This document shows positions 1 to 35,568 of a DNA stretch of 35,568 bases, piece by piece. The stretch spans positions 1-35,568 of the forward strand of contig JAUPUN010000015.1 of assembly GCA_030917555.1 (NCBI GenBank). Direction: 5' to 3'. The notes below the pieces were generated by a model, which did no database searches, had not been told where the DNA came from, and worked only from the letters and a program-made list of their open reading frames with translations. The position numbers and the translations under genes are program-made. How positions within the stretch are numbered: position 1 is the first letter of the stretch; every line of letters starts with the position of its first letter. Source of the DNA: Patescibacteria group bacterium (lineage in GTDB: Bacteria > Patescibacteriota > Minisyncoccia > UBA6257).

Positions 1-285
1 CAGAGAAAAGACAATGCCCAATTTTGGTACAGCAGAGAGGAGGGAGCAAGACATTAGTAAACCATACCACCAGGGTTGTTTGGCAATTTGAGCTAAGACT
101 ACAGAATTATAAACTGGAATTATTGCAGCCCAACCCGGCTTGCCTGCTTTGGTAAAAATTTTCCAAAAGGAGATAATCATTAAAAGACCAAAGGCAAACG
201 CTAGCAGAGTGATACCGATGCCAATACCCATGAAAGCACCGAGGGTAGTGGCAGCTGGCGCATATTCTGACATATAAGGATTCAT
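1..285 (-). CDS. DUF5684-like membrane protein, 3' end outside the window (absent from ORF track)
   Basis: Manual translation from ATG at 285: MNPYMSEYAPAATTLGAFMGIGIGITLLAFAFGLLMIISFWKIFTKAGKPGWAAIIPVYN...; WKIFTKAGKPGWAAIIP-YN is the family motif; frame open to window edge. Confidence 0.8.
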   Translation of the reverse strand, partial: MNPYMSEYAPAATTLGAFMGIGIGITLLAFAFGLLMIISFWKIFTKAGKPGWAAIIPVYNSVVLAQIAKQPWWYGLLMSCSLLSAVPKLGIVFSL

Positions 286-379
286 ATTTGTTTTTATTAA
301 TTCTTTAAATTATTTTCGACCTTTAGGCTTTAAATAGTTTAAGGCAAGACTGAGTTATTGTTAAAACAGTATTATTGTA

Positions 380-421
380 AGTATAAGGCTTTTTGAATTT
401 CAAGGCAAGATGTGATAGAAT
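380..421. promoter_or_regulatory. Overlapping divergent sigma70 promoters
   Basis: + strand TTGAAT(393-398)-17-TAGAAT(416-421) with extended TG; - strand TTGCCT(408-403)-17-TATACT(385-380). Confidence 0.6.
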
Positions 422-432
422 TTACTTTACTT

Positions 433-1689
433 ATGGTTAAAATCTTAGAAGATTTAAAAGATCGCGGTTTGATTTACCAAGCTACCAATTTAAAGGGATT
501 AGAGGAAAGATTAAAAAAGGGTAAGCTGGTTTTATACTGCGGTTTTGATCCAACTGCTCCTAGCTTGCATATTGGCCATCTTTTGCCCCTTATTACTTTA
601 AAAAGATTTGCCCTTTTTCAACAGAACCCTATCGTTTTAATTGGAGGTGGCACTGGGTTAATTGGTGATCCTAGTGGCAAAAGAGAAGAAAGGCCTCTTT
701 TAGAGGAAAAAAGAGTAAAAGAGTGGAGTGCTAGTTTAAAGCAACAAATTAAAAAAATTTTTCAAGATACCAATCTAGTGGTATTAAACAATAATCAATG
801 GCTCAATCGGGAAAAACTGGTTACCTTTTTAAGGGAGACAGGAAAATATTTTACTGTTTCTTATATGCTTTCCAAAGAATCGGTAAAAAATCGTCTAGAG
901 GAAGGGCTTTCTTTTACGGAATTTAGCTATATGCTTTTACAGGCTAATGATTTTTATCAATTAGCTAAGAAATATCATTGCGAATTGCAAATTGGAGGTA
1001 GCGATCAGTGGGGAAATATTACCGCTGGTATTGATTTGATAAAAAAGCGACTAAATCAAGAAGTTTTTGGCTTGTCCTTACCTCTTTTGACTAAAGAAGA
1101 CGGCACTAAATTTGGGAAAACCGAGCAAGGTACTATTTGGCTAGATGCTAAGCTCACTACTCCTTACCAATTTTATCAGTTTTGGTTTCAAACTAGTGAT
1201 CAGGAAGTAATTCCTTATTTGAAATATTTTACCTTTCTTTCAGCTGCTCAAATTGAAAATTTAGCCCAAAAAGTTCAATTTCAACCTGAAAAAAGAGAAG
1301 CACAAAGAGTTTTAGCTTTCGAAGTGACTCAATTTATTCATGGTAAAGAAGAAAGCCAACGAGCAGAAAAAATTTCCCAGAAACTTTTTTACGGGGAAAT
1401 TGAAAAATTAACCGAAGCAGAACTTACTACAGCTTTTCGAGCAGTTCCTACTACTATTTTACGACAGCAGCGTGAAATTCTGCTGGTAGATCTTTTAGTA
1501 GAGAGCGGTATTTCTTCTTCTAAACGGCAAGCTAGGGAAGATCTTCAAAGTCATAGCATCAGTATGAATGGAAAAATCTGCGATCAAGTCAATCAAATTA
1601 TTTCGCCCAAGGATTGCTTATTTGGTAGATATTTAATTCTAAAAAAAGGTAAAAAGAACTATCATTTAGTTACTTGGCTTAAAAGCTAA
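433..1689 (+). CDS. tyrS: Tyrosine--tRNA ligase
   Basis: GFDPTAPSLHIGH, QIGGSDQWGNI, KFGKT, C-terminal S4-like domain; ATG 433 preferred because GTG 412 lies in the promoter. Confidence 0.97.
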   Translation: MVKILEDLKDRGLIYQATNLKGLEERLKKGKLVLYCGFDPTAPSLHIGHLLPLITLKRFALFQQNPIVLIGGGTGLIGDPSGKREERPLLEEKRVKEWSASLKQQIKKIFQDTNLVVLNNNQWLNREKLVTFLRETGKYFTVSYMLSKESVKNRLEEGLSFTEFSYMLLQANDFYQLAKKYHCELQIGGSDQWGNITAGIDLIKKRLNQEVFGLSLPLLTKEDGTKFGKTEQGTIWLDAKLTTPYQFYQFWFQTSDQEVIPYLKYFTFLSAAQIENLAQKVQFQPEKREAQRVLAFEVTQFIHGKEESQRAEKISQKLFYGEIEKLTEAELTTAFRAVPTTILRQQREILLVDLLVESGISSSKRQAREDLQSHSISMNGKICDQVNQIISPKDCLFGRYLILKKGKKNYHLVTWLKS

Positions 1690-1706
1690 TTAAAAATAAT
1701 AAATTT

Positions 1707-2405
1707 ATGAAAAAAATTAATTGGACAACTGTTATTGTTATCATTTTAATTATCTCTTTTCTAATTGGCTATGGAGAGTTATTCGCGCCCAAAGCTCAAA
1801 ATAATTTAAGCGCTCTTTGCCAAGGTAAAGCTCTTCAAATAAAAGACTTAAAAGAAATTGAACCTCTTGGCGCTGCTACTAGTACTATTTTAGTAGAGGT
1901 ATATTCTGATTATCAATGCCCTGCTTGTGCTAAATATTATTATGAAAGTATTAAACCTTTGGTACAAGATTATGTAGCTACCAATAAAGTTAAATTACTT
2001 TTTCATGATCTTGCTTTTGAGGGTAATAGGTCTCAATGGGCAGCAGAAGGGGCATATTGCGCTAATGATCAAGGTAAATTTTGGGATTATCATGATGCCC
2101 TGTTGAGTTTAAGATATGAAACTAATAGTACTGAATTTTATGAAAAAGCCAATCTAGAAAATCTCGCCCAATCTTTAGGGTTAGATGAATGTGAATTTTA
2201 TTTTTGTTTAGAGTCCGGTAAATATTTGAATCTAGTTAAAAATAACACCGAAGAAGCTTTGAAGACAATTACAGGCACCCCTGCTACTTTTCTTAATGGT
2301 AGTCTTTTAGCCAATGAGAAAGGTGAAAATTTAGGAGCAGTGTCTTATGAAACTTTAAAAACTAAAATTGATACCTTGTTAGGGTCTCAAAATAATAATC
2401 AATAA
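1707..2405 (+). CDS. DsbA-family membrane-anchored thiol-disulfide oxidoreductase
   Basis: N-terminal TM helix, YSDYQCPAC, CANDQGKFWDYHD, GTPATF cis-Pro loop. Confidence 0.9.
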   Translation: MKKINWTTVIVIILIISFLIGYGELFAPKAQNNLSALCQGKALQIKDLKEIEPLGAATSTILVEVYSDYQCPACAKYYYESIKPLVQDYVATNKVKLLFHDLAFEGNRSQWAAEGAYCANDQGKFWDYHDALLSLRYETNSTEFYEKANLENLAQSLGLDECEFYFCLESGKYLNLVKNNTEEALKTITGTPATFLNGSLLANEKGENLGAVSYETLKTKIDTLLGSQNNNQ

Positions 2406-2422
2406 AATAATTAAATAAATTT

Positions 2423-2668
2423 ATGAAAGTTACAGTTTATTCTACTCCTGCCTGTCCTTGGTGTCACTTAGCCAAAGAGTTTCTGACAGAGCATCAGATA
2501 CCTTTTGAAGAGGTAGATGTTTCTCAAGATGAAGCTAAGGCTCAAGAAATGATTTTAAAATCTGGCCAAATGGGAGTACCAGTAATTGAGATTGATGGTC
2601 AGATAGTGATTGGCTTTAATAAGCCTCGTTTGGAAGAATTATTAGGTTTAAATCATGAAGGCTCCTAA
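2423..2668 (+). CDS. Glutaredoxin-like (NrdH/YruB-type) protein
   Basis: YSTPACPWC, SGQMGVPVI, IVIGF. Confidence 0.92.
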   Translation: MKVTVYSTPACPWCHLAKEFLTEHQIPFEEVDVSQDEAKAQEMILKSGQMGVPVIEIDGQIVIGFNKPRLEELLGLNHEGS

Positions 2669-3164
2669 GGAAGAATTAGTAGTTGTTTTAGATAATATTC
2701 GCAGCACCTACAATGTAGGTGCTATTTTTAGAACAGCTGACGGAGCAGGAGTAAGTAAAATGTACTTGAGTGGTATTACCCCAGCTCCACCTCATCCTAA
2801 AATTAGTAAAGTTGCTTTAGGGGCAGAAAATTATGTTCCTTGGGAGAAAGTGTCTCAAACTTGGCGGTTGCTTGATGATTTAAAAAAACAAGATTATTTT
2901 TTAATAGCTCTTGAGCAGCAGGCTAAGGCCAAAAATATTTTTAGCTTAAATAAATTAAAGCATCGTAAGTTAGCCTTAATTGTAGGACCAGAAGTAAAGG
3001 GTTTATCTTCCAGAATTTTAAGCAGGGTTGATTTAATTTTAGAAATTCCCATGTGGGGAGCCAAGGAATCATTAAATGTCTCAGTAGCTTTTGGTATTGC
3101 TATCTATCAACTAAAAAAACTTTTACTAGGGCAGTCTTTTGGAAAGGAGAAAAATTTGTTATAA
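2655..3164 (+). CDS. TrmH/SpoU-family RNA methyltransferase
   Basis: LDNIRSTYNVGAIFRTAD, GPEVKG, IPMWGAKESLNVSVA SPOUT motifs. Confidence 0.92.
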   Translation: MKAPKEELVVVLDNIRSTYNVGAIFRTADGAGVSKMYLSGITPAPPHPKISKVALGAENYVPWEKVSQTWRLLDDLKKQDYFLIALEQQAKAKNIFSLNKLKHRKLALIVGPEVKGLSSRILSRVDLILEIPMWGAKESLNVSVAFGIAIYQLKKLLLGQSFGKEKNLL

Positions 3165-3172
3165 TTAAGGCA

Positions 3173-3844
3173 ATGAAGAAATGGCTACCTTATCTTTTAC
3201 TTCTAGTAATTCTAGCAATAGGTTTAATAAGTTGGTTTTTGGAGACAGGAAAACAGCGCCTTCCTGAGGAACTTTCGGTTGATGCTTCTTCTCAAATTTT
3301 AAATAGTAGAGTAACCATGGAGAAAAAAATTTTAATGGTGATCGCTTTTCGAGATTTTAAGGATGAAGAATATTTTGTAACTAAGGAGGTGTTAGAAAAT
3401 GCTGGTTTTACTGTAGAGACTACGAGTAGTCGGAGTGGTATAGCTTTAGGGGTTGATGGCGGTGAAGTAGAAATTAAGATTTTACCAAAAGATATCAAAG
3501 TAACTGATTATGCAGCTGTAGTTTTTGTAGGAGGTCCTGGTATTAGTACAGAAATTACTAATTCTGATTTTCAATTATTAGCTCAAGAATTTAATCAGGA
3601 AGGCAAGATAGTGGCTGCGATTTGCTTAGCGCCGGAGCTTTTAGCTCAAGCTGGTCTCTTGAAGAATAAAAAAGCGACTGTTTGGTCTTCTCCTTTTGAC
3701 AAAAGTGCTATTAAATTTTTAGAGCAACAAGGAGCCCATTATCAAAATGAAGCAGTAGTAATCGATCAAAATATTATTACTGCTAATGGACCAAGTGCAG
3801 CACAAGCTTTTGGCGAAGCTTTAGTTCGTACTCTCATTTTTTAA
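3173..3844 (+). CDS. DJ-1/PfpI-family protein with N-terminal membrane anchor
   Basis: FKDEE, FVGGPG, AAICLAP nucleophile, IITANGP; ATG 3173 (MKKWLPYLLL) follows upstream stop; alternative start 3317. Confidence 0.88.
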   Translation: MKKWLPYLLLLVILAIGLISWFLETGKQRLPEELSVDASSQILNSRVTMEKKILMVIAFRDFKDEEYFVTKEVLENAGFTVETTSSRSGIALGVDGGEVEIKILPKDIKVTDYAAVVFVGGPGISTEITNSDFQLLAQEFNQEGKIVAAICLAPELLAQAGLLKNKKATVWSSPFDKSAIKFLEQQGAHYQNEAVVIDQNIITANGPSAAQAFGEALVRTLIF

Positions 3845-3867
3845 TTTTAATCTAATTTTTAATTATT

Positions 3868-4947
3868 ATGCGTATTGCTCTTAATGGTTTTGGGAGAATA
3901 GGTCGAGCTTTTTTTAAGCTGGCTTTAGCAGAACCTAATTTAGAGATAGTGGCTGTTAATGATTTAACTAGCATTGAAGATATTATTTATTTATTGTATC
4001 ACGATACTGTTTATGGTTTTTATGATCACAAAATTGCTTATACTGCTTCTGATCCTGAACAACCTTTTCTTAATGATTTAAGATTTAAAAATAGCAAATC
4101 TTTACCTGCTAGTTCTTTTAATGTTGATGGAGGTAAGGAAATTTTTTATTTTCAGGAAAAAGATCCTGCCAATCTGCCGTGGCGAGAACTTAATATTGAG
4201 GTAGTAATTGAAGCCACTGGCGTTTTTGAAGATTTTATTAAAGCAAAGAGTCATCTTGGAGCAGGAGCTAAAAAAGTAATTATTACTGCGCCAGCTAAAG
4301 GTGAAGAAGGAAAGGATGGTAGAACTGTTTTATTAAATATTAATGAAGAAGAACTTTTGAAGTTTGAGGTAATTTCTAATGGTTCTTGTACTACCAATGC
4401 AGTAGCACCGGTTTTGGCTATTTTAGCTGAAAGACTCGGCATTAAAAAAGCCCTCTTAAACACTGTTCATGCCTATACTGCTACTCAAAATTTAGTGGAT
4501 GGAACTACTAAAGGTAAGGATTTACTACGGGGCCGAGCTGCTGCTCAAAATATCGTTCCGGCTACCACTGGCGCCGCCTTGGCGGTAACTAAAGTCTTAA
4601 AACAATTAGATCAAAAATTTGATGGTCTAGCAGTGAGAGTACCAGTAGTTTGTGGTTCTTTAGCTGATTTAACTTTTGTAAGTGAGAGAGTTACTACTCC
4701 GGAAGAAATAAATAAAATTTTAGCTGATGCGAGTAAAGAGGAAAAATGGAAAAATATTTTAGAAGTTCATTATGAACCCTTAGTGTCTTCCGATATTATT
4801 AAAAATACCCATCCTGCTATTATAGATTTAAGTTTTACTAAAGTAGTGGCAGGAGATTTATGTAAAGTTTTTGTTTGGTATGATAACGAATGGGGGTATG
4901 CCTGGACCTTAGTGGAACAATTAAAAAGGCTTCAAGCTATTTTATGA
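3868..4947 (+). CDS. gap: Type I glyceraldehyde-3-phosphate dehydrogenase
   Basis: NGFGRIGR, SNGSCTTN, WYDNEWGY. Confidence 0.97.
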   Translation: MRIALNGFGRIGRAFFKLALAEPNLEIVAVNDLTSIEDIIYLLYHDTVYGFYDHKIAYTASDPEQPFLNDLRFKNSKSLPASSFNVDGGKEIFYFQEKDPANLPWRELNIEVVIEATGVFEDFIKAKSHLGAGAKKVIITAPAKGEEGKDGRTVLLNINEEELLKFEVISNGSCTTNAVAPVLAILAERLGIKKALLNTVHAYTATQNLVDGTTKGKDLLRGRAAAQNIVPATTGAALAVTKVLKQLDQKFDGLAVRVPVVCGSLADLTFVSERVTTPEEINKILADASKEEKWKNILEVHYEPLVSSDIIKNTHPAIIDLSFTKVVAGDLCKVFVWYDNEWGYAWTLVEQLKRLQAIL

Positions 4948-5402
4948 TTTATTTAGGAGCTGATCATCGTGGTTTTTATTTAAAAGAGAGATTAAAAGAA
5001 TATTTACAAGCTATTCATCAAGATTTTGAAGATTTGGGGAATTTCGTTTATGATGTTCAAGATGATTATCCTGACTTCGCTCGTTTAGTAGCGCAAAAAA
5101 TTTCTCGCCGACCCAAAAATAATTTTGGTATTTTAATTTGTGGTTCTGGTCAGGGCATGAACATAGTGGCTAATAAATACCCAAAGATTAGAAGCGCTCT
5201 TTGTCTTTCTCGTTGGATGGCTCAGCAGGCTCGAAGAGATGATGATGCTAATATTTTAGTTTTGGCTGCTGATTTTACTGATACCCAAACCGCTTTCTCT
5301 ATCATCAAGACTTTTTTAAATACGAAAGCCTCACAGCAAATGCGTTTTAAAAGAAGGCTAAAGAAAATTGCGTTGTTAGAAAAAAAATTATTTAAGTATT
5401 AA
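4944..5402 (+). CDS. rpiB: Ribose-5-phosphate isomerase B
   Basis: GADHRG, DDYPD, CGSGQG, ANK; ATGA overlap with gap stop. Confidence 0.93.
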   Translation: MIYLGADHRGFYLKERLKEYLQAIHQDFEDLGNFVYDVQDDYPDFARLVAQKISRRPKNNFGILICGSGQGMNIVANKYPKIRSALCLSRWMAQQARRDDDANILVLAADFTDTQTAFSIIKTFLNTKASQQMRFKRRLKKIALLEKKLFKY

Positions 5403-5407
5403 ATTTT

Positions 5408-6076
5408 ATGGCCTTAGTGCGAGATTTAATTCCAGTAATTAATGTAAAAACTAGAAAAAAATTCGAAGAAAGGTTTCGTTATCTTTTAGATTTTGAAGGA
5501 GTTTTTCAAATAGATGTAGCTGATGGTAAATTTACTGCTTGGAAAAGCTGGAATGCTCCAGCAGATTTAAAAGAAATAAAAGGATTACGTCATAATTTTG
5601 AGGTTCATTTAATGGTAGCTCATCCGGAAATAGAAGTCCCCTATTGGCTGGAAGCTCAGCCTCAAAGAATAATTGTGCAGGAAGAAGCCGTAAAAAATTT
5701 TCCATTTTTATTAAAACAATGCGAGGAAAGAAAAATAGAATTAGCTTTAGCTTTAAAGCCAGAAACACCTCTTGAAGCTTTAAAAGATTATCTCAAGCAG
5801 GTGAATTATTTAGTATTACTTTGTGTTGATCCTGGTCCTTCCGGTCAAAAATTTCAGTGGTATGTTTTAGATAAAATTAAAGCTTTAAGGCAAAAATACC
5901 CTCTTTTAAACATCGAAGCTGATGGTGGTATTAATCAAAATAATCTAGAAGAAGTTTTAAAAGCTGGAGCTAATTATCTGGCTTTGGGCTCTGCTCTTTT
6001 TGAAGCAAATAATCCTAAGCAGCAGATCGCAGAGCTGAGGCAAATTATTAAGAAATATGAAACAAAAGAGAAATAA
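5408..6076 (+). CDS. rpe: Ribulose-phosphate 3-epimerase
   Basis: IDVADGKF, EVHLMV, PGPSGQKF, EADGGIN; operon context. Confidence 0.9.
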   Translation: MALVRDLIPVINVKTRKKFEERFRYLLDFEGVFQIDVADGKFTAWKSWNAPADLKEIKGLRHNFEVHLMVAHPEIEVPYWLEAQPQRIIVQEEAVKNFPFLLKQCEERKIELALALKPETPLEALKDYLKQVNYLVLLCVDPGPSGQKFQWYVLDKIKALRQKYPLLNIEADGGINQNNLEEVLKAGANYLALGSALFEANNPKQQIAELRQIIKKYETKEK

Positions 6077-6929
6077 ACAAGCTGAAAGAATTGCCTCGCT
6101 AGAAGAATTATCTCTAAAAATTAGGCAAGAGATCATCCAAATGCTTCTGGAGGCTAAATCAGGTCATTGCGCCGGCCCTTTGGGAGCAGTAGAACAATAC
6201 GTAGCTTTATATTTTGGAGGTATCTTAAAGTATGATGCTAAAAATCCTGATTGGCCGGAACGGGATCGAGTAGTAGTTTCTAACGGTCATTATGCTCCTT
6301 TACTTTATGCTATTTTAGCAGAAGCAGGCTATTTCCCCAGGGATGAATTAAAAAATTTACGGAAATTAGGTTCGCCACTCCAAGGGCATCCTTACCGTCT
6401 TGGTCTGAAGGGAGTGGAAACTTCCTCTGGGCCGGTAGGAGAAGGACTCTCGCAAGCAGTGGGTATGGCTTTAGGCTTGAAATTAGATAAAATTAAATCT
6501 CAGGTATATTGCCTGATGGGAGATGGCGAGCAAGATTGCGGCAGTACTTGGGAAGCAGCGATGCTGGCTGCTAAATACCAATTAGATAATTTAACAGTTT
6601 TAATTGATAGAAATAATATTCAAATAGATGGGTTTACTGAAAAAGTTTTACCTCTAGAACCATTAAAAGAAAAATACGAAGCTTTCGGCTGGAAAGTATT
6701 AGAAGTCGATGGCCATAATCTTGAGGAAATAATTAGTGCTCTTTTGAAAGCTAAGTCTTTATTTGCGAAGCCAGTAGCGATTATTTGTCATACTATTCCT
6801 GGTAAAGGCATTGATTTTATGGAATGGGAATATCAGTGGCACGGTAAAGTGCCCAATTCGAGAGAGGCTGAAGAAGCATTAAGGCAGCTTCGTTCTCTTA
6901 AAGGTAAAATTCAATCAGAATTAGACTGA
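6057..6929 (+). CDS. Transketolase N-terminal (TPP-binding) subunit
   Basis: SGH, RDRVVVSNGH, LQGHP, GDGE...N, WHGK. Confidence 0.93.
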   Translation: MKQKRNKQAERIASLEELSLKIRQEIIQMLLEAKSGHCAGPLGAVEQYVALYFGGILKYDAKNPDWPERDRVVVSNGHYAPLLYAILAEAGYFPRDELKNLRKLGSPLQGHPYRLGLKGVETSSGPVGEGLSQAVGMALGLKLDKIKSQVYCLMGDGEQDCGSTWEAAMLAAKYQLDNLTVLIDRNNIQIDGFTEKVLPLEPLKEKYEAFGWKVLEVDGHNLEEIISALLKAKSLFAKPVAIICHTIPGKGIDFMEWEYQWHGKVPNSREAEEALRQLRSLKGKIQSELD

Positions 6930-6940
6930 TAGATAACGAA

Positions 6941-7035
6941 CAATTTTTAATTTCCAATGTTTAATTTTATAAATAATGCCTTAATGATTTAATTTTTAAA
7001 CATTAAAAATTACAAAATTAAAAATTTGAAAATTT
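6941..7035. repeat. AT-rich quasi-palindromic 8-mer repeat element, copy 1
   Basis: TTTTTAA-type units followed by AAAATTAC/AAAATTAA/AAAATTTG units; 7002-7026 is the exact reverse complement of 31468-31492. Confidence 0.6.
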
Positions 7036-7043
7036 ATTGCCTT

Positions 7044-8042
7044 ATGCTTAATCCGGAATTAAAATTAAATAGTGGCTTATTTTCAGAGAAAGCTGAAATA
7101 AAATCCATGAGAGATGGATTTGGAGAAGGGTTAGTTTTAGCTGGAGAATTGAACCATCAAGTAGTGGCTCTTTGTGCTGATGTCACAGAATCTTTGAGAA
7201 TGAATTTATTTCGAGACCGTTTTCCGGAAAGATTTTTTGAGTTAGGAGTTGCTGAACAAAATATGATCGGTGTGGCTTCTGGTTTGGCGGCCACTGGCAA
7301 GATTCCGGTAGTGGGGAGTTATGCTGTTTTTTCTCCAGGAAGAAATTGGGAACAGATTAGAACCACTATTTGCTACAATCAGCAAAAAGTAATTTTAGTT
7401 GGTTCTCACGGTGGTTTAAATGTAGGGCCAGACGGTGGTTCCCATCAAGCCTTAGAAGATTTAGCCTTAACTCGTGTTTTGCCTCAACTAGCAGTAATCA
7501 GTCCTTGCGATTATTGGGAGGCTCGAAAAGCACTTCTTGAAGCTCTTACTTATCCTACCTCTGTTTATCTAAGATTAGCCAGAGCCACGGGGCCAGTTAT
7601 AACTAGCCCCGAGACTCCTTTTCAAATAGGGAAAGCTCAGGTTTTTTGGCTTCCTGAAGAGCCTTTTTCTGGAATTACAGTAGTGGCCACTGGTTTTTTA
7701 GTTTTTGAAGCCTTAAAGGCAGCCCAAGAATTAGCTCAAGAAAAAATTAACATTGCGGTAATTAATAATTCTACTATTAAACCTTTAGACCAAACTTTAA
7801 TCCTAGCATGGGCCCAGAAATCCAAATTAATTTTAACTTTAGAAGAGCATCAAAAATTTGGTGGGATGGGTTCTACTGTCAGCGAATTTTTGAGTGCTAC
7901 TTATCCGGTGCCAATGCATTTCTTGGGAGTAGCTGATACTTTCGGCGAATCAGGAGAAGCTCAAGAGCTAATTAAAAAATATGGTCTTTCTAAAGATAGC
8001 CTAAAAGAAGTAATAAAAACATTGCTAATTGAAAAATTATGA
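7044..8042 (+). CDS. Transketolase C-terminal subunit
   Basis: GVAEQNM, GPDGGSHQALED, YLRL, EEHQKFGGMG; ATG 7044 preferred over TTG inside the repeat. Confidence 0.93.
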   Translation: MLNPELKLNSGLFSEKAEIKSMRDGFGEGLVLAGELNHQVVALCADVTESLRMNLFRDRFPERFFELGVAEQNMIGVASGLAATGKIPVVGSYAVFSPGRNWEQIRTTICYNQQKVILVGSHGGLNVGPDGGSHQALEDLALTRVLPQLAVISPCDYWEARKALLEALTYPTSVYLRLARATGPVITSPETPFQIGKAQVFWLPEEPFSGITVVATGFLVFEALKAAQELAQEKINIAVINNSTIKPLDQTLILAWAQKSKLILTLEEHQKFGGMGSTVSEFLSATYPVPMHFLGVADTFGESGEAQELIKKYGLSKDSLKEVIKTLLIEKL

Positions 8043-8794
8043 AGAATACTTTAAAACCATTTTTTAAAAATAATAAAGCTTTATTTTTAGCTTATGATCA
8101 TGGCTTTGAACACGGTCCTAAAGATTTAATCGGTCTGGGCACTCGGCCTGAAGCAATTGTAGATTTAGCTTTAAGGGGTGGTTATACTGGTCTTATTCTT
8201 CAAAAAGGTTTAGCTGAACATTATTACTCTCGAAAAGTACAAACAAAACAACTGTCTTTAATTATAAAACTTAACGGGAAAACTAATCTCTTAACAGAAG
8301 AGCCCTATGCTGCCTTAAATTGTTCAGTAGCTTATGCTAAAAAATTAGGTGCTCAAGCAGTTGGCTACACTATTTATTTGGGAAGTGAAAAAGAAGCTCA
8401 AATGTTTGAAGATTTCGGTAAGGTTGAAGAAGAAGCTCATCGCTTAGGCTTAGCAGTAATGGTTTGGATGTATCCCAGAGGTAAAAAAGTAACTCCTGAA
8501 CTTTTACCTCAGTTAACGCTTTATGGAGTTCGTTTAGGTTTAGAATTAGGAGCTGATTTAATTAAAATTAAAGATCCTGGTTCATTTGAACTTTTAAAAC
8601 AAACAGTAGAACTAGCTGGGGACTCAAAAATTATTTTGTCAGGAGGAGAAAAAATAGCAGAAGAGGAGTTTCTTGATTTAGTGAGAAAATCAGTCAAAGC
8701 TGGAGTGGCTGGCTTAGCAGTAGGAAGAAATATTTGGCAGCGGGAGAATCCTTTTGTCATTACCGAAGAAATCAAAAAAATTCTTTGGAATTAA
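8039..8794 (+). CDS. Class I (DhnA/FbaB-type) fructose-bisphosphate aldolase
   Basis: LAYDHGFEHGP, WMYPRG, ELGADLIKIK (Schiff-base Lys), GRNIWQ. Confidence 0.9.
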   Translation: MKNTLKPFFKNNKALFLAYDHGFEHGPKDLIGLGTRPEAIVDLALRGGYTGLILQKGLAEHYYSRKVQTKQLSLIIKLNGKTNLLTEEPYAALNCSVAYAKKLGAQAVGYTIYLGSEKEAQMFEDFGKVEEEAHRLGLAVMVWMYPRGKKVTPELLPQLTLYGVRLGLELGADLIKIKDPGSFELLKQTVELAGDSKIILSGGEKIAEEEFLDLVRKSVKAGVAGLAVGRNIWQRENPFVITEEIKKILWN

Positions 8795-8810
8795 TTAGCT
8801 TGAGAGAAAA

Positions 8811-8839
8811 TTGCTTTTTTCTTTAATTTTAGCTATAAT
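8811..8839 (+). promoter_or_regulatory. sigma70 promoter of rplY
   Basis: TTGCTT-17-TATAAT, 9 nt before the ATG. Confidence 0.7.
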
Positions 8840-8848
8840 ATCTTCATT

Positions 8849-9565
8849 ATGGCTACTTTTACTTTAACTGCCAAAACTCGTCAAATTTTTGGCAAAAAGA
8901 ATAAAATTTTAAGAAAACAAGAGATTGTTCCGGCAGTAGTCTATGGAAGAAAAACTCAGCCTTTATCTTTGGAAATAAAGCTCAAGGATTTTTTGCCTAT
9001 TTATCACAAAGCCGGTGAGACAGATTTAATAGATCTAATTATTGAAGATGAAGAGGGTAAAAAAATTACTAAAAAAGTGCTAGTACAAGAAGTAAATCGT
9101 GATTATATTAATAATAAACCTTTGCATCTGGATTTTTATGAAGTAGAAATGGATAAGCCTGTTACTACCCATGTACCTCTTATTTTTGTAGGCGAACCTC
9201 CTGCCGTGAAATTAGGAGGTATTTTAGTAAAATCTATGGATGAATTAGAAATTGAAGCTTTGCCTAAAGATTTACCTCACGCTCTAGAAGTTGATGTTTC
9301 GTCTTTGGATTCTTTTGATAAAAGTGTGTATGTAAGGGATGTTAAATTGCCACCAGGCGTGAAAAGTCTAGTTAAAGAAGATACTCCAATTGCTACCATT
9401 AACGCGCCTTTAACAGAAGAAGAGTTAGAAGAAGAATTAGGTAAGGTTAAGACCGTGGCTGAAGTTGAAGTAGAAGGAGAAAAGAAGGAGGAAAAAGAAG
9501 AGGGTGAAGGAGCCGCACCGACTGAAGAAAAAGAAGAAAATAAAGAAGTTAAATCAGAATCTTAA
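8849..9565 (+). CDS. rplY: 50S ribosomal protein L25 (CTC long form)
   Basis: VPAVVYG, HLDFY, GGIL, ALPKDLP, acidic tail. Confidence 0.95.
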   Translation: MATFTLTAKTRQIFGKKNKILRKQEIVPAVVYGRKTQPLSLEIKLKDFLPIYHKAGETDLIDLIIEDEEGKKITKKVLVQEVNRDYINNKPLHLDFYEVEMDKPVTTHVPLIFVGEPPAVKLGGILVKSMDELEIEALPKDLPHALEVDVSSLDSFDKSVYVRDVKLPPGVKSLVKEDTPIATINAPLTEEELEEELGKVKTVAEVEVEGEKKEEKEEGEGAAPTEEKEENKEVKSES

Positions 9566-9567
9566 TT

Positions 9568-11085
9568 ATGCGGAGTGAGATTAAAATTAAATCTGTGGCT
9601 CGTCCAAGAGTTAGAGATATTAAGTCTGCTCATACTTCTTCTGTTTCATCTTTGCCTTTAAATGATAAGGTTCATTCTTTTTTTTCTAGATTTACTTTTC
9701 GCCACTCTTACTCTTTAATTTCTTTTTTACTTTTAATAGTCATACTTTTTGGGTTTGGGAGAGTTAAGGTACTGGCACCTATTTTTTTAGCTCCTTATGA
9801 GGTTCAGGCTTCAAACGATGAGGAAAGGGCACAATTACAAAAACAGTTAGAGGAGGTGGAAAAAGAAATTGCCCAATATGAACAAGTTTTAGCTACTACC
9901 CAAAAAGAAAAACAAACGCTTCAAAATAAAATTAATGAGCTTAAAAAACAGGCTGATAAATTAAGTCTTCAGATTAAGCAGACTAATTTAAACCTTGAAT
10001 ATCTTAATATTCAGATCGATGAGACAACTGCTTCTATTGCTAAAACAACTGAGCAAATTAATGAAACCAAGAAGAATTTAGCTGGTTTACTTCAAGCTTT
10101 ATCACAATTACAGCAAACTTCTTTAGTAGAAATTTTATTAGGTAACCAGAAACTCAGTGATTTTTTTGATTATGCCAATGCTTTGAACAGTTTACAGAAT
10201 AAAATCCAAGAAACTTTAAATGAGCTTACTAATTTACAGGTAACTTTAAATATCCAAAATGAAAAGCTGAGCGCTGATGAAGAAGAAACAAAAAATCTCT
10301 TAGCGATGCAGTTGCTCCAAAAAGATAATTTGGCTAAAACTCAAAAGCAACAGGCCAGCTTATTAGAAGTTACTAAAGGGAACGAAACTAAATATCAGCA
10401 GATGTTGGCTGCTTCTAGACAAAAGGCAGCTGAAATTAGAGGAAGGATTTATGACTTAATAGGAGTTAAAACTAAAGTTACTTTTGGTGAGGCTTTAGAT
10501 ATTGCCAATTGGGTGAGCTCTAGGCTCAATATTAGACCAGCTTTTCTTTTAGCTATTTTAACTCAGGAATCGAATTTAGGACAAAACGTAGGCACTTGTA
10601 ATAGGCCTGGTGACCCGCCTGAAAAAAGCTGGCGTGTAGTGATGAAGCCAGATAGCAGAGACGCTTTTCTGCAAATTACTAAAGAATTAGGTTTAGATCC
10701 TAATACTACACCTATTTCTTGTCCCATTAATAATCCAGCCAAGGGTTTAATTGCTGGTAAGAATAGCTGGGGTGGAGCTATGGGGCCAGCTCAATTTATG
10801 CCTCGTACTTGGTTAGCCTATAAAGATAAAATTGCTCAAGTGACCGGACATAATCCTCCTAATCCTTGGGATGTGAGAGATTCTTTTGTGGCAGCAGCTT
10901 TATATTTAGCTAATTGGGGAGCTACTAAGCAAACGAGAGATGCTGAATGGAAAGCTGCTATGATTTATTTCTCTGGTTCTACCAATCCTAAATATAGTTT
11001 TTATGGAGATAGTGTCATGGCTATTGCTGATCAATATGCTCAAGATATAGCTGCTTTGCAGGAGGTAGCTTCTAATTTGAAATAA
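9568..11085 (+). CDS. Membrane-anchored coiled-coil protein with C-terminal lytic transglycosylase (MltB/SLT_2-like) domain
   Basis: TM segment, long heptad region, AILTQES catalytic Glu, GGAMGPAQFMPRTW, AAALYL. Confidence 0.85.
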   Translation: MRSEIKIKSVARPRVRDIKSAHTSSVSSLPLNDKVHSFFSRFTFRHSYSLISFLLLIVILFGFGRVKVLAPIFLAPYEVQASNDEERAQLQKQLEEVEKEIAQYEQVLATTQKEKQTLQNKINELKKQADKLSLQIKQTNLNLEYLNIQIDETTASIAKTTEQINETKKNLAGLLQALSQLQQTSLVEILLGNQKLSDFFDYANALNSLQNKIQETLNELTNLQVTLNIQNEKLSADEEETKNLLAMQLLQKDNLAKTQKQQASLLEVTKGNETKYQQMLAASRQKAAEIRGRIYDLIGVKTKVTFGEALDIANWVSSRLNIRPAFLLAILTQESNLGQNVGTCNRPGDPPEKSWRVVMKPDSRDAFLQITKELGLDPNTTPISCPINNPAKGLIAGKNSWGGAMGPAQFMPRTWLAYKDKIAQVTGHNPPNPWDVRDSFVAAALYLANWGATKQTRDAEWKAAMIYFSGSTNPKYSFYGDSVMAIADQYAQDIAALQEVASNLK

Positions 11086-11105
11086 TTAAATAATAATTCA
11101 TTTTT

Positions 11106-11306
11106 ATGACCCAATGTTATTTTTGTTCTCAAAATATTAAGACAGTAGATTATAAAGATACTGAGACCTTAAAAAGATTTCTTTCTAGCCAGATGAAAAT
11201 TTATCCAAGGCGAAAAACTCATTTGTGCGCTAAACATCAGAGGCAGCTTAAAACAGCAGTTAAAAGAGCTCGGGTAGAAGGTCTTTTACCTTTTATTGTT
11301 TCTTAA
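11106..11306 (+). CDS. rpsR: 30S ribosomal protein S18 (zinc-ligand type)
   Basis: CYFC, VDYKD, CAKHQR, KRAR..GLLPF. Confidence 0.95.
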   Translation: MTQCYFCSQNIKTVDYKDTETLKRFLSSQMKIYPRRKTHLCAKHQRQLKTAVKRARVEGLLPFIVS

Positions 11307-11324
11307 TTATTATTACACATTAAG

Positions 11325-11798
11325 ATGGAGAAATTTTATTCTCCTAATGGGAAAAGTTATAGCTACGAGGCACTTCTGAAAGAAGTGATTTTGTTTATTA
11401 AATCAGATCCAGTGAAACACTATCGGATTATTATTGGTACTGATTCCGCTAATCACGAAACGACAGATTTTGTGAGTGCTTTAGTGATTTATCGAGTTGG
11501 CCACGGAGGCCGTTTTTTCTGGCGTCGGATTGTCAGCAAAAATAAAATTAGCAACTTGAGAAGCAGAATTTATGAAGAAGTAATGCTTTCTTTAAAATTA
11601 GCTAATGAAGTTCTTTTTAATTTATCTCAGAATCAAGATTTAAAATTTGATTTTGAGGTACATGTTGATATTGGTTCTCAAGGAGAGACTAAAGAAATGC
11701 TTCAAGAAATTATTGGTATGGTTAGAGGTTCTGGTTTCGAAGTGAAAACCAAACCAGAATCTTTTGGTGCTTCCAAAGTAGCAGATAGGTACACATAA
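11325..11798 (+). CDS. RNase H-like YkuK (DUF458) family protein
   Basis: IIGTDS, GGRFF, RIYEEVMLS, EVHVDIG..GET, ASKVADR. Confidence 0.85.
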   Translation: MEKFYSPNGKSYSYEALLKEVILFIKSDPVKHYRIIIGTDSANHETTDFVSALVIYRVGHGGRFFWRRIVSKNKISNLRSRIYEEVMLSLKLANEVLFNLSQNQDLKFDFEVHVDIGSQGETKEMLQEIIGMVRGSGFEVKTKPESFGASKVADRYT

Positions 11799-11854
11799 CT
11801 AAATCCTAAATCCTAAATCCTAAATCCTAAATTCTAAACTCTAAATTCTAAGTC
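11799..11854. repeat. Tandem heptamer array (CTAAATC)x4 plus 4 degenerate units
   Basis: CTAAATC x4, CTAAATT, CTAAACT, CTAAATT, CTAAGTC, starting directly after the stop codon. Confidence 0.9.
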
Positions 11855-11876
11855 AAAATATAAAGCTAAAACTGAG

Positions 11877-11907
11877 GGCTCTTGAAGATGGAAAAGAGCC
11901 TTTTTTT
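11877..11907 (+). terminator. Intrinsic terminator overlapping the ftsK promoter
   Basis: GGCTCTT-loop-AAGAGCC then T7; followed by TGgTAAGAT extended -10 (11909-11917). Confidence 0.65.
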
Positions 11908-11923
11908 GTGGTAAGATATTATT

Positions 11924-14044
11924 ATGGCTAGAACTAAAAAACAAAAAAGAGAGCATACTGCTTTAGAAAGAGAAACAAAATCTTCTTTAGCTCCAGAAAT
12001 CAAAAACAATATTTTAGCAATTTTTTTTGTAGCCTTATCCTTAATTCTTATTTTAAGTTTTTTTGATTTCGCTGGTCCTTTTGGTAGATTAGTCTATCGA
12101 ATTTTTGATTATCTTTTAGGTTGGGGTTATTTTCTTTTACCCCTGCTTTTAGTTATTATTGCTTTTCACTACTTTCGTTCTTGGACTGAAAAGCTCAATT
12201 TTAATGAAATCACTCTTTTAGGAGCTGTTTTAACTCTTTTTTCTAGTCTTTCAATCATTGAGTTGTTTTCTGCTCAAAGCGGTGGATTAATTGGTAGACT
12301 GGGAGCTGCTTTGCAGGCAGTTTTAGGTTTTTGGGCTTCTTTAATTATTCATTTAGCCCTTTTGATTTCTGGCTTACTTTTAACTTTTAATACTCCTTTA
12401 CAATTTCCTAAGTTTTTCAAAAAGAAAAATCACTTGTCCTCTTCTTCTCCTTCTCTTACTGCAACTACAATTCCCCTTGCTTCAAGCGAGAAACAGGTAG
12501 AGACGGAACTAAAAATTAATGGGGGAGGAAGCAGTATTCAAGAAAAACCAGAAAAAACAGAAAAGGAGAAAGAAAACAAAAAATCTAATTATTTTGTGAC
12601 AAAAGTAGCTGGTAATTACGAAATTCCTCCCTTAGATTTATTAGACAGTGGCAGTACTAGACCGACTGTAGGCGATATTAGAGCTAATGCTAATATTATT
12701 AAAAGAACATTAGAGAGTTTTGGCATTATTGTAGAAATGGGAGAGGTCAATATTGGTCCTACTGTGACTCAATACACTTTAAAGCCCACTGAAGGAGTTA
12801 AATTATCAAGTATTACTGCCCTACAAAATGATCTTTCTTTAGCTTTGGCAGCGCATCCTTTAAGAATCGAAGCACCGATTCCTGGCAAGTCTTTAGTGGG
12901 AATTGAAGTACCTAATAAGGCAGTAGCTTTAGTGCGTTTAGGCAATTTATTAAAAGAAATTAATTTTCAAAAAACTACTCCGCCTTTAGCTTTTGCCTTA
13001 GGCAGAGATGTAGAGGGGAAAATTGTGGTACCAGATTTAAGTCAAATGCCTCATCTGCTTATAGCGGGAGCTACTGGCTCAGGCAAAAGCGTTTGCATTC
13101 ATTCTATTATTAGTTCTTTTCTTTTAAAAAATTCTCCCAATTCTTTAAGACTTCTTTTAATAGATCCTAAAAGGGTGGAACTAGCTCGTTATAATGGCAT
13201 TCCCCATTTATTAACTTCAGTAATTACTGATAATAAAAAAGTTTTACCAGCTTTAAAATGGGTTTTAAACGAAATGGGTAGGCGTTATGATTTACTGTCA
13301 GAGTACCAGGCTCGGGATTTAGAAAGTTATAACCTAAAGGCTTTAAATAATAAAGAAGAGCCTTTACCTTATTTGGTAGTTATTATCGACGAATTAGCGG
13401 ATTTAATGATGTATTATGGCCATGATTTGGAAAGTTATATTATTAGAATTGCTCAAATGGCTCGAGCTACTGGTATTCATTTAATTGTTTCTACTCAGCG
13501 GCCTTCAGTAGAAGTAATTACCGGTTTAATTAAAGCCAATATTACAGCGAGAATTGCTTTTCAGGTAGCTTCTCAGGTTGATTCCAGAACTATTTTAGAT
13601 ATGGCTGGCGCAGAAAAACTTCTAGGTCACGGAGATTTACTTTTTCTCTCACCAGAATCTTCTAAGCCAAGGAGAATCCAAGGCGCTTTTATTTCTGAAG
13701 AAGAAATCGAAAGATTGGTGTCCTTTATTATTAAACATAGCTCACTAGAAGGAAGTAATGGTTTAGGCATGGAAGTTTCTCAATTTTTAGCAGAAGCCAC
13801 GCCGGAGCAAATTAATCTTGATAATTTAGAAGAAACGGAAGATGAACTTTATCCAGAAGCTTACGAAGTAGTAGTTAAAGCTCAGAAAGCCTCAGCTTCT
13901 TTACTTCAGAGACGTTTAAAAATTGGCTACGCTAGGGCAGCTCGCTTGCTCGACCTCTTAGAAGCCAGAGGAGTGGTAGGACCGGCTGATGGAGCTAAAC
14001 CTCGAGATGTTTTTGTGAAATCTCAAGATGAAAATAGAAATTAA
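11924..14044 (+). CDS. ftsK: DNA translocase FtsK/SpoIIIE
   Basis: N-terminal TMs, GATGSGKS, IDELADLM, TQRPS, gamma domain SASLLQRRLKIGYARAAR. Confidence 0.97.
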   Translation: MARTKKQKREHTALERETKSSLAPEIKNNILAIFFVALSLILILSFFDFAGPFGRLVYRIFDYLLGWGYFLLPLLLVIIAFHYFRSWTEKLNFNEITLLGAVLTLFSSLSIIELFSAQSGGLIGRLGAALQAVLGFWASLIIHLALLISGLLLTFNTPLQFPKFFKKKNHLSSSSPSLTATTIPLASSEKQVETELKINGGGSSIQEKPEKTEKEKENKKSNYFVTKVAGNYEIPPLDLLDSGSTRPTVGDIRANANIIKRTLESFGIIVEMGEVNIGPTVTQYTLKPTEGVKLSSITALQNDLSLALAAHPLRIEAPIPGKSLVGIEVPNKAVALVRLGNLLKEINFQKTTPPLAFALGRDVEGKIVVPDLSQMPHLLIAGATGSGKSVCIHSIISSFLLKNSPNSLRLLLIDPKRVELARYNGIPHLLTSVITDNKKVLPALKWVLNEMGRRYDLLSEYQARDLESYNLKALNNKEEPLPYLVVIIDELADLMMYYGHDLESYIIRIAQMARATGIHLIVSTQRPSVEVITGLIKANITARIAFQVASQVDSRTILDMAGAEKLLGHGDLLFLSPESSKPRRIQGAFISEEEIERLVSFIIKHSSLEGSNGLGMEVSQFLAEATPEQINLDNLEETEDELYPEAYEVVVKAQKASASLLQRRLKIGYARAARLLDLLEARGVVGPADGAKPRDVFVKSQDENRN

Positions 14045-14046
14045 TT

Positions 14047-14706
14047 ATGGCTACGCAAGAAGAACTTACCGGTGGTACATATTTAAGACAGATGCGAGAG
14101 CAAAAAGGTCTTACTTTAGATAAAGCAAGTCAAGATTCTAAAATTATCAAAAAAATTTTACAAGCTTTAGAACAAGAAGATTATCAAAATTTACCGCCCT
14201 CACCTTATCTAGAAGGTTTGATTAAAGATTATGCTCGCTATTTACGTCTTAATGAAGAAAAAGTTTTGGCACTTTATTTGAAAAATAAAAAAAATTCAAC
14301 TACTTCTGATACTTCTTTTTCTCACAAAGAGTCAGTAAAATCTGTTTTACCTTTTTCCCAAATTGTCGCTCATTTTTTACAATTTTTTCTTTTAGGTTTA
14401 TTTTTAGTTTATTGCGGTTGGGAGTTAAGCCAATTTCTTTTGCCGGCTAAAATTACTTTGTTTACTCCAACTCCAAATTTTGTTGCTTCCAATCCGGACT
14501 TAGAAATTAAAGGTCAGGTTAAAAGAGCTAAGTCTTTGTTTTTGCAAGGGCAAGAAATTCGTTTTGATCAAAGAGGTTTTTTTCAGGAGCAACTTAGGCT
14601 GGTGGAAGGTTTAAATACCTTGGAATTGAAAGCTTTTAATCCTTTAGGTAAAGAAACTACTTTAGAGCAGCAAGTGTTTTTTTCGTCTCCAGTTAATTCT
14701 TTTTAG
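14047..14706 (+). CDS. RodZ-like HTH membrane protein with C-terminal Ig-like domain
   Basis: GTYLRQMRE, LQALE, GLIKDYARYLRL, single TM, LVEGLN beta-rich tail; ftsK-adjacent. Confidence 0.75.
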   Translation: MATQEELTGGTYLRQMREQKGLTLDKASQDSKIIKKILQALEQEDYQNLPPSPYLEGLIKDYARYLRLNEEKVLALYLKNKKNSTTSDTSFSHKESVKSVLPFSQIVAHFLQFFLLGLFLVYCGWELSQFLLPAKITLFTPTPNFVASNPDLEIKGQVKRAKSLFLQGQEIRFDQRGFFQEQLRLVEGLNTLELKAFNPLGKETTLEQQVFFSSPVNSF

Positions 14707-14722
14707 GTCGAGACGGTGGGGT

Positions 14723-14751
14723 TTGCTAAAGTCATAAAAAATTGGTAAAAT
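14723..14751 (+). promoter_or_regulatory. sigma70 promoter of recA
   Basis: TTGCTA-17-TAAAAT with extended TG. Confidence 0.65.
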
Positions 14752-14767
14752 AACCATTAATAAGAAT

Positions 14768-15781
14768 ATGTCTAAAAATAGTACTAATAAAAAAGACAAA
14801 GAAACGGGGGATAGTTTAGAAAGTACTCTTCAAGAATTGAGAGAGAGATTTGGCGAAGGTGCAGTTATGCGTTTAGGGGAAGTAAGAAAGGTAAATGTAG
14901 ATGTTATTCCCACCGGTTCACCTTCTTTGGATTTGGCTTTAGGAGTTGGCGGAGTGCCCCGTGGTAGGATAGTAGAAATTTATGGTTCAGAATCTTCCGG
15001 CAAAACTACTTTAGTTTTACATATTATTGCTCAAGTGCAAAAAAGGGGTGGAAAAGCAGCTTTTATTGATTCTGAACATGCTTTGGATCCTGAATATGCC
15101 GAGAGGATTGGAGTAAAGGTTAAAGATTTATTAATTTCTCAACCAGATAATGGTGAGCAGGCACTTGATATTACTGAAGCTTTAGTCAGGTCAGGTTCGA
15201 TTGATGTAGTAATAATAGATTCAGTAGCTGCTTTAACTCCAAAAGCTGAATTAGAAGGAGAAATGGGCGACCAACACATTGGTCTGCAAGCTCGTCTTAT
15301 GAGTCAAGCTTTAAGGAAATTAACTGCTATCGCTAATAAAACTAATACCGCCATTATTTTTACTAACCAAACTAGAATGCAGATTGGAACTATGATGTTT
15401 GGTAATCCCACCACTACGCCGGGTGGTAAAGCTTTAAAATTTTATGCTTCAGTTAGAATAGAATTAAAAAGAATAGCTCAAATCAAAAAAGGAGATCAAA
15501 TTATTGGTTCTAGAATTAAGGCTAAAGTAGTAAAAAATAAAGTAGCAGCTCCTTTCAAAGAAGCTGAGTTTGATATCATTTACAATGAGGGAATTTCTTA
15601 TTATGGAGATGTTTTGAATTTAGGACTCAAGTATGGTTTAATTAAACGCTCCGGCACTACTTATTCTTATCAAGATACCAAATTAGGTACTAGTTTTGAG
15701 AAAGCAGTAGAATTTTTGAAAGCTAACGATTCTTTGGCCCAAGCAATTTTAAAAGAGATTATTAATACTAACATTAAATAA
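14768..15781 (+). CDS. recA: Recombinase RecA
   Basis: [36 protein letters not shown]; no intein visible. Confidence 0.99.
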
Positions 15782-15782
15782 T

Positions 15783-16220
15783 ATGTCACTTCCTAAATAC
15801 GAACTATCTTTTTGGCTGACTTCTAATTTTAATGAGTCAGAAGCAGAACAATGTTTTAATGAACTGGTAAAAAGCGTAGAATCTTTAGGCGCACAGATTT
15901 TAGCCACTCAGTTACCTCAATTAAGGTCTTTAAGCTATCCTATTAAAAAAGAAACGAATGGTTATTTTTGTTTTATTCAGTTCCAAGGCGAAGGATTGAA
16001 TTTAGCTGACTTAACCAGGCAGCTTAGTTTAAATAATAAGATTTTGCGTTTTGGTATTTTTAAGCTTCAAGAAAAAGAACGCAAAGCTGTTACTCACTTA
16101 CCAAAATACAGCATTCACTCGAAAGAAGAAGCTAATAAAAAAGCTGATTCTTTACCAGCTTCTTCAGAGTTGAGTATTGAAGAATTGGATCAAAAACTCA
16201 ATGAAATTTTAAAAGAATAA
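15783..16220 (+). CDS. rpsF: 30S ribosomal protein S6
   Basis: KYEL, RSLSYPIKK..GY, ILRF; upstream of ssb. Confidence 0.9.
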   Translation: MSLPKYELSFWLTSNFNESEAEQCFNELVKSVESLGAQILATQLPQLRSLSYPIKKETNGYFCFIQFQGEGLNLADLTRQLSLNNKILRFGIFKLQEKERKAVTHLPKYSIHSKEEANKKADSLPASSELSIEELDQKLNEILKE

Positions 16221-16224
16221 AATC

Positions 16225-16333
16225 ACTCACCTAAGTTTTCAGATAGAAGACTCTAGAGAAATTAAATAATCAATATCTACAAAATAATTGCTTGTACTAG
16301 ACTATATTCTTTTTTCTGAAAATTTAGGTGGGT
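16225..16333. repeat. 109-bp element with 26-bp imperfect terminal inverted repeats (MITE/REP-like)
   Basis: ACTCACCTAAGTTTTCAGATAGAAGA versus TCTTTTTTCTGAAAATTTAGGTGGGT: 22 Watson-Crick, 3 G-U, 1 mismatch. Confidence 0.75.
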
Positions 16334-16374
16334 AAAGGTCGGTAAAACGGTGGTCATTATTTTGTTTGAAGTTT

Positions 16375-16839
16375 ATGAATCTTAATAAAGTTTTTTTAAT
16401 TGGTAATTTAACGAGAGACGTGACTTTAAAGACTACTCCTACTGGTCAATCTGTAGCTGAGTTTGGTTTAGCAACTAATCGTGTTTGGTTGGGTAATAAT
16501 AATCAAAAGCAGCAAGAGGTGGAATTTCATAATATTGTAGTTTGGGGAAAGATGGCTGAACTTTGCAATCAATACCTAGCTAAAGGCAGAATGGTTTTTA
16601 TTGAGGGACGATTAAGAACTAGAACTTGGCAAGATAGTAATGGTCAAAAAAGATTTAAGACTGAAATTATTGCTGAGAATATTCAGTTTGGTCCGAAATC
16701 TTTTAAAGAAGATAAATTAGATTTACCTCCTGAACCAGAAGCTGAAGAGACAGCTCACGAAGAGTTGCCTGTTTTAGAAGAAGAGCCAACTATTCCGCCC
16801 GAAGACGAAGATTTTAATTCAGAGGAAGTTCCTTTTTAA
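16375..16839 (+). CDS. ssb: Single-stranded DNA-binding protein
   Basis: [25 protein letters not shown]-terminal EEVPF. Confidence 0.97.
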
Positions 16840-17857
16840 GAGTTTCTATAATTTCATCTAAGTTGCCTTCCAGGATACTGCTTAAATCGTGCCATGATTT
16901 TTTAATACGATGATCAGTCACGCGATCCTGAGGGAAATTATAAGTTCTGATTTTCTCTGCTCTTTCCGCATGGCCAATTTGTTTTCTTCTATTTTGGGCA
17001 AGTGTGCTAAGATTTTTTTCTTGCTCTCTCTCCCATAATTGATTTTTTAGTATTGCTAAGGCTTTTTCCCTATTTTGTTTTTGATATCTTTCACTTTGGC
17101 AAGAAACTACAAGGCCGGTAGGCTTATGATATAATCTCACTGCAGTTTCTACTTTTTGCACATTTTGTCCTCCTGGGCCAGAAGCTCGATAAAACGTTTC
17201 CTCAATATCTTCAGGTTTAATTTCGATAGCGATATTTTCTAATTGAGGTAAGACTGCTACGGTGGCAGTGGAGGTATGCACTCGACCAGCTTTTTCTGTT
17301 TCTGGAATTCTTTGGACTCGATGAACCCCTCCCTCAAATTTTAAGTTTTCATAGGCTGCTGGGTTGTCTATTTCTATTACTCCTTCTTTTAACCCTCCTA
17401 GACTGGTTAAGTTTAAATCAATAATTTTAAAAGGCCAATTATGCTTTTGGGAGTAACGTTCATACATTTTTAAAAGATCCTGCGCGAAAAGAGCAGCTTC
17501 TTCACCACCAGTACCTGGTCTGATTTCCAGGATGACACTTTTCACCGTATTTGCTTCAACTTTATTTTCTAAATTCTGGATTTTTTTTAATAAGTTTTCT
17601 TTTAATTCTTCGTTAGTTTTTATTTCTTCTTCCGCCAAATCTAAGAGTTGGGTATCAGTAGCTTGAGCTAAAATGTCTTGAGCTTCGGCTATTTTGCGCT
17701 CAGCCTTTTTGAGTTCTGTTAAAAGGTTAATTTTTTGTTCTAAGTCCTTTAATTGTTTAGAGGCTAGTTCAAAGTTATTTGGATTTGAAAGAAACTCAGG
17801 ATCGCTGAGTTTCTGTAAAAGTTGTTCTTTTTCTGATAGTAATTCCTCCAATTCCAT
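16814..17857 (-). CDS. prfA: Peptide chain release factor 1
   Basis: [21 protein letters not shown] (PxT motif), [19 protein letters not shown]. Confidence 0.97.
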
Positions 17858-17862
17858 TGTTT

Positions 17863-18141
17863 TTATTTAGCTTGTTTTTTAGTTGCAGCTTTTGTTTTAG
17901 ACTTTTCAGCCTTAGGTAATTTTTTACTCTTTAAACTTGCTGTCTTTTTTAAGCGTTCTTCAAATTTTTGTACCCGACCAGCCGCGTCCATAATTTTAGT
18001 TTGGCCAGTATAAAAAGGATGACATTGGGAGCAGATTTCTACATTAATTTTTTCCAAGGTAGAACCTATTATAAATTTAGCGCCACAGGCGCAGGTAACT
18101 TCTGCTTTCTCGTAATATTTTGGATGAAGATCTTTTTTCAT
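17863..18141 (-). CDS. rpmE: 50S ribosomal protein L31
   Basis: [29 protein letters not shown]. Confidence 0.97.
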
Positions 18142-18149
18142 ATCCAAAA

Positions 18150-18231
18150 ATCATAGCAAAAAAATAAAGAAAAAGCAATGTTTCAGAGGGGGTTGAACAA
18201 TCTTATCTTTTATGCTAAATTAATGTATAAT
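18150..18231. promoter_or_regulatory. Divergent promoters for rpmE-prfA and rpsB-tsf
   Basis: - strand TTGCTT(18178-18173)-17-TATGAT(18155-18150); + strand TTGAAC(18193-18198)-17-TAAATT and a second TATAAT at 18226-18231. Confidence 0.65.
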
Positions 18232-18239
18232 TTAATATT

Positions 18240-18977
18240 ATGGCAATTTCAAATGAAGAAAATCTAATTCAAGAAATGATGAAAGCTGGTTTGCATTTTG
18301 GTCATAAAAAAACTTTTAACCATCCTAAAGCTAGCTATTTTATTGTTAAAAGTTATGAAGAGATAGCTGGTATTAATTTAGAAGAAACAGTAAAAGCTTT
18401 AAATCAAGCTTTAGAATTCTTGAAAGATACAGTAAGCAAGGGGGGGCAGATTCTTTTGGTAGGTACTAGGCCTGGTGCTAGAGAAGCGGTACAAAAATTA
18501 GCTCAAAAATATCATTTTCCTTACGTAAATGAACGCTGGTTAGGCGGCACTCTTACTAATTTTAAGACTTTAGCTCTAAGAATCAAAACCTTAAAAGATC
18601 TAGAAGAGCAAAAAGCAGCTGGAGAGTGGGAAAAATACACAAAAAAAGAACGCATTAAATTAGAAAAAGAATTAGAGCAATTACAGCGAAAATTTGCCGG
18701 TCTAAGAATTATGGAGAAATTACCTGCAGCTCTCTTAGTAGTAGATACTGGCGCTCATTTAGCAGCGGTAAGAGAAGCCAAAATTTTAGGCATTCCAGTG
18801 GTTGGTATTTTAGATACTGATGATGATCCTACTTTAATTGATTACCCCATACCAGCTAATGACAGTGCTAAATCAGCGATCGAATATCTTTTAAGCAAAA
18901 TCGAGATAGCTTTTCAAGAAGGAGCTACCTCTTTAGCTGCACCCAGTAATAACCAGCAAGAAATTAGAAATAATTAA
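18240..18977 (+). CDS. rpsB: 30S ribosomal protein S2
   Basis: AGLHFGH, RWLGGTLTNF, IPANDS. Confidence 0.97.
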   Translation: MAISNEENLIQEMMKAGLHFGHKKTFNHPKASYFIVKSYEEIAGINLEETVKALNQALEFLKDTVSKGGQILLVGTRPGAREAVQKLAQKYHFPYVNERWLGGTLTNFKTLALRIKTLKDLEEQKAAGEWEKYTKKERIKLEKELEQLQRKFAGLRIMEKLPAALLVVDTGAHLAAVREAKILGIPVVGILDTDDDPTLIDYPIPANDSAKSAIEYLLSKIEIAFQEGATSLAAPSNNQQEIRNN

Positions 18978-19000
18978 CTAAATTTAATAATTAAAGTAAT

Positions 19001-19585
19001 ATGATTTCAGCTCAAGATGTTTCAAAATTAAGAGAGGAAACTCAAGCCCCGGTAATGGAATGTAAACGTGCCTTAGAAGAGGCGCAGGGAGATTTTGAAA
19101 AAGCTAAAATGATTTTAAAGAAAAAGGGAGAATTAAGGGCAGAGAAAAAACAAGAGAATGTGACTCATAATGGGGTTATTGCTAGCTATGTTCATGCCAA
19201 TAATAAGGTAGGTGCTTTAGTAGAATTGCGCTGTGAGACAGATTTTGTAGCCAATAACTCAGAATTTAAAACCTTAGCTCATGATTTAGCTCTCCAAATA
19301 GTTGCTTTAAATCCCCAATATCTTTCACCAGAAACTATTCCTGCTGAGGAGTTAGAGAGAAGAAAAGAGGAATACCGAAAAGAATTTGAGGGAAGTGGAA
19401 AAAAACCAGAAATGATTGAAAAAATTATTCAAGGCAAGTTAGACAAAGATTTTCAGGAAGCCTGCCTTTTAGAACAAACCTTTGTGAAAGATGAAACTAA
19501 GAAAGTTAAAGATTTGATTAAAGAAGCAACAGCAAAATTCGGAGAAAAGGTAGAAATTGTTAATTTTTGTCGTCTTGAAATATAG
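19001..19585 (+). CDS. tsf: Elongation factor Ts (short form)
   Basis: LREET.A..MECKRAL, ELRCETDFVA; follows rpsB. Confidence 0.97.
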   Translation: MISAQDVSKLREETQAPVMECKRALEEAQGDFEKAKMILKKKGELRAEKKQENVTHNGVIASYVHANNKVGALVELRCETDFVANNSEFKTLAHDLALQIVALNPQYLSPETIPAEELERRKEEYRKEFEGSGKKPEMIEKIIQGKLDKDFQEACLLEQTFVKDETKKVKDLIKEATAKFGEKVEIVNFCRLEI

Positions 19586-19587
19586 CT

Positions 19588-20199
19588 ATGTTTAATTTGA
19601 TTCCTCCTCTTCTTCTTCTGATAGGTCTAGCAGGTTTAATTTTACTTTTACACCATCAAGAAAATATTATTTCTTCAGAGGAAGAATCAAAAACCTTTAC
19701 CACAAAAGAAAAGAAGGGTAAGAAGAAGTGGTTTGTAAATTCTGCGCAACTTGAAAATGCCAAAGCGAAGATAAAACATTTCTTTGAAAAAATTTTGATA
19801 AGATTAAGAATAATTGTTTTGAGAATGGATAGAATTTTACTGCATTCCCTCGAAACTTTAAGAGGTAAAAACCAATTAGAGAATCTAGAGGATCAAGAAA
19901 AAAGAAAAGGTTTGTTTAGAAAAAATAAGATTAACCTTAAACATTCTACTTTAGATTCTCAATTAGAAAAGATGGATTTAAGAGAGCAGGAGGAAAAACT
20001 ATTATTAAAAATTTTGCACGACGAAAGTAATTTTGATGATTTAGTAAATTTAGCTAGGTTATATCTTTTTGAAAAGGATTTTCCTTCTGCGAGGTGGGCC
20101 TTAATTCAAGCCTATCATTTAGAAGATAATAATAAGATTATCGAAGGTTTATTTTTAGAGCTGGAGGAGAAAGATTCTTCAGCCTTTCCATCGGAATAG
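19588..20199 (+). CDS. Hypothetical membrane-anchored protein with a C-terminal TPR-like repeat
   Basis: N-terminal hydrophobic helix; LVNLARLYLFEKDFPSARWALIQAYHLE resembles one TPR. Confidence 0.65.
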   Translation: MFNLIPPLLLLIGLAGLILLLHHQENIISSEEESKTFTTKEKKGKKKWFVNSAQLENAKAKIKHFFEKILIRLRIIVLRMDRILLHSLETLRGKNQLENLEDQEKRKGLFRKNKINLKHSTLDSQLEKMDLREQEEKLLLKILHDESNFDDLVNLARLYLFEKDFPSARWALIQAYHLEDNNKIIEGLFLELEEKDSSAFPSE

Positions 20200-20281
20200 C
20201 TTAAGAAAAGATCTGATCATTATTCATTTTGAGCCGAGATAGCTCAATGGTAGAGTAACTGTTTTGCGGAGCGAAGCGTAG

Positions 20282-20386
20282 CCCCCACACCAAGCCGCGC
20301 CACCTTAGCTCAATGGTAGAGCAACTGTTTTGTAAACAGTAGGTTCTCGGTTCAAATCCGGGAGGTGGCTCTGATTGGTGTGGGGG
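20282..20386. repeat. Perfect 12-bp inverted repeat bracketing the inner tRNA-Thr
   Basis: CCCCCACACCAA (20282-20293) and TTGGTGTGGGGG (20375-20386). Confidence 0.9.
20299..20370 (+). tRNA. tRNA-Thr(UGU), intact inner copy
   Basis: GCCACCT/AGGTGGC acceptor, GCTC/GAGC D-stem, ACTGT-TT TGT AA-ACAGT, CTCGG-TTCAAAT-CCGGG; no encoded CCA. Confidence 0.95.
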
Positions 20387-20474
20387 TAAAGTTGCGGGTT
20401 TAAATTCCCCTCTTGGCTCCTTGATAAGAGTAAAGGTACAATTGTGGACTGGAAGAAGAGAGTTAGTTTTTGAA

Positions 20475-20561
20475 GGGCAGGTGGCGGAGTAGACAAACGC
20501 ACGAGACTGTAAATCTCGCGGCCTTAGGCCTTCGTAGGTGCAAATCCTACCCTGCCCACCA
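20475..20561 (+). tRNA. tRNA-Tyr(GUA)
   Basis: GGGCAGG/CCTGCCC, CGAGA-CT GTA AA-TCTCG, long variable arm GGCC-TTA-GGCC, encoded CCA. Confidence 0.95.
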
Positions 20562-20581
20562 GTTTCTGTAATTTTTGTTCT

Positions 20582-20654
20582 GCCTGGATAGCTCAGTCGG
20601 TAGAGCACGTCTTTGGTAAAGACGAGGTCGGCGGTTCAATCCCGCCTCCAGGCT
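20582..20654 (+). tRNA. tRNA-Thr(GGU)
   Basis: GCCTGGA/TCCAGGC, CGTCT-TT GGT AA-AGACG, GGCGG-TTCAATC-CCGCC. Confidence 0.96.
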
Positions 20655-20681
20655 CCTCCTAATTATTTTTAAAATTTTAAT

Positions 20682-20840
20682 ATGAAAAAAGAGAATATCG
20701 TTAAATTGCAATGTACAGTTTGTAAACATATTAATTATTACGTTCATAAGAATAAAAAAACAGTGGAGCGTAAATTAGAATTCAAAAAATATTGTCCTTG
20801 GTGCAGAAAGCACACTCTTCATAAGGAAGGGAAGAAATAA
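20682..20840 (+). CDS. rpmG: 50S ribosomal protein L33 (absent from ORF track)
   Basis: Manual translation: MKKENIVKLQCTVCKHINYYVHKNKKTVERKLEFKKYCPWCRKHTLHKEGKK. Confidence 0.96.
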   Translation: MKKENIVKLQCTVCKHINYYVHKNKKTVERKLEFKKYCPWCRKHTLHKEGKK

Positions 20841-20845
20841 CTTCT

Positions 20846-20918
20846 AGGGGCGTAGCTCAATTGGTAGAGTAGCGGTCTCCAAAACCGTTGGTTGCAGGTT
20901 CGAGTCCTGCCGCCCCTG
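20846..20918 (+). tRNA. tRNA-Trp(CCA)
   Basis: AGGGGCG/CGCCCCT, GCGGT-CT CCA AA-ACCGT, GCAGG-TTCGAGT-CCTGC. Confidence 0.96.
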
Positions 20919-20950
20919 CTTTTTCTAAAGATTCAGCAGCTCGGTTTACT

Positions 20951-20985
20951 CTTTAAAAAGTCTCATTCAGTGAGACTTTTTAAAG
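20951..20985 (+). terminator. Intrinsic terminator of the tRNA cluster
   Basis: Perfect 15-bp inverted repeat CTTTAAAAAGTCTCA-TTCAG-TGAGACTTTTTAAAG. Confidence 0.8.
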
Positions 20986-21021
20986 TTGATGGAATAAGTT
21001 TATTTTAAAAGATAACCTAAC

Positions 21022-21050
21022 TTGAATTTGGGGTGTTATTATGATATGAT
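21022..21050 (+). promoter_or_regulatory. sigma70 promoter
   Basis: TTGAAT-17-TATGAT with extended TG. Confidence 0.6.
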
Positions 21051-21098
21051 ACTAATAATTAAAAATGGAGAAATAATAAATAATTAAATAATAAAATT

Positions 21099-22082
21099 AT
21101 GAAAGAAAGCTTACGAAAATATTGGAATTTGCTCTTAGCTATTATTTTAATAGCAGCTATTTTTATTGGCTCTGGCAGTCAAATGAGTGGAGCTAGTAGT
21201 ATTTTTAGTGGCCCCAGTAAGGCTGTTGCTCAAAAAGCTATTGATTTTATTAATAGCAACGGGTTAGCAGGCGAAGGCCAAACAGCAACTTTAGAGGAAG
21301 TAAAAGAAGTAAGTGGTCTGTATGAATTTAAGCTGAAGATTGGTGATCAAGAATATACTTCTTATGTGACAAAAGATGGAAAGATATTATTTACTTCTGG
21401 TATTAACATGGCTCTGATTTCTCAGCAAACTACTCCTACCACAGTGGCTGCCAAAACTTGTACTGATTTAACTAAAGCTGAGAAACCTCTTTTAGAGGCT
21501 TTTGTAGTTTCTCAATGTCCTTTTGGCGTACAAATGCAGAGGATGTTGGTAGAGATGGTTAAAAATATTCCTCAACTAGCTCAGTTTGTTAAGATAGAAT
21601 ATTTAGGTAGTATTGAAAATGGTAAAGTTACTTCTATGCACGGAGACGAAGAGGCTCAAGAGAATTTACGTCAAGTATGTTTGAGAGAAGAGCAACCAGA
21701 TACTTTTTGGACTTATTTAAGTTGCCATATTAAAAAAGGAGACGTTGATTCTTGTTTAACTGAAGCTAAAGCAGACCAAGTAAAATTACAATCTTGTTTA
21801 ACTGATCCTCAAAAAGGTTTAGCTTATATTCAAAAAGATTTCGAAAGGCAAAATCAGTTTGGAGTAACAGGTTCTCCTACTTTAGTTCTTAATGATAGCG
21901 AAGTAAGTGAATTTGATTTTGGTGGTAGAACAGCTGAGGCAATTAAGACTGTGCTTTGTTGTGGTTTTTCTCAAGAACCTGGAGTTTGCTCTCAAAAGTT
22001 GACTACTGAACAAGCTGCCACTAGCTACTCAGAAACTTATCAGGCAAGTGGTTCTTCTAATGCTAGCGGTGGTTGTAACTAA
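21099..22082 (+). CDS. Exported Cys-rich thioredoxin-fold protein (DsbC/DsbA-like, SxCP site)
   Basis: Signal/TM, YVTKDGKILF (DsbC N-domain-like), FVVSQCPFG, SMHG.EE..EN.RQ.C, GVTGSPTL. Confidence 0.7.
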   Translation: MKESLRKYWNLLLAIILIAAIFIGSGSQMSGASSIFSGPSKAVAQKAIDFINSNGLAGEGQTATLEEVKEVSGLYEFKLKIGDQEYTSYVTKDGKILFTSGINMALISQQTTPTTVAAKTCTDLTKAEKPLLEAFVVSQCPFGVQMQRMLVEMVKNIPQLAQFVKIEYLGSIENGKVTSMHGDEEAQENLRQVCLREEQPDTFWTYLSCHIKKGDVDSCLTEAKADQVKLQSCLTDPQKGLAYIQKDFERQNQFGVTGSPTLVLNDSEVSEFDFGGRTAEAIKTVLCCGFSQEPGVCSQKLTTEQAATSYSETYQASGSSNASGGCN

Positions 22083-22099
22083 AGTTCTCTTTAATCTTC

Positions 22100-22813
22100 A
22101 TGGAAGATAAAAACCGGGCGCTGCTTTCTATTTATCCAGGAGCAGGTGGTAAAGATGCAGAAGATTGGGCTTTAATGCTTTTGAAGATGTATCAGAAATA
22201 TGCAGAAAAAAAAGGATGGCAGTTTAAGATTTTAGACAGAAAAGATAATGAATACGGCGGTTTAAAAGTTGCTACCATAGAAATTTTAGGAGAAAACGCT
22301 TATGAGATTTTGAAGAAAGAAAATGGGGTACATCGCTTAGTTAGGATTTCTCCCTTTTCCAGTCAGCATTTAAGACATACTTCCTTTGCCTTAGTAGAAG
22401 TCTTACCAATTATTGAAGTTAAGGAAATTCCTATTAAGGAAGAAGATTTAATAATAGAAACTTTTCGTTCCTCTGGTCCTGGTGGTCAAAATGTTCAAAA
22501 ACTAGAAACAGCAGTGAGACTTACTCATAAGCCAACTGGAATAATGGTGAGCTGTCAATCAGAAAGGTCACAATTTCAAAATAAGGAGAAAGCTTTGGAA
22601 ATTTTAAGAGGTAAATTATATCAATTAGCTAAACAAGAAAAAGCAAAAACTTTAGAGGAATTAAAGGGCAAAAAAATAAAAATAGAATGGGGTAACCAAA
22701 TTCGTTCTTATATTTTGCATCCTTATCAATTAATTCGCGATGAAAAAACAGGAAAAAAATGGTCTAATATCGTCGAGCAAGTTTTAGAGGGAAATTTGGA
22801 TTTAATCTCGTAA
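22100..22813 (+). CDS. prfB: Peptide chain release factor 2 lacking N-terminal domain 1
   Basis: PGAGG...DWA.ML..MY, GVHRLVRISPF (SPF), RHTSF, GGQ, WGNQIRSYILHPY; 237 aa. Confidence 0.9.
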   Translation: MEDKNRALLSIYPGAGGKDAEDWALMLLKMYQKYAEKKGWQFKILDRKDNEYGGLKVATIEILGENAYEILKKENGVHRLVRISPFSSQHLRHTSFALVEVLPIIEVKEIPIKEEDLIIETFRSSGPGGQNVQKLETAVRLTHKPTGIMVSCQSERSQFQNKEKALEILRGKLYQLAKQEKAKTLEELKGKKIKIEWGNQIRSYILHPYQLIRDEKTGKKWSNIVEQVLEGNLDLIS

Positions 22814-22815
22814 TT

Positions 22816-23499
22816 ATGAGTTTAGTTTACTTTAAAAATGTTTCTAAGAGCTATAATGGTTTTTTAATATTGGATAATATTACCTTTACCATGGAAGCCG
22901 GGGAATTTGTTTCTTTAGTAGGCCGTTCTGGAGTAGGTAAAACTACCTTATTGAAAATGCTCATCAGAGAAGAATTGCCTACCAAGGGTAAGATTTATTT
23001 TAATGAGAGAGATATTGCAAAATTAAAAGGAGCCGAGCTAGCTTTATTAAGACGTAAAATTGGAGTAGTTTTTCAAGATTTTAAGTTATTAGCTGATCGT
23101 ACTGCCTTTGAAAACGTAGCTTTCGCCATGGAAGTGGCAGGTTATTCAGAAGAAGATATTAAAAAAGACGTACCAGAAGTGTTAAAATTAGTTAATCTGC
23201 AAGATAAAGCAGATCATTTTCCTCATCAGCTTTCTGCCGGAGAAAGGCAAAGGACAGTAATTGCTCGAGCCTTGATTCAAAGACCAGAATTAATTCTAGC
23301 TGATGAGCCTACTGGTAATCTTGATCCTATTAATACTTGGGAAATTATTAAATTATTGGTTAAAATTAATGAATTAGGTACTGCTGTGCTTCTGGCTACT
23401 CACGACAAAGAAATTGTTAATACTTTAGGAAGAAGGGTTATTAGTTTAGAAAATGGTAAAATTATTAGAGACGAGCAAGAAGGTAAATATCTTATTTAA
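22816..23499 (+). CDS. ftsE: Cell division ATP-binding protein FtsE
   Basis: GRSGVGKTT, IGVVFQDFKLL, ADEPTGNLDP; prfB-ftsE-ftsX order. Confidence 0.95.
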   Translation: MSLVYFKNVSKSYNGFLILDNITFTMEAGEFVSLVGRSGVGKTTLLKMLIREELPTKGKIYFNERDIAKLKGAELALLRRKIGVVFQDFKLLADRTAFENVAFAMEVAGYSEEDIKKDVPEVLKLVNLQDKADHFPHQLSAGERQRTVIARALIQRPELILADEPTGNLDPINTWEIIKLLVKINELGTAVLLATHDKEIVNTLGRRVISLENGKIIRDEQEGKYLI

Positions 23500-23518
23500 A
23501 ATAATTTTATTTAAAACA

Positions 23519-24427
23519 ATGATAGCTAATTTAAAGCGAATTATTCAAACAGCCTGGAAGGGGTTAACTAGAAATAAATGGTTATCAGTAGCTTGTATTA
23601 CCATGATGGTTTTAAGTTTAATAATTTTTACTTCCATTCTGCTCTTTAATTATGCCGCCAATACTTTAATTCGCACCTTGCAAGATAAAATGGATATTAG
23701 TATTTATTTTAAAGCTGAAATACCAGAAGAAGATATCTTAAAAATCAGAGATGAATTGCTTGGCAATGAATTAATTGCCAAAATTGATTATGTTTCTAAA
23801 GATGAAGCTCTCGCTGCTTTTAAAGAAAAAAGTAAATATAATCCTACTATTCAGAAGGCTTTGGAGGTTTTAGGAGATAATCCTTTAACGGCTTCTTTAA
23901 ATATTAAAGCTAAATCTACAGCTGATTATTCCAAGATCGTGGAAGATATTAATAATTCTGCATTTAAAGATAAATTAGAAACAATTAATTTGACTGAAAA
24001 TCAAAAAATTGTTTCTCAAGTAGATCGTTTAGCTAAAGCAGTCAAAATTGGTTCAGGGGTAGCTATTCTCCTTTTGGCTTTTCTTAGTTTTATCATTAGT
24101 TTTAATACTATCAGGATGGCCATTTATTCCCTAAAGGAGGAGATAGAAATTATGAAATTAGTGGGAGGTTCTAATTGGTTAATTCGTGGACCTTTTCTGC
24201 TCGAAGGCTTATTGCAAGGTTTAATAGCATCTTTTATCACTACTTTAATTATTTCTTTGGTTATTTTGTCTTTTGGCGCTAAAATTGAAAACTTTTTGCC
24301 AGGAATAGGTTTAGTATCTTATTTTTGGTCTCATTTTTGGTTTCTTTTTATGCTTCAAACTGTCTTTGGTTTAGTTTTGGGTTTAGTGTCTAGTTTTTGG
24401 GCCTTAAATCATTATTTGAAAGTATAA
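23519..24427 (+). CDS. ftsX: Cell division permease FtsX
   Basis: YVSKDEAL, NPL, NTIRMAI...EIEIMKLVG, IRGPFLLEG. Confidence 0.95.
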   Translation: MIANLKRIIQTAWKGLTRNKWLSVACITMMVLSLIIFTSILLFNYAANTLIRTLQDKMDISIYFKAEIPEEDILKIRDELLGNELIAKIDYVSKDEALAAFKEKSKYNPTIQKALEVLGDNPLTASLNIKAKSTADYSKIVEDINNSAFKDKLETINLTENQKIVSQVDRLAKAVKIGSGVAILLLAFLSFIISFNTIRMAIYSLKEEIEIMKLVGGSNWLIRGPFLLEGLLQGLIASFITTLIISLVILSFGAKIENFLPGIGLVSYFWSHFWFLFMLQTVFGLVLGLVSSFWALNHYLKV

Positions 24428-24433
24428 CTTTAT

Positions 24434-24504
24434 TGCGGGGTGGTGTAATGGTAGCACAGAGGCCTTTGGAGCCTTTGATCTTGGTTCGAATCCAAGCCCC
24501 GCAG
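24434..24504 (+). tRNA. tRNA-Gln(UUG)
   Basis: TGCGGGG/CCCCGCA (U1-A72, the GatCAB determinant), GAGGC-CT TTG GA-GCCTT, CTTGG-TTCGAAT-CCAAG. Confidence 0.95.
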
Positions 24505-24635
24505 CTATCCTTTGCTAAAGCTACGGAATAGCATTAACTAAAATAAAATGATTTTCCTAGGAAGAGAAAGGTCAATACGCAGCTTGAGCGGAGTATCACC
24601 AAGCTCCACAGCCAATTAATTATTGTAAGATTTTA

Positions 24636-25310
24636 ATGAAGACTTTAGTTGTTGGTCAACAAAAACGAGAAATAGAACGTTTGCTGAAACGAATAGGTTT
24701 TAAAATAGTAGCCAACAAGCCAGATTTTGTATTTAGCTATGGCGGTGATGGAACTTTGCTCAGAGCAGAATTCTTATTTCCCGGCGTGCCAAAAGTAATT
24801 TTAAGGAAGAGCTCAGTTTGTAAACTCTGCTCACCTTTATCTAATGAAGAGATTATAAAAAGAATTCACCAAAAGAATTTTTCTTTGCGAGAATTTTGGA
24901 AATTGGACGCTATTTTTGGAGCAGATCATCTTGTCGCTCTGAATGAGATTGTAATTCATAATAAAAATCCTCAGCATGGTATTAGGTATCGAGTATTTTT
25001 AGATAAGACAGATTTGGGCAAAGAATTCATCGGCGATGGATTAGTGGTAGCTACTCCCTTTGGCTCAACTGGTTATTATCGGAGTATTACTGATAGCTAT
25101 TTTGAATTAGGTATTGGAATAGCATTTAATAATAGTACCGAACAAGCTGATTCTTTAGTAGTAAAAGAGCAAAGGCAAATAAAAGTTTTAATTACGAGAG
25201 GTCCAGCTCTTCTTTATGCTGATAATCAAACTAAGATTATTAACTTAAAAGAACAGGATCTCGTTTTAATTAAAAAATCCTCTCAAGTGGCTAGAATTGT
25301 AAAATTTTAA
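24636..25310 (+). CDS. nadK: NAD(+) kinase family protein
   Basis: GGDGT, ALNE, GDGLVVATPFGSTGY. Confidence 0.85.
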   Translation: MKTLVVGQQKREIERLLKRIGFKIVANKPDFVFSYGGDGTLLRAEFLFPGVPKVILRKSSVCKLCSPLSNEEIIKRIHQKNFSLREFWKLDAIFGADHLVALNEIVIHNKNPQHGIRYRVFLDKTDLGKEFIGDGLVVATPFGSTGYYRSITDSYFELGIGIAFNNSTEQADSLVVKEQRQIKVLITRGPALLYADNQTKIINLKEQDLVLIKKSSQVARIVKF

Positions 25311-25320
25311 TTTGCAAAAT

Positions 25321-25348
25321 AAATAAAAAAGACCCTTTTTAGGTCTTT
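25321..25348 (-). terminator. Intrinsic terminator (T-tract best on - strand, possibly bidirectional)
   Basis: - strand AAAGACC-TAAAAAG-GGTCTTT-TTTATTT. Confidence 0.6.
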
Positions 25349-25466
25349 AAATATTATTAAATAGTCTGTCTTTGTCAAAGTGCAAAATAGTTAGCTGCGG
25401 AAGGAGGAACTCTTTCCCACTTGGTTCCTCCTTCCTTAACCTTGATCGCTTGAAGGAGGCTCAAGT
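25321..25466 (-). ncRNA. Candidate ~145-nt small RNA of unknown family
   Basis: Own promoter TTGCTA(25501-25496)-17-TAAAAT(25478-25473) with extended TG, perfect 12-bp stem 25399-25410/25424-25435, 5' hairpin 25449-25465, terminator. Confidence 0.5.
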
Positions 25467-25552
25467 ATTATAATTTTATCAAATTTCTTGAAGATTAGCA
25501 AGAGTTAGCCCTTAAGTGAGTTAGTGAGAGCTGTAATGATAATTATAATTTT

Positions 25553-25999
25553 ATGATTTCTAATTTAACTTCTCAGGAATTTGTTTGTTCTCATTGTGGC
25601 AAGAAAGTAACCTATCAAAGGGCAATTGGAACGCATTACCGCAATCACTGCCCTGATTGTCTTTGGTCTCAGCACGAAGATTTAGCAGTGTCTGGTGATA
25701 GAAAATCTACTTGTCATGGACAAATGGAACCAATAGGTTTGACTTTTAAAAAAGAAGGTAAAGATAGGTATGGGAGAGAAAGACAAGGAGAATTAATGAT
25801 TATCCATCAATGTCTAAAATGCGGTAAAATTTCAATTAATCGTTTAGCTGGAGATGATAACGAAGAAGCCATTTTGCAAGTTTTAGAAAATTCCAAAAAC
25901 TTAACTAGCGAGCAAAAGCATTTGTTAGAAACACAAAATATTAAGATACTTCAGGAGCAGGATAAAGAAGAGATTTTAGTTCAACTATACGGAAAATAA
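25553..25999 (+). CDS. RNHCP-domain zinc-binding protein
   Basis: FVCSHCG, YRNHCPDCLWS.H.D...GDR...C.G.M.P, HQCLKCG. Confidence 0.92.
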   Translation: MISNLTSQEFVCSHCGKKVTYQRAIGTHYRNHCPDCLWSQHEDLAVSGDRKSTCHGQMEPIGLTFKKEGKDRYGRERQGELMIIHQCLKCGKISINRLAGDDNEEAILQVLENSKNLTSEQKHLLETQNIKILQEQDKEEILVQLYGK

Positions 26000-26036
26000 T
26001 TTTAATTATCTTGTAAAAAATGGAAGGGACAAATAC

Positions 26037-26064
26037 TTGACATTCAAGAATATTTCTTTATAAT
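26037..26064 (+). promoter_or_regulatory. Consensus sigma70 promoter of rubredoxin-HD operon
   Basis: TTGACA-16-TATAAT. Confidence 0.7.
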
Positions 26065-26136
26065 TACTCTAAATTTTAAGGGAAGAAGTGTTCCCTTCAA
26101 AATTATAAAAATTAAATTAAAAATTAAATAAAAAAT

Positions 26137-26382
26137 ATGAAGTATAAATGTACTGTTTGCGGCTATCTTTATGATGAAGATGGCATTGATCCTACTACTG
26201 GTGAAAAAAATGTACCCTGGGAGGAGCTACCAGAGGAATGGGTTTGTCCTAAATGCGGCGCTTCTAAAATAGATTTTAAACCAGTAAAAGGGGAAAGTAT
26301 CTCTGATGAGGAAGAAGATTTTAAAGATGAAGATTTCGAAGACTACGAAGAAGAGGAAGATTCTGATTTAGATAATTTTTAA
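26137..26382 (+). CDS. Rubredoxin with acidic C-terminal tail
   Basis: [28 protein letters not shown]. Confidence 0.93.
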
Positions 26383-26385
26383 TTT

Positions 26386-26940
26386 ATGTCTCGAGAAGAA
26401 GCGTGGCAGTTATTACAAGAGAAGGTTAAAACTCCTAATTTAATCAAACATTGCTTAGCAGTAGAAGCTTCGATGAGAGAATTGGCTCGCTATTTTCATG
26501 AAGATGAAGACAAATGGGGAATAGCAGGTTTACTTCATGATATTGATTATGAGGAAACAAAAGACCAACCCCAAGAGCATTCTTTAAAAGGAGCTGAATT
26601 TTTAGCTAGTCTAGGAGTAGATTCAGAGATTACGGAAGCCATCAAAACCCATAATGATACTCATCAATTAATTCCTCAGTCCTTGATGGCCAAAGCTTTA
26701 TTCTGTACTGACCCCTTAACTGGTTTAATTGTGGCTACTACTTTAGTTTTACCTTCTAAAAAAATTCAGGAAGTAACCCCTTTAAATGTTTTAAATCGCT
26801 TAAAAGAAAAAAGTTTTGCTAAAGGAGCTAGACGAGAAGTTATTAATCAATGCGAACCTTTATTAGGTTTACCTTTAGAAGAATTTGTTTCTTTGGTGTT
26901 AAAGGGCATGCAAAATATTGCTTCAGAGTTAGGTCTTTAA
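26386..26940 (+). CDS. HD/HDIG-domain hydrolase
   Basis: KHCLAVE, GLLHDIDYE, D.LTGLI, KSFAKG. Confidence 0.88.
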   Translation: MSREEAWQLLQEKVKTPNLIKHCLAVEASMRELARYFHEDEDKWGIAGLLHDIDYEETKDQPQEHSLKGAEFLASLGVDSEITEAIKTHNDTHQLIPQSLMAKALFCTDPLTGLIVATTLVLPSKKIQEVTPLNVLNRLKEKSFAKGARREVINQCEPLLGLPLEEFVSLVLKGMQNIASELGL

Positions 26941-26944
26941 GGGG

Positions 26945-26974
26945 TTGACTTTTAGGAGCTTTCTTTGTTAAACT
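26945..26974 (+). promoter_or_regulatory. sigma70 promoter of secE-nusG-rplK
   Basis: TTGACT-18-TAAACT with extended TG. Confidence 0.55.
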
Positions 26975-26976
26975 AG

Positions 26977-27000
26977 AAAAGTGCCCACCCGGGCACTTTT
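26977..27000 (+). terminator. Terminator-like hairpin immediately upstream of secE
   Basis: AAAAGTGCCC-ACCC-GGGCACTTTT, perfect 10-bp stem. Confidence 0.65.
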
Positions 27001-27005
27001 AAAAC

Positions 27006-27200
27006 ATGAAGAATCTTTTTCAAAAAATTAGTAACTATTTTAAGGATTCCTGGAAGGAATTAAAAAAGGTTAATTGGCCAACTAAGGCAGAAACTAAAAA
27101 AAGAACCTTAGAAGTTTTAGCTTTAGCTTTTTTTGTGGCTATCCTTTTTACTTTAGTAGACTATGGGTTACTTCAGCTAATGAGGTTAATTATTACTTAA
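27006..27200 (+). CDS. secE: Preprotein translocase subunit SecE
   Basis: ELKKVNWPT, single TM, precedes nusG. Confidence 0.95.
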   Translation: MKNLFQKISNYFKDSWKELKKVNWPTKAETKKRTLEVLALAFFVAILFTLVDYGLLQLMRLIIT

Positions 27201-27207
27201 AGAAAGC

Positions 27208-27753
27208 ATGCCTAAACAACAAATTAATTTAGGAAGAAATTGGTATGTAATTCATACCTATTCTGGATATGAAGACGCAGTAGCTCGGAATTTAAAACAG
27301 AGAATAGAAGCTTTAGGAATGCAAGATAAAATTTTTAATGTTTTAGTTCCCAAAGAAAAGAAAATCAAAATTAAAAATGGTAAACGAGTAGTGGTAGAAG
27401 AGAAGATTTACCCTGGTTATGTTTTTGTTGATATGGTGGTTACAGATGACTCTTGGTATGTGGTTAGGAATACACCAATGGTGACAGGATTTATTGGAGC
27501 TGGTACTACTCCTCGGCTAGTCCAAGATGAAGAAATTAAAGAAATTTTAAGGAAGATTGTGGAAGAGGAACCAAAATATAAAGTGGAATTCTCGGTAGGA
27601 GATTTGGTGAAAATTATGGATGGCCCTTTTAAAGATAGTGAAGGCAAAGTACAGGAAATTGATAAAGAGAAAGGTAGAGTAAGGGTTTTAGTGTCTCTTT
27701 TTGGTCGAGATACCCCTATTGATTTGGATTTTTTACAGGTAAAGAAAATTTAA
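27208..27753 (+). CDS. nusG: Transcription factor NusG
   Basis: [38 protein letters not shown]. Confidence 0.98.
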
Positions 27754-27757
27754 AATT

Positions 27758-28183
27758 ATGGCTAAAGCAATAAAAACTGTTTTAACTTTACAAATTCCAG
27801 CTGGTCAAGCTAACCCAGCTCCTCCAGTGGGTCCTGCTTTAGGACAGCATGGTTTAAATATTCAAGACTTTTGTACTCGTTTTAATGAGGCTACTAAAGA
27901 TAAGGCAGGAGAAATTATTCCAGTAGAAATTACTGTTTACGTAGATCGAACTTTTGATTTAAAATTTAAAGAACCGCCAGTTTCTGATTTACTGAGAAGA
28001 GCCGCTGGCGTAGAAAAAGGCTCTGGTAACCCTTTAAAAAATAAAGTAGGAAAAGTAACCAGGGCTCAAGTAGAAGAGATTGCCAAAAGAAAACTTCCTG
28101 ATTTGAATACTCAAGATCTTCAGGCTGCTATGAAAATGGTAGCAGGAACAGCTCGGAGTATGGGAATCGAGATTGTAGAGTAG
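27758..28183 (+). CDS. rplK: 50S ribosomal protein L11
   Basis: [25 protein letters not shown]. Confidence 0.98.
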
Positions 28184-28206
28184 TTTCTAACTAAACTAGA
28201 AAATAA

Positions 28207-28235
28207 AAAACAGCCGTTTCAAAAGCGGCTGTTTT
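28207..28235. terminator. Bidirectional intrinsic terminator between rplK and tmk
   Basis: AAAACAGCCG...CGGCTGTTTT between convergent genes. Confidence 0.85.
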
Positions 28236-28263
28236 ACTTAGATAATTTTTATACTTTCTTTTA

Positions 28264-28926
28264 TCAATAAGAACTGTCTTTTAAGGCATAATTCGCTTCC
28301 TTTAATTTATTTTTTAAATAGTTTAAAGCTGTCGCTTCTACTTCAGCTAAGGGTTTTTGAGCATCAACAATCTTAAAGAGAGTATTATTCTCTTTGGCTA
28401 ATTCTAGATAAGCATTTCTTACTCTTTGATGAAAAAGCAGATCTTCTTGATCTAATCTGTCAAAATCTTGACGGTGACTCCTTTTTCTTTCCAATCCTAG
28501 AGCAGGATCTAAATCAAATAAAAGAACCAAATTTGGTTGAAGATCACCTACTGCTAAAGCATTAAGACGTTTGATAGTTTCAAGCCCTAACTGTCTTCCT
28601 CCTCCTTGGTAAGCATACGATGAATAAACAAAACGGTCGCAAATCACAATTTCTTTCTTGGCTAAATGTGGTTTAATTACTTCTTCCACATGTTGAGCTC
28701 TACTAGCAGCAAAAAGGTAAGCTTCAGTAAGAGGCAAAACATTATTTTGGGTATCTAAAATAATTGTTCTAATTTTTTCAGCCACTGGACTTTCTTTACC
28801 TCCTGGTTCTCGGGTATAAAACACTTTTTCACCACTAGCTGTTAATTGCTCGAAAAGCCATTGTCCTACCGTGGTTTTTCCCGAACCTTCACAGCCTTCT
28901 AAAACTAAAAAGAATCCTTTCTTCAT
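28264..28926 (-). CDS. tmk: Thymidylate kinase
   Basis: EGCEGSGKTT, TREPGG, CDRF..SSYAYQG; has an AAGGAG SD, rare in this window. Confidence 0.96.
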   Translation of the reverse strand: MKKGFFLVLEGCEGSGKTTVGQWLFEQLTASGEKVFYTREPGGKESPVAEKIRTIILDTQNNVLPLTEAYLFAASRAQHVEEVIKPHLAKKEIVICDRFVYSSYAYQGGGRQLGLETIKRLNALAVGDLQPNLVLLFDLDPALGLERKRSHRQDFDRLDQEDLLFHQRVRNAYLELAKENNTLFKIVDAQKPLAEVEATALNYLKNKLKEANYALKDSSY

Positions 28927-29065
28927 AATTAACTCCTTTATTCCTTTTAGTATATGAAATTGTCAAGGTTTCTGCAAAGATAGCAGCCCAGAAAATAATT
29001 TCTATCAATCTGAACTGTTTTCAGAAATTTATTTTTTAAAAATTTTATTGTATAATAAAACATCT

Positions 29066-30580
29066 ATGGAATACGAAACAGTTATTGGCTTAGAAATTCA
29101 CGCTGAGCTCAAAACCAAAACAAAGATGTTTTGTAAATGTTTAAATAATGCCGAAGAAACAGTGCCCAATAAAAATATTTGTCCTGTTTGTTTAGCTCAT
29201 CCCGGTACTTTACCAGTGATTAATAAAAAAGCAGTAGAATTAGTTTTAAAAGTTGGCTTAGCGTTGGGTTCTACTATTCCTGAATTTTCTAAATTTGATA
29301 GAAAAAATTATTTCTATCCTGACTTACCGAAAGGTTATCAGATTTCTCAGTACGATCAACCCTTATGTCAAGGAGGCAGTTTAAGTTTATACTTGAGTGA
29401 TGATTTAGAAGAAAGTACTAAAGAGATTACTCTGACTAGAATTCATTTAGAAGAAGATACTGGTAAATTAATTCATCCAGCAGATGGCAAATCAACTTTA
29501 ATTGATTTTAATCGGGCAGGAGTACCGCTGATGGAATTAGTAACAGAACCAGTTCTTCATAATGGTAAAGAAGCAAGACTTTTTTGCCAAGGGCTTCAAC
29601 TACTTTTAAAAACTTTAGCTGTTTCCGAAGCAGAAATGGAAAAAGGACAGATGAGATGTGAAGTTAATATCTCTTTAGCTCCAAAGTCCAAAGTCAAAAG
29701 TCAAAAGTTGGGGACCAAAGTGGAAATTAAAAATCTGAATTCATTCAAAGCGGTAGAAGAAGCTATTGATTATGAAATCCAAAGACAGAGAGAACTTTTA
29801 GAAAAAGGAGAAAAAGTAGTTCAAGAAACGCGTGGTTGGGATGAAGCTCGAGGTAAAACTTATTCTCAAAGAATTAAAGAAGAAGCTCAGGATTACCGTT
29901 ATTTTCCAGAGCCAGATTTACCTCCCTTAACAAATATTTCTAAAACATTTGATTTAGAAAAATTAAAAGCTGAATTACCTGAATTACCTTGGGAGAAGAA
30001 AAGGCGAATAATAAAGCAATTTACTGGACAAGCAACAATAGGCCTAACCACAACTCTTGAGCGTAAACCAATTAATATTTTTTTAGAACATCCAGAATAC
30101 TTACAATTTTATGAAGACACAATTAATGAATTAAAGAACGAAAAAATAGAGCTTAAAAAGGCACAAGTTTTAGCGCGCAATTATTTTCTTACAGACATTA
30201 TTGGTTTCATGGAAAAAGAAAAGATCAAGTGGGAAGATTCAAAACTTATTCCTCTGTATTTTGCAAAAATTATCTCTTACTTAGTTCAAGATAAAATTTC
30301 TTCTCGGGTAGCAAAAGATATTTTATTAGAAATAATTCGGACAGGAAAGGATCCAGAAAAATTAATCAAAGAGCAAAATTTAGAAACGATTTCAGATATA
30401 GGGCTAATAAAGTCAATTATTGAGGAAGTAATTAAGAATAATCCTAAAGCCGTTCAAGATTATCGTAATGGCAAGGAAACAGCCCTTCAATTTTTAGTGG
30501 GTCAAGCTATGGCCAGATTAAAAGGAGCAGCTAACCCTCAAGAATTAGGAAAATTAATTAGAGAGAAAATCACGGGCTAA
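29066..30580 (+). CDS. gatB: Asp/Glu-tRNA amidotransferase subunit B
   Basis: IGLEIH, RKNYFYPDLPKGYQISQ, DFNRAGVPLMELVTEP, DYRYFPEPDL; ATG 29066 follows TATAAT at 29051. Confidence 0.97.
   Translation: MEYETVIGLEIHAELKTKTKMFCKCLNNAEETVPNKNICPVCLAHPGTLPVINKKAVELVLKVGLALGSTIPEFSKFDRKNYFYPDLPKGYQISQYDQPLCQGGSLSLYLSDDLEESTKEITLTRIHLEEDTGKLIHPADGKSTLIDFNRAGVPLMELVTEPVLHNGKEARLFCQGLQLLLKTLAVSEAEMEKGQMRCEVNISLAPKSKVKSQKLGTKVEIKNLNSFKAVEEAIDYEIQRQRELLEKGEKVVQETRGWDEARGKTYSQRIKEEAQDYRYFPEPDLPPLTNISKTFDLEKLKAELPELPWEKKRRIIKQFTGQATIGLTTTLERKPINIFLEHPEYLQFYEDTINELKNEKIELKKAQVLARNYFLTDIIGFMEKEKIKWEDSKLIPLYFAKIISYLVQDKISSRVAKDILLEIIRTGKDPEKLIKEQNLETISDIGLIKSIIEEVIKNNPKAVQDYRNGKETALQFLVGQAMARLKGAANPQELGKLIREKITG
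29680..29707 (+). repeat. Heptamer array TC(C/A)AAAG x4 inside gatB
   Basis: TCCAAAG TCCAAAG TCAAAAG TCAAAAG encoding PKSKVKSQK. Confidence 0.75.
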
Positions 30581-31519
30581 TTTTATTGCTTCTTCATTAT
30601 TAATTACCCAATTTACTTTTGGCATTTTTTTAAACCAAGTCATCTGGCGTTTGGCGTAATGACAAATATCTTGATAAAGCGAATTAAACATTTCTTCATA
30701 ACTAATTTTCTTTTCTAGATACCGATTCACCCAGCGGTATTCAAGACCAAAATCTTCTAAACGCTGAGAGGAAACTCCCTGTTTTTTTAAGTTTTCTACT
30801 TCTTGAATCATTCCTTGTTGGATTCTTTTTTGTAATCTTTCTTTGATTAGTTTTTTTAATTCGGTTTGATCTTTTTTAATGCCTAAAATTAAGAGATCCC
30901 AGGGTGGAGGATTTTTCTTTAAAGAAGGTATTTCTTTTTTGGTTTGAAGAATTTCTAAAGCTCGGATTAGCCTTCTTTTGTTATGAGGGTCAATAGTTTT
31001 GGCACGTTGAGGATCTAGTTGTTTTAGTTTTTGAAAAAGCTTCTCAGTACTCTCTGTTTCTAATTGCGCTCTTAAACTGGGATTGGGAGGAACTTCTGGC
31101 AATTGCCAGCCTTCGATCAGACTTGAGAGATAAAGACCAGTACCACCGCATAAAATTGGCAATTTTCCTCGTTTTTGGATGTCTTTAATTGCTTTTAAAG
31201 CTAATTTTTGATATTGAGCTGCGGAAAAATATTCTTGGGGATTGGCCACATCAAGCACATGATGTCTAATACCTTCTGAGTACAATTGATTACTTCGATC
31301 TTTTGACTTTTGAATTTTGACTTTACCACTGCCTATATCCATTCCTCGATAAACTTGCCGTGAATCAGCAGAAATAATTTCACCATTAAAAAGTTGAGCT
31401 AATTGAATAGCTAAATCAGATTTACCTGAGGCAGTAGGCCCTAAAATAACCAACAGTTTCCTGTTGGAATTTTTAATTTTGTAATTTTTAATTTTTAAAT
31501 GATTTAAAAATTTTGTCAT
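30554..31519 (-). CDS. miaA: tRNA dimethylallyltransferase
   Basis: GPTASGKS, SADSRQVYRGMDIG, GGTGLY, YAKRQMTWF. Confidence 0.96.
   Translation of the reverse strand: MTKFLNHLKIKNYKIKNSNRKLLVILGPTASGKSDLAIQLAQLFNGEIISADSRQVYRGMDIGSGKVKIQKSKDRSNQLYSEGIRHHVLDVANPQEYFSAAQYQKLALKAIKDIQKRGKLPILCGGTGLYLSSLIEGWQLPEVPPNPSLRAQLETESTEKLFQKLKQLDPQRAKTIDPHNKRRLIRALEILQTKKEIPSLKKNPPPWDLLILGIKKDQTELKKLIKERLQKRIQQGMIQEVENLKKQGVSSQRLEDFGLEYRWVNRYLEKKISYEEMFNSLYQDICHYAKRQMTWFKKMPKVNWVINNEEAIKLARDFLSN
31300..31323 (-). repeat. Heptamer array TCAAAA(G/T) x3 inside miaA
   Basis: + strand CTTTTGA CTTTTGA ATTTTGA CTT, encoding KVKIQKSK. Confidence 0.65.
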
Positions 31520-31560
31520 TAAAAATTATTTTAAAATTATAAAATTAAAAATTTAAAATT
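31468..31560. repeat. AT-rich quasi-palindromic 8-mer repeat element, copy 2, spanning the miaA start and rnhB stop
   Basis: Same architecture as 6941-7035 in opposite orientation, with a 25-bp exact match. Confidence 0.6.
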
Positions 31561-32210
31561 TTTATCGGTTTATAACTTTTCCGATGGATTTCACAAATGC
31601 CATATTTTTTTATTAATTTTAGATGTAATTTGGTAGGGTAGCCTTTGTGAATTTCAAAATGATAATGAGGATACCGCTGAGCTAAGGCGATCATTTTTTT
31701 ATCTCTAATTACTTTTGCTATCACCGAGGCTAAAGCAATTGAAGCGATTTTGGTATCGCCTTTAATAATTGTTTTTTGGGAATAAGGTAATTCAGGTAGA
31801 GCCCGATTGCCATCTATTAGAATTAAATCAGGGGTAAGCTTGGTTTTTTTAGCTAATTTTTGAATACTTTTTTTCATAGCTAAAAAAGTTGCTTGTTCGA
31901 TATTAATTTTATCGATGATTTTTTCGCTCACTAAAGTAAAAGCAAAATCAAGTTGGGGATTGTGTTTAGCTAATTGAAAAATTTCTTCTCTTTTTTTAGG
32001 ACTAAGCTGCTTGGAATCATTTAAAATTTTTAAAAGTTGAAATAAATCATAATTTGCTTTCGCAAATTTAGCTGAGTGTAATTGAGGTGGGTAAATAATT
32101 ACCGCTGCCGCTGCTACCGGACCTGCTAAAGGGCCTCGGCCAGCTTCATCTACGCCAAAAATATTTTGAAAGCCTTGTTTTTGATAAAATTTTTCAGTTT
32201 TTAAATTCAT
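31545..32210 (-). CDS. rnhB: Ribonuclease HII
   Basis: GVDEAGRGPLAGPV, DSKQL, IDG, ASVIAKVIRD, HKGYPT, HRKSY. Confidence 0.96.
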   Translation of the reverse strand: MNLKTEKFYQKQGFQNIFGVDEAGRGPLAGPVAAAAVIIYPPQLHSAKFAKANYDLFQLLKILNDSKQLSPKKREEIFQLAKHNPQLDFAFTLVSEKIIDKINIEQATFLAMKKSIQKLAKKTKLTPDLILIDGNRALPELPYSQKTIIKGDTKIASIALASVIAKVIRDKKMIALAQRYPHYHFEIHKGYPTKLHLKLIKKYGICEIHRKSYKPIKILNF

Positions 32211-32333
32211 AGGAATATTCTACTTGACAATTACAGAGAAAAAAGATTTGTCTTATTGCTTTTTTAAAACCTTATGATAAAATAGAACAAGAGATTTTTT
32301 TATTTTTATGTTTGCATTGATAATTTGGTCTCA

Positions 32334-32361
32334 ATTTTGACTTTTGATTTTTAAATTTTGA
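32334..32361 (-). repeat. Heptamer array of the TCAAAAG family in the dnaE leader
   Basis: + strand ATTTTGA CTTTTGA TTTTTAA ATTTTGA. Confidence 0.6.
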
Positions 32362-32370
32362 ACTCTTTTT

Positions 32371-35300
32371 ATGTATTTTACCCATCTTCATGTTCATAGT
32401 CATTATTCCTTACTGGATGGCTTAAGCAAAATCGATGAACTGCTCGATTTAGCTAAAAAGATGGGTTTAGACGCCTTGGCTTTAACTGACCACGGCGTTC
32501 TTTATGGTGCTATTGAATTTTATACCAAAGCTAAAGAGAAAGGAATTAAGCCAATTATTGGTTGTGAAGTTTATTTGGCTCCCCGGGCCTTAACCGATAA
32601 AACTCCTAAAGTTGATACTAAATTTTATCATCTAATACTTTTAGCAAAAAATCAAATTGGTTACCATAACTTGATTAAATTAGTAACCATTGGTGAACTA
32701 GAGGGCTTTTATTATAAGCCGAGAGTAGACAAAGCAGTTTTAAAAAAATATTCCGAAGGTTTAATTGCTCTTTCAGCCTGTTTGAGAGGCGAAATTTCTC
32801 AAGTACTCTCTAGCGGTGATTGGGATCGAGCTCAAAACTTAGTAGCAGAATACCAAGATATTTTTGGTAAAGATAATTTTTATTTAGAATTGCAGGATCA
32901 CCCTGAATTACCGGAGCAAAATAAAATTAATGAGCTGTTATTAAAATTATCAGAGTTAACTGGTGCTCCGGCAGTAGTAACTACCGATGCTCATTACCCT
33001 TTCAAAGAAGATAAAAGGGCTCACGAAGTACTTTTGGCAGTTCAAACTGGCAGTGAGGCTGAGAGTGAAGATAGGTTTACGATGGTACAGGCAGATTTGC
33101 ATTTGAAAGAACCCCAAGAAGTATTTTCTCGCTTTTCTGATCACTCCGAATTGTTTGAAAATATTCGTAAAATTGTTGAGGCTTGCAATTTAGAACTAAC
33201 TTTAGATCAAATAGTTTTTCCTAAATTTCAAACTCCGAACAACGAAGATTCTTTTAAATATTTAGAGAAATTAGCTCGGGAAAGTTTTCCTCATTTTTAT
33301 CAGGATACTAACACTGAGGCCAAAGAAAGATTAGAGCATGAATTATCAGTTATTAAAGAAACTGGTTTTGCTGATTATTTTTTGGTAATTCAGGATATCA
33401 TACATTTTGCTAATGAAAATAACATCTTAACTAATACCCGAGGCTCAGCTGCCGGTTCTTTAGTGGCTTATATTTTAGGCATTACTCATATTGATCCGAT
33501 TAAATATGACCTGTATTTTGAAAGATTTTTGAATCCTGAAAGAATTGAACCTCCTGATATTGATTTAGATGTAGCTGACGATAGAAGACAGGATATTATT
33601 GCCTATATTTCAGGAAAATATGGTCAAGATCACGTGGCTCAAGTTTTAACTTTTGGTATTATGAAATCAAGATTGGCAGTACGGGATGTCAATCGGGCTT
33701 TGGGTCATCCTTATTCTTTAGGGGACCAAATCGCCAAACTAATTCCTCAAAATTTACCTTTGAAAGAAGCTTTAAAAACCATACCTGAGTTAAAGGAACT
33801 TTATGAGACTAATGAAGAAGCCCGAGAAGTTTTAGAAATCGCAGAGCGCTTAGAAGGGGTAGCTCGTCATGCTTCTACTCATGCTGCTGGAGTAGTTATT
33901 ACTCCTGAGCCGATTGTTAATTATGCTCCTTTACAACATTCTTCTAGAAACGAAAAAGAAATAGTAACTCAATACGAAATGAATTCTTTAAAGCATATCG
34001 GTTTAGTAAAAATTGATATTTTGGGTTTAGCCAACTTAACTGTTATTAGAAATACTTTAAGAATTATTAAAAAAGTTTATGGTCAAGAAATTGATTTGGA
34101 TCAACTTGGTTTTGATGATAAAAAAGTTTACGATTTACTTTCTCGAGGCGAAACAATTGGGGTATTTCAGGTAGAATCAGAAGGAATGAGGCGATACTTA
34201 AAAGAATTAAAACCTAATTCCCTTGAAGATTTAACTGCTATGTTGGCTTTGTATCGACCTGGTCCCATGGAATTTATTCCGCAATTTATTAAAAGAAAAC
34301 AGGGCAAAGAAAAAATTACTTATTTACATCCCCAACTGGAAGATATCTTAGGTAAAACTTATGGCATTTGTGTTTATCAGGAGCAATTAATGAGAATTGC
34401 TCATGATTTAGCTGGCTTTTCCATGGCGGAAGCTGATGTTTTGAGAAAGGCAGTAGGCAAAAAAATAAAAAGTCTTTTAAATGAGCAGAAAGAAAAATTG
34501 ATTCAAGGTATGACAGAGAGAGGAATTAAAAAACAAGTGGCTCAACAAATTTGGGAATGGATAGAACCATTTGCACGCTATGGCTTTAACAAGGGTCACA
34601 GTAGCTCTTATGCTAGAATTACTTATGAAACAGCTTGGCTTAAGGTGCATTATCCCAATGCCTATCTGGCAGCTCTTTTGACTTCTGATTTTGGTAATTT
34701 GGACCGGGTAGCTATTGAGATTAAAGAATGCGAAAGATTAGGAATTAGAGTTTTACCTCCTTCTGTGAATTATTCCTTTGTAGAATTTGGAGTAGATAAA
34801 GACACCGGCAATATTTTTTTTGGCTTGGCGGCTATTAAAAACGTAGGAACTGGAGTAGCTCAAATGATTCAAGAGGAAAGACAAAAAAACGGCCCCTTCA
34901 AGAACCTTGATGATTTTTTAAAGAGAATGCCAAGGCAAGTTTTAAACAGAAAAACTTTTGAAAGTCTTATTAAGTCAGGAGCTCTCGATTGCTTTGGTTC
35001 AAGGGAATTAATGGCAGAGAATTTAGATAAAATTTTAGAGCTAAGCACCAGTTTGAATCATCAAAATACCTTCCAAATAGGGTTATTTCAGGAAGATACC
35101 AGTGATTTGCTCAGCCGCTTAGGTACTCCTCCTCCTCTTAATAAAACTCAAAGATTAATGTGGGAAAGGGAATATTTGGGCATTTATTTAACTGGTCACC
35201 CTCTAGATGATTATAAAAATATTTTAGGCAAAGTAGCTTTAACAGTTGGTCAGTTAGACTCTTTAAAATTAGGGAAAAAAGTAAAAGTTTGTGGTTTTGT

Positions 35301-35532
35301 CTCTCGCATTCAGAAAGTGAGAACCAAAATTGGGAAAATGATGGTTTTTACCCAGATTTCTGATTTTGATCATTCTATTGAAGTAGTACTTTATCCTACT
35401 GTCTTAGCCAACTGCGCCACCTATCTCTCGGAAGATCGGGTCATTTTAGTGGAAGGCAGACTTGATAAACGAAATGGAGAATATCAAATTGTGGGAGAAA
35501 GAATCGAAGAAATTAAGCCTTTTGAAGCCTAA
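32371..35532 (+). CDS. dnaE: DNA polymerase III alpha subunit
   Basis: PHP HLHVHSHYSLLDG, RGSAAGS, PDIDLD, YGFNKGH, OB fold; no intein visible. Confidence 0.98.
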   Translation: MYFTHLHVHSHYSLLDGLSKIDELLDLAKKMGLDALALTDHGVLYGAIEFYTKAKEKGIKPIIGCEVYLAPRALTDKTPKVDTKFYHLILLAKNQIGYHNLIKLVTIGELEGFYYKPRVDKAVLKKYSEGLIALSACLRGEISQVLSSGDWDRAQNLVAEYQDIFGKDNFYLELQDHPELPEQNKINELLLKLSELTGAPAVVTTDAHYPFKEDKRAHEVLLAVQTGSEAESEDRFTMVQADLHLKEPQEVFSRFSDHSELFENIRKIVEACNLELTLDQIVFPKFQTPNNEDSFKYLEKLARESFPHFYQDTNTEAKERLEHELSVIKETGFADYFLVIQDIIHFANENNILTNTRGSAAGSLVAYILGITHIDPIKYDLYFERFLNPERIEPPDIDLDVADDRRQDIIAYISGKYGQDHVAQVLTFGIMKSRLAVRDVNRALGHPYSLGDQIAKLIPQNLPLKEALKTIPELKELYETNEEAREVLEIAERLEGVARHASTHAAGVVITPEPIVNYAPLQHSSRNEKEIVTQYEMNSLKHIGLVKIDILGLANLTVIRNTLRIIKKVYGQEIDLDQLGFDDKKVYDLLSRGETIGVFQVESEGMRRYLKELKPNSLEDLTAMLALYRPGPMEFIPQFIKRKQGKEKITYLHPQLEDILGKTYGICVYQEQLMRIAHDLAGFSMAEADVLRKAVGKKIKSLLNEQKEKLIQGMTERGIKKQVAQQIWEWIEPFARYGFNKGHSSSYARITYETAWLKVHYPNAYLAALLTSDFGNLDRVAIEIKECERLGIRVLPPSVNYSFVEFGVDKDTGNIFFGLAAIKNVGTGVAQMIQEERQKNGPFKNLDDFLKRMPRQVLNRKTFESLIKSGALDCFGSRELMAENLDKILELSTSLNHQNTFQIGLFQEDTSDLLSRLGTPPPLNKTQRLMWEREYLGIYLTGHPLDDYKNILGKVALTVGQLDSLKLGKKVKVCGFVSRIQKVRTKIGKMMVFTQISDFDHSIEVVLYPTVLANCATYLSEDRVILVEGRLDKRNGEYQIVGERIEEIKPFEA

Positions 35533-35568
35533 TCAGTGAATTTAGAAAGTTCATTCTTATTTTTGAGC

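Follow-up and report, generated by a model that had tools for sequence, protein, structure and literature searches.

A tRNA-Thr gene nested within a tRNA-Thr-like shell and an associated family of hairpin-armed elements in Patescibacteria

Anatomy of the nested locus

The window analysed here is a stretch of 35,568 nucleotides from a Patescibacteria group bacterium (contig JAUPUN010000015.1) and contains a nested structure of 186 bp (20233-20418) in which an outer tRNA-Thr(UGU)-like shell surrounds an intact tRNA-Thr(UGU) gene. All parts of this structure lie on the forward strand. The shell is split in its anticodon loop, between G35 and U36, by an interruption of 120 bp (20267-20386) that contains no ORF and consists of a 15-nt linker, a 12-bp arm, the tRNA-Thr(UGU) gene and the complementary arm, in this order. 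An earlier note on this DNA had described the two halves, the 120-bp insert, the acceptor pairing, the 26/27 identity between the copies, the missing CAGTAG and the T-stem mismatch, and all of these sequence claims hold.

The inner tRNA-Thr(UGU) (20299-20370) is complete, as had been claimed; it carries the acceptor stem GCCACCT/AGGTGGC, is called as Thr(tgt) by ARAGORN, scores 72.4 bits against the Rfam tRNA family (gathering score 29) and has the characteristics of a canonical bacterial tRNA. It is the single tRNA-Thr(UGU) gene in the 408-kb assembly, where a whole-genome ARAGORN search finds 29 tRNAs and one tgt anticodon. The CCA end is not encoded and a 4-nt spacer, CTGA (20371-20374), follows the discriminator. 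The gene is bracketed by a perfect 12-bp inverted repeat, absent from the earlier note; no other GC-rich inverted repeat in the window is as strong. Its left arm, CCCCCACACCAA (20282-20293), is the terminal inverted repeat of a hairpin element family discussed below and is separated from the tRNA by the 5-nt spacer GCCGC (20294-20298), which is variable among relatives while the arms are invariant; its right arm, TTGGTGTGGGGG (20375-20386), is the perfect complement. Upstream of the left arm lies the linker CGGAGCGAAGCGTAG (20267-20281) of what is here termed a type A junction, which in the predicted fold forms an 8-bp hairpin with the U-rich anticodon strand of the shell. The junctions in the window show no target-site duplication.

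The 5' half of the shell (20233-20266) extends to G35 and comprises the acceptor strand GCCGAGA (20233-20239), the D arm GCTC/AATGGTA/GAGT (20242-20256), the 5' anticodon-stem strand ACTGT (20258-20262) and the loop bases TTTG (20263-20266); it is also found by nhmmer with a profile of the inner tRNA-Thr genes (L001). The 3' half (20387-20418) resumes with TAAA (U36-A39) and GTT, followed by the degenerate T arm GCGGG/TTTAAAT/TCCCC, the acceptor strand TCTTGGC (20411-20417) and the discriminator T (20418). The T arm contains a C:C mismatch and a G:T pair and has T where C56 is usual. The two acceptor strands pair at 7/7 positions including one G:T, and the helix can be extended to 9 bp. Outer and inner copies are identical at 26 of 27 nt over 20240-20266, but their acceptor stems differ at four of seven positions and the outer 3' anticodon strand lacks six nucleotides (CAGTAG) that are present in the inner tRNA.

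ARAGORN in intron mode (-i0,200), a search that the earlier note had suggested, makes no call for the shell. When the shell halves are joined in silico by removal of 20267-20386, ARAGORN finds no tRNA gene with its default threshold, and lowering the threshold to 70% and 50% yields nothing but an anomalous 'tRNA-???', which bears out the expectation that splicing would not restore a canonical tRNA. The shell is thus unable to form a canonical tRNA even after in-silico removal of the insert. A strain variant carries C>T changes at 20395 and 20410, both in the T stem of the shell and non-compensatory. The shell is best read as a decaying relic.

The whole stretch is predicted to fold into a double cloverleaf of -84.6 kcal/mol (z = -5.3), and none of 200 shuffled sequences was as stable; the pairing of 20255-20260 with 20390-20395, which had been suggested to close the shell, is not used in this fold. 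A scan for promoters and terminators over 19900-21000 gave three promoter-like sites where 2.1 were expected. No RNA run is listed among the sequencing runs that contain the stretch. Two runs labelled as RNA-Seq and flagged as probably DNA yielded contig fragments of 124 nt (20260-20383) and 153 nt (20135-20287), neither of which bears on processing.

Nested tRNA-Thr genes in related genomes

The signature of the Thr nest was detected in six of the 401 genomes of the order, in four of the 27 of the family and on 71 metagenome contigs, often with at least three layers; 60 distinct contexts were found. The nested structure is therefore not a one-off. Viral contigs gave no matches to the signature, and an initial, looser nest pattern run on genome contigs returned six tRNA-Thr contexts among the at least 120 matches listed. 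The acceptor stems of the inner tRNAs are paired at 7/7 positions in 60/60 contexts. Among the 54 contexts with long flanks at least one shell half was detected in 44, both halves in 27 and at least two halves on one side in 8; 17 have halves on one side only, 10 have no detectable half and none has a half on the opposite strand. The shells carry at least 18 different matched acceptor pairs and most of their acceptor stems are perfectly paired. A loose acceptor-pair test was positive in 40/54 real contexts compared to a mean of 20.4/54 for mismatched loci, the high background being due to shared acceptors.

The nest in the window occupies the hyp-tRNA-Thr-tRNA-Tyr locus where relatives keep tRNA-Thr(UGU), and un-nested relatives have a plain tRNA-Thr at the same position (L007). 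At the syntenic locus, shells with the acceptors GCCGAGA (the window and genome G001), GCCGATG (G024) and GCCAGCG (L206) all contain identical arms and an inner tRNA with GCCACCT, and the identities of the inner and outer copies are exchanged between lineages (L156 and L148 versus the window). The layers of a single nest may have distinct arms and acceptors (L185, L154, L203). Shells are damaged in various ways, with an insertion of ~70 nt in the D loop in G001, loss of the 5' anticodon strand in G024 and loss of the 3' half in G026, and many are interrupted by GC-rich hairpins; a near-complete 3' anticodon strand is kept in a few relatives (L047, L182, L214).

Two classes of junction can be distinguished. 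The TAAA|GTY 3' junction (type A) goes with a long linker ending in GCGTAG in 20 of 21 scorable contexts, the remaining one being a near-match, and the TAAA|TAGGTY junction (type B) is accompanied by short linkers in 24/24 contexts. The final three nucleotides of the type B linker covary, as judged by eye, with shell positions 28-30. Junction-proximal shell features are thus linked to the cassette and the distal acceptors vary, as would be expected if crossovers fall within the arms of the shell. Mismatches in the arms are more often G:T than A:C (11 versus 2). In many 3' flanks the final 4-5 nt of the acceptor strand (CGGC) recur, and the arm helix then continues into the first bases of the tRNA.

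The arms belong to a family of dispersed hairpin elements

Of the 401 genomes of the order, 36 contain the arm pair CCCCACACC..GGTGTGGGG, and the reversed control gives a count of 0. Arm motifs always occur as convergent pairs, 20-300 bp apart, with 6-19 pairs per genome in five genomes, and near-identical AT-rich copies of the element are found at different loci of one genome. The cargo between the arms is either nothing (a minimal hairpin), AT-rich filler, a gene for an 85-aa GIY-YIG nuclease or a tRNA. The arms are the terminal inverted repeats of a multi-copy, MITE-like family of hairpin elements, which is widespread in tiny CPR bacteria and common in this CPR order. One arm-bounded element sits within a 16S rRNA gene (L230). 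Many non-tRNA copies are flanked by a 2-nt direct repeat and the junctions at L274 by a 4-nt repeat, CAAG; since direct repeats differ in length and are absent at Thr junctions, one mechanism may not fit all members. Among the pairs listed in the five genomes no autonomous transposon with these arms was found at a spacing of 1-3 kb, the largest spacing being the ~300 bp that accommodates the GIY-YIG ORF. The family is apparently undescribed: literature searches found no published account of the arm family or of nested tRNA genes, in agreement with the statement in the earlier note that no bacterial tRNA-within-tRNA of this form was known.

The GIY-YIG ORF encodes an 85-aa protein that comprises the catalytic domain only, with no DNA-binding domain. 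It lies between the same arms in G024, G392, G369 and G385 and matches PF01541 at 65.4 and 59.4 bits; the G024:C21 copy has ACCCCCACACC arms. In four genomes 12 of 22 GIY-YIG ORFs are directly flanked by perfect inverted repeats of at least 12 nt, and at 10 of these 12 the repeats start with, or directly follow, a C-rich terminus (e.g. ACCC, CCCAG). The genome that contains the window (G000) has four GIY-YIG homologues, two intact, including G000:C26, and two with stop codons; three of the four have inverted-repeat arms of this kind. None of the nuclease genes in G000 has exactly the arms seen in the window, and any mobility here thus lies in the past or acts in trans. On metagenome contigs eight GIY-YIG ORFs were found near Thr nests, close to a rough chance expectation of ~5, and this proximity is not counted as evidence. 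RAYT-like Y1 transposase homologues, present in G000 and in four of five arm-rich genomes, were considered as mobilisers of the CCCC arms and rejected, as they are flanked by other, unrelated palindromes; they score above the cut-off for PF01797 and reach 40-42 bits for NF047646, which has a cut-off of 80.

Same-identity shells around tRNA-bearing elements

Nineteen tRNA-bearing elements of the arm family were compared, carrying tRNAs for Gly, Thr, Arg, Ala, Gln, Pro, Val and Met. By eye, all 19 are surrounded by a shell that matches them in identity and orientation and that is interrupted in its D, anticodon or T loop. In a score test 15 of the 19 had a colinear flank from the same tRNA that scored above the 95th percentile of 300 heterologous controls. 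The genome of the window contains a second nest, with a tRNA-Met in a T loop. At L250 the whole nested unit including its shell occupies a spacer that is ~10 nt long and empty in four congeners, and the resident tRNA-Arg(CCG) is retained elsewhere, so nests are not always invasions of a resident gene. In this unit the shell matches the inner tRNA over 56 identical nucleotides on the 5' side and with one mismatch on the 3' side. At L274 the outermost shell is the same as the innermost tRNA.

Proposed origin of the nests

The nested structure is probably the product of a mobile cassette with a replacement tRNA that was copied into a resident tRNA gene, the two-layer nest of the window having been made by a family of palindrome-armed mobile mini-elements. 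The earlier note had offered two readings, an element inserted at the anticodon with a replacement tRNA of the same specificity and a retained processing or regulatory scaffold. The first is favoured by the multi-copy arms, the varied shells, the nests of at least three layers and the decay of the shells, and the second is not supported, in view of the sporadic distribution, the often missing or broken shell halves and the non-compensatory strain variant.

According to the proposed scheme homology-dependent repair would copy the cassette into intact genes for a tRNA of this kind, with the flanking tRNA halves acting as homology arms. Copying would probably be triggered by a break in an exposed loop, cut by the GIY-YIG nuclease of the family acting in trans. 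Destruction of the target would be tolerated because the cassette supplies a working tRNA of the same identity. After insertion the cassette would become indispensable and hence locked in, and the new inner tRNA would present a fresh target, repetition of the process leading to Russian dolls. The shell would be carried along as co-transcribed baggage and decay. It is further conceivable, though on present indications rather doubtful, that the hairpin-armed cassettes are putative self-propagating 'tRNA gene drives' that repeatedly replace tRNA genes in these ultra-small bacteria, with the 85-aa GIY-YIG protein as a predicted structure-specific nuclease that cuts tRNA genes (and rRNA genes) in their exposed D, anticodon or T loops.

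A local duplication that involves neither a dedicated mobile cassette nor a nuclease would explain the nests differently: hairpins beside or within a tRNA gene would provoke template switching or misaligned repair between sister strands, so that the gene is copied inside itself. The shell equals the inner tRNA in several fresh nests (L250, L274, L165/L196 and L047), which intragenomic duplication fits as well as invasion, and the repeated acceptor-strand end (CGGC) at the 3' flanks resembles a microhomology footprint. Against this, shell and inner acceptors differ in the window and in most nests, shells that differ in their acceptors surround the same arms and inner tRNA at a single syntenic locus, the layers of single nests have their own arms and acceptors, and the arms come from a dispersed multi-copy family that includes a nuclease-coding member. 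Local duplication as the general origin is unlikely.

Selection on RNA structure offers another view, in which the double cloverleaf is a functional precursor, kept either as a scaffold for processing by RNase P, RNase Z or RNase III or because excision of the inner tRNA would leave a two-piece tRNA-like RNA with a function of its own. The paired shell acceptors and the bias of G:T over A:C count against the mobile cassette to the extent that they also fit such selection: outer acceptor stems of many sequences are fully paired at most loci and arm complementarity is maintained across arm families. The stable predicted fold with its closed outer acceptor helix, the covariation of the type B linker end with the shell and the retention of an RtcB RNA ligase in a genome of only 408 kb point in the same direction. 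Matched acceptors, however, are equally expected from shells that recently worked as tRNAs. The nests are sporadic among the genomes of the order, half of the long-flank contexts have only one side of the shell or no detectable half, shells bear large insertions, deletions and mismatched acceptors, the strain variant does not restore pairing and multi-layer nests follow no obvious scaffold logic. A retained functional RNA is accordingly considered improbable.

The position of the insert in the anticodon loop also recalls an outer tRNA gene with a true intron, where the 120 nt would be spliced out by a ribozyme or by proteins and both tRNAs would be made. Group I introns follow a U...G splice-site rule, which the insert would fit if its start were read between U34 and G35, and the relatives with a near-complete 3' anticodon strand (L047, L182, L214) speak for this reading; RtcB is present as well, but this ligase is common in bacteria. 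An insert of 120 nt, 72 of which are tRNA, is too short for a group I core, and an Rfam scan of the window at gathering thresholds returned five tRNA hits only and no intron family. The tRNA splicing endonuclease (PF01974) has no match in G000, which is 95.5% complete, while the control search was positive in four archaea. By eye the arm helix is unbroken to the junctions and free of bulges, with no bulge-helix-bulge motif seen, and the exons are six nucleotides short and give no tRNA when joined. The intron reading is largely refuted and retains very little probability.

Even less credible is an assembly artefact of repeated tRNA sequence, which the metagenomic origin of the genome and the local identity of the two copies might suggest, since collapsing repeats cannot generate unique arms and a unique linker and homologous nests occur in dozens of independent assemblies. 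Misassembly had been raised as a concern; a contig of 1100 nt, assembled from a DNA run of a different study, covers 20100-20700 and thus spans the whole structure; its one changed letter and a few indels all lie beyond the limits of the nest. The stretch is contained in runs from 11 studies. The nested structure is genuine, independently assembled and not a misassembly.

Relation to known systems

Prophages and genomic islands that target tRNA genes share with the nests that they land inside a tRNA gene, preserve a working tRNA and leave a partial copy as a relic. Such integrative elements span kilobases, possess a tyrosine or serine integrase gene and bring along no more than the 3' part of the tRNA, leaving one direct-repeat fragment at the far end. 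The element of the nests differs in being ~120 bp long, in carrying a whole tRNA between inverted repeats and in being enclosed by the two halves of the old gene. The 120-bp insert contains neither an integrase gene nor an att-type direct repeat, and the tRNA halves are not repeated at one end. The tRNA-gene fragments left by tRNA-targeting integrative elements are discussed in PMC9897764.

In bacterial tRNA genes, homing endonuclease genes and mobile group I introns located in the anticodon loop resemble the nests in their loop site, a GIY-YIG member, flanks that could serve as homology arms and a patchy distribution. Unlike them the nest has no ribozyme or splicing; its cargo tRNA replaces the host function and recreates the target, leading to repeated nesting. 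REP/REPIN sequences with their RAYT transposases and hairpin MITEs are likewise short, GC-rich, dispersed palindromes that form hairpin pairs with variable loops, and G:T pairs in stems, as in the arms here, have been noted for REPs (PMC3733652). Some arm copies of the present family differ in enclosing a GIY-YIG gene, and the RAYT-like genes of these genomes are without CCCC arms. The parts of the literature covered by the search report neither tRNA cargo nor insertion into tRNA loops for REPINs.

A parallel in the same host group is provided by the rRNA genes of CPR bacteria, which contain non-intron insertions, some of them encoding GIY-YIG proteins (Tsurumaki et al. 2024, PMC11270868). Common to both are GIY-YIG ORFs outside group I or II introns, many short insertions without an ORF and insertion sites where stem-loops of a gene for a structured RNA have their top or base. 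The main text of that study does not contain the terms 'tRNA', 'palindrom', 'inverted repeat' or 'hairpin' and describes neither nested tRNA genes nor the arm family. The present findings tie the short insertions and the GIY-YIG ORFs of CPR rRNA genes to one family of hairpin elements.

Disrupted tRNA genes of archaea, whether intron-containing, split or permuted, are also interrupted at the D, anticodon and T loops. In archaea a splicing endonuclease and RtcB act at bulge-helix-bulge motifs and join the pieces into a single functional tRNA. In the nests, unlike in these genes, the outer gene has ceased to function and its task falls to a second, complete tRNA. It has been proposed that tRNA gene disruption originates from mobile elements (PMC3293823). 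Why interruptions fall at the three loops has long been debated in connection with the origin of tRNA introns and split tRNAs, and the nests could serve as a living model for such disruption.

The mobile-cassette reading would describe a new lifestyle for a selfish element in an essential single-copy gene, which achieves lock-in by means of a complete substitute gene with no splicing or repair of fragments. It would account for orphan tRNA halves, 'pseudo-tRNAs' and patchy distributions of tRNA alleles in CPR genomes. The gene-drive extension, if true, would explain how Russian-doll genes come about, why tRNA alleles turn over horizontally and possibly how introns and split tRNAs originate at the same loops. 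The 85-aa nuclease may read DNA structure and not sequence. For genome annotation, shells are silently skipped by gene finders and nested layers can distort tRNA counts.

Structure and authenticity of the tRNA-Thr nest

In broad terms, the nested tRNA in the window can be accounted for by a mobile cassette whose replacement tRNA lies within a dead copy of the same gene. The outer copy, or shell, lies on the forward strand, as do all parts of the nest. Its 5' half at 20233-20266 (GCCGAGA, D arm, ACTGT, loop TTTG) ends after G35, where a 120-nt insert (20267-20386) splits it from the 3' half at 20387-20418, which resumes with TAAA and GTT and continues through a degenerate T arm (GCGGG/TTTAAAT/TCCCC) and TCTTGGC to a discriminator T at 20418. 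The insert contains an intact tRNA-Thr(UGU) at 20299-20370, called by ARAGORN and scoring 72.4 bits with the Rfam tRNA model. This layout had been proposed in the earlier note and matches the sequence, as do the identity of 26/27 nt between outer and inner genes over 20240-20266, their different acceptor stems and the absence of CAGTAG from the outer 3' side. A feature absent from that note is a perfect 12-bp inverted repeat bracketing the inner gene, composed of a left arm, CCCCCACACCAA, at 20282-20293 and its complement, the right arm TTGGTGTGGGGG, at 20375-20386. The nest is predicted to fold into a double cloverleaf of -84.6 kcal/mol (z = -5.3), a stability equalled by none of 200 shuffles. 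The inner gene is the sole tRNA-Thr(UGU) among the 29 tRNAs of the 408-kb assembly, which is 95.5% complete.

Misassembly had been considered in the earlier note. A single contig from a DNA run of a different study covers 20100-20700 and runs from 11 studies contain the nest stretch, so the nest is genuine and not an assembly artefact. An outer gene that functions as a tRNA, with or without splicing, is all but ruled out, because it goes uncalled by ARAGORN in intron mode and in-silico removal of 20267-20386 gives no tRNA at the default threshold; this bears out the claim that splicing would not restore a canonical tRNA. An Rfam scan of the window returned no intron family. The genome lacks a tRNA splicing endonuclease gene and retains a full-length RtcB RNA ligase (C2:25192-26487; 515 bits).

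Distribution and repeated nesting

The full structure is present in only three of 61 related genomes, two from the window's family (G024 and G001) and one from another (G047), and a further genome (G026) retains the 5' half only. An exact signature search recovered the Thr nest in 6/401 genomes of the order and 4/27 of the family. Arms and inner tRNA are nearly unchanged between the window, G024 and G001, whereas the shells differ: that of G024 has the acceptor pair GCCGATG/CATCGGC instead of the window's GCCGAGA/TCTTGGC and has lost its 5' anticodon strand, and that of G001 carries an insertion of ~70 nt in the D loop. The G047 insert occupies the identical site between G35 and U36 with other arms (CCCCGTTAGATA/TATCTAACGGGG), in a shell that lacks just 3 nt.

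At the locus syntenic to that of the window, 3' of the same gene, G016 carries an un-nested tRNA-Thr(UGU). On other contigs, a GCCAGCG shell at this locus surrounds GCCACCT (L206) or GCCGAGA (L148), and in L156 GCCGAGA lies within GCCACCT, itself within GCCAGCG; in the window a GCCGAGA shell surrounds GCCACCT. Inner and outer alleles are thus swapped, so that one allele can be either invader or invaded. In G006 (C42, ~9320-9407; L008/L024) a relic right arm, CTGATTGGTGCGGGG, stands after a tRNA-Thr(CGU) whose acceptor is GCCAGCG; neither left arm nor shell is present, and this arrangement suggests a resolved or decayed nest.

A metagenome scan for the Thr nest found 71 loci in 60 distinct contexts, and the matches listed from a genome scan include Doudna-, Vogel-, Giovannoni-, Wolfe- and Parcubacteria; viral contigs gave no match to the signature. 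The acceptor stem is paired at 7/7 positions in all 60 inner tRNAs. When a profile of the inner tRNAs was searched against the 54 contexts with long flanks, at least one half was detectable in 44, halves on both sides in 27 and at least two halves on one side in eight, and none lay on the opposite strand. Four loci (L152, L154, L185 and L203) carry a pair of 5' halves in succession and likewise a pair of 3' halves. Every layer there brings arms of its own and an acceptor pair that matches within the layer, so the loci are genuine Russian dolls. A tRNA-Gly(CCC) in G024 (L274, C1:57560-58100) is triple-nested at the anticodon loop; both junction pairs are bordered by the 4-nt direct repeat CAAG, and the outermost shell equals the innermost tRNA in sequence with a different middle layer. 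Among family members the junction repeats vary between none, 2 nt and 4 nt.

A family of mobile hairpins

To judge from sequence, the arms are the termini of a mobile hairpin family. Pairs of CCCCACACC..GGTGTGGGG occur in 36/401 genomes of the order (reversed control, 0), always convergent and 20-300 bp apart; each of five genomes has 6-19 such pairs. The cargo is of four classes. Some copies enclose only a loop of 8-18 nt and others AT-rich filler, which recurs almost unchanged at several G024 loci; further copies carry a tRNA or an ORF of 85 aa that matches Pfam GIY-YIG (65 and 59 bits). In four genomes examined, perfect inverted repeats of at least 12 nt directly flank 12/22 GIY-YIG ORFs, and at ten of these 12 a C-rich terminus (e.g. 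ACCC, CCCAG) starts or directly precedes the repeats.

The window's own genome encodes four homologues of the 85-aa protein, three of them with such arms. The four are C26:7585-7833 with inverted repeats TTACCCCCATCTTTTA, C24:146-352 within a GC-rich tandem-repeat region, and C12:141-365 and C5:1464-1682, both broken by stop codons and both with inverted repeats ACCCAGCACATAACT. The window's arm sequence is on none of the four. The palindromes that border RAYT-like Y1 transposases, which occur as well, are different ones. The HUH/Y1 example at C11:3126-3359 (L272 1249-1923, minus strand) scores 32.6 bits with PF01797 (cut-off 23) and 42.5 bits with NF047646 (cut-off 80) and extends past the contig end, and its homologues in relatives each have their own, different flanking palindromes.

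One arm-bounded element with non-tRNA cargo (L230, G312:C10:2029-2131) lies within an apparent 16S rRNA gene, which connects the hairpin family with the small rRNA insertions of CPR bacteria that lack an explanation. Insertions in CPR rRNA genes are described as non-intron and sometimes GIY-YIG-coding in PMC11270868, whose main text makes no mention of tRNA.

Same-identity insertion

Nineteen tRNA-bearing members of the arm family, comprising Gly, Thr, Arg, Ala, Gln, Pro, Val and Met, were fetched. In 15/19 a flank aligns colinearly with the same tRNA and scores higher than the 95th percentile of 300 heterologous controls, and by eye all 19 are enclosed by a shell whose identity is that of the cargo. 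The break in the shell lies near position 15-19 when it is in the D loop, at 30-36 in the anticodon loop and at 47-58 in the T loop. The window's genome contains a second nest of this arm family, outside the window and next to tRNA-Asp and the initiator tRNA (C10 ~2065-1785, minus strand; L242), where the T arm of a decayed tRNA-Met-like shell encloses an intact tRNA-Met(CAU) with CCCCCACACCAT/ATGGTGTGGGGG on its two sides. Nested tRNAs of the CCCCACACC family (L217-L257) are mostly C34 isoacceptors (Ala CGC, Pro CGG, Arg CCG and CCU, Gln CUG, Gly CCC, Thr CGU, Val CAC), which may be dispensable given a U34 partner.

Probable spread of the cassette

The shell sequence adjoining the cassette moves together with the cassette type. 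Long linkers ending in GCGTAG go with a junction of TAAA to GTY (6 nt lost) in 20 of 21 scorable contexts, the other being a near-match, and short linkers with a junction of TAAA to TAGGTY (3 nt lost) in 24/24. The distal acceptor pairs are widely variable (at least 18 pairs). A cassette copied by homologous repair into an intact tRNA gene, with crossovers falling in the conserved D-arm and T-arm portions of the halves, should leave this pattern, and it is probably in this way that the cassette spreads. Such copying would explain the same-identity rule, the constant orientation, the occasional mismatched shell acceptor strands (L076, L227) and, where an inner tRNA was struck again, the extra layers. 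The trigger could plausibly be a break by the putative GIY-YIG nuclease of the family. Arm complementarity is kept (median 14 bp; 776 Watson-Crick pairs, 11 G:T, 2 A:C, 9 other), consistent with a requirement for hairpin formation at the DNA or RNA level.

In some fresh nests (L250, L274, L165) shell and inner tRNA are the same in sequence, and these fit misaligned intragenomic repair equally to invasion. The tRNA-Arg(CCG) nest L250 (G024:C12:2630-2791), shell included, lies in an intergenic spacer whose counterpart in four congeneric genomes is empty and ~10 nt long (L318-L325), so whole nested units can be insertions. A second tRNA-Arg(CCG) of G024, 86% identical, is located at C10:14653-14726.

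Comparison with known systems

Among the nearest known systems, integrase elements that insert at tRNA genes give back part of the gene, whereas the cassette brings a complete cargo tRNA. Homing-endonuclease introns in tRNAs share the anticodon-loop position of the window's insert, and for the hairpin arms there are REP/REPIN and MITE hairpins (PMC3733652). The CPR rRNA-gene insertions of PMC11270868 also belong here. A complete cargo tRNA, hairpin arms, insertion into a loop of the same tRNA and repeated nesting are not found together in any of these systems. Full-text literature searches found no description of such nested tRNA elements. The finding leads to a widespread, apparently undescribed element family.

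GC-rich hairpins of other families (e.g. CCTGCCTGCC..GGCAGGCAGG) are repeatedly inserted in the shell D arm and T arm, those in the D arm often after the AGA of the 3' D-stem strand. Examples are L023 (G058:C97:2900-3150) and the shells of L064, L076, L146, L148, L164, L175 and L193; in this set a tRNA-Phe is preceded by a hairpin-riddled 5' half with an identical acceptor strand.

Follow-up and report, generated by a model that had tools for sequence, protein, structure and literature searches.

How a complete tRNA gene came to lie inside the anticodon loop of another tRNA gene with the same anticodon is the question raised by positions 20233 to 20418 of the window, the term used here for the whole 35,568-nt stretch of DNA analysed. 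The window is contig C13 of a 408-kb patescibacterial genome (G000; 31 contigs, ~34% G+C); labels G001 to G026 denote family relatives of G000, and L-numbers denote loci from genome collections. In all probability, the feature is a non-autonomous palindromic element, linked to a GIY-YIG nuclease family, that replaced the resident tRNA-Thr(UGU) gene, while confidence in any particular mechanism for its mobility is much lower.

Structure of the nested tRNA locus

The initial annotation described an outer tRNA interrupted by a filler, a pair of inverted repeats (arms), a spacer, an inner tRNA and CTGA. This layout was borne out letter for letter and comprises the following parts.

20233..20266, + strand: 5′ part of the outer (resident) tRNA-Thr(UGU), a pseudogene, with acceptor strand GCCGAGA, D arm, 5′ strand of the anticodon stem and loop to G35
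20267..20281, + strand: 15-nt filler CGGAGCGAAGCGTAG separating outer G35 from the left arm, not conserved among family members
20282..20293, + strand: left terminal inverted repeat (arm) CCCCCACACCAA, 12 bp, whose 11-mer ends elements at at least 123 loci and brackets GIY-YIG ORFs
20294..20298, + strand: 5-nt spacer GCCGC, as read in the sequence
20299..20371 (ARAGORN) or 20299-20370 (Rfam), + strand: cargo, a complete tRNA-Thr(UGU) (Rfam tRNA, 72.4 bits)
20372..20374, + strand: 3′ spacer, which reads CTGA when the tRNA is taken to end at discriminator T at 20370
20375..20386, + strand: right arm (terminal inverted repeat) TTGGTGTGGGGG, reverse-complementary to the left arm at every base
20387..20418, + strand: 3′ remnant of the outer tRNA, with TAAA (positions 36-39), a T arm that has degenerated and an acceptor strand reading TCTTGGC plus T

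The TCTTGGC of the remnant pairs with the outer acceptor strand GCCGAGA, and the insertion point lies between positions 35 and 36 of the outer tRNA-Thr(UGU). One ambiguous G had left the choice between 34/35 and 35/36; as the five C of the left arm match the five G of the right arm, this G belongs to the outer tRNA and the site is 35/36. The outer 5′ part and the inner tRNA are identical at 26 of 27 positions (alignment score 50). Including its tRNA cargo, the element in the window measures ~105 bp, and its arms pair with each other when the DNA is folded as a single strand (z = -4.5), giving one continuous 13-bp helix. A scan of 20050-21000 for promoters and terminators returned two promoter-like sites versus 1.1 expected, neither of them positioned for the cassette, and the cargo tRNA is presumably transcribed with the tRNA cluster and released by the normal tRNA-processing enzymes.

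The short segments beside the left arm differ among copies of the cassette in related genomes. The spacer reads GCCGC in G000, TTTGT in G001 and TCCGT in G024, and the position of the 15-nt filler holds CGGAGCAAAGCGTAG in G001, GAAACCTAG in G024 and nothing in G026. A GCGAAGC mini-hairpin had been put forward as a feature of the cassette, but the 15-mer is not conserved and the heptamer, with 32 occurrences across the G000 genome, is at background frequency.

The nested tRNA arrangement is confirmed as real. An 1100-nt contig of run X4 covers 20000-20700 with two differing letters, and this independent contig across the whole structure rules out an assembly artefact; the stretch, whole or partial, is present in 20 runs from 12 studies. 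The contigs of run X1 break at 20343/20317. An empty allele was not seen in the reads of four runs, all kept as contigs, and no joint skipping the insert was found there; two runs marked as possible RNA are probably DNA. Within the window alone, the count of the arm motif is weak (two exact matches; at up to two mismatches, 19 of 100 shuffles reach two), and it is the recurrence of the arms in other genomes, not this count, that places the motif beyond chance. The 10-mer CCCCCACACC occurs four times in the 408-kb G000 genome, as two arm pairs that each surround a tRNA, the second pair lying on contig C10. Among 61 related genomes, seven contain the arm pair and none matches the reversed control pattern.

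The resident gene is dead and its replacement intact

The outer tRNA-Thr gene is dead and the cargo is intact. Relative to the resident type, the outer gene in the window has lost six nucleotides, which constitute the 3′ strand of the anticodon stem. An Rfam search of 20180-20470 at E values up to 5 recovered the inner tRNA only, with no outer tRNA and no other RNA family. Similarly, ARAGORN with introns allowed (-i) called no intron-containing outer tRNA at the window locus, and the outer halves joined without the insert gave no tRNA at ARAGORN default thresholds. The cargo is the only tRNA-Thr(UGU) that ARAGORN identified in the G000 genome.

The Thr-Tyr-Thr-Trp tRNA cluster was retrieved from 26 other genomes of the family, and about 16 of the family genomes retrieved encode a plain GCCGAG-type tRNA-Thr(UGU) immediately before tRNA-Tyr, the type that the outer 5′ part in the window matches. 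A cassette with a GCCACCT-type cargo tRNA is carried by G000, G001, G024 and G026, and the outer halves differ among these carriers, each representing the lineage's own resident gene decayed to a varying degree. For example, the outer 5′ half in G001 has been broken again by another palindrome, and G026 has neither the right arm nor the outer 3′ half. The resident gene is intact in G022, whereas in G024, from the same genus, the same gene has identical 5′ and 3′ parts with the cassette replacing its middle. Presence/absence polymorphism at orthologous sites is therefore seen at this locus (G022 versus G024), as it is at a tRNA-Met site that is plain in relatives and filled in G000 and G006. 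The window feature is a DNA-level insertion into the resident tRNA gene and not an intron: the outer parts do not join as exons into a tRNA, the fold has no bulge-helix-bulge (two 3-nt bulges being absent from it) and there is no group I core.

Comparison of alleles among carriers indicates that the cassette spreads horizontally between genomes. The cargo tRNA of G000 is 98.6% identical to that of G024, 95.9% to that of G026 and 93.2% to that of G001, and among G000, G001 and G024, the carriers with these neighbours in the retrieved loci, tRNA-Tyr is 64-88% and tRNA-Thr(GGU) 72-80% identical. The same cargo occurs in differing resident alleles of different genera. The second G000 copy, on contig C10, holds a tRNA-Met(CAT) within the T-loop of a decayed resident tRNA-Met, at a site where, in most relatives, an uninterrupted elongator tRNA-Met separates tRNA-fMet from tRNA-Asp; in G006, an identical 72-nt tRNA-Met cargo interrupts the T-loop of a resident tRNA-Met that is of quite another type. 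Nesting can also be reversed. In G006, G007 and G008, it is the GCCGAGA-type tRNA that is intact and lies inside, placed between the arms of another palindrome family, and the outer 3′ half is clearly of the GCCACCT type in G006 and decayed in G007 and G008.

A family of palindromic elements linked to a GIY-YIG nuclease

The arms were found at no fewer than 123 loci at a spacing of 66-96 and at 60 loci at a spacing of 270-300 in the species-representative collection, and at a spacing of 97-420 in 28 of 401 genomes of the order, these fixed scan spacings biasing both the size distribution and the tRNA-bearing share of the copies recovered. A dispersed MITE-like palindrome had been expected in Parcubacteria, and the arms are indeed dispersed, being common in Parcubacteria/Patescibacteria and present beyond them: by record titles, the family is hosted by many classes of Patescibacteria and also by Omnitrophota, Planctomycetota, Margulisiibacteriota, Nitrospinota and Pseudomonadota. 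Viral contigs gave no arm-pair matches at the 66-96 spacing, so that collection offers no indication of a phage vector.

Family members differ in what lies between the arms. The smallest are bare palindromes of 32-38 bp (L145), while cargo-less copies of ~100 bp have AT-rich, non-tRNA interiors (G+C of 0.33, versus 0.48 in cargo copies, among the matches listed). The possibility that these cargo-less ~100-bp copies are decayed tRNA cassettes was rejected, as none of 120 listed interiors resembled the tRNA profile (nhmmer E<10) versus all 23 of the cargo copies. Nested copies of the element also occur (L006/L160). In copies of ~300 bp, the sole content between the arms is an ORF of about 85 aa, intact in 50 of 60. 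This arm-bracketed ORF encodes a single-domain GIY-YIG protein (Pfam PF01541, E = 1.8e-16, 85 aa), and the aligned ORFs keep the GIY, YIG, Arg, Glu and Asn positions; its best solved relative by sequence is 1zg2_A, a UPF0213 protein (E = 7.9e-4). Some nuclease-bearing copies are located at the extreme 5′ end of tRNA genes, where the G run of the arm replaces the first tRNA bases (L147, L151).

The bracketing of these ORFs indicates that the arms belong to a family linked to a nuclease gene, and the physical linkage of gene and arms suggests a role for the GIY-YIG nuclease in mobility. In G000 itself, these arms enclose no nuclease gene (no matches at 97-420 spacing), and its two tRNA cassettes would therefore be either orphans or served in trans. 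The same genome encodes other small GIY-YIG genes, each between palindromic arms of its own, the closest being 50% identical and bracketed by different arms. Across the 61 relatives, small GIY-YIG genes show a weak co-occurrence with the arms (five of the seven arm carriers versus 36 of 61 overall).

tRNA cargo and its targets

A palindrome with a captured tRNA as cargo had been proposed from the window copy, and the contents of other copies agree with this: among the matches listed, a whole tRNA is present in 23 of 153 non-redundant copies, the nuclease ORF being the corresponding content of the longer class. In the 23 tRNA-bearing copies listed, the flanks are the halves of another tRNA. The initial annotation had further suggested that the element targets anticodon loops. 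This is often the case, with anticodon-loop insertions in Thr-UGU, Ala-CGC, Gly-CCC, Leu-UAG and Pro tRNAs, but D-loops (Arg-UCU, Gln-CUG, Arg-UCG and Thr-CGU) and T-loops (Met-CAU, Arg-CCG and Gly-CCC) are also hit.

Cargo and target share an anticodon. The outer anticodon is readable in ten listed copies, where it is that of the cargo in nine and one base off in the tenth. In the Ala cases, the outer acceptor stem retains a G3:U70 pair, a mark of alanine tRNAs. Part of this match between cargo and target can be attributed to selection, because other insertions into a single-copy tRNA gene would be lethal. However, at most one of the 23 tRNA-bearing copies among the matches listed lies outside a tRNA gene (0-1/23), and selection alone does not explain this near-absence.

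Flank words

No target duplication had been noted at the window copy, and a flanking direct repeat is indeed absent there (GTAG versus TAAA). In the family as a whole, this absence does not hold, since 54 of 129 listed cargo-less copies have identical 4-nt flanks versus 10 expected (maximum 21 in 2000 shuffles), most of which fit TNNA. Clean 4-nt flank repeats of the kind found in cargo-less copies also occur at four tRNA-bearing copies (L117, L143, L158 and L150), and ten tRNA-bearing copies are flanked by CTTG at one end and TGAA at the other, whichever way the tRNA faces. When related copies at different sites are paired, the left word is the same in 10 of 12 pairs and the right word in 9 of 12 versus 0.08 expected, in a small sample in which some pairs may be orthologous. 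As the flank words co-vary with element lineage, they look like cleavage words of the element rather than a plain target duplication, and may be part of the element's own logic.

How the element may move

The reading favoured here is that a tRNA-carrying element inserted into the anticodon loop at 35/36, destroying the resident tRNA-Thr(UGU), and that the resident gene then decayed and left the cargo as the cell's sole tRNA-Thr(UGU). Because the cargo is the only tRNA-Thr(UGU) that remains, the element cannot be lost. A GIY-YIG nuclease supplied in trans, probably acting on single-stranded DNA hairpins, may move the element, with the exposed loops of tRNA genes as its likely preferred targets, and the copies that survive would be only those that replace the tRNA they break.

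Nuclease-driven homing is a possible, though doubtful, alternative. Here, the GIY-YIG protein would cut the resident tRNA gene and repair would copy the cassette from the filled allele of a relative, cargo and target matching because movement takes place only between orthologous tRNA loci. The shared anticodon in nine of the ten readable listed cases fits this account, as do fixed flank words (CTTG..TGAA) on tRNA-bearing copies in different tRNAs and a right junction, TAAAG|TT, that is the same in G000, G001 and G024, with loss of the six resident nucleotides, alongside a ragged left junction with filler. There is also a precedent in T4 SegB, a homing endonuclease of the GIY-YIG type from a tRNA gene cluster (PMC2330249). 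However, within a few nucleotides the flanks give way to the resident sequence proper to each lineage, which limits any co-converted tract to 7 nt at most, and the four tRNA-bearing copies with clean 4-nt flank repeats argue against copying by repair. Furthermore, the presence of one cassette in the unrelated resident tRNA-Met types of G000 and G006 leaves little homology for repair, and an 85-aa catalytic domain has no obvious means of recognising one particular tRNA gene.

Mobilisation of a REP/MITE by an HUH transposase (IS200/IS605 TnpA or RAYT), the link originally proposed, appears improbable. A single Y1_Tnp-like ORF is present in G000 (224 aa, C11:3126-3359, E = 1.7e-8) and Y1_Tnp matches were identified in 18 of the 61 relatives; in addition, the elements are hairpin-forming and their flank words behave like element-specified cleavage words, which IS608 likewise uses. 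Against this, the Y1_Tnp ORF of G000 lies away from the arms and is not bracketed by them, the 10-mer being restricted to the two tRNA loci, and the gene found between the arms in 50 of 60 copies of ~300 bp is a GIY-YIG ORF. A co-occurrence with RAYT/TnpA genes, suggested as a check, proved weak: four of the seven arm-carrying genomes have a Y1_Tnp match versus 18 of 61 overall, three have none, and two of the four matches contain stop codons. The ends of the elements described here are moreover perfect terminal inverted repeats, whereas those of IS200/IS605 are two different subterminal hairpins.

A still more improbable account places the element at the RNA level, as an intron-like insert or a processing stalk in the style of an archaeal bulge-helix-bulge or an RNase III stem, with one transcript yielding both tRNAs. 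The arms would form a 12-13-bp helix presenting the inner tRNA, and ARAGORN -i calls the outer tRNAs intron-containing at six loci (L004, L005, L017, L039, L117 and L118). Yet in the window the anticodon stem of the outer tRNA has no 3′ strand, and the outer gene does not score as a tRNA even with the insert removed, and in relatives the outer halves decay differently, being re-interrupted in G001 and deprived of the right arm and 3′ half in G026. The same arms also end 120 listed cargo-less copies in varied contexts, insertion points occur in D- and T-loops as well, and the flank words take an orientation unrelated to the strand of the tRNA. The proposal that the repeat serves as a stalk for the inner tRNA accordingly found no support.

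Finally, a local tRNA-Thr duplication or recombination scar, or an assembly chimera, with a palindrome arising by chance, is highly improbable: the 27-nt stretch common to inner and outer genes could mislead an assembler, and the X1 contigs do break within the structure, but the whole of it lies within a single X4 contig, three further genera harbour this cassette with these arms, the arms recur at hundreds of loci, and the acceptor stems of the inner and outer tRNAs differ and are each well paired, so that the inner gene is not a copy of the outer.

Relationship to known systems

The closest published system is Ssn/SRM (PMC11893778). The Ssn nucleases, described for SsnA of Neisseria meningitidis (Chenal et al., Nat Commun 2025, PMC11893778), are single-domain GIY-YIG proteins, SsnA binding a hairpin repeat on single-stranded DNA and cutting a few bases upstream; the ssnA gene is flanked by the NTS/SRM repeat, and the authors liken NTS-ssnA-NTS to an insertion sequence. 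Both systems thus combine a tiny GIY-YIG gene (94 aa in the Ssn system and ~85 aa in relatives of the window copy) with hairpin-forming repeats on either side that are also dispersed in gene-free form. In contrast, the arms described here are the terminal halves of one long palindrome around a variable cargo, while NTS/SRM are short self-contained hairpins. The degenerate SRM search sequence given in PMC11893778 matched none of 164 listed elements and was absent from the window cassette, with one match in the G000 genome, and the main text of that paper mentions neither tRNA nor Patescibacteria.

The elements also resemble bacterial MITEs such as Correia/NEMIS of Neisseria, RUP and ERIC in their length of ~100 bp, terminal inverted repeats, short flank repeats, non-coding copies, nesting and longer same-ended relative with a sole gene. 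Here, however, the associated gene encodes a GIY-YIG nuclease instead of a DDE transposase, some copies hold a functional tRNA inside the gene that they replace, and the flank words follow element lineage. Recognition of hairpins for movement on single-stranded DNA is characteristic of IS200/IS605 and REP/RAYT systems, which the discussion of PMC11893778 also cites and with which the elements share flank words of four letters that appear to be set by the element itself and not by classical target duplication; unlike in those systems, no Y1/HUH gene lies between the arms and the ends form a perfect inverted repeat. Integrative elements that target tRNA genes are kilobase-sized islands, encode a tyrosine integrase and rebuild no more than the 3′ part of the tRNA. 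In both cases the insertion is harmless since the missing tRNA sequence comes along, but here an entire tRNA arrives within 105 bp.

Among GIY-YIG nucleases associated with tRNA genes, the nearest precedent is SegB, which is free-standing in the T4 tRNA gene cluster and favours its own tRNA region over that of a relative (PMC2330249). It is, however, a phage protein in a phage cluster and is not known to involve palindromic arms or a tRNA within a tRNA. Archaeal tRNA introns and split or permuted tRNAs, for which models invoke mobile DNA disrupting tRNA genes, likewise involve interruption in anticodon, D or T loops (PMC3218864, PMC3293823). The host here is a bacterium, the broken gene is replaced by a whole second gene rather than spliced and the outer halves decay, in contrast to the archaeal introns of those accounts. 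Searches of the openly accessible literature found no earlier account of palindromic elements with tRNA cargo lying within tRNA genes.

Implications for tRNA genes of ultra-small bacteria

It is tentatively proposed that these palindromes include a specialised lineage working as a drive that replaces tRNA genes. In this scheme, a ~105-bp cassette would enter an exposed D, anticodon or T loop of a gene with the same anticodon, kill it and become indispensable, the direction of movement perhaps coming from pairing between cargo and target on single-stranded DNA, and rival alleles would overwrite one another cyclically. The reversed nesting found in relatives makes this matching of cargo and target directly testable.

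The finding carries an annotation hazard, in that outer halves can be misread as intron-containing tRNAs, as happened with ARAGORN -i at the six loci listed above. It also extends single-domain GIY-YIG nucleases with hairpin repeats from the modulation of transformation to possible gene replacement, and offers an explanation for the broken tRNA halves and mosaic tRNA clusters of candidate-phyla-radiation genomes. By breaking a single-copy essential gene and substituting for it within ~105 bp, the element would rank among the smallest known mobile elements that make themselves essential. If a replacement drive of this kind does operate, the tRNA genes of ultra-small bacteria would be mosaics of successive invasions.

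Flanks and a second copy of the element in the source genome

The source genome (G000) carries a second copy of the element, which contains a different tRNA and lies in a different loop of its resident gene.

G000 contig C10:1807-1908 (1501-1602 of locus L007): the additional copy, with tRNA-Met(CAT) as cargo

This cargo is enclosed by the arms CCCCCACACCAT and ATGGTGTGGGGG, in which the final base pair is altered on both sides (A..T to T..A), and the insertion occupies the T-loop of the resident elongator tRNA-Met, which has decayed. The same cargo tRNA-Met occurs, identical, in the related genome G006, where it lies within a different resident type. The flank pair CTTG..TGAA is common to a group of tRNA-bearing copies, whichever tRNA or loop is involved (L012, L038, L059, L123, L007, L072 and L271, among others), and in the copies so flanked the resident tRNA gene is without 2-4 bases at the insertion site.

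Nuclease-bearing copies, small GIY-YIG genes and a Y1_Tnp domain

At four loci (L147, 1501-1805; L151, 1501-1801; L258; L260), a nuclease-bearing copy of the element has inserted at the very start of a tRNA-Glu or tRNA-Ile gene, among its first bases. Positions G1-G3 of the tRNA are replaced by the arm's G run, so that ARAGORN still reports an intact tRNA, starting inside the arm. In the source genome itself, small GIY-YIG genes or remnants of them occur at four places, each within its own inverted repeats, and the C12 and C5 copies are paralogues of each other.

Small GIY-YIG genes or remnants and a transposase domain in G000
C26:7585-7839: GIY-YIG, arms ACCCCCATCTTTTA
C12:141-365: GIY-YIG, arms CACCCAGCACATAACTTT, in-frame TGA
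C5:1503-1664: GIY-YIG, arms CACCCAGCACATAACTTT
C24:134-352: GIY-YIG, surrounded by GC-rich tandem palindromes
C11:3126-3359, minus strand: IS200/RAYT-like Y1_Tnp domain, part of an open frame of 224 aa at one end of the contig

Other nested tRNA genes and palindromes

Two further tRNA genes of the source genome lie near partial copies of themselves.

C3:13324-13396, complement (region C3:13100-13560): tRNA-Ile(TAT)
C24:4969-5040, complement (region C24:4770-5040): tRNA-Gln(CTG)

The tRNA-Ile(TAT) is followed directly by a 41-nt repeat of its own 3' half (40/41 identical) and preceded by a 5' half broken up by small palindromes of the GGGAAAATA..TTTTCCCC type; it is a further nested tRNA, with arms differing from those of the window element. 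Approximately 95 nt downstream of the tRNA-Gln(CTG), and preceded by GGCGGGG motifs, is a 21-nt copy of its 3' end, probably what is left of an older tRNA-Gln gene that was split in the T-loop. Separately, an apparent three-level nest occurs in the related genome G024 (C1:57696-57966), where a tRNA-Gly(CCC) 5' half that ends at CAAG lies between an arm, on its 5' side, and a second arm-like end.

Two other palindromes in the window could each represent another small element or a terminator.

Window 7582-7617: GC-rich 23-nt palindrome (GAGCCACGGGGCC..)
Window 20951-20985: perfect 15-bp hairpin, ~30 nt past tRNA-Trp

Mosaic neighbours of the cassette

The tRNA-Tyr and tRNA-Thr(GGU) genes adjoining the tRNA-bearing cassette are mosaic among relatives (family loci L167-L196): tRNA-Thr(GGU) of the source genome shares 96% identity with that of G022 but 72% with that of G024, both related genomes. 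These mosaic identities hint that the tRNA-Tyr and tRNA-Thr(GGU) genes also undergo occasional replacement.
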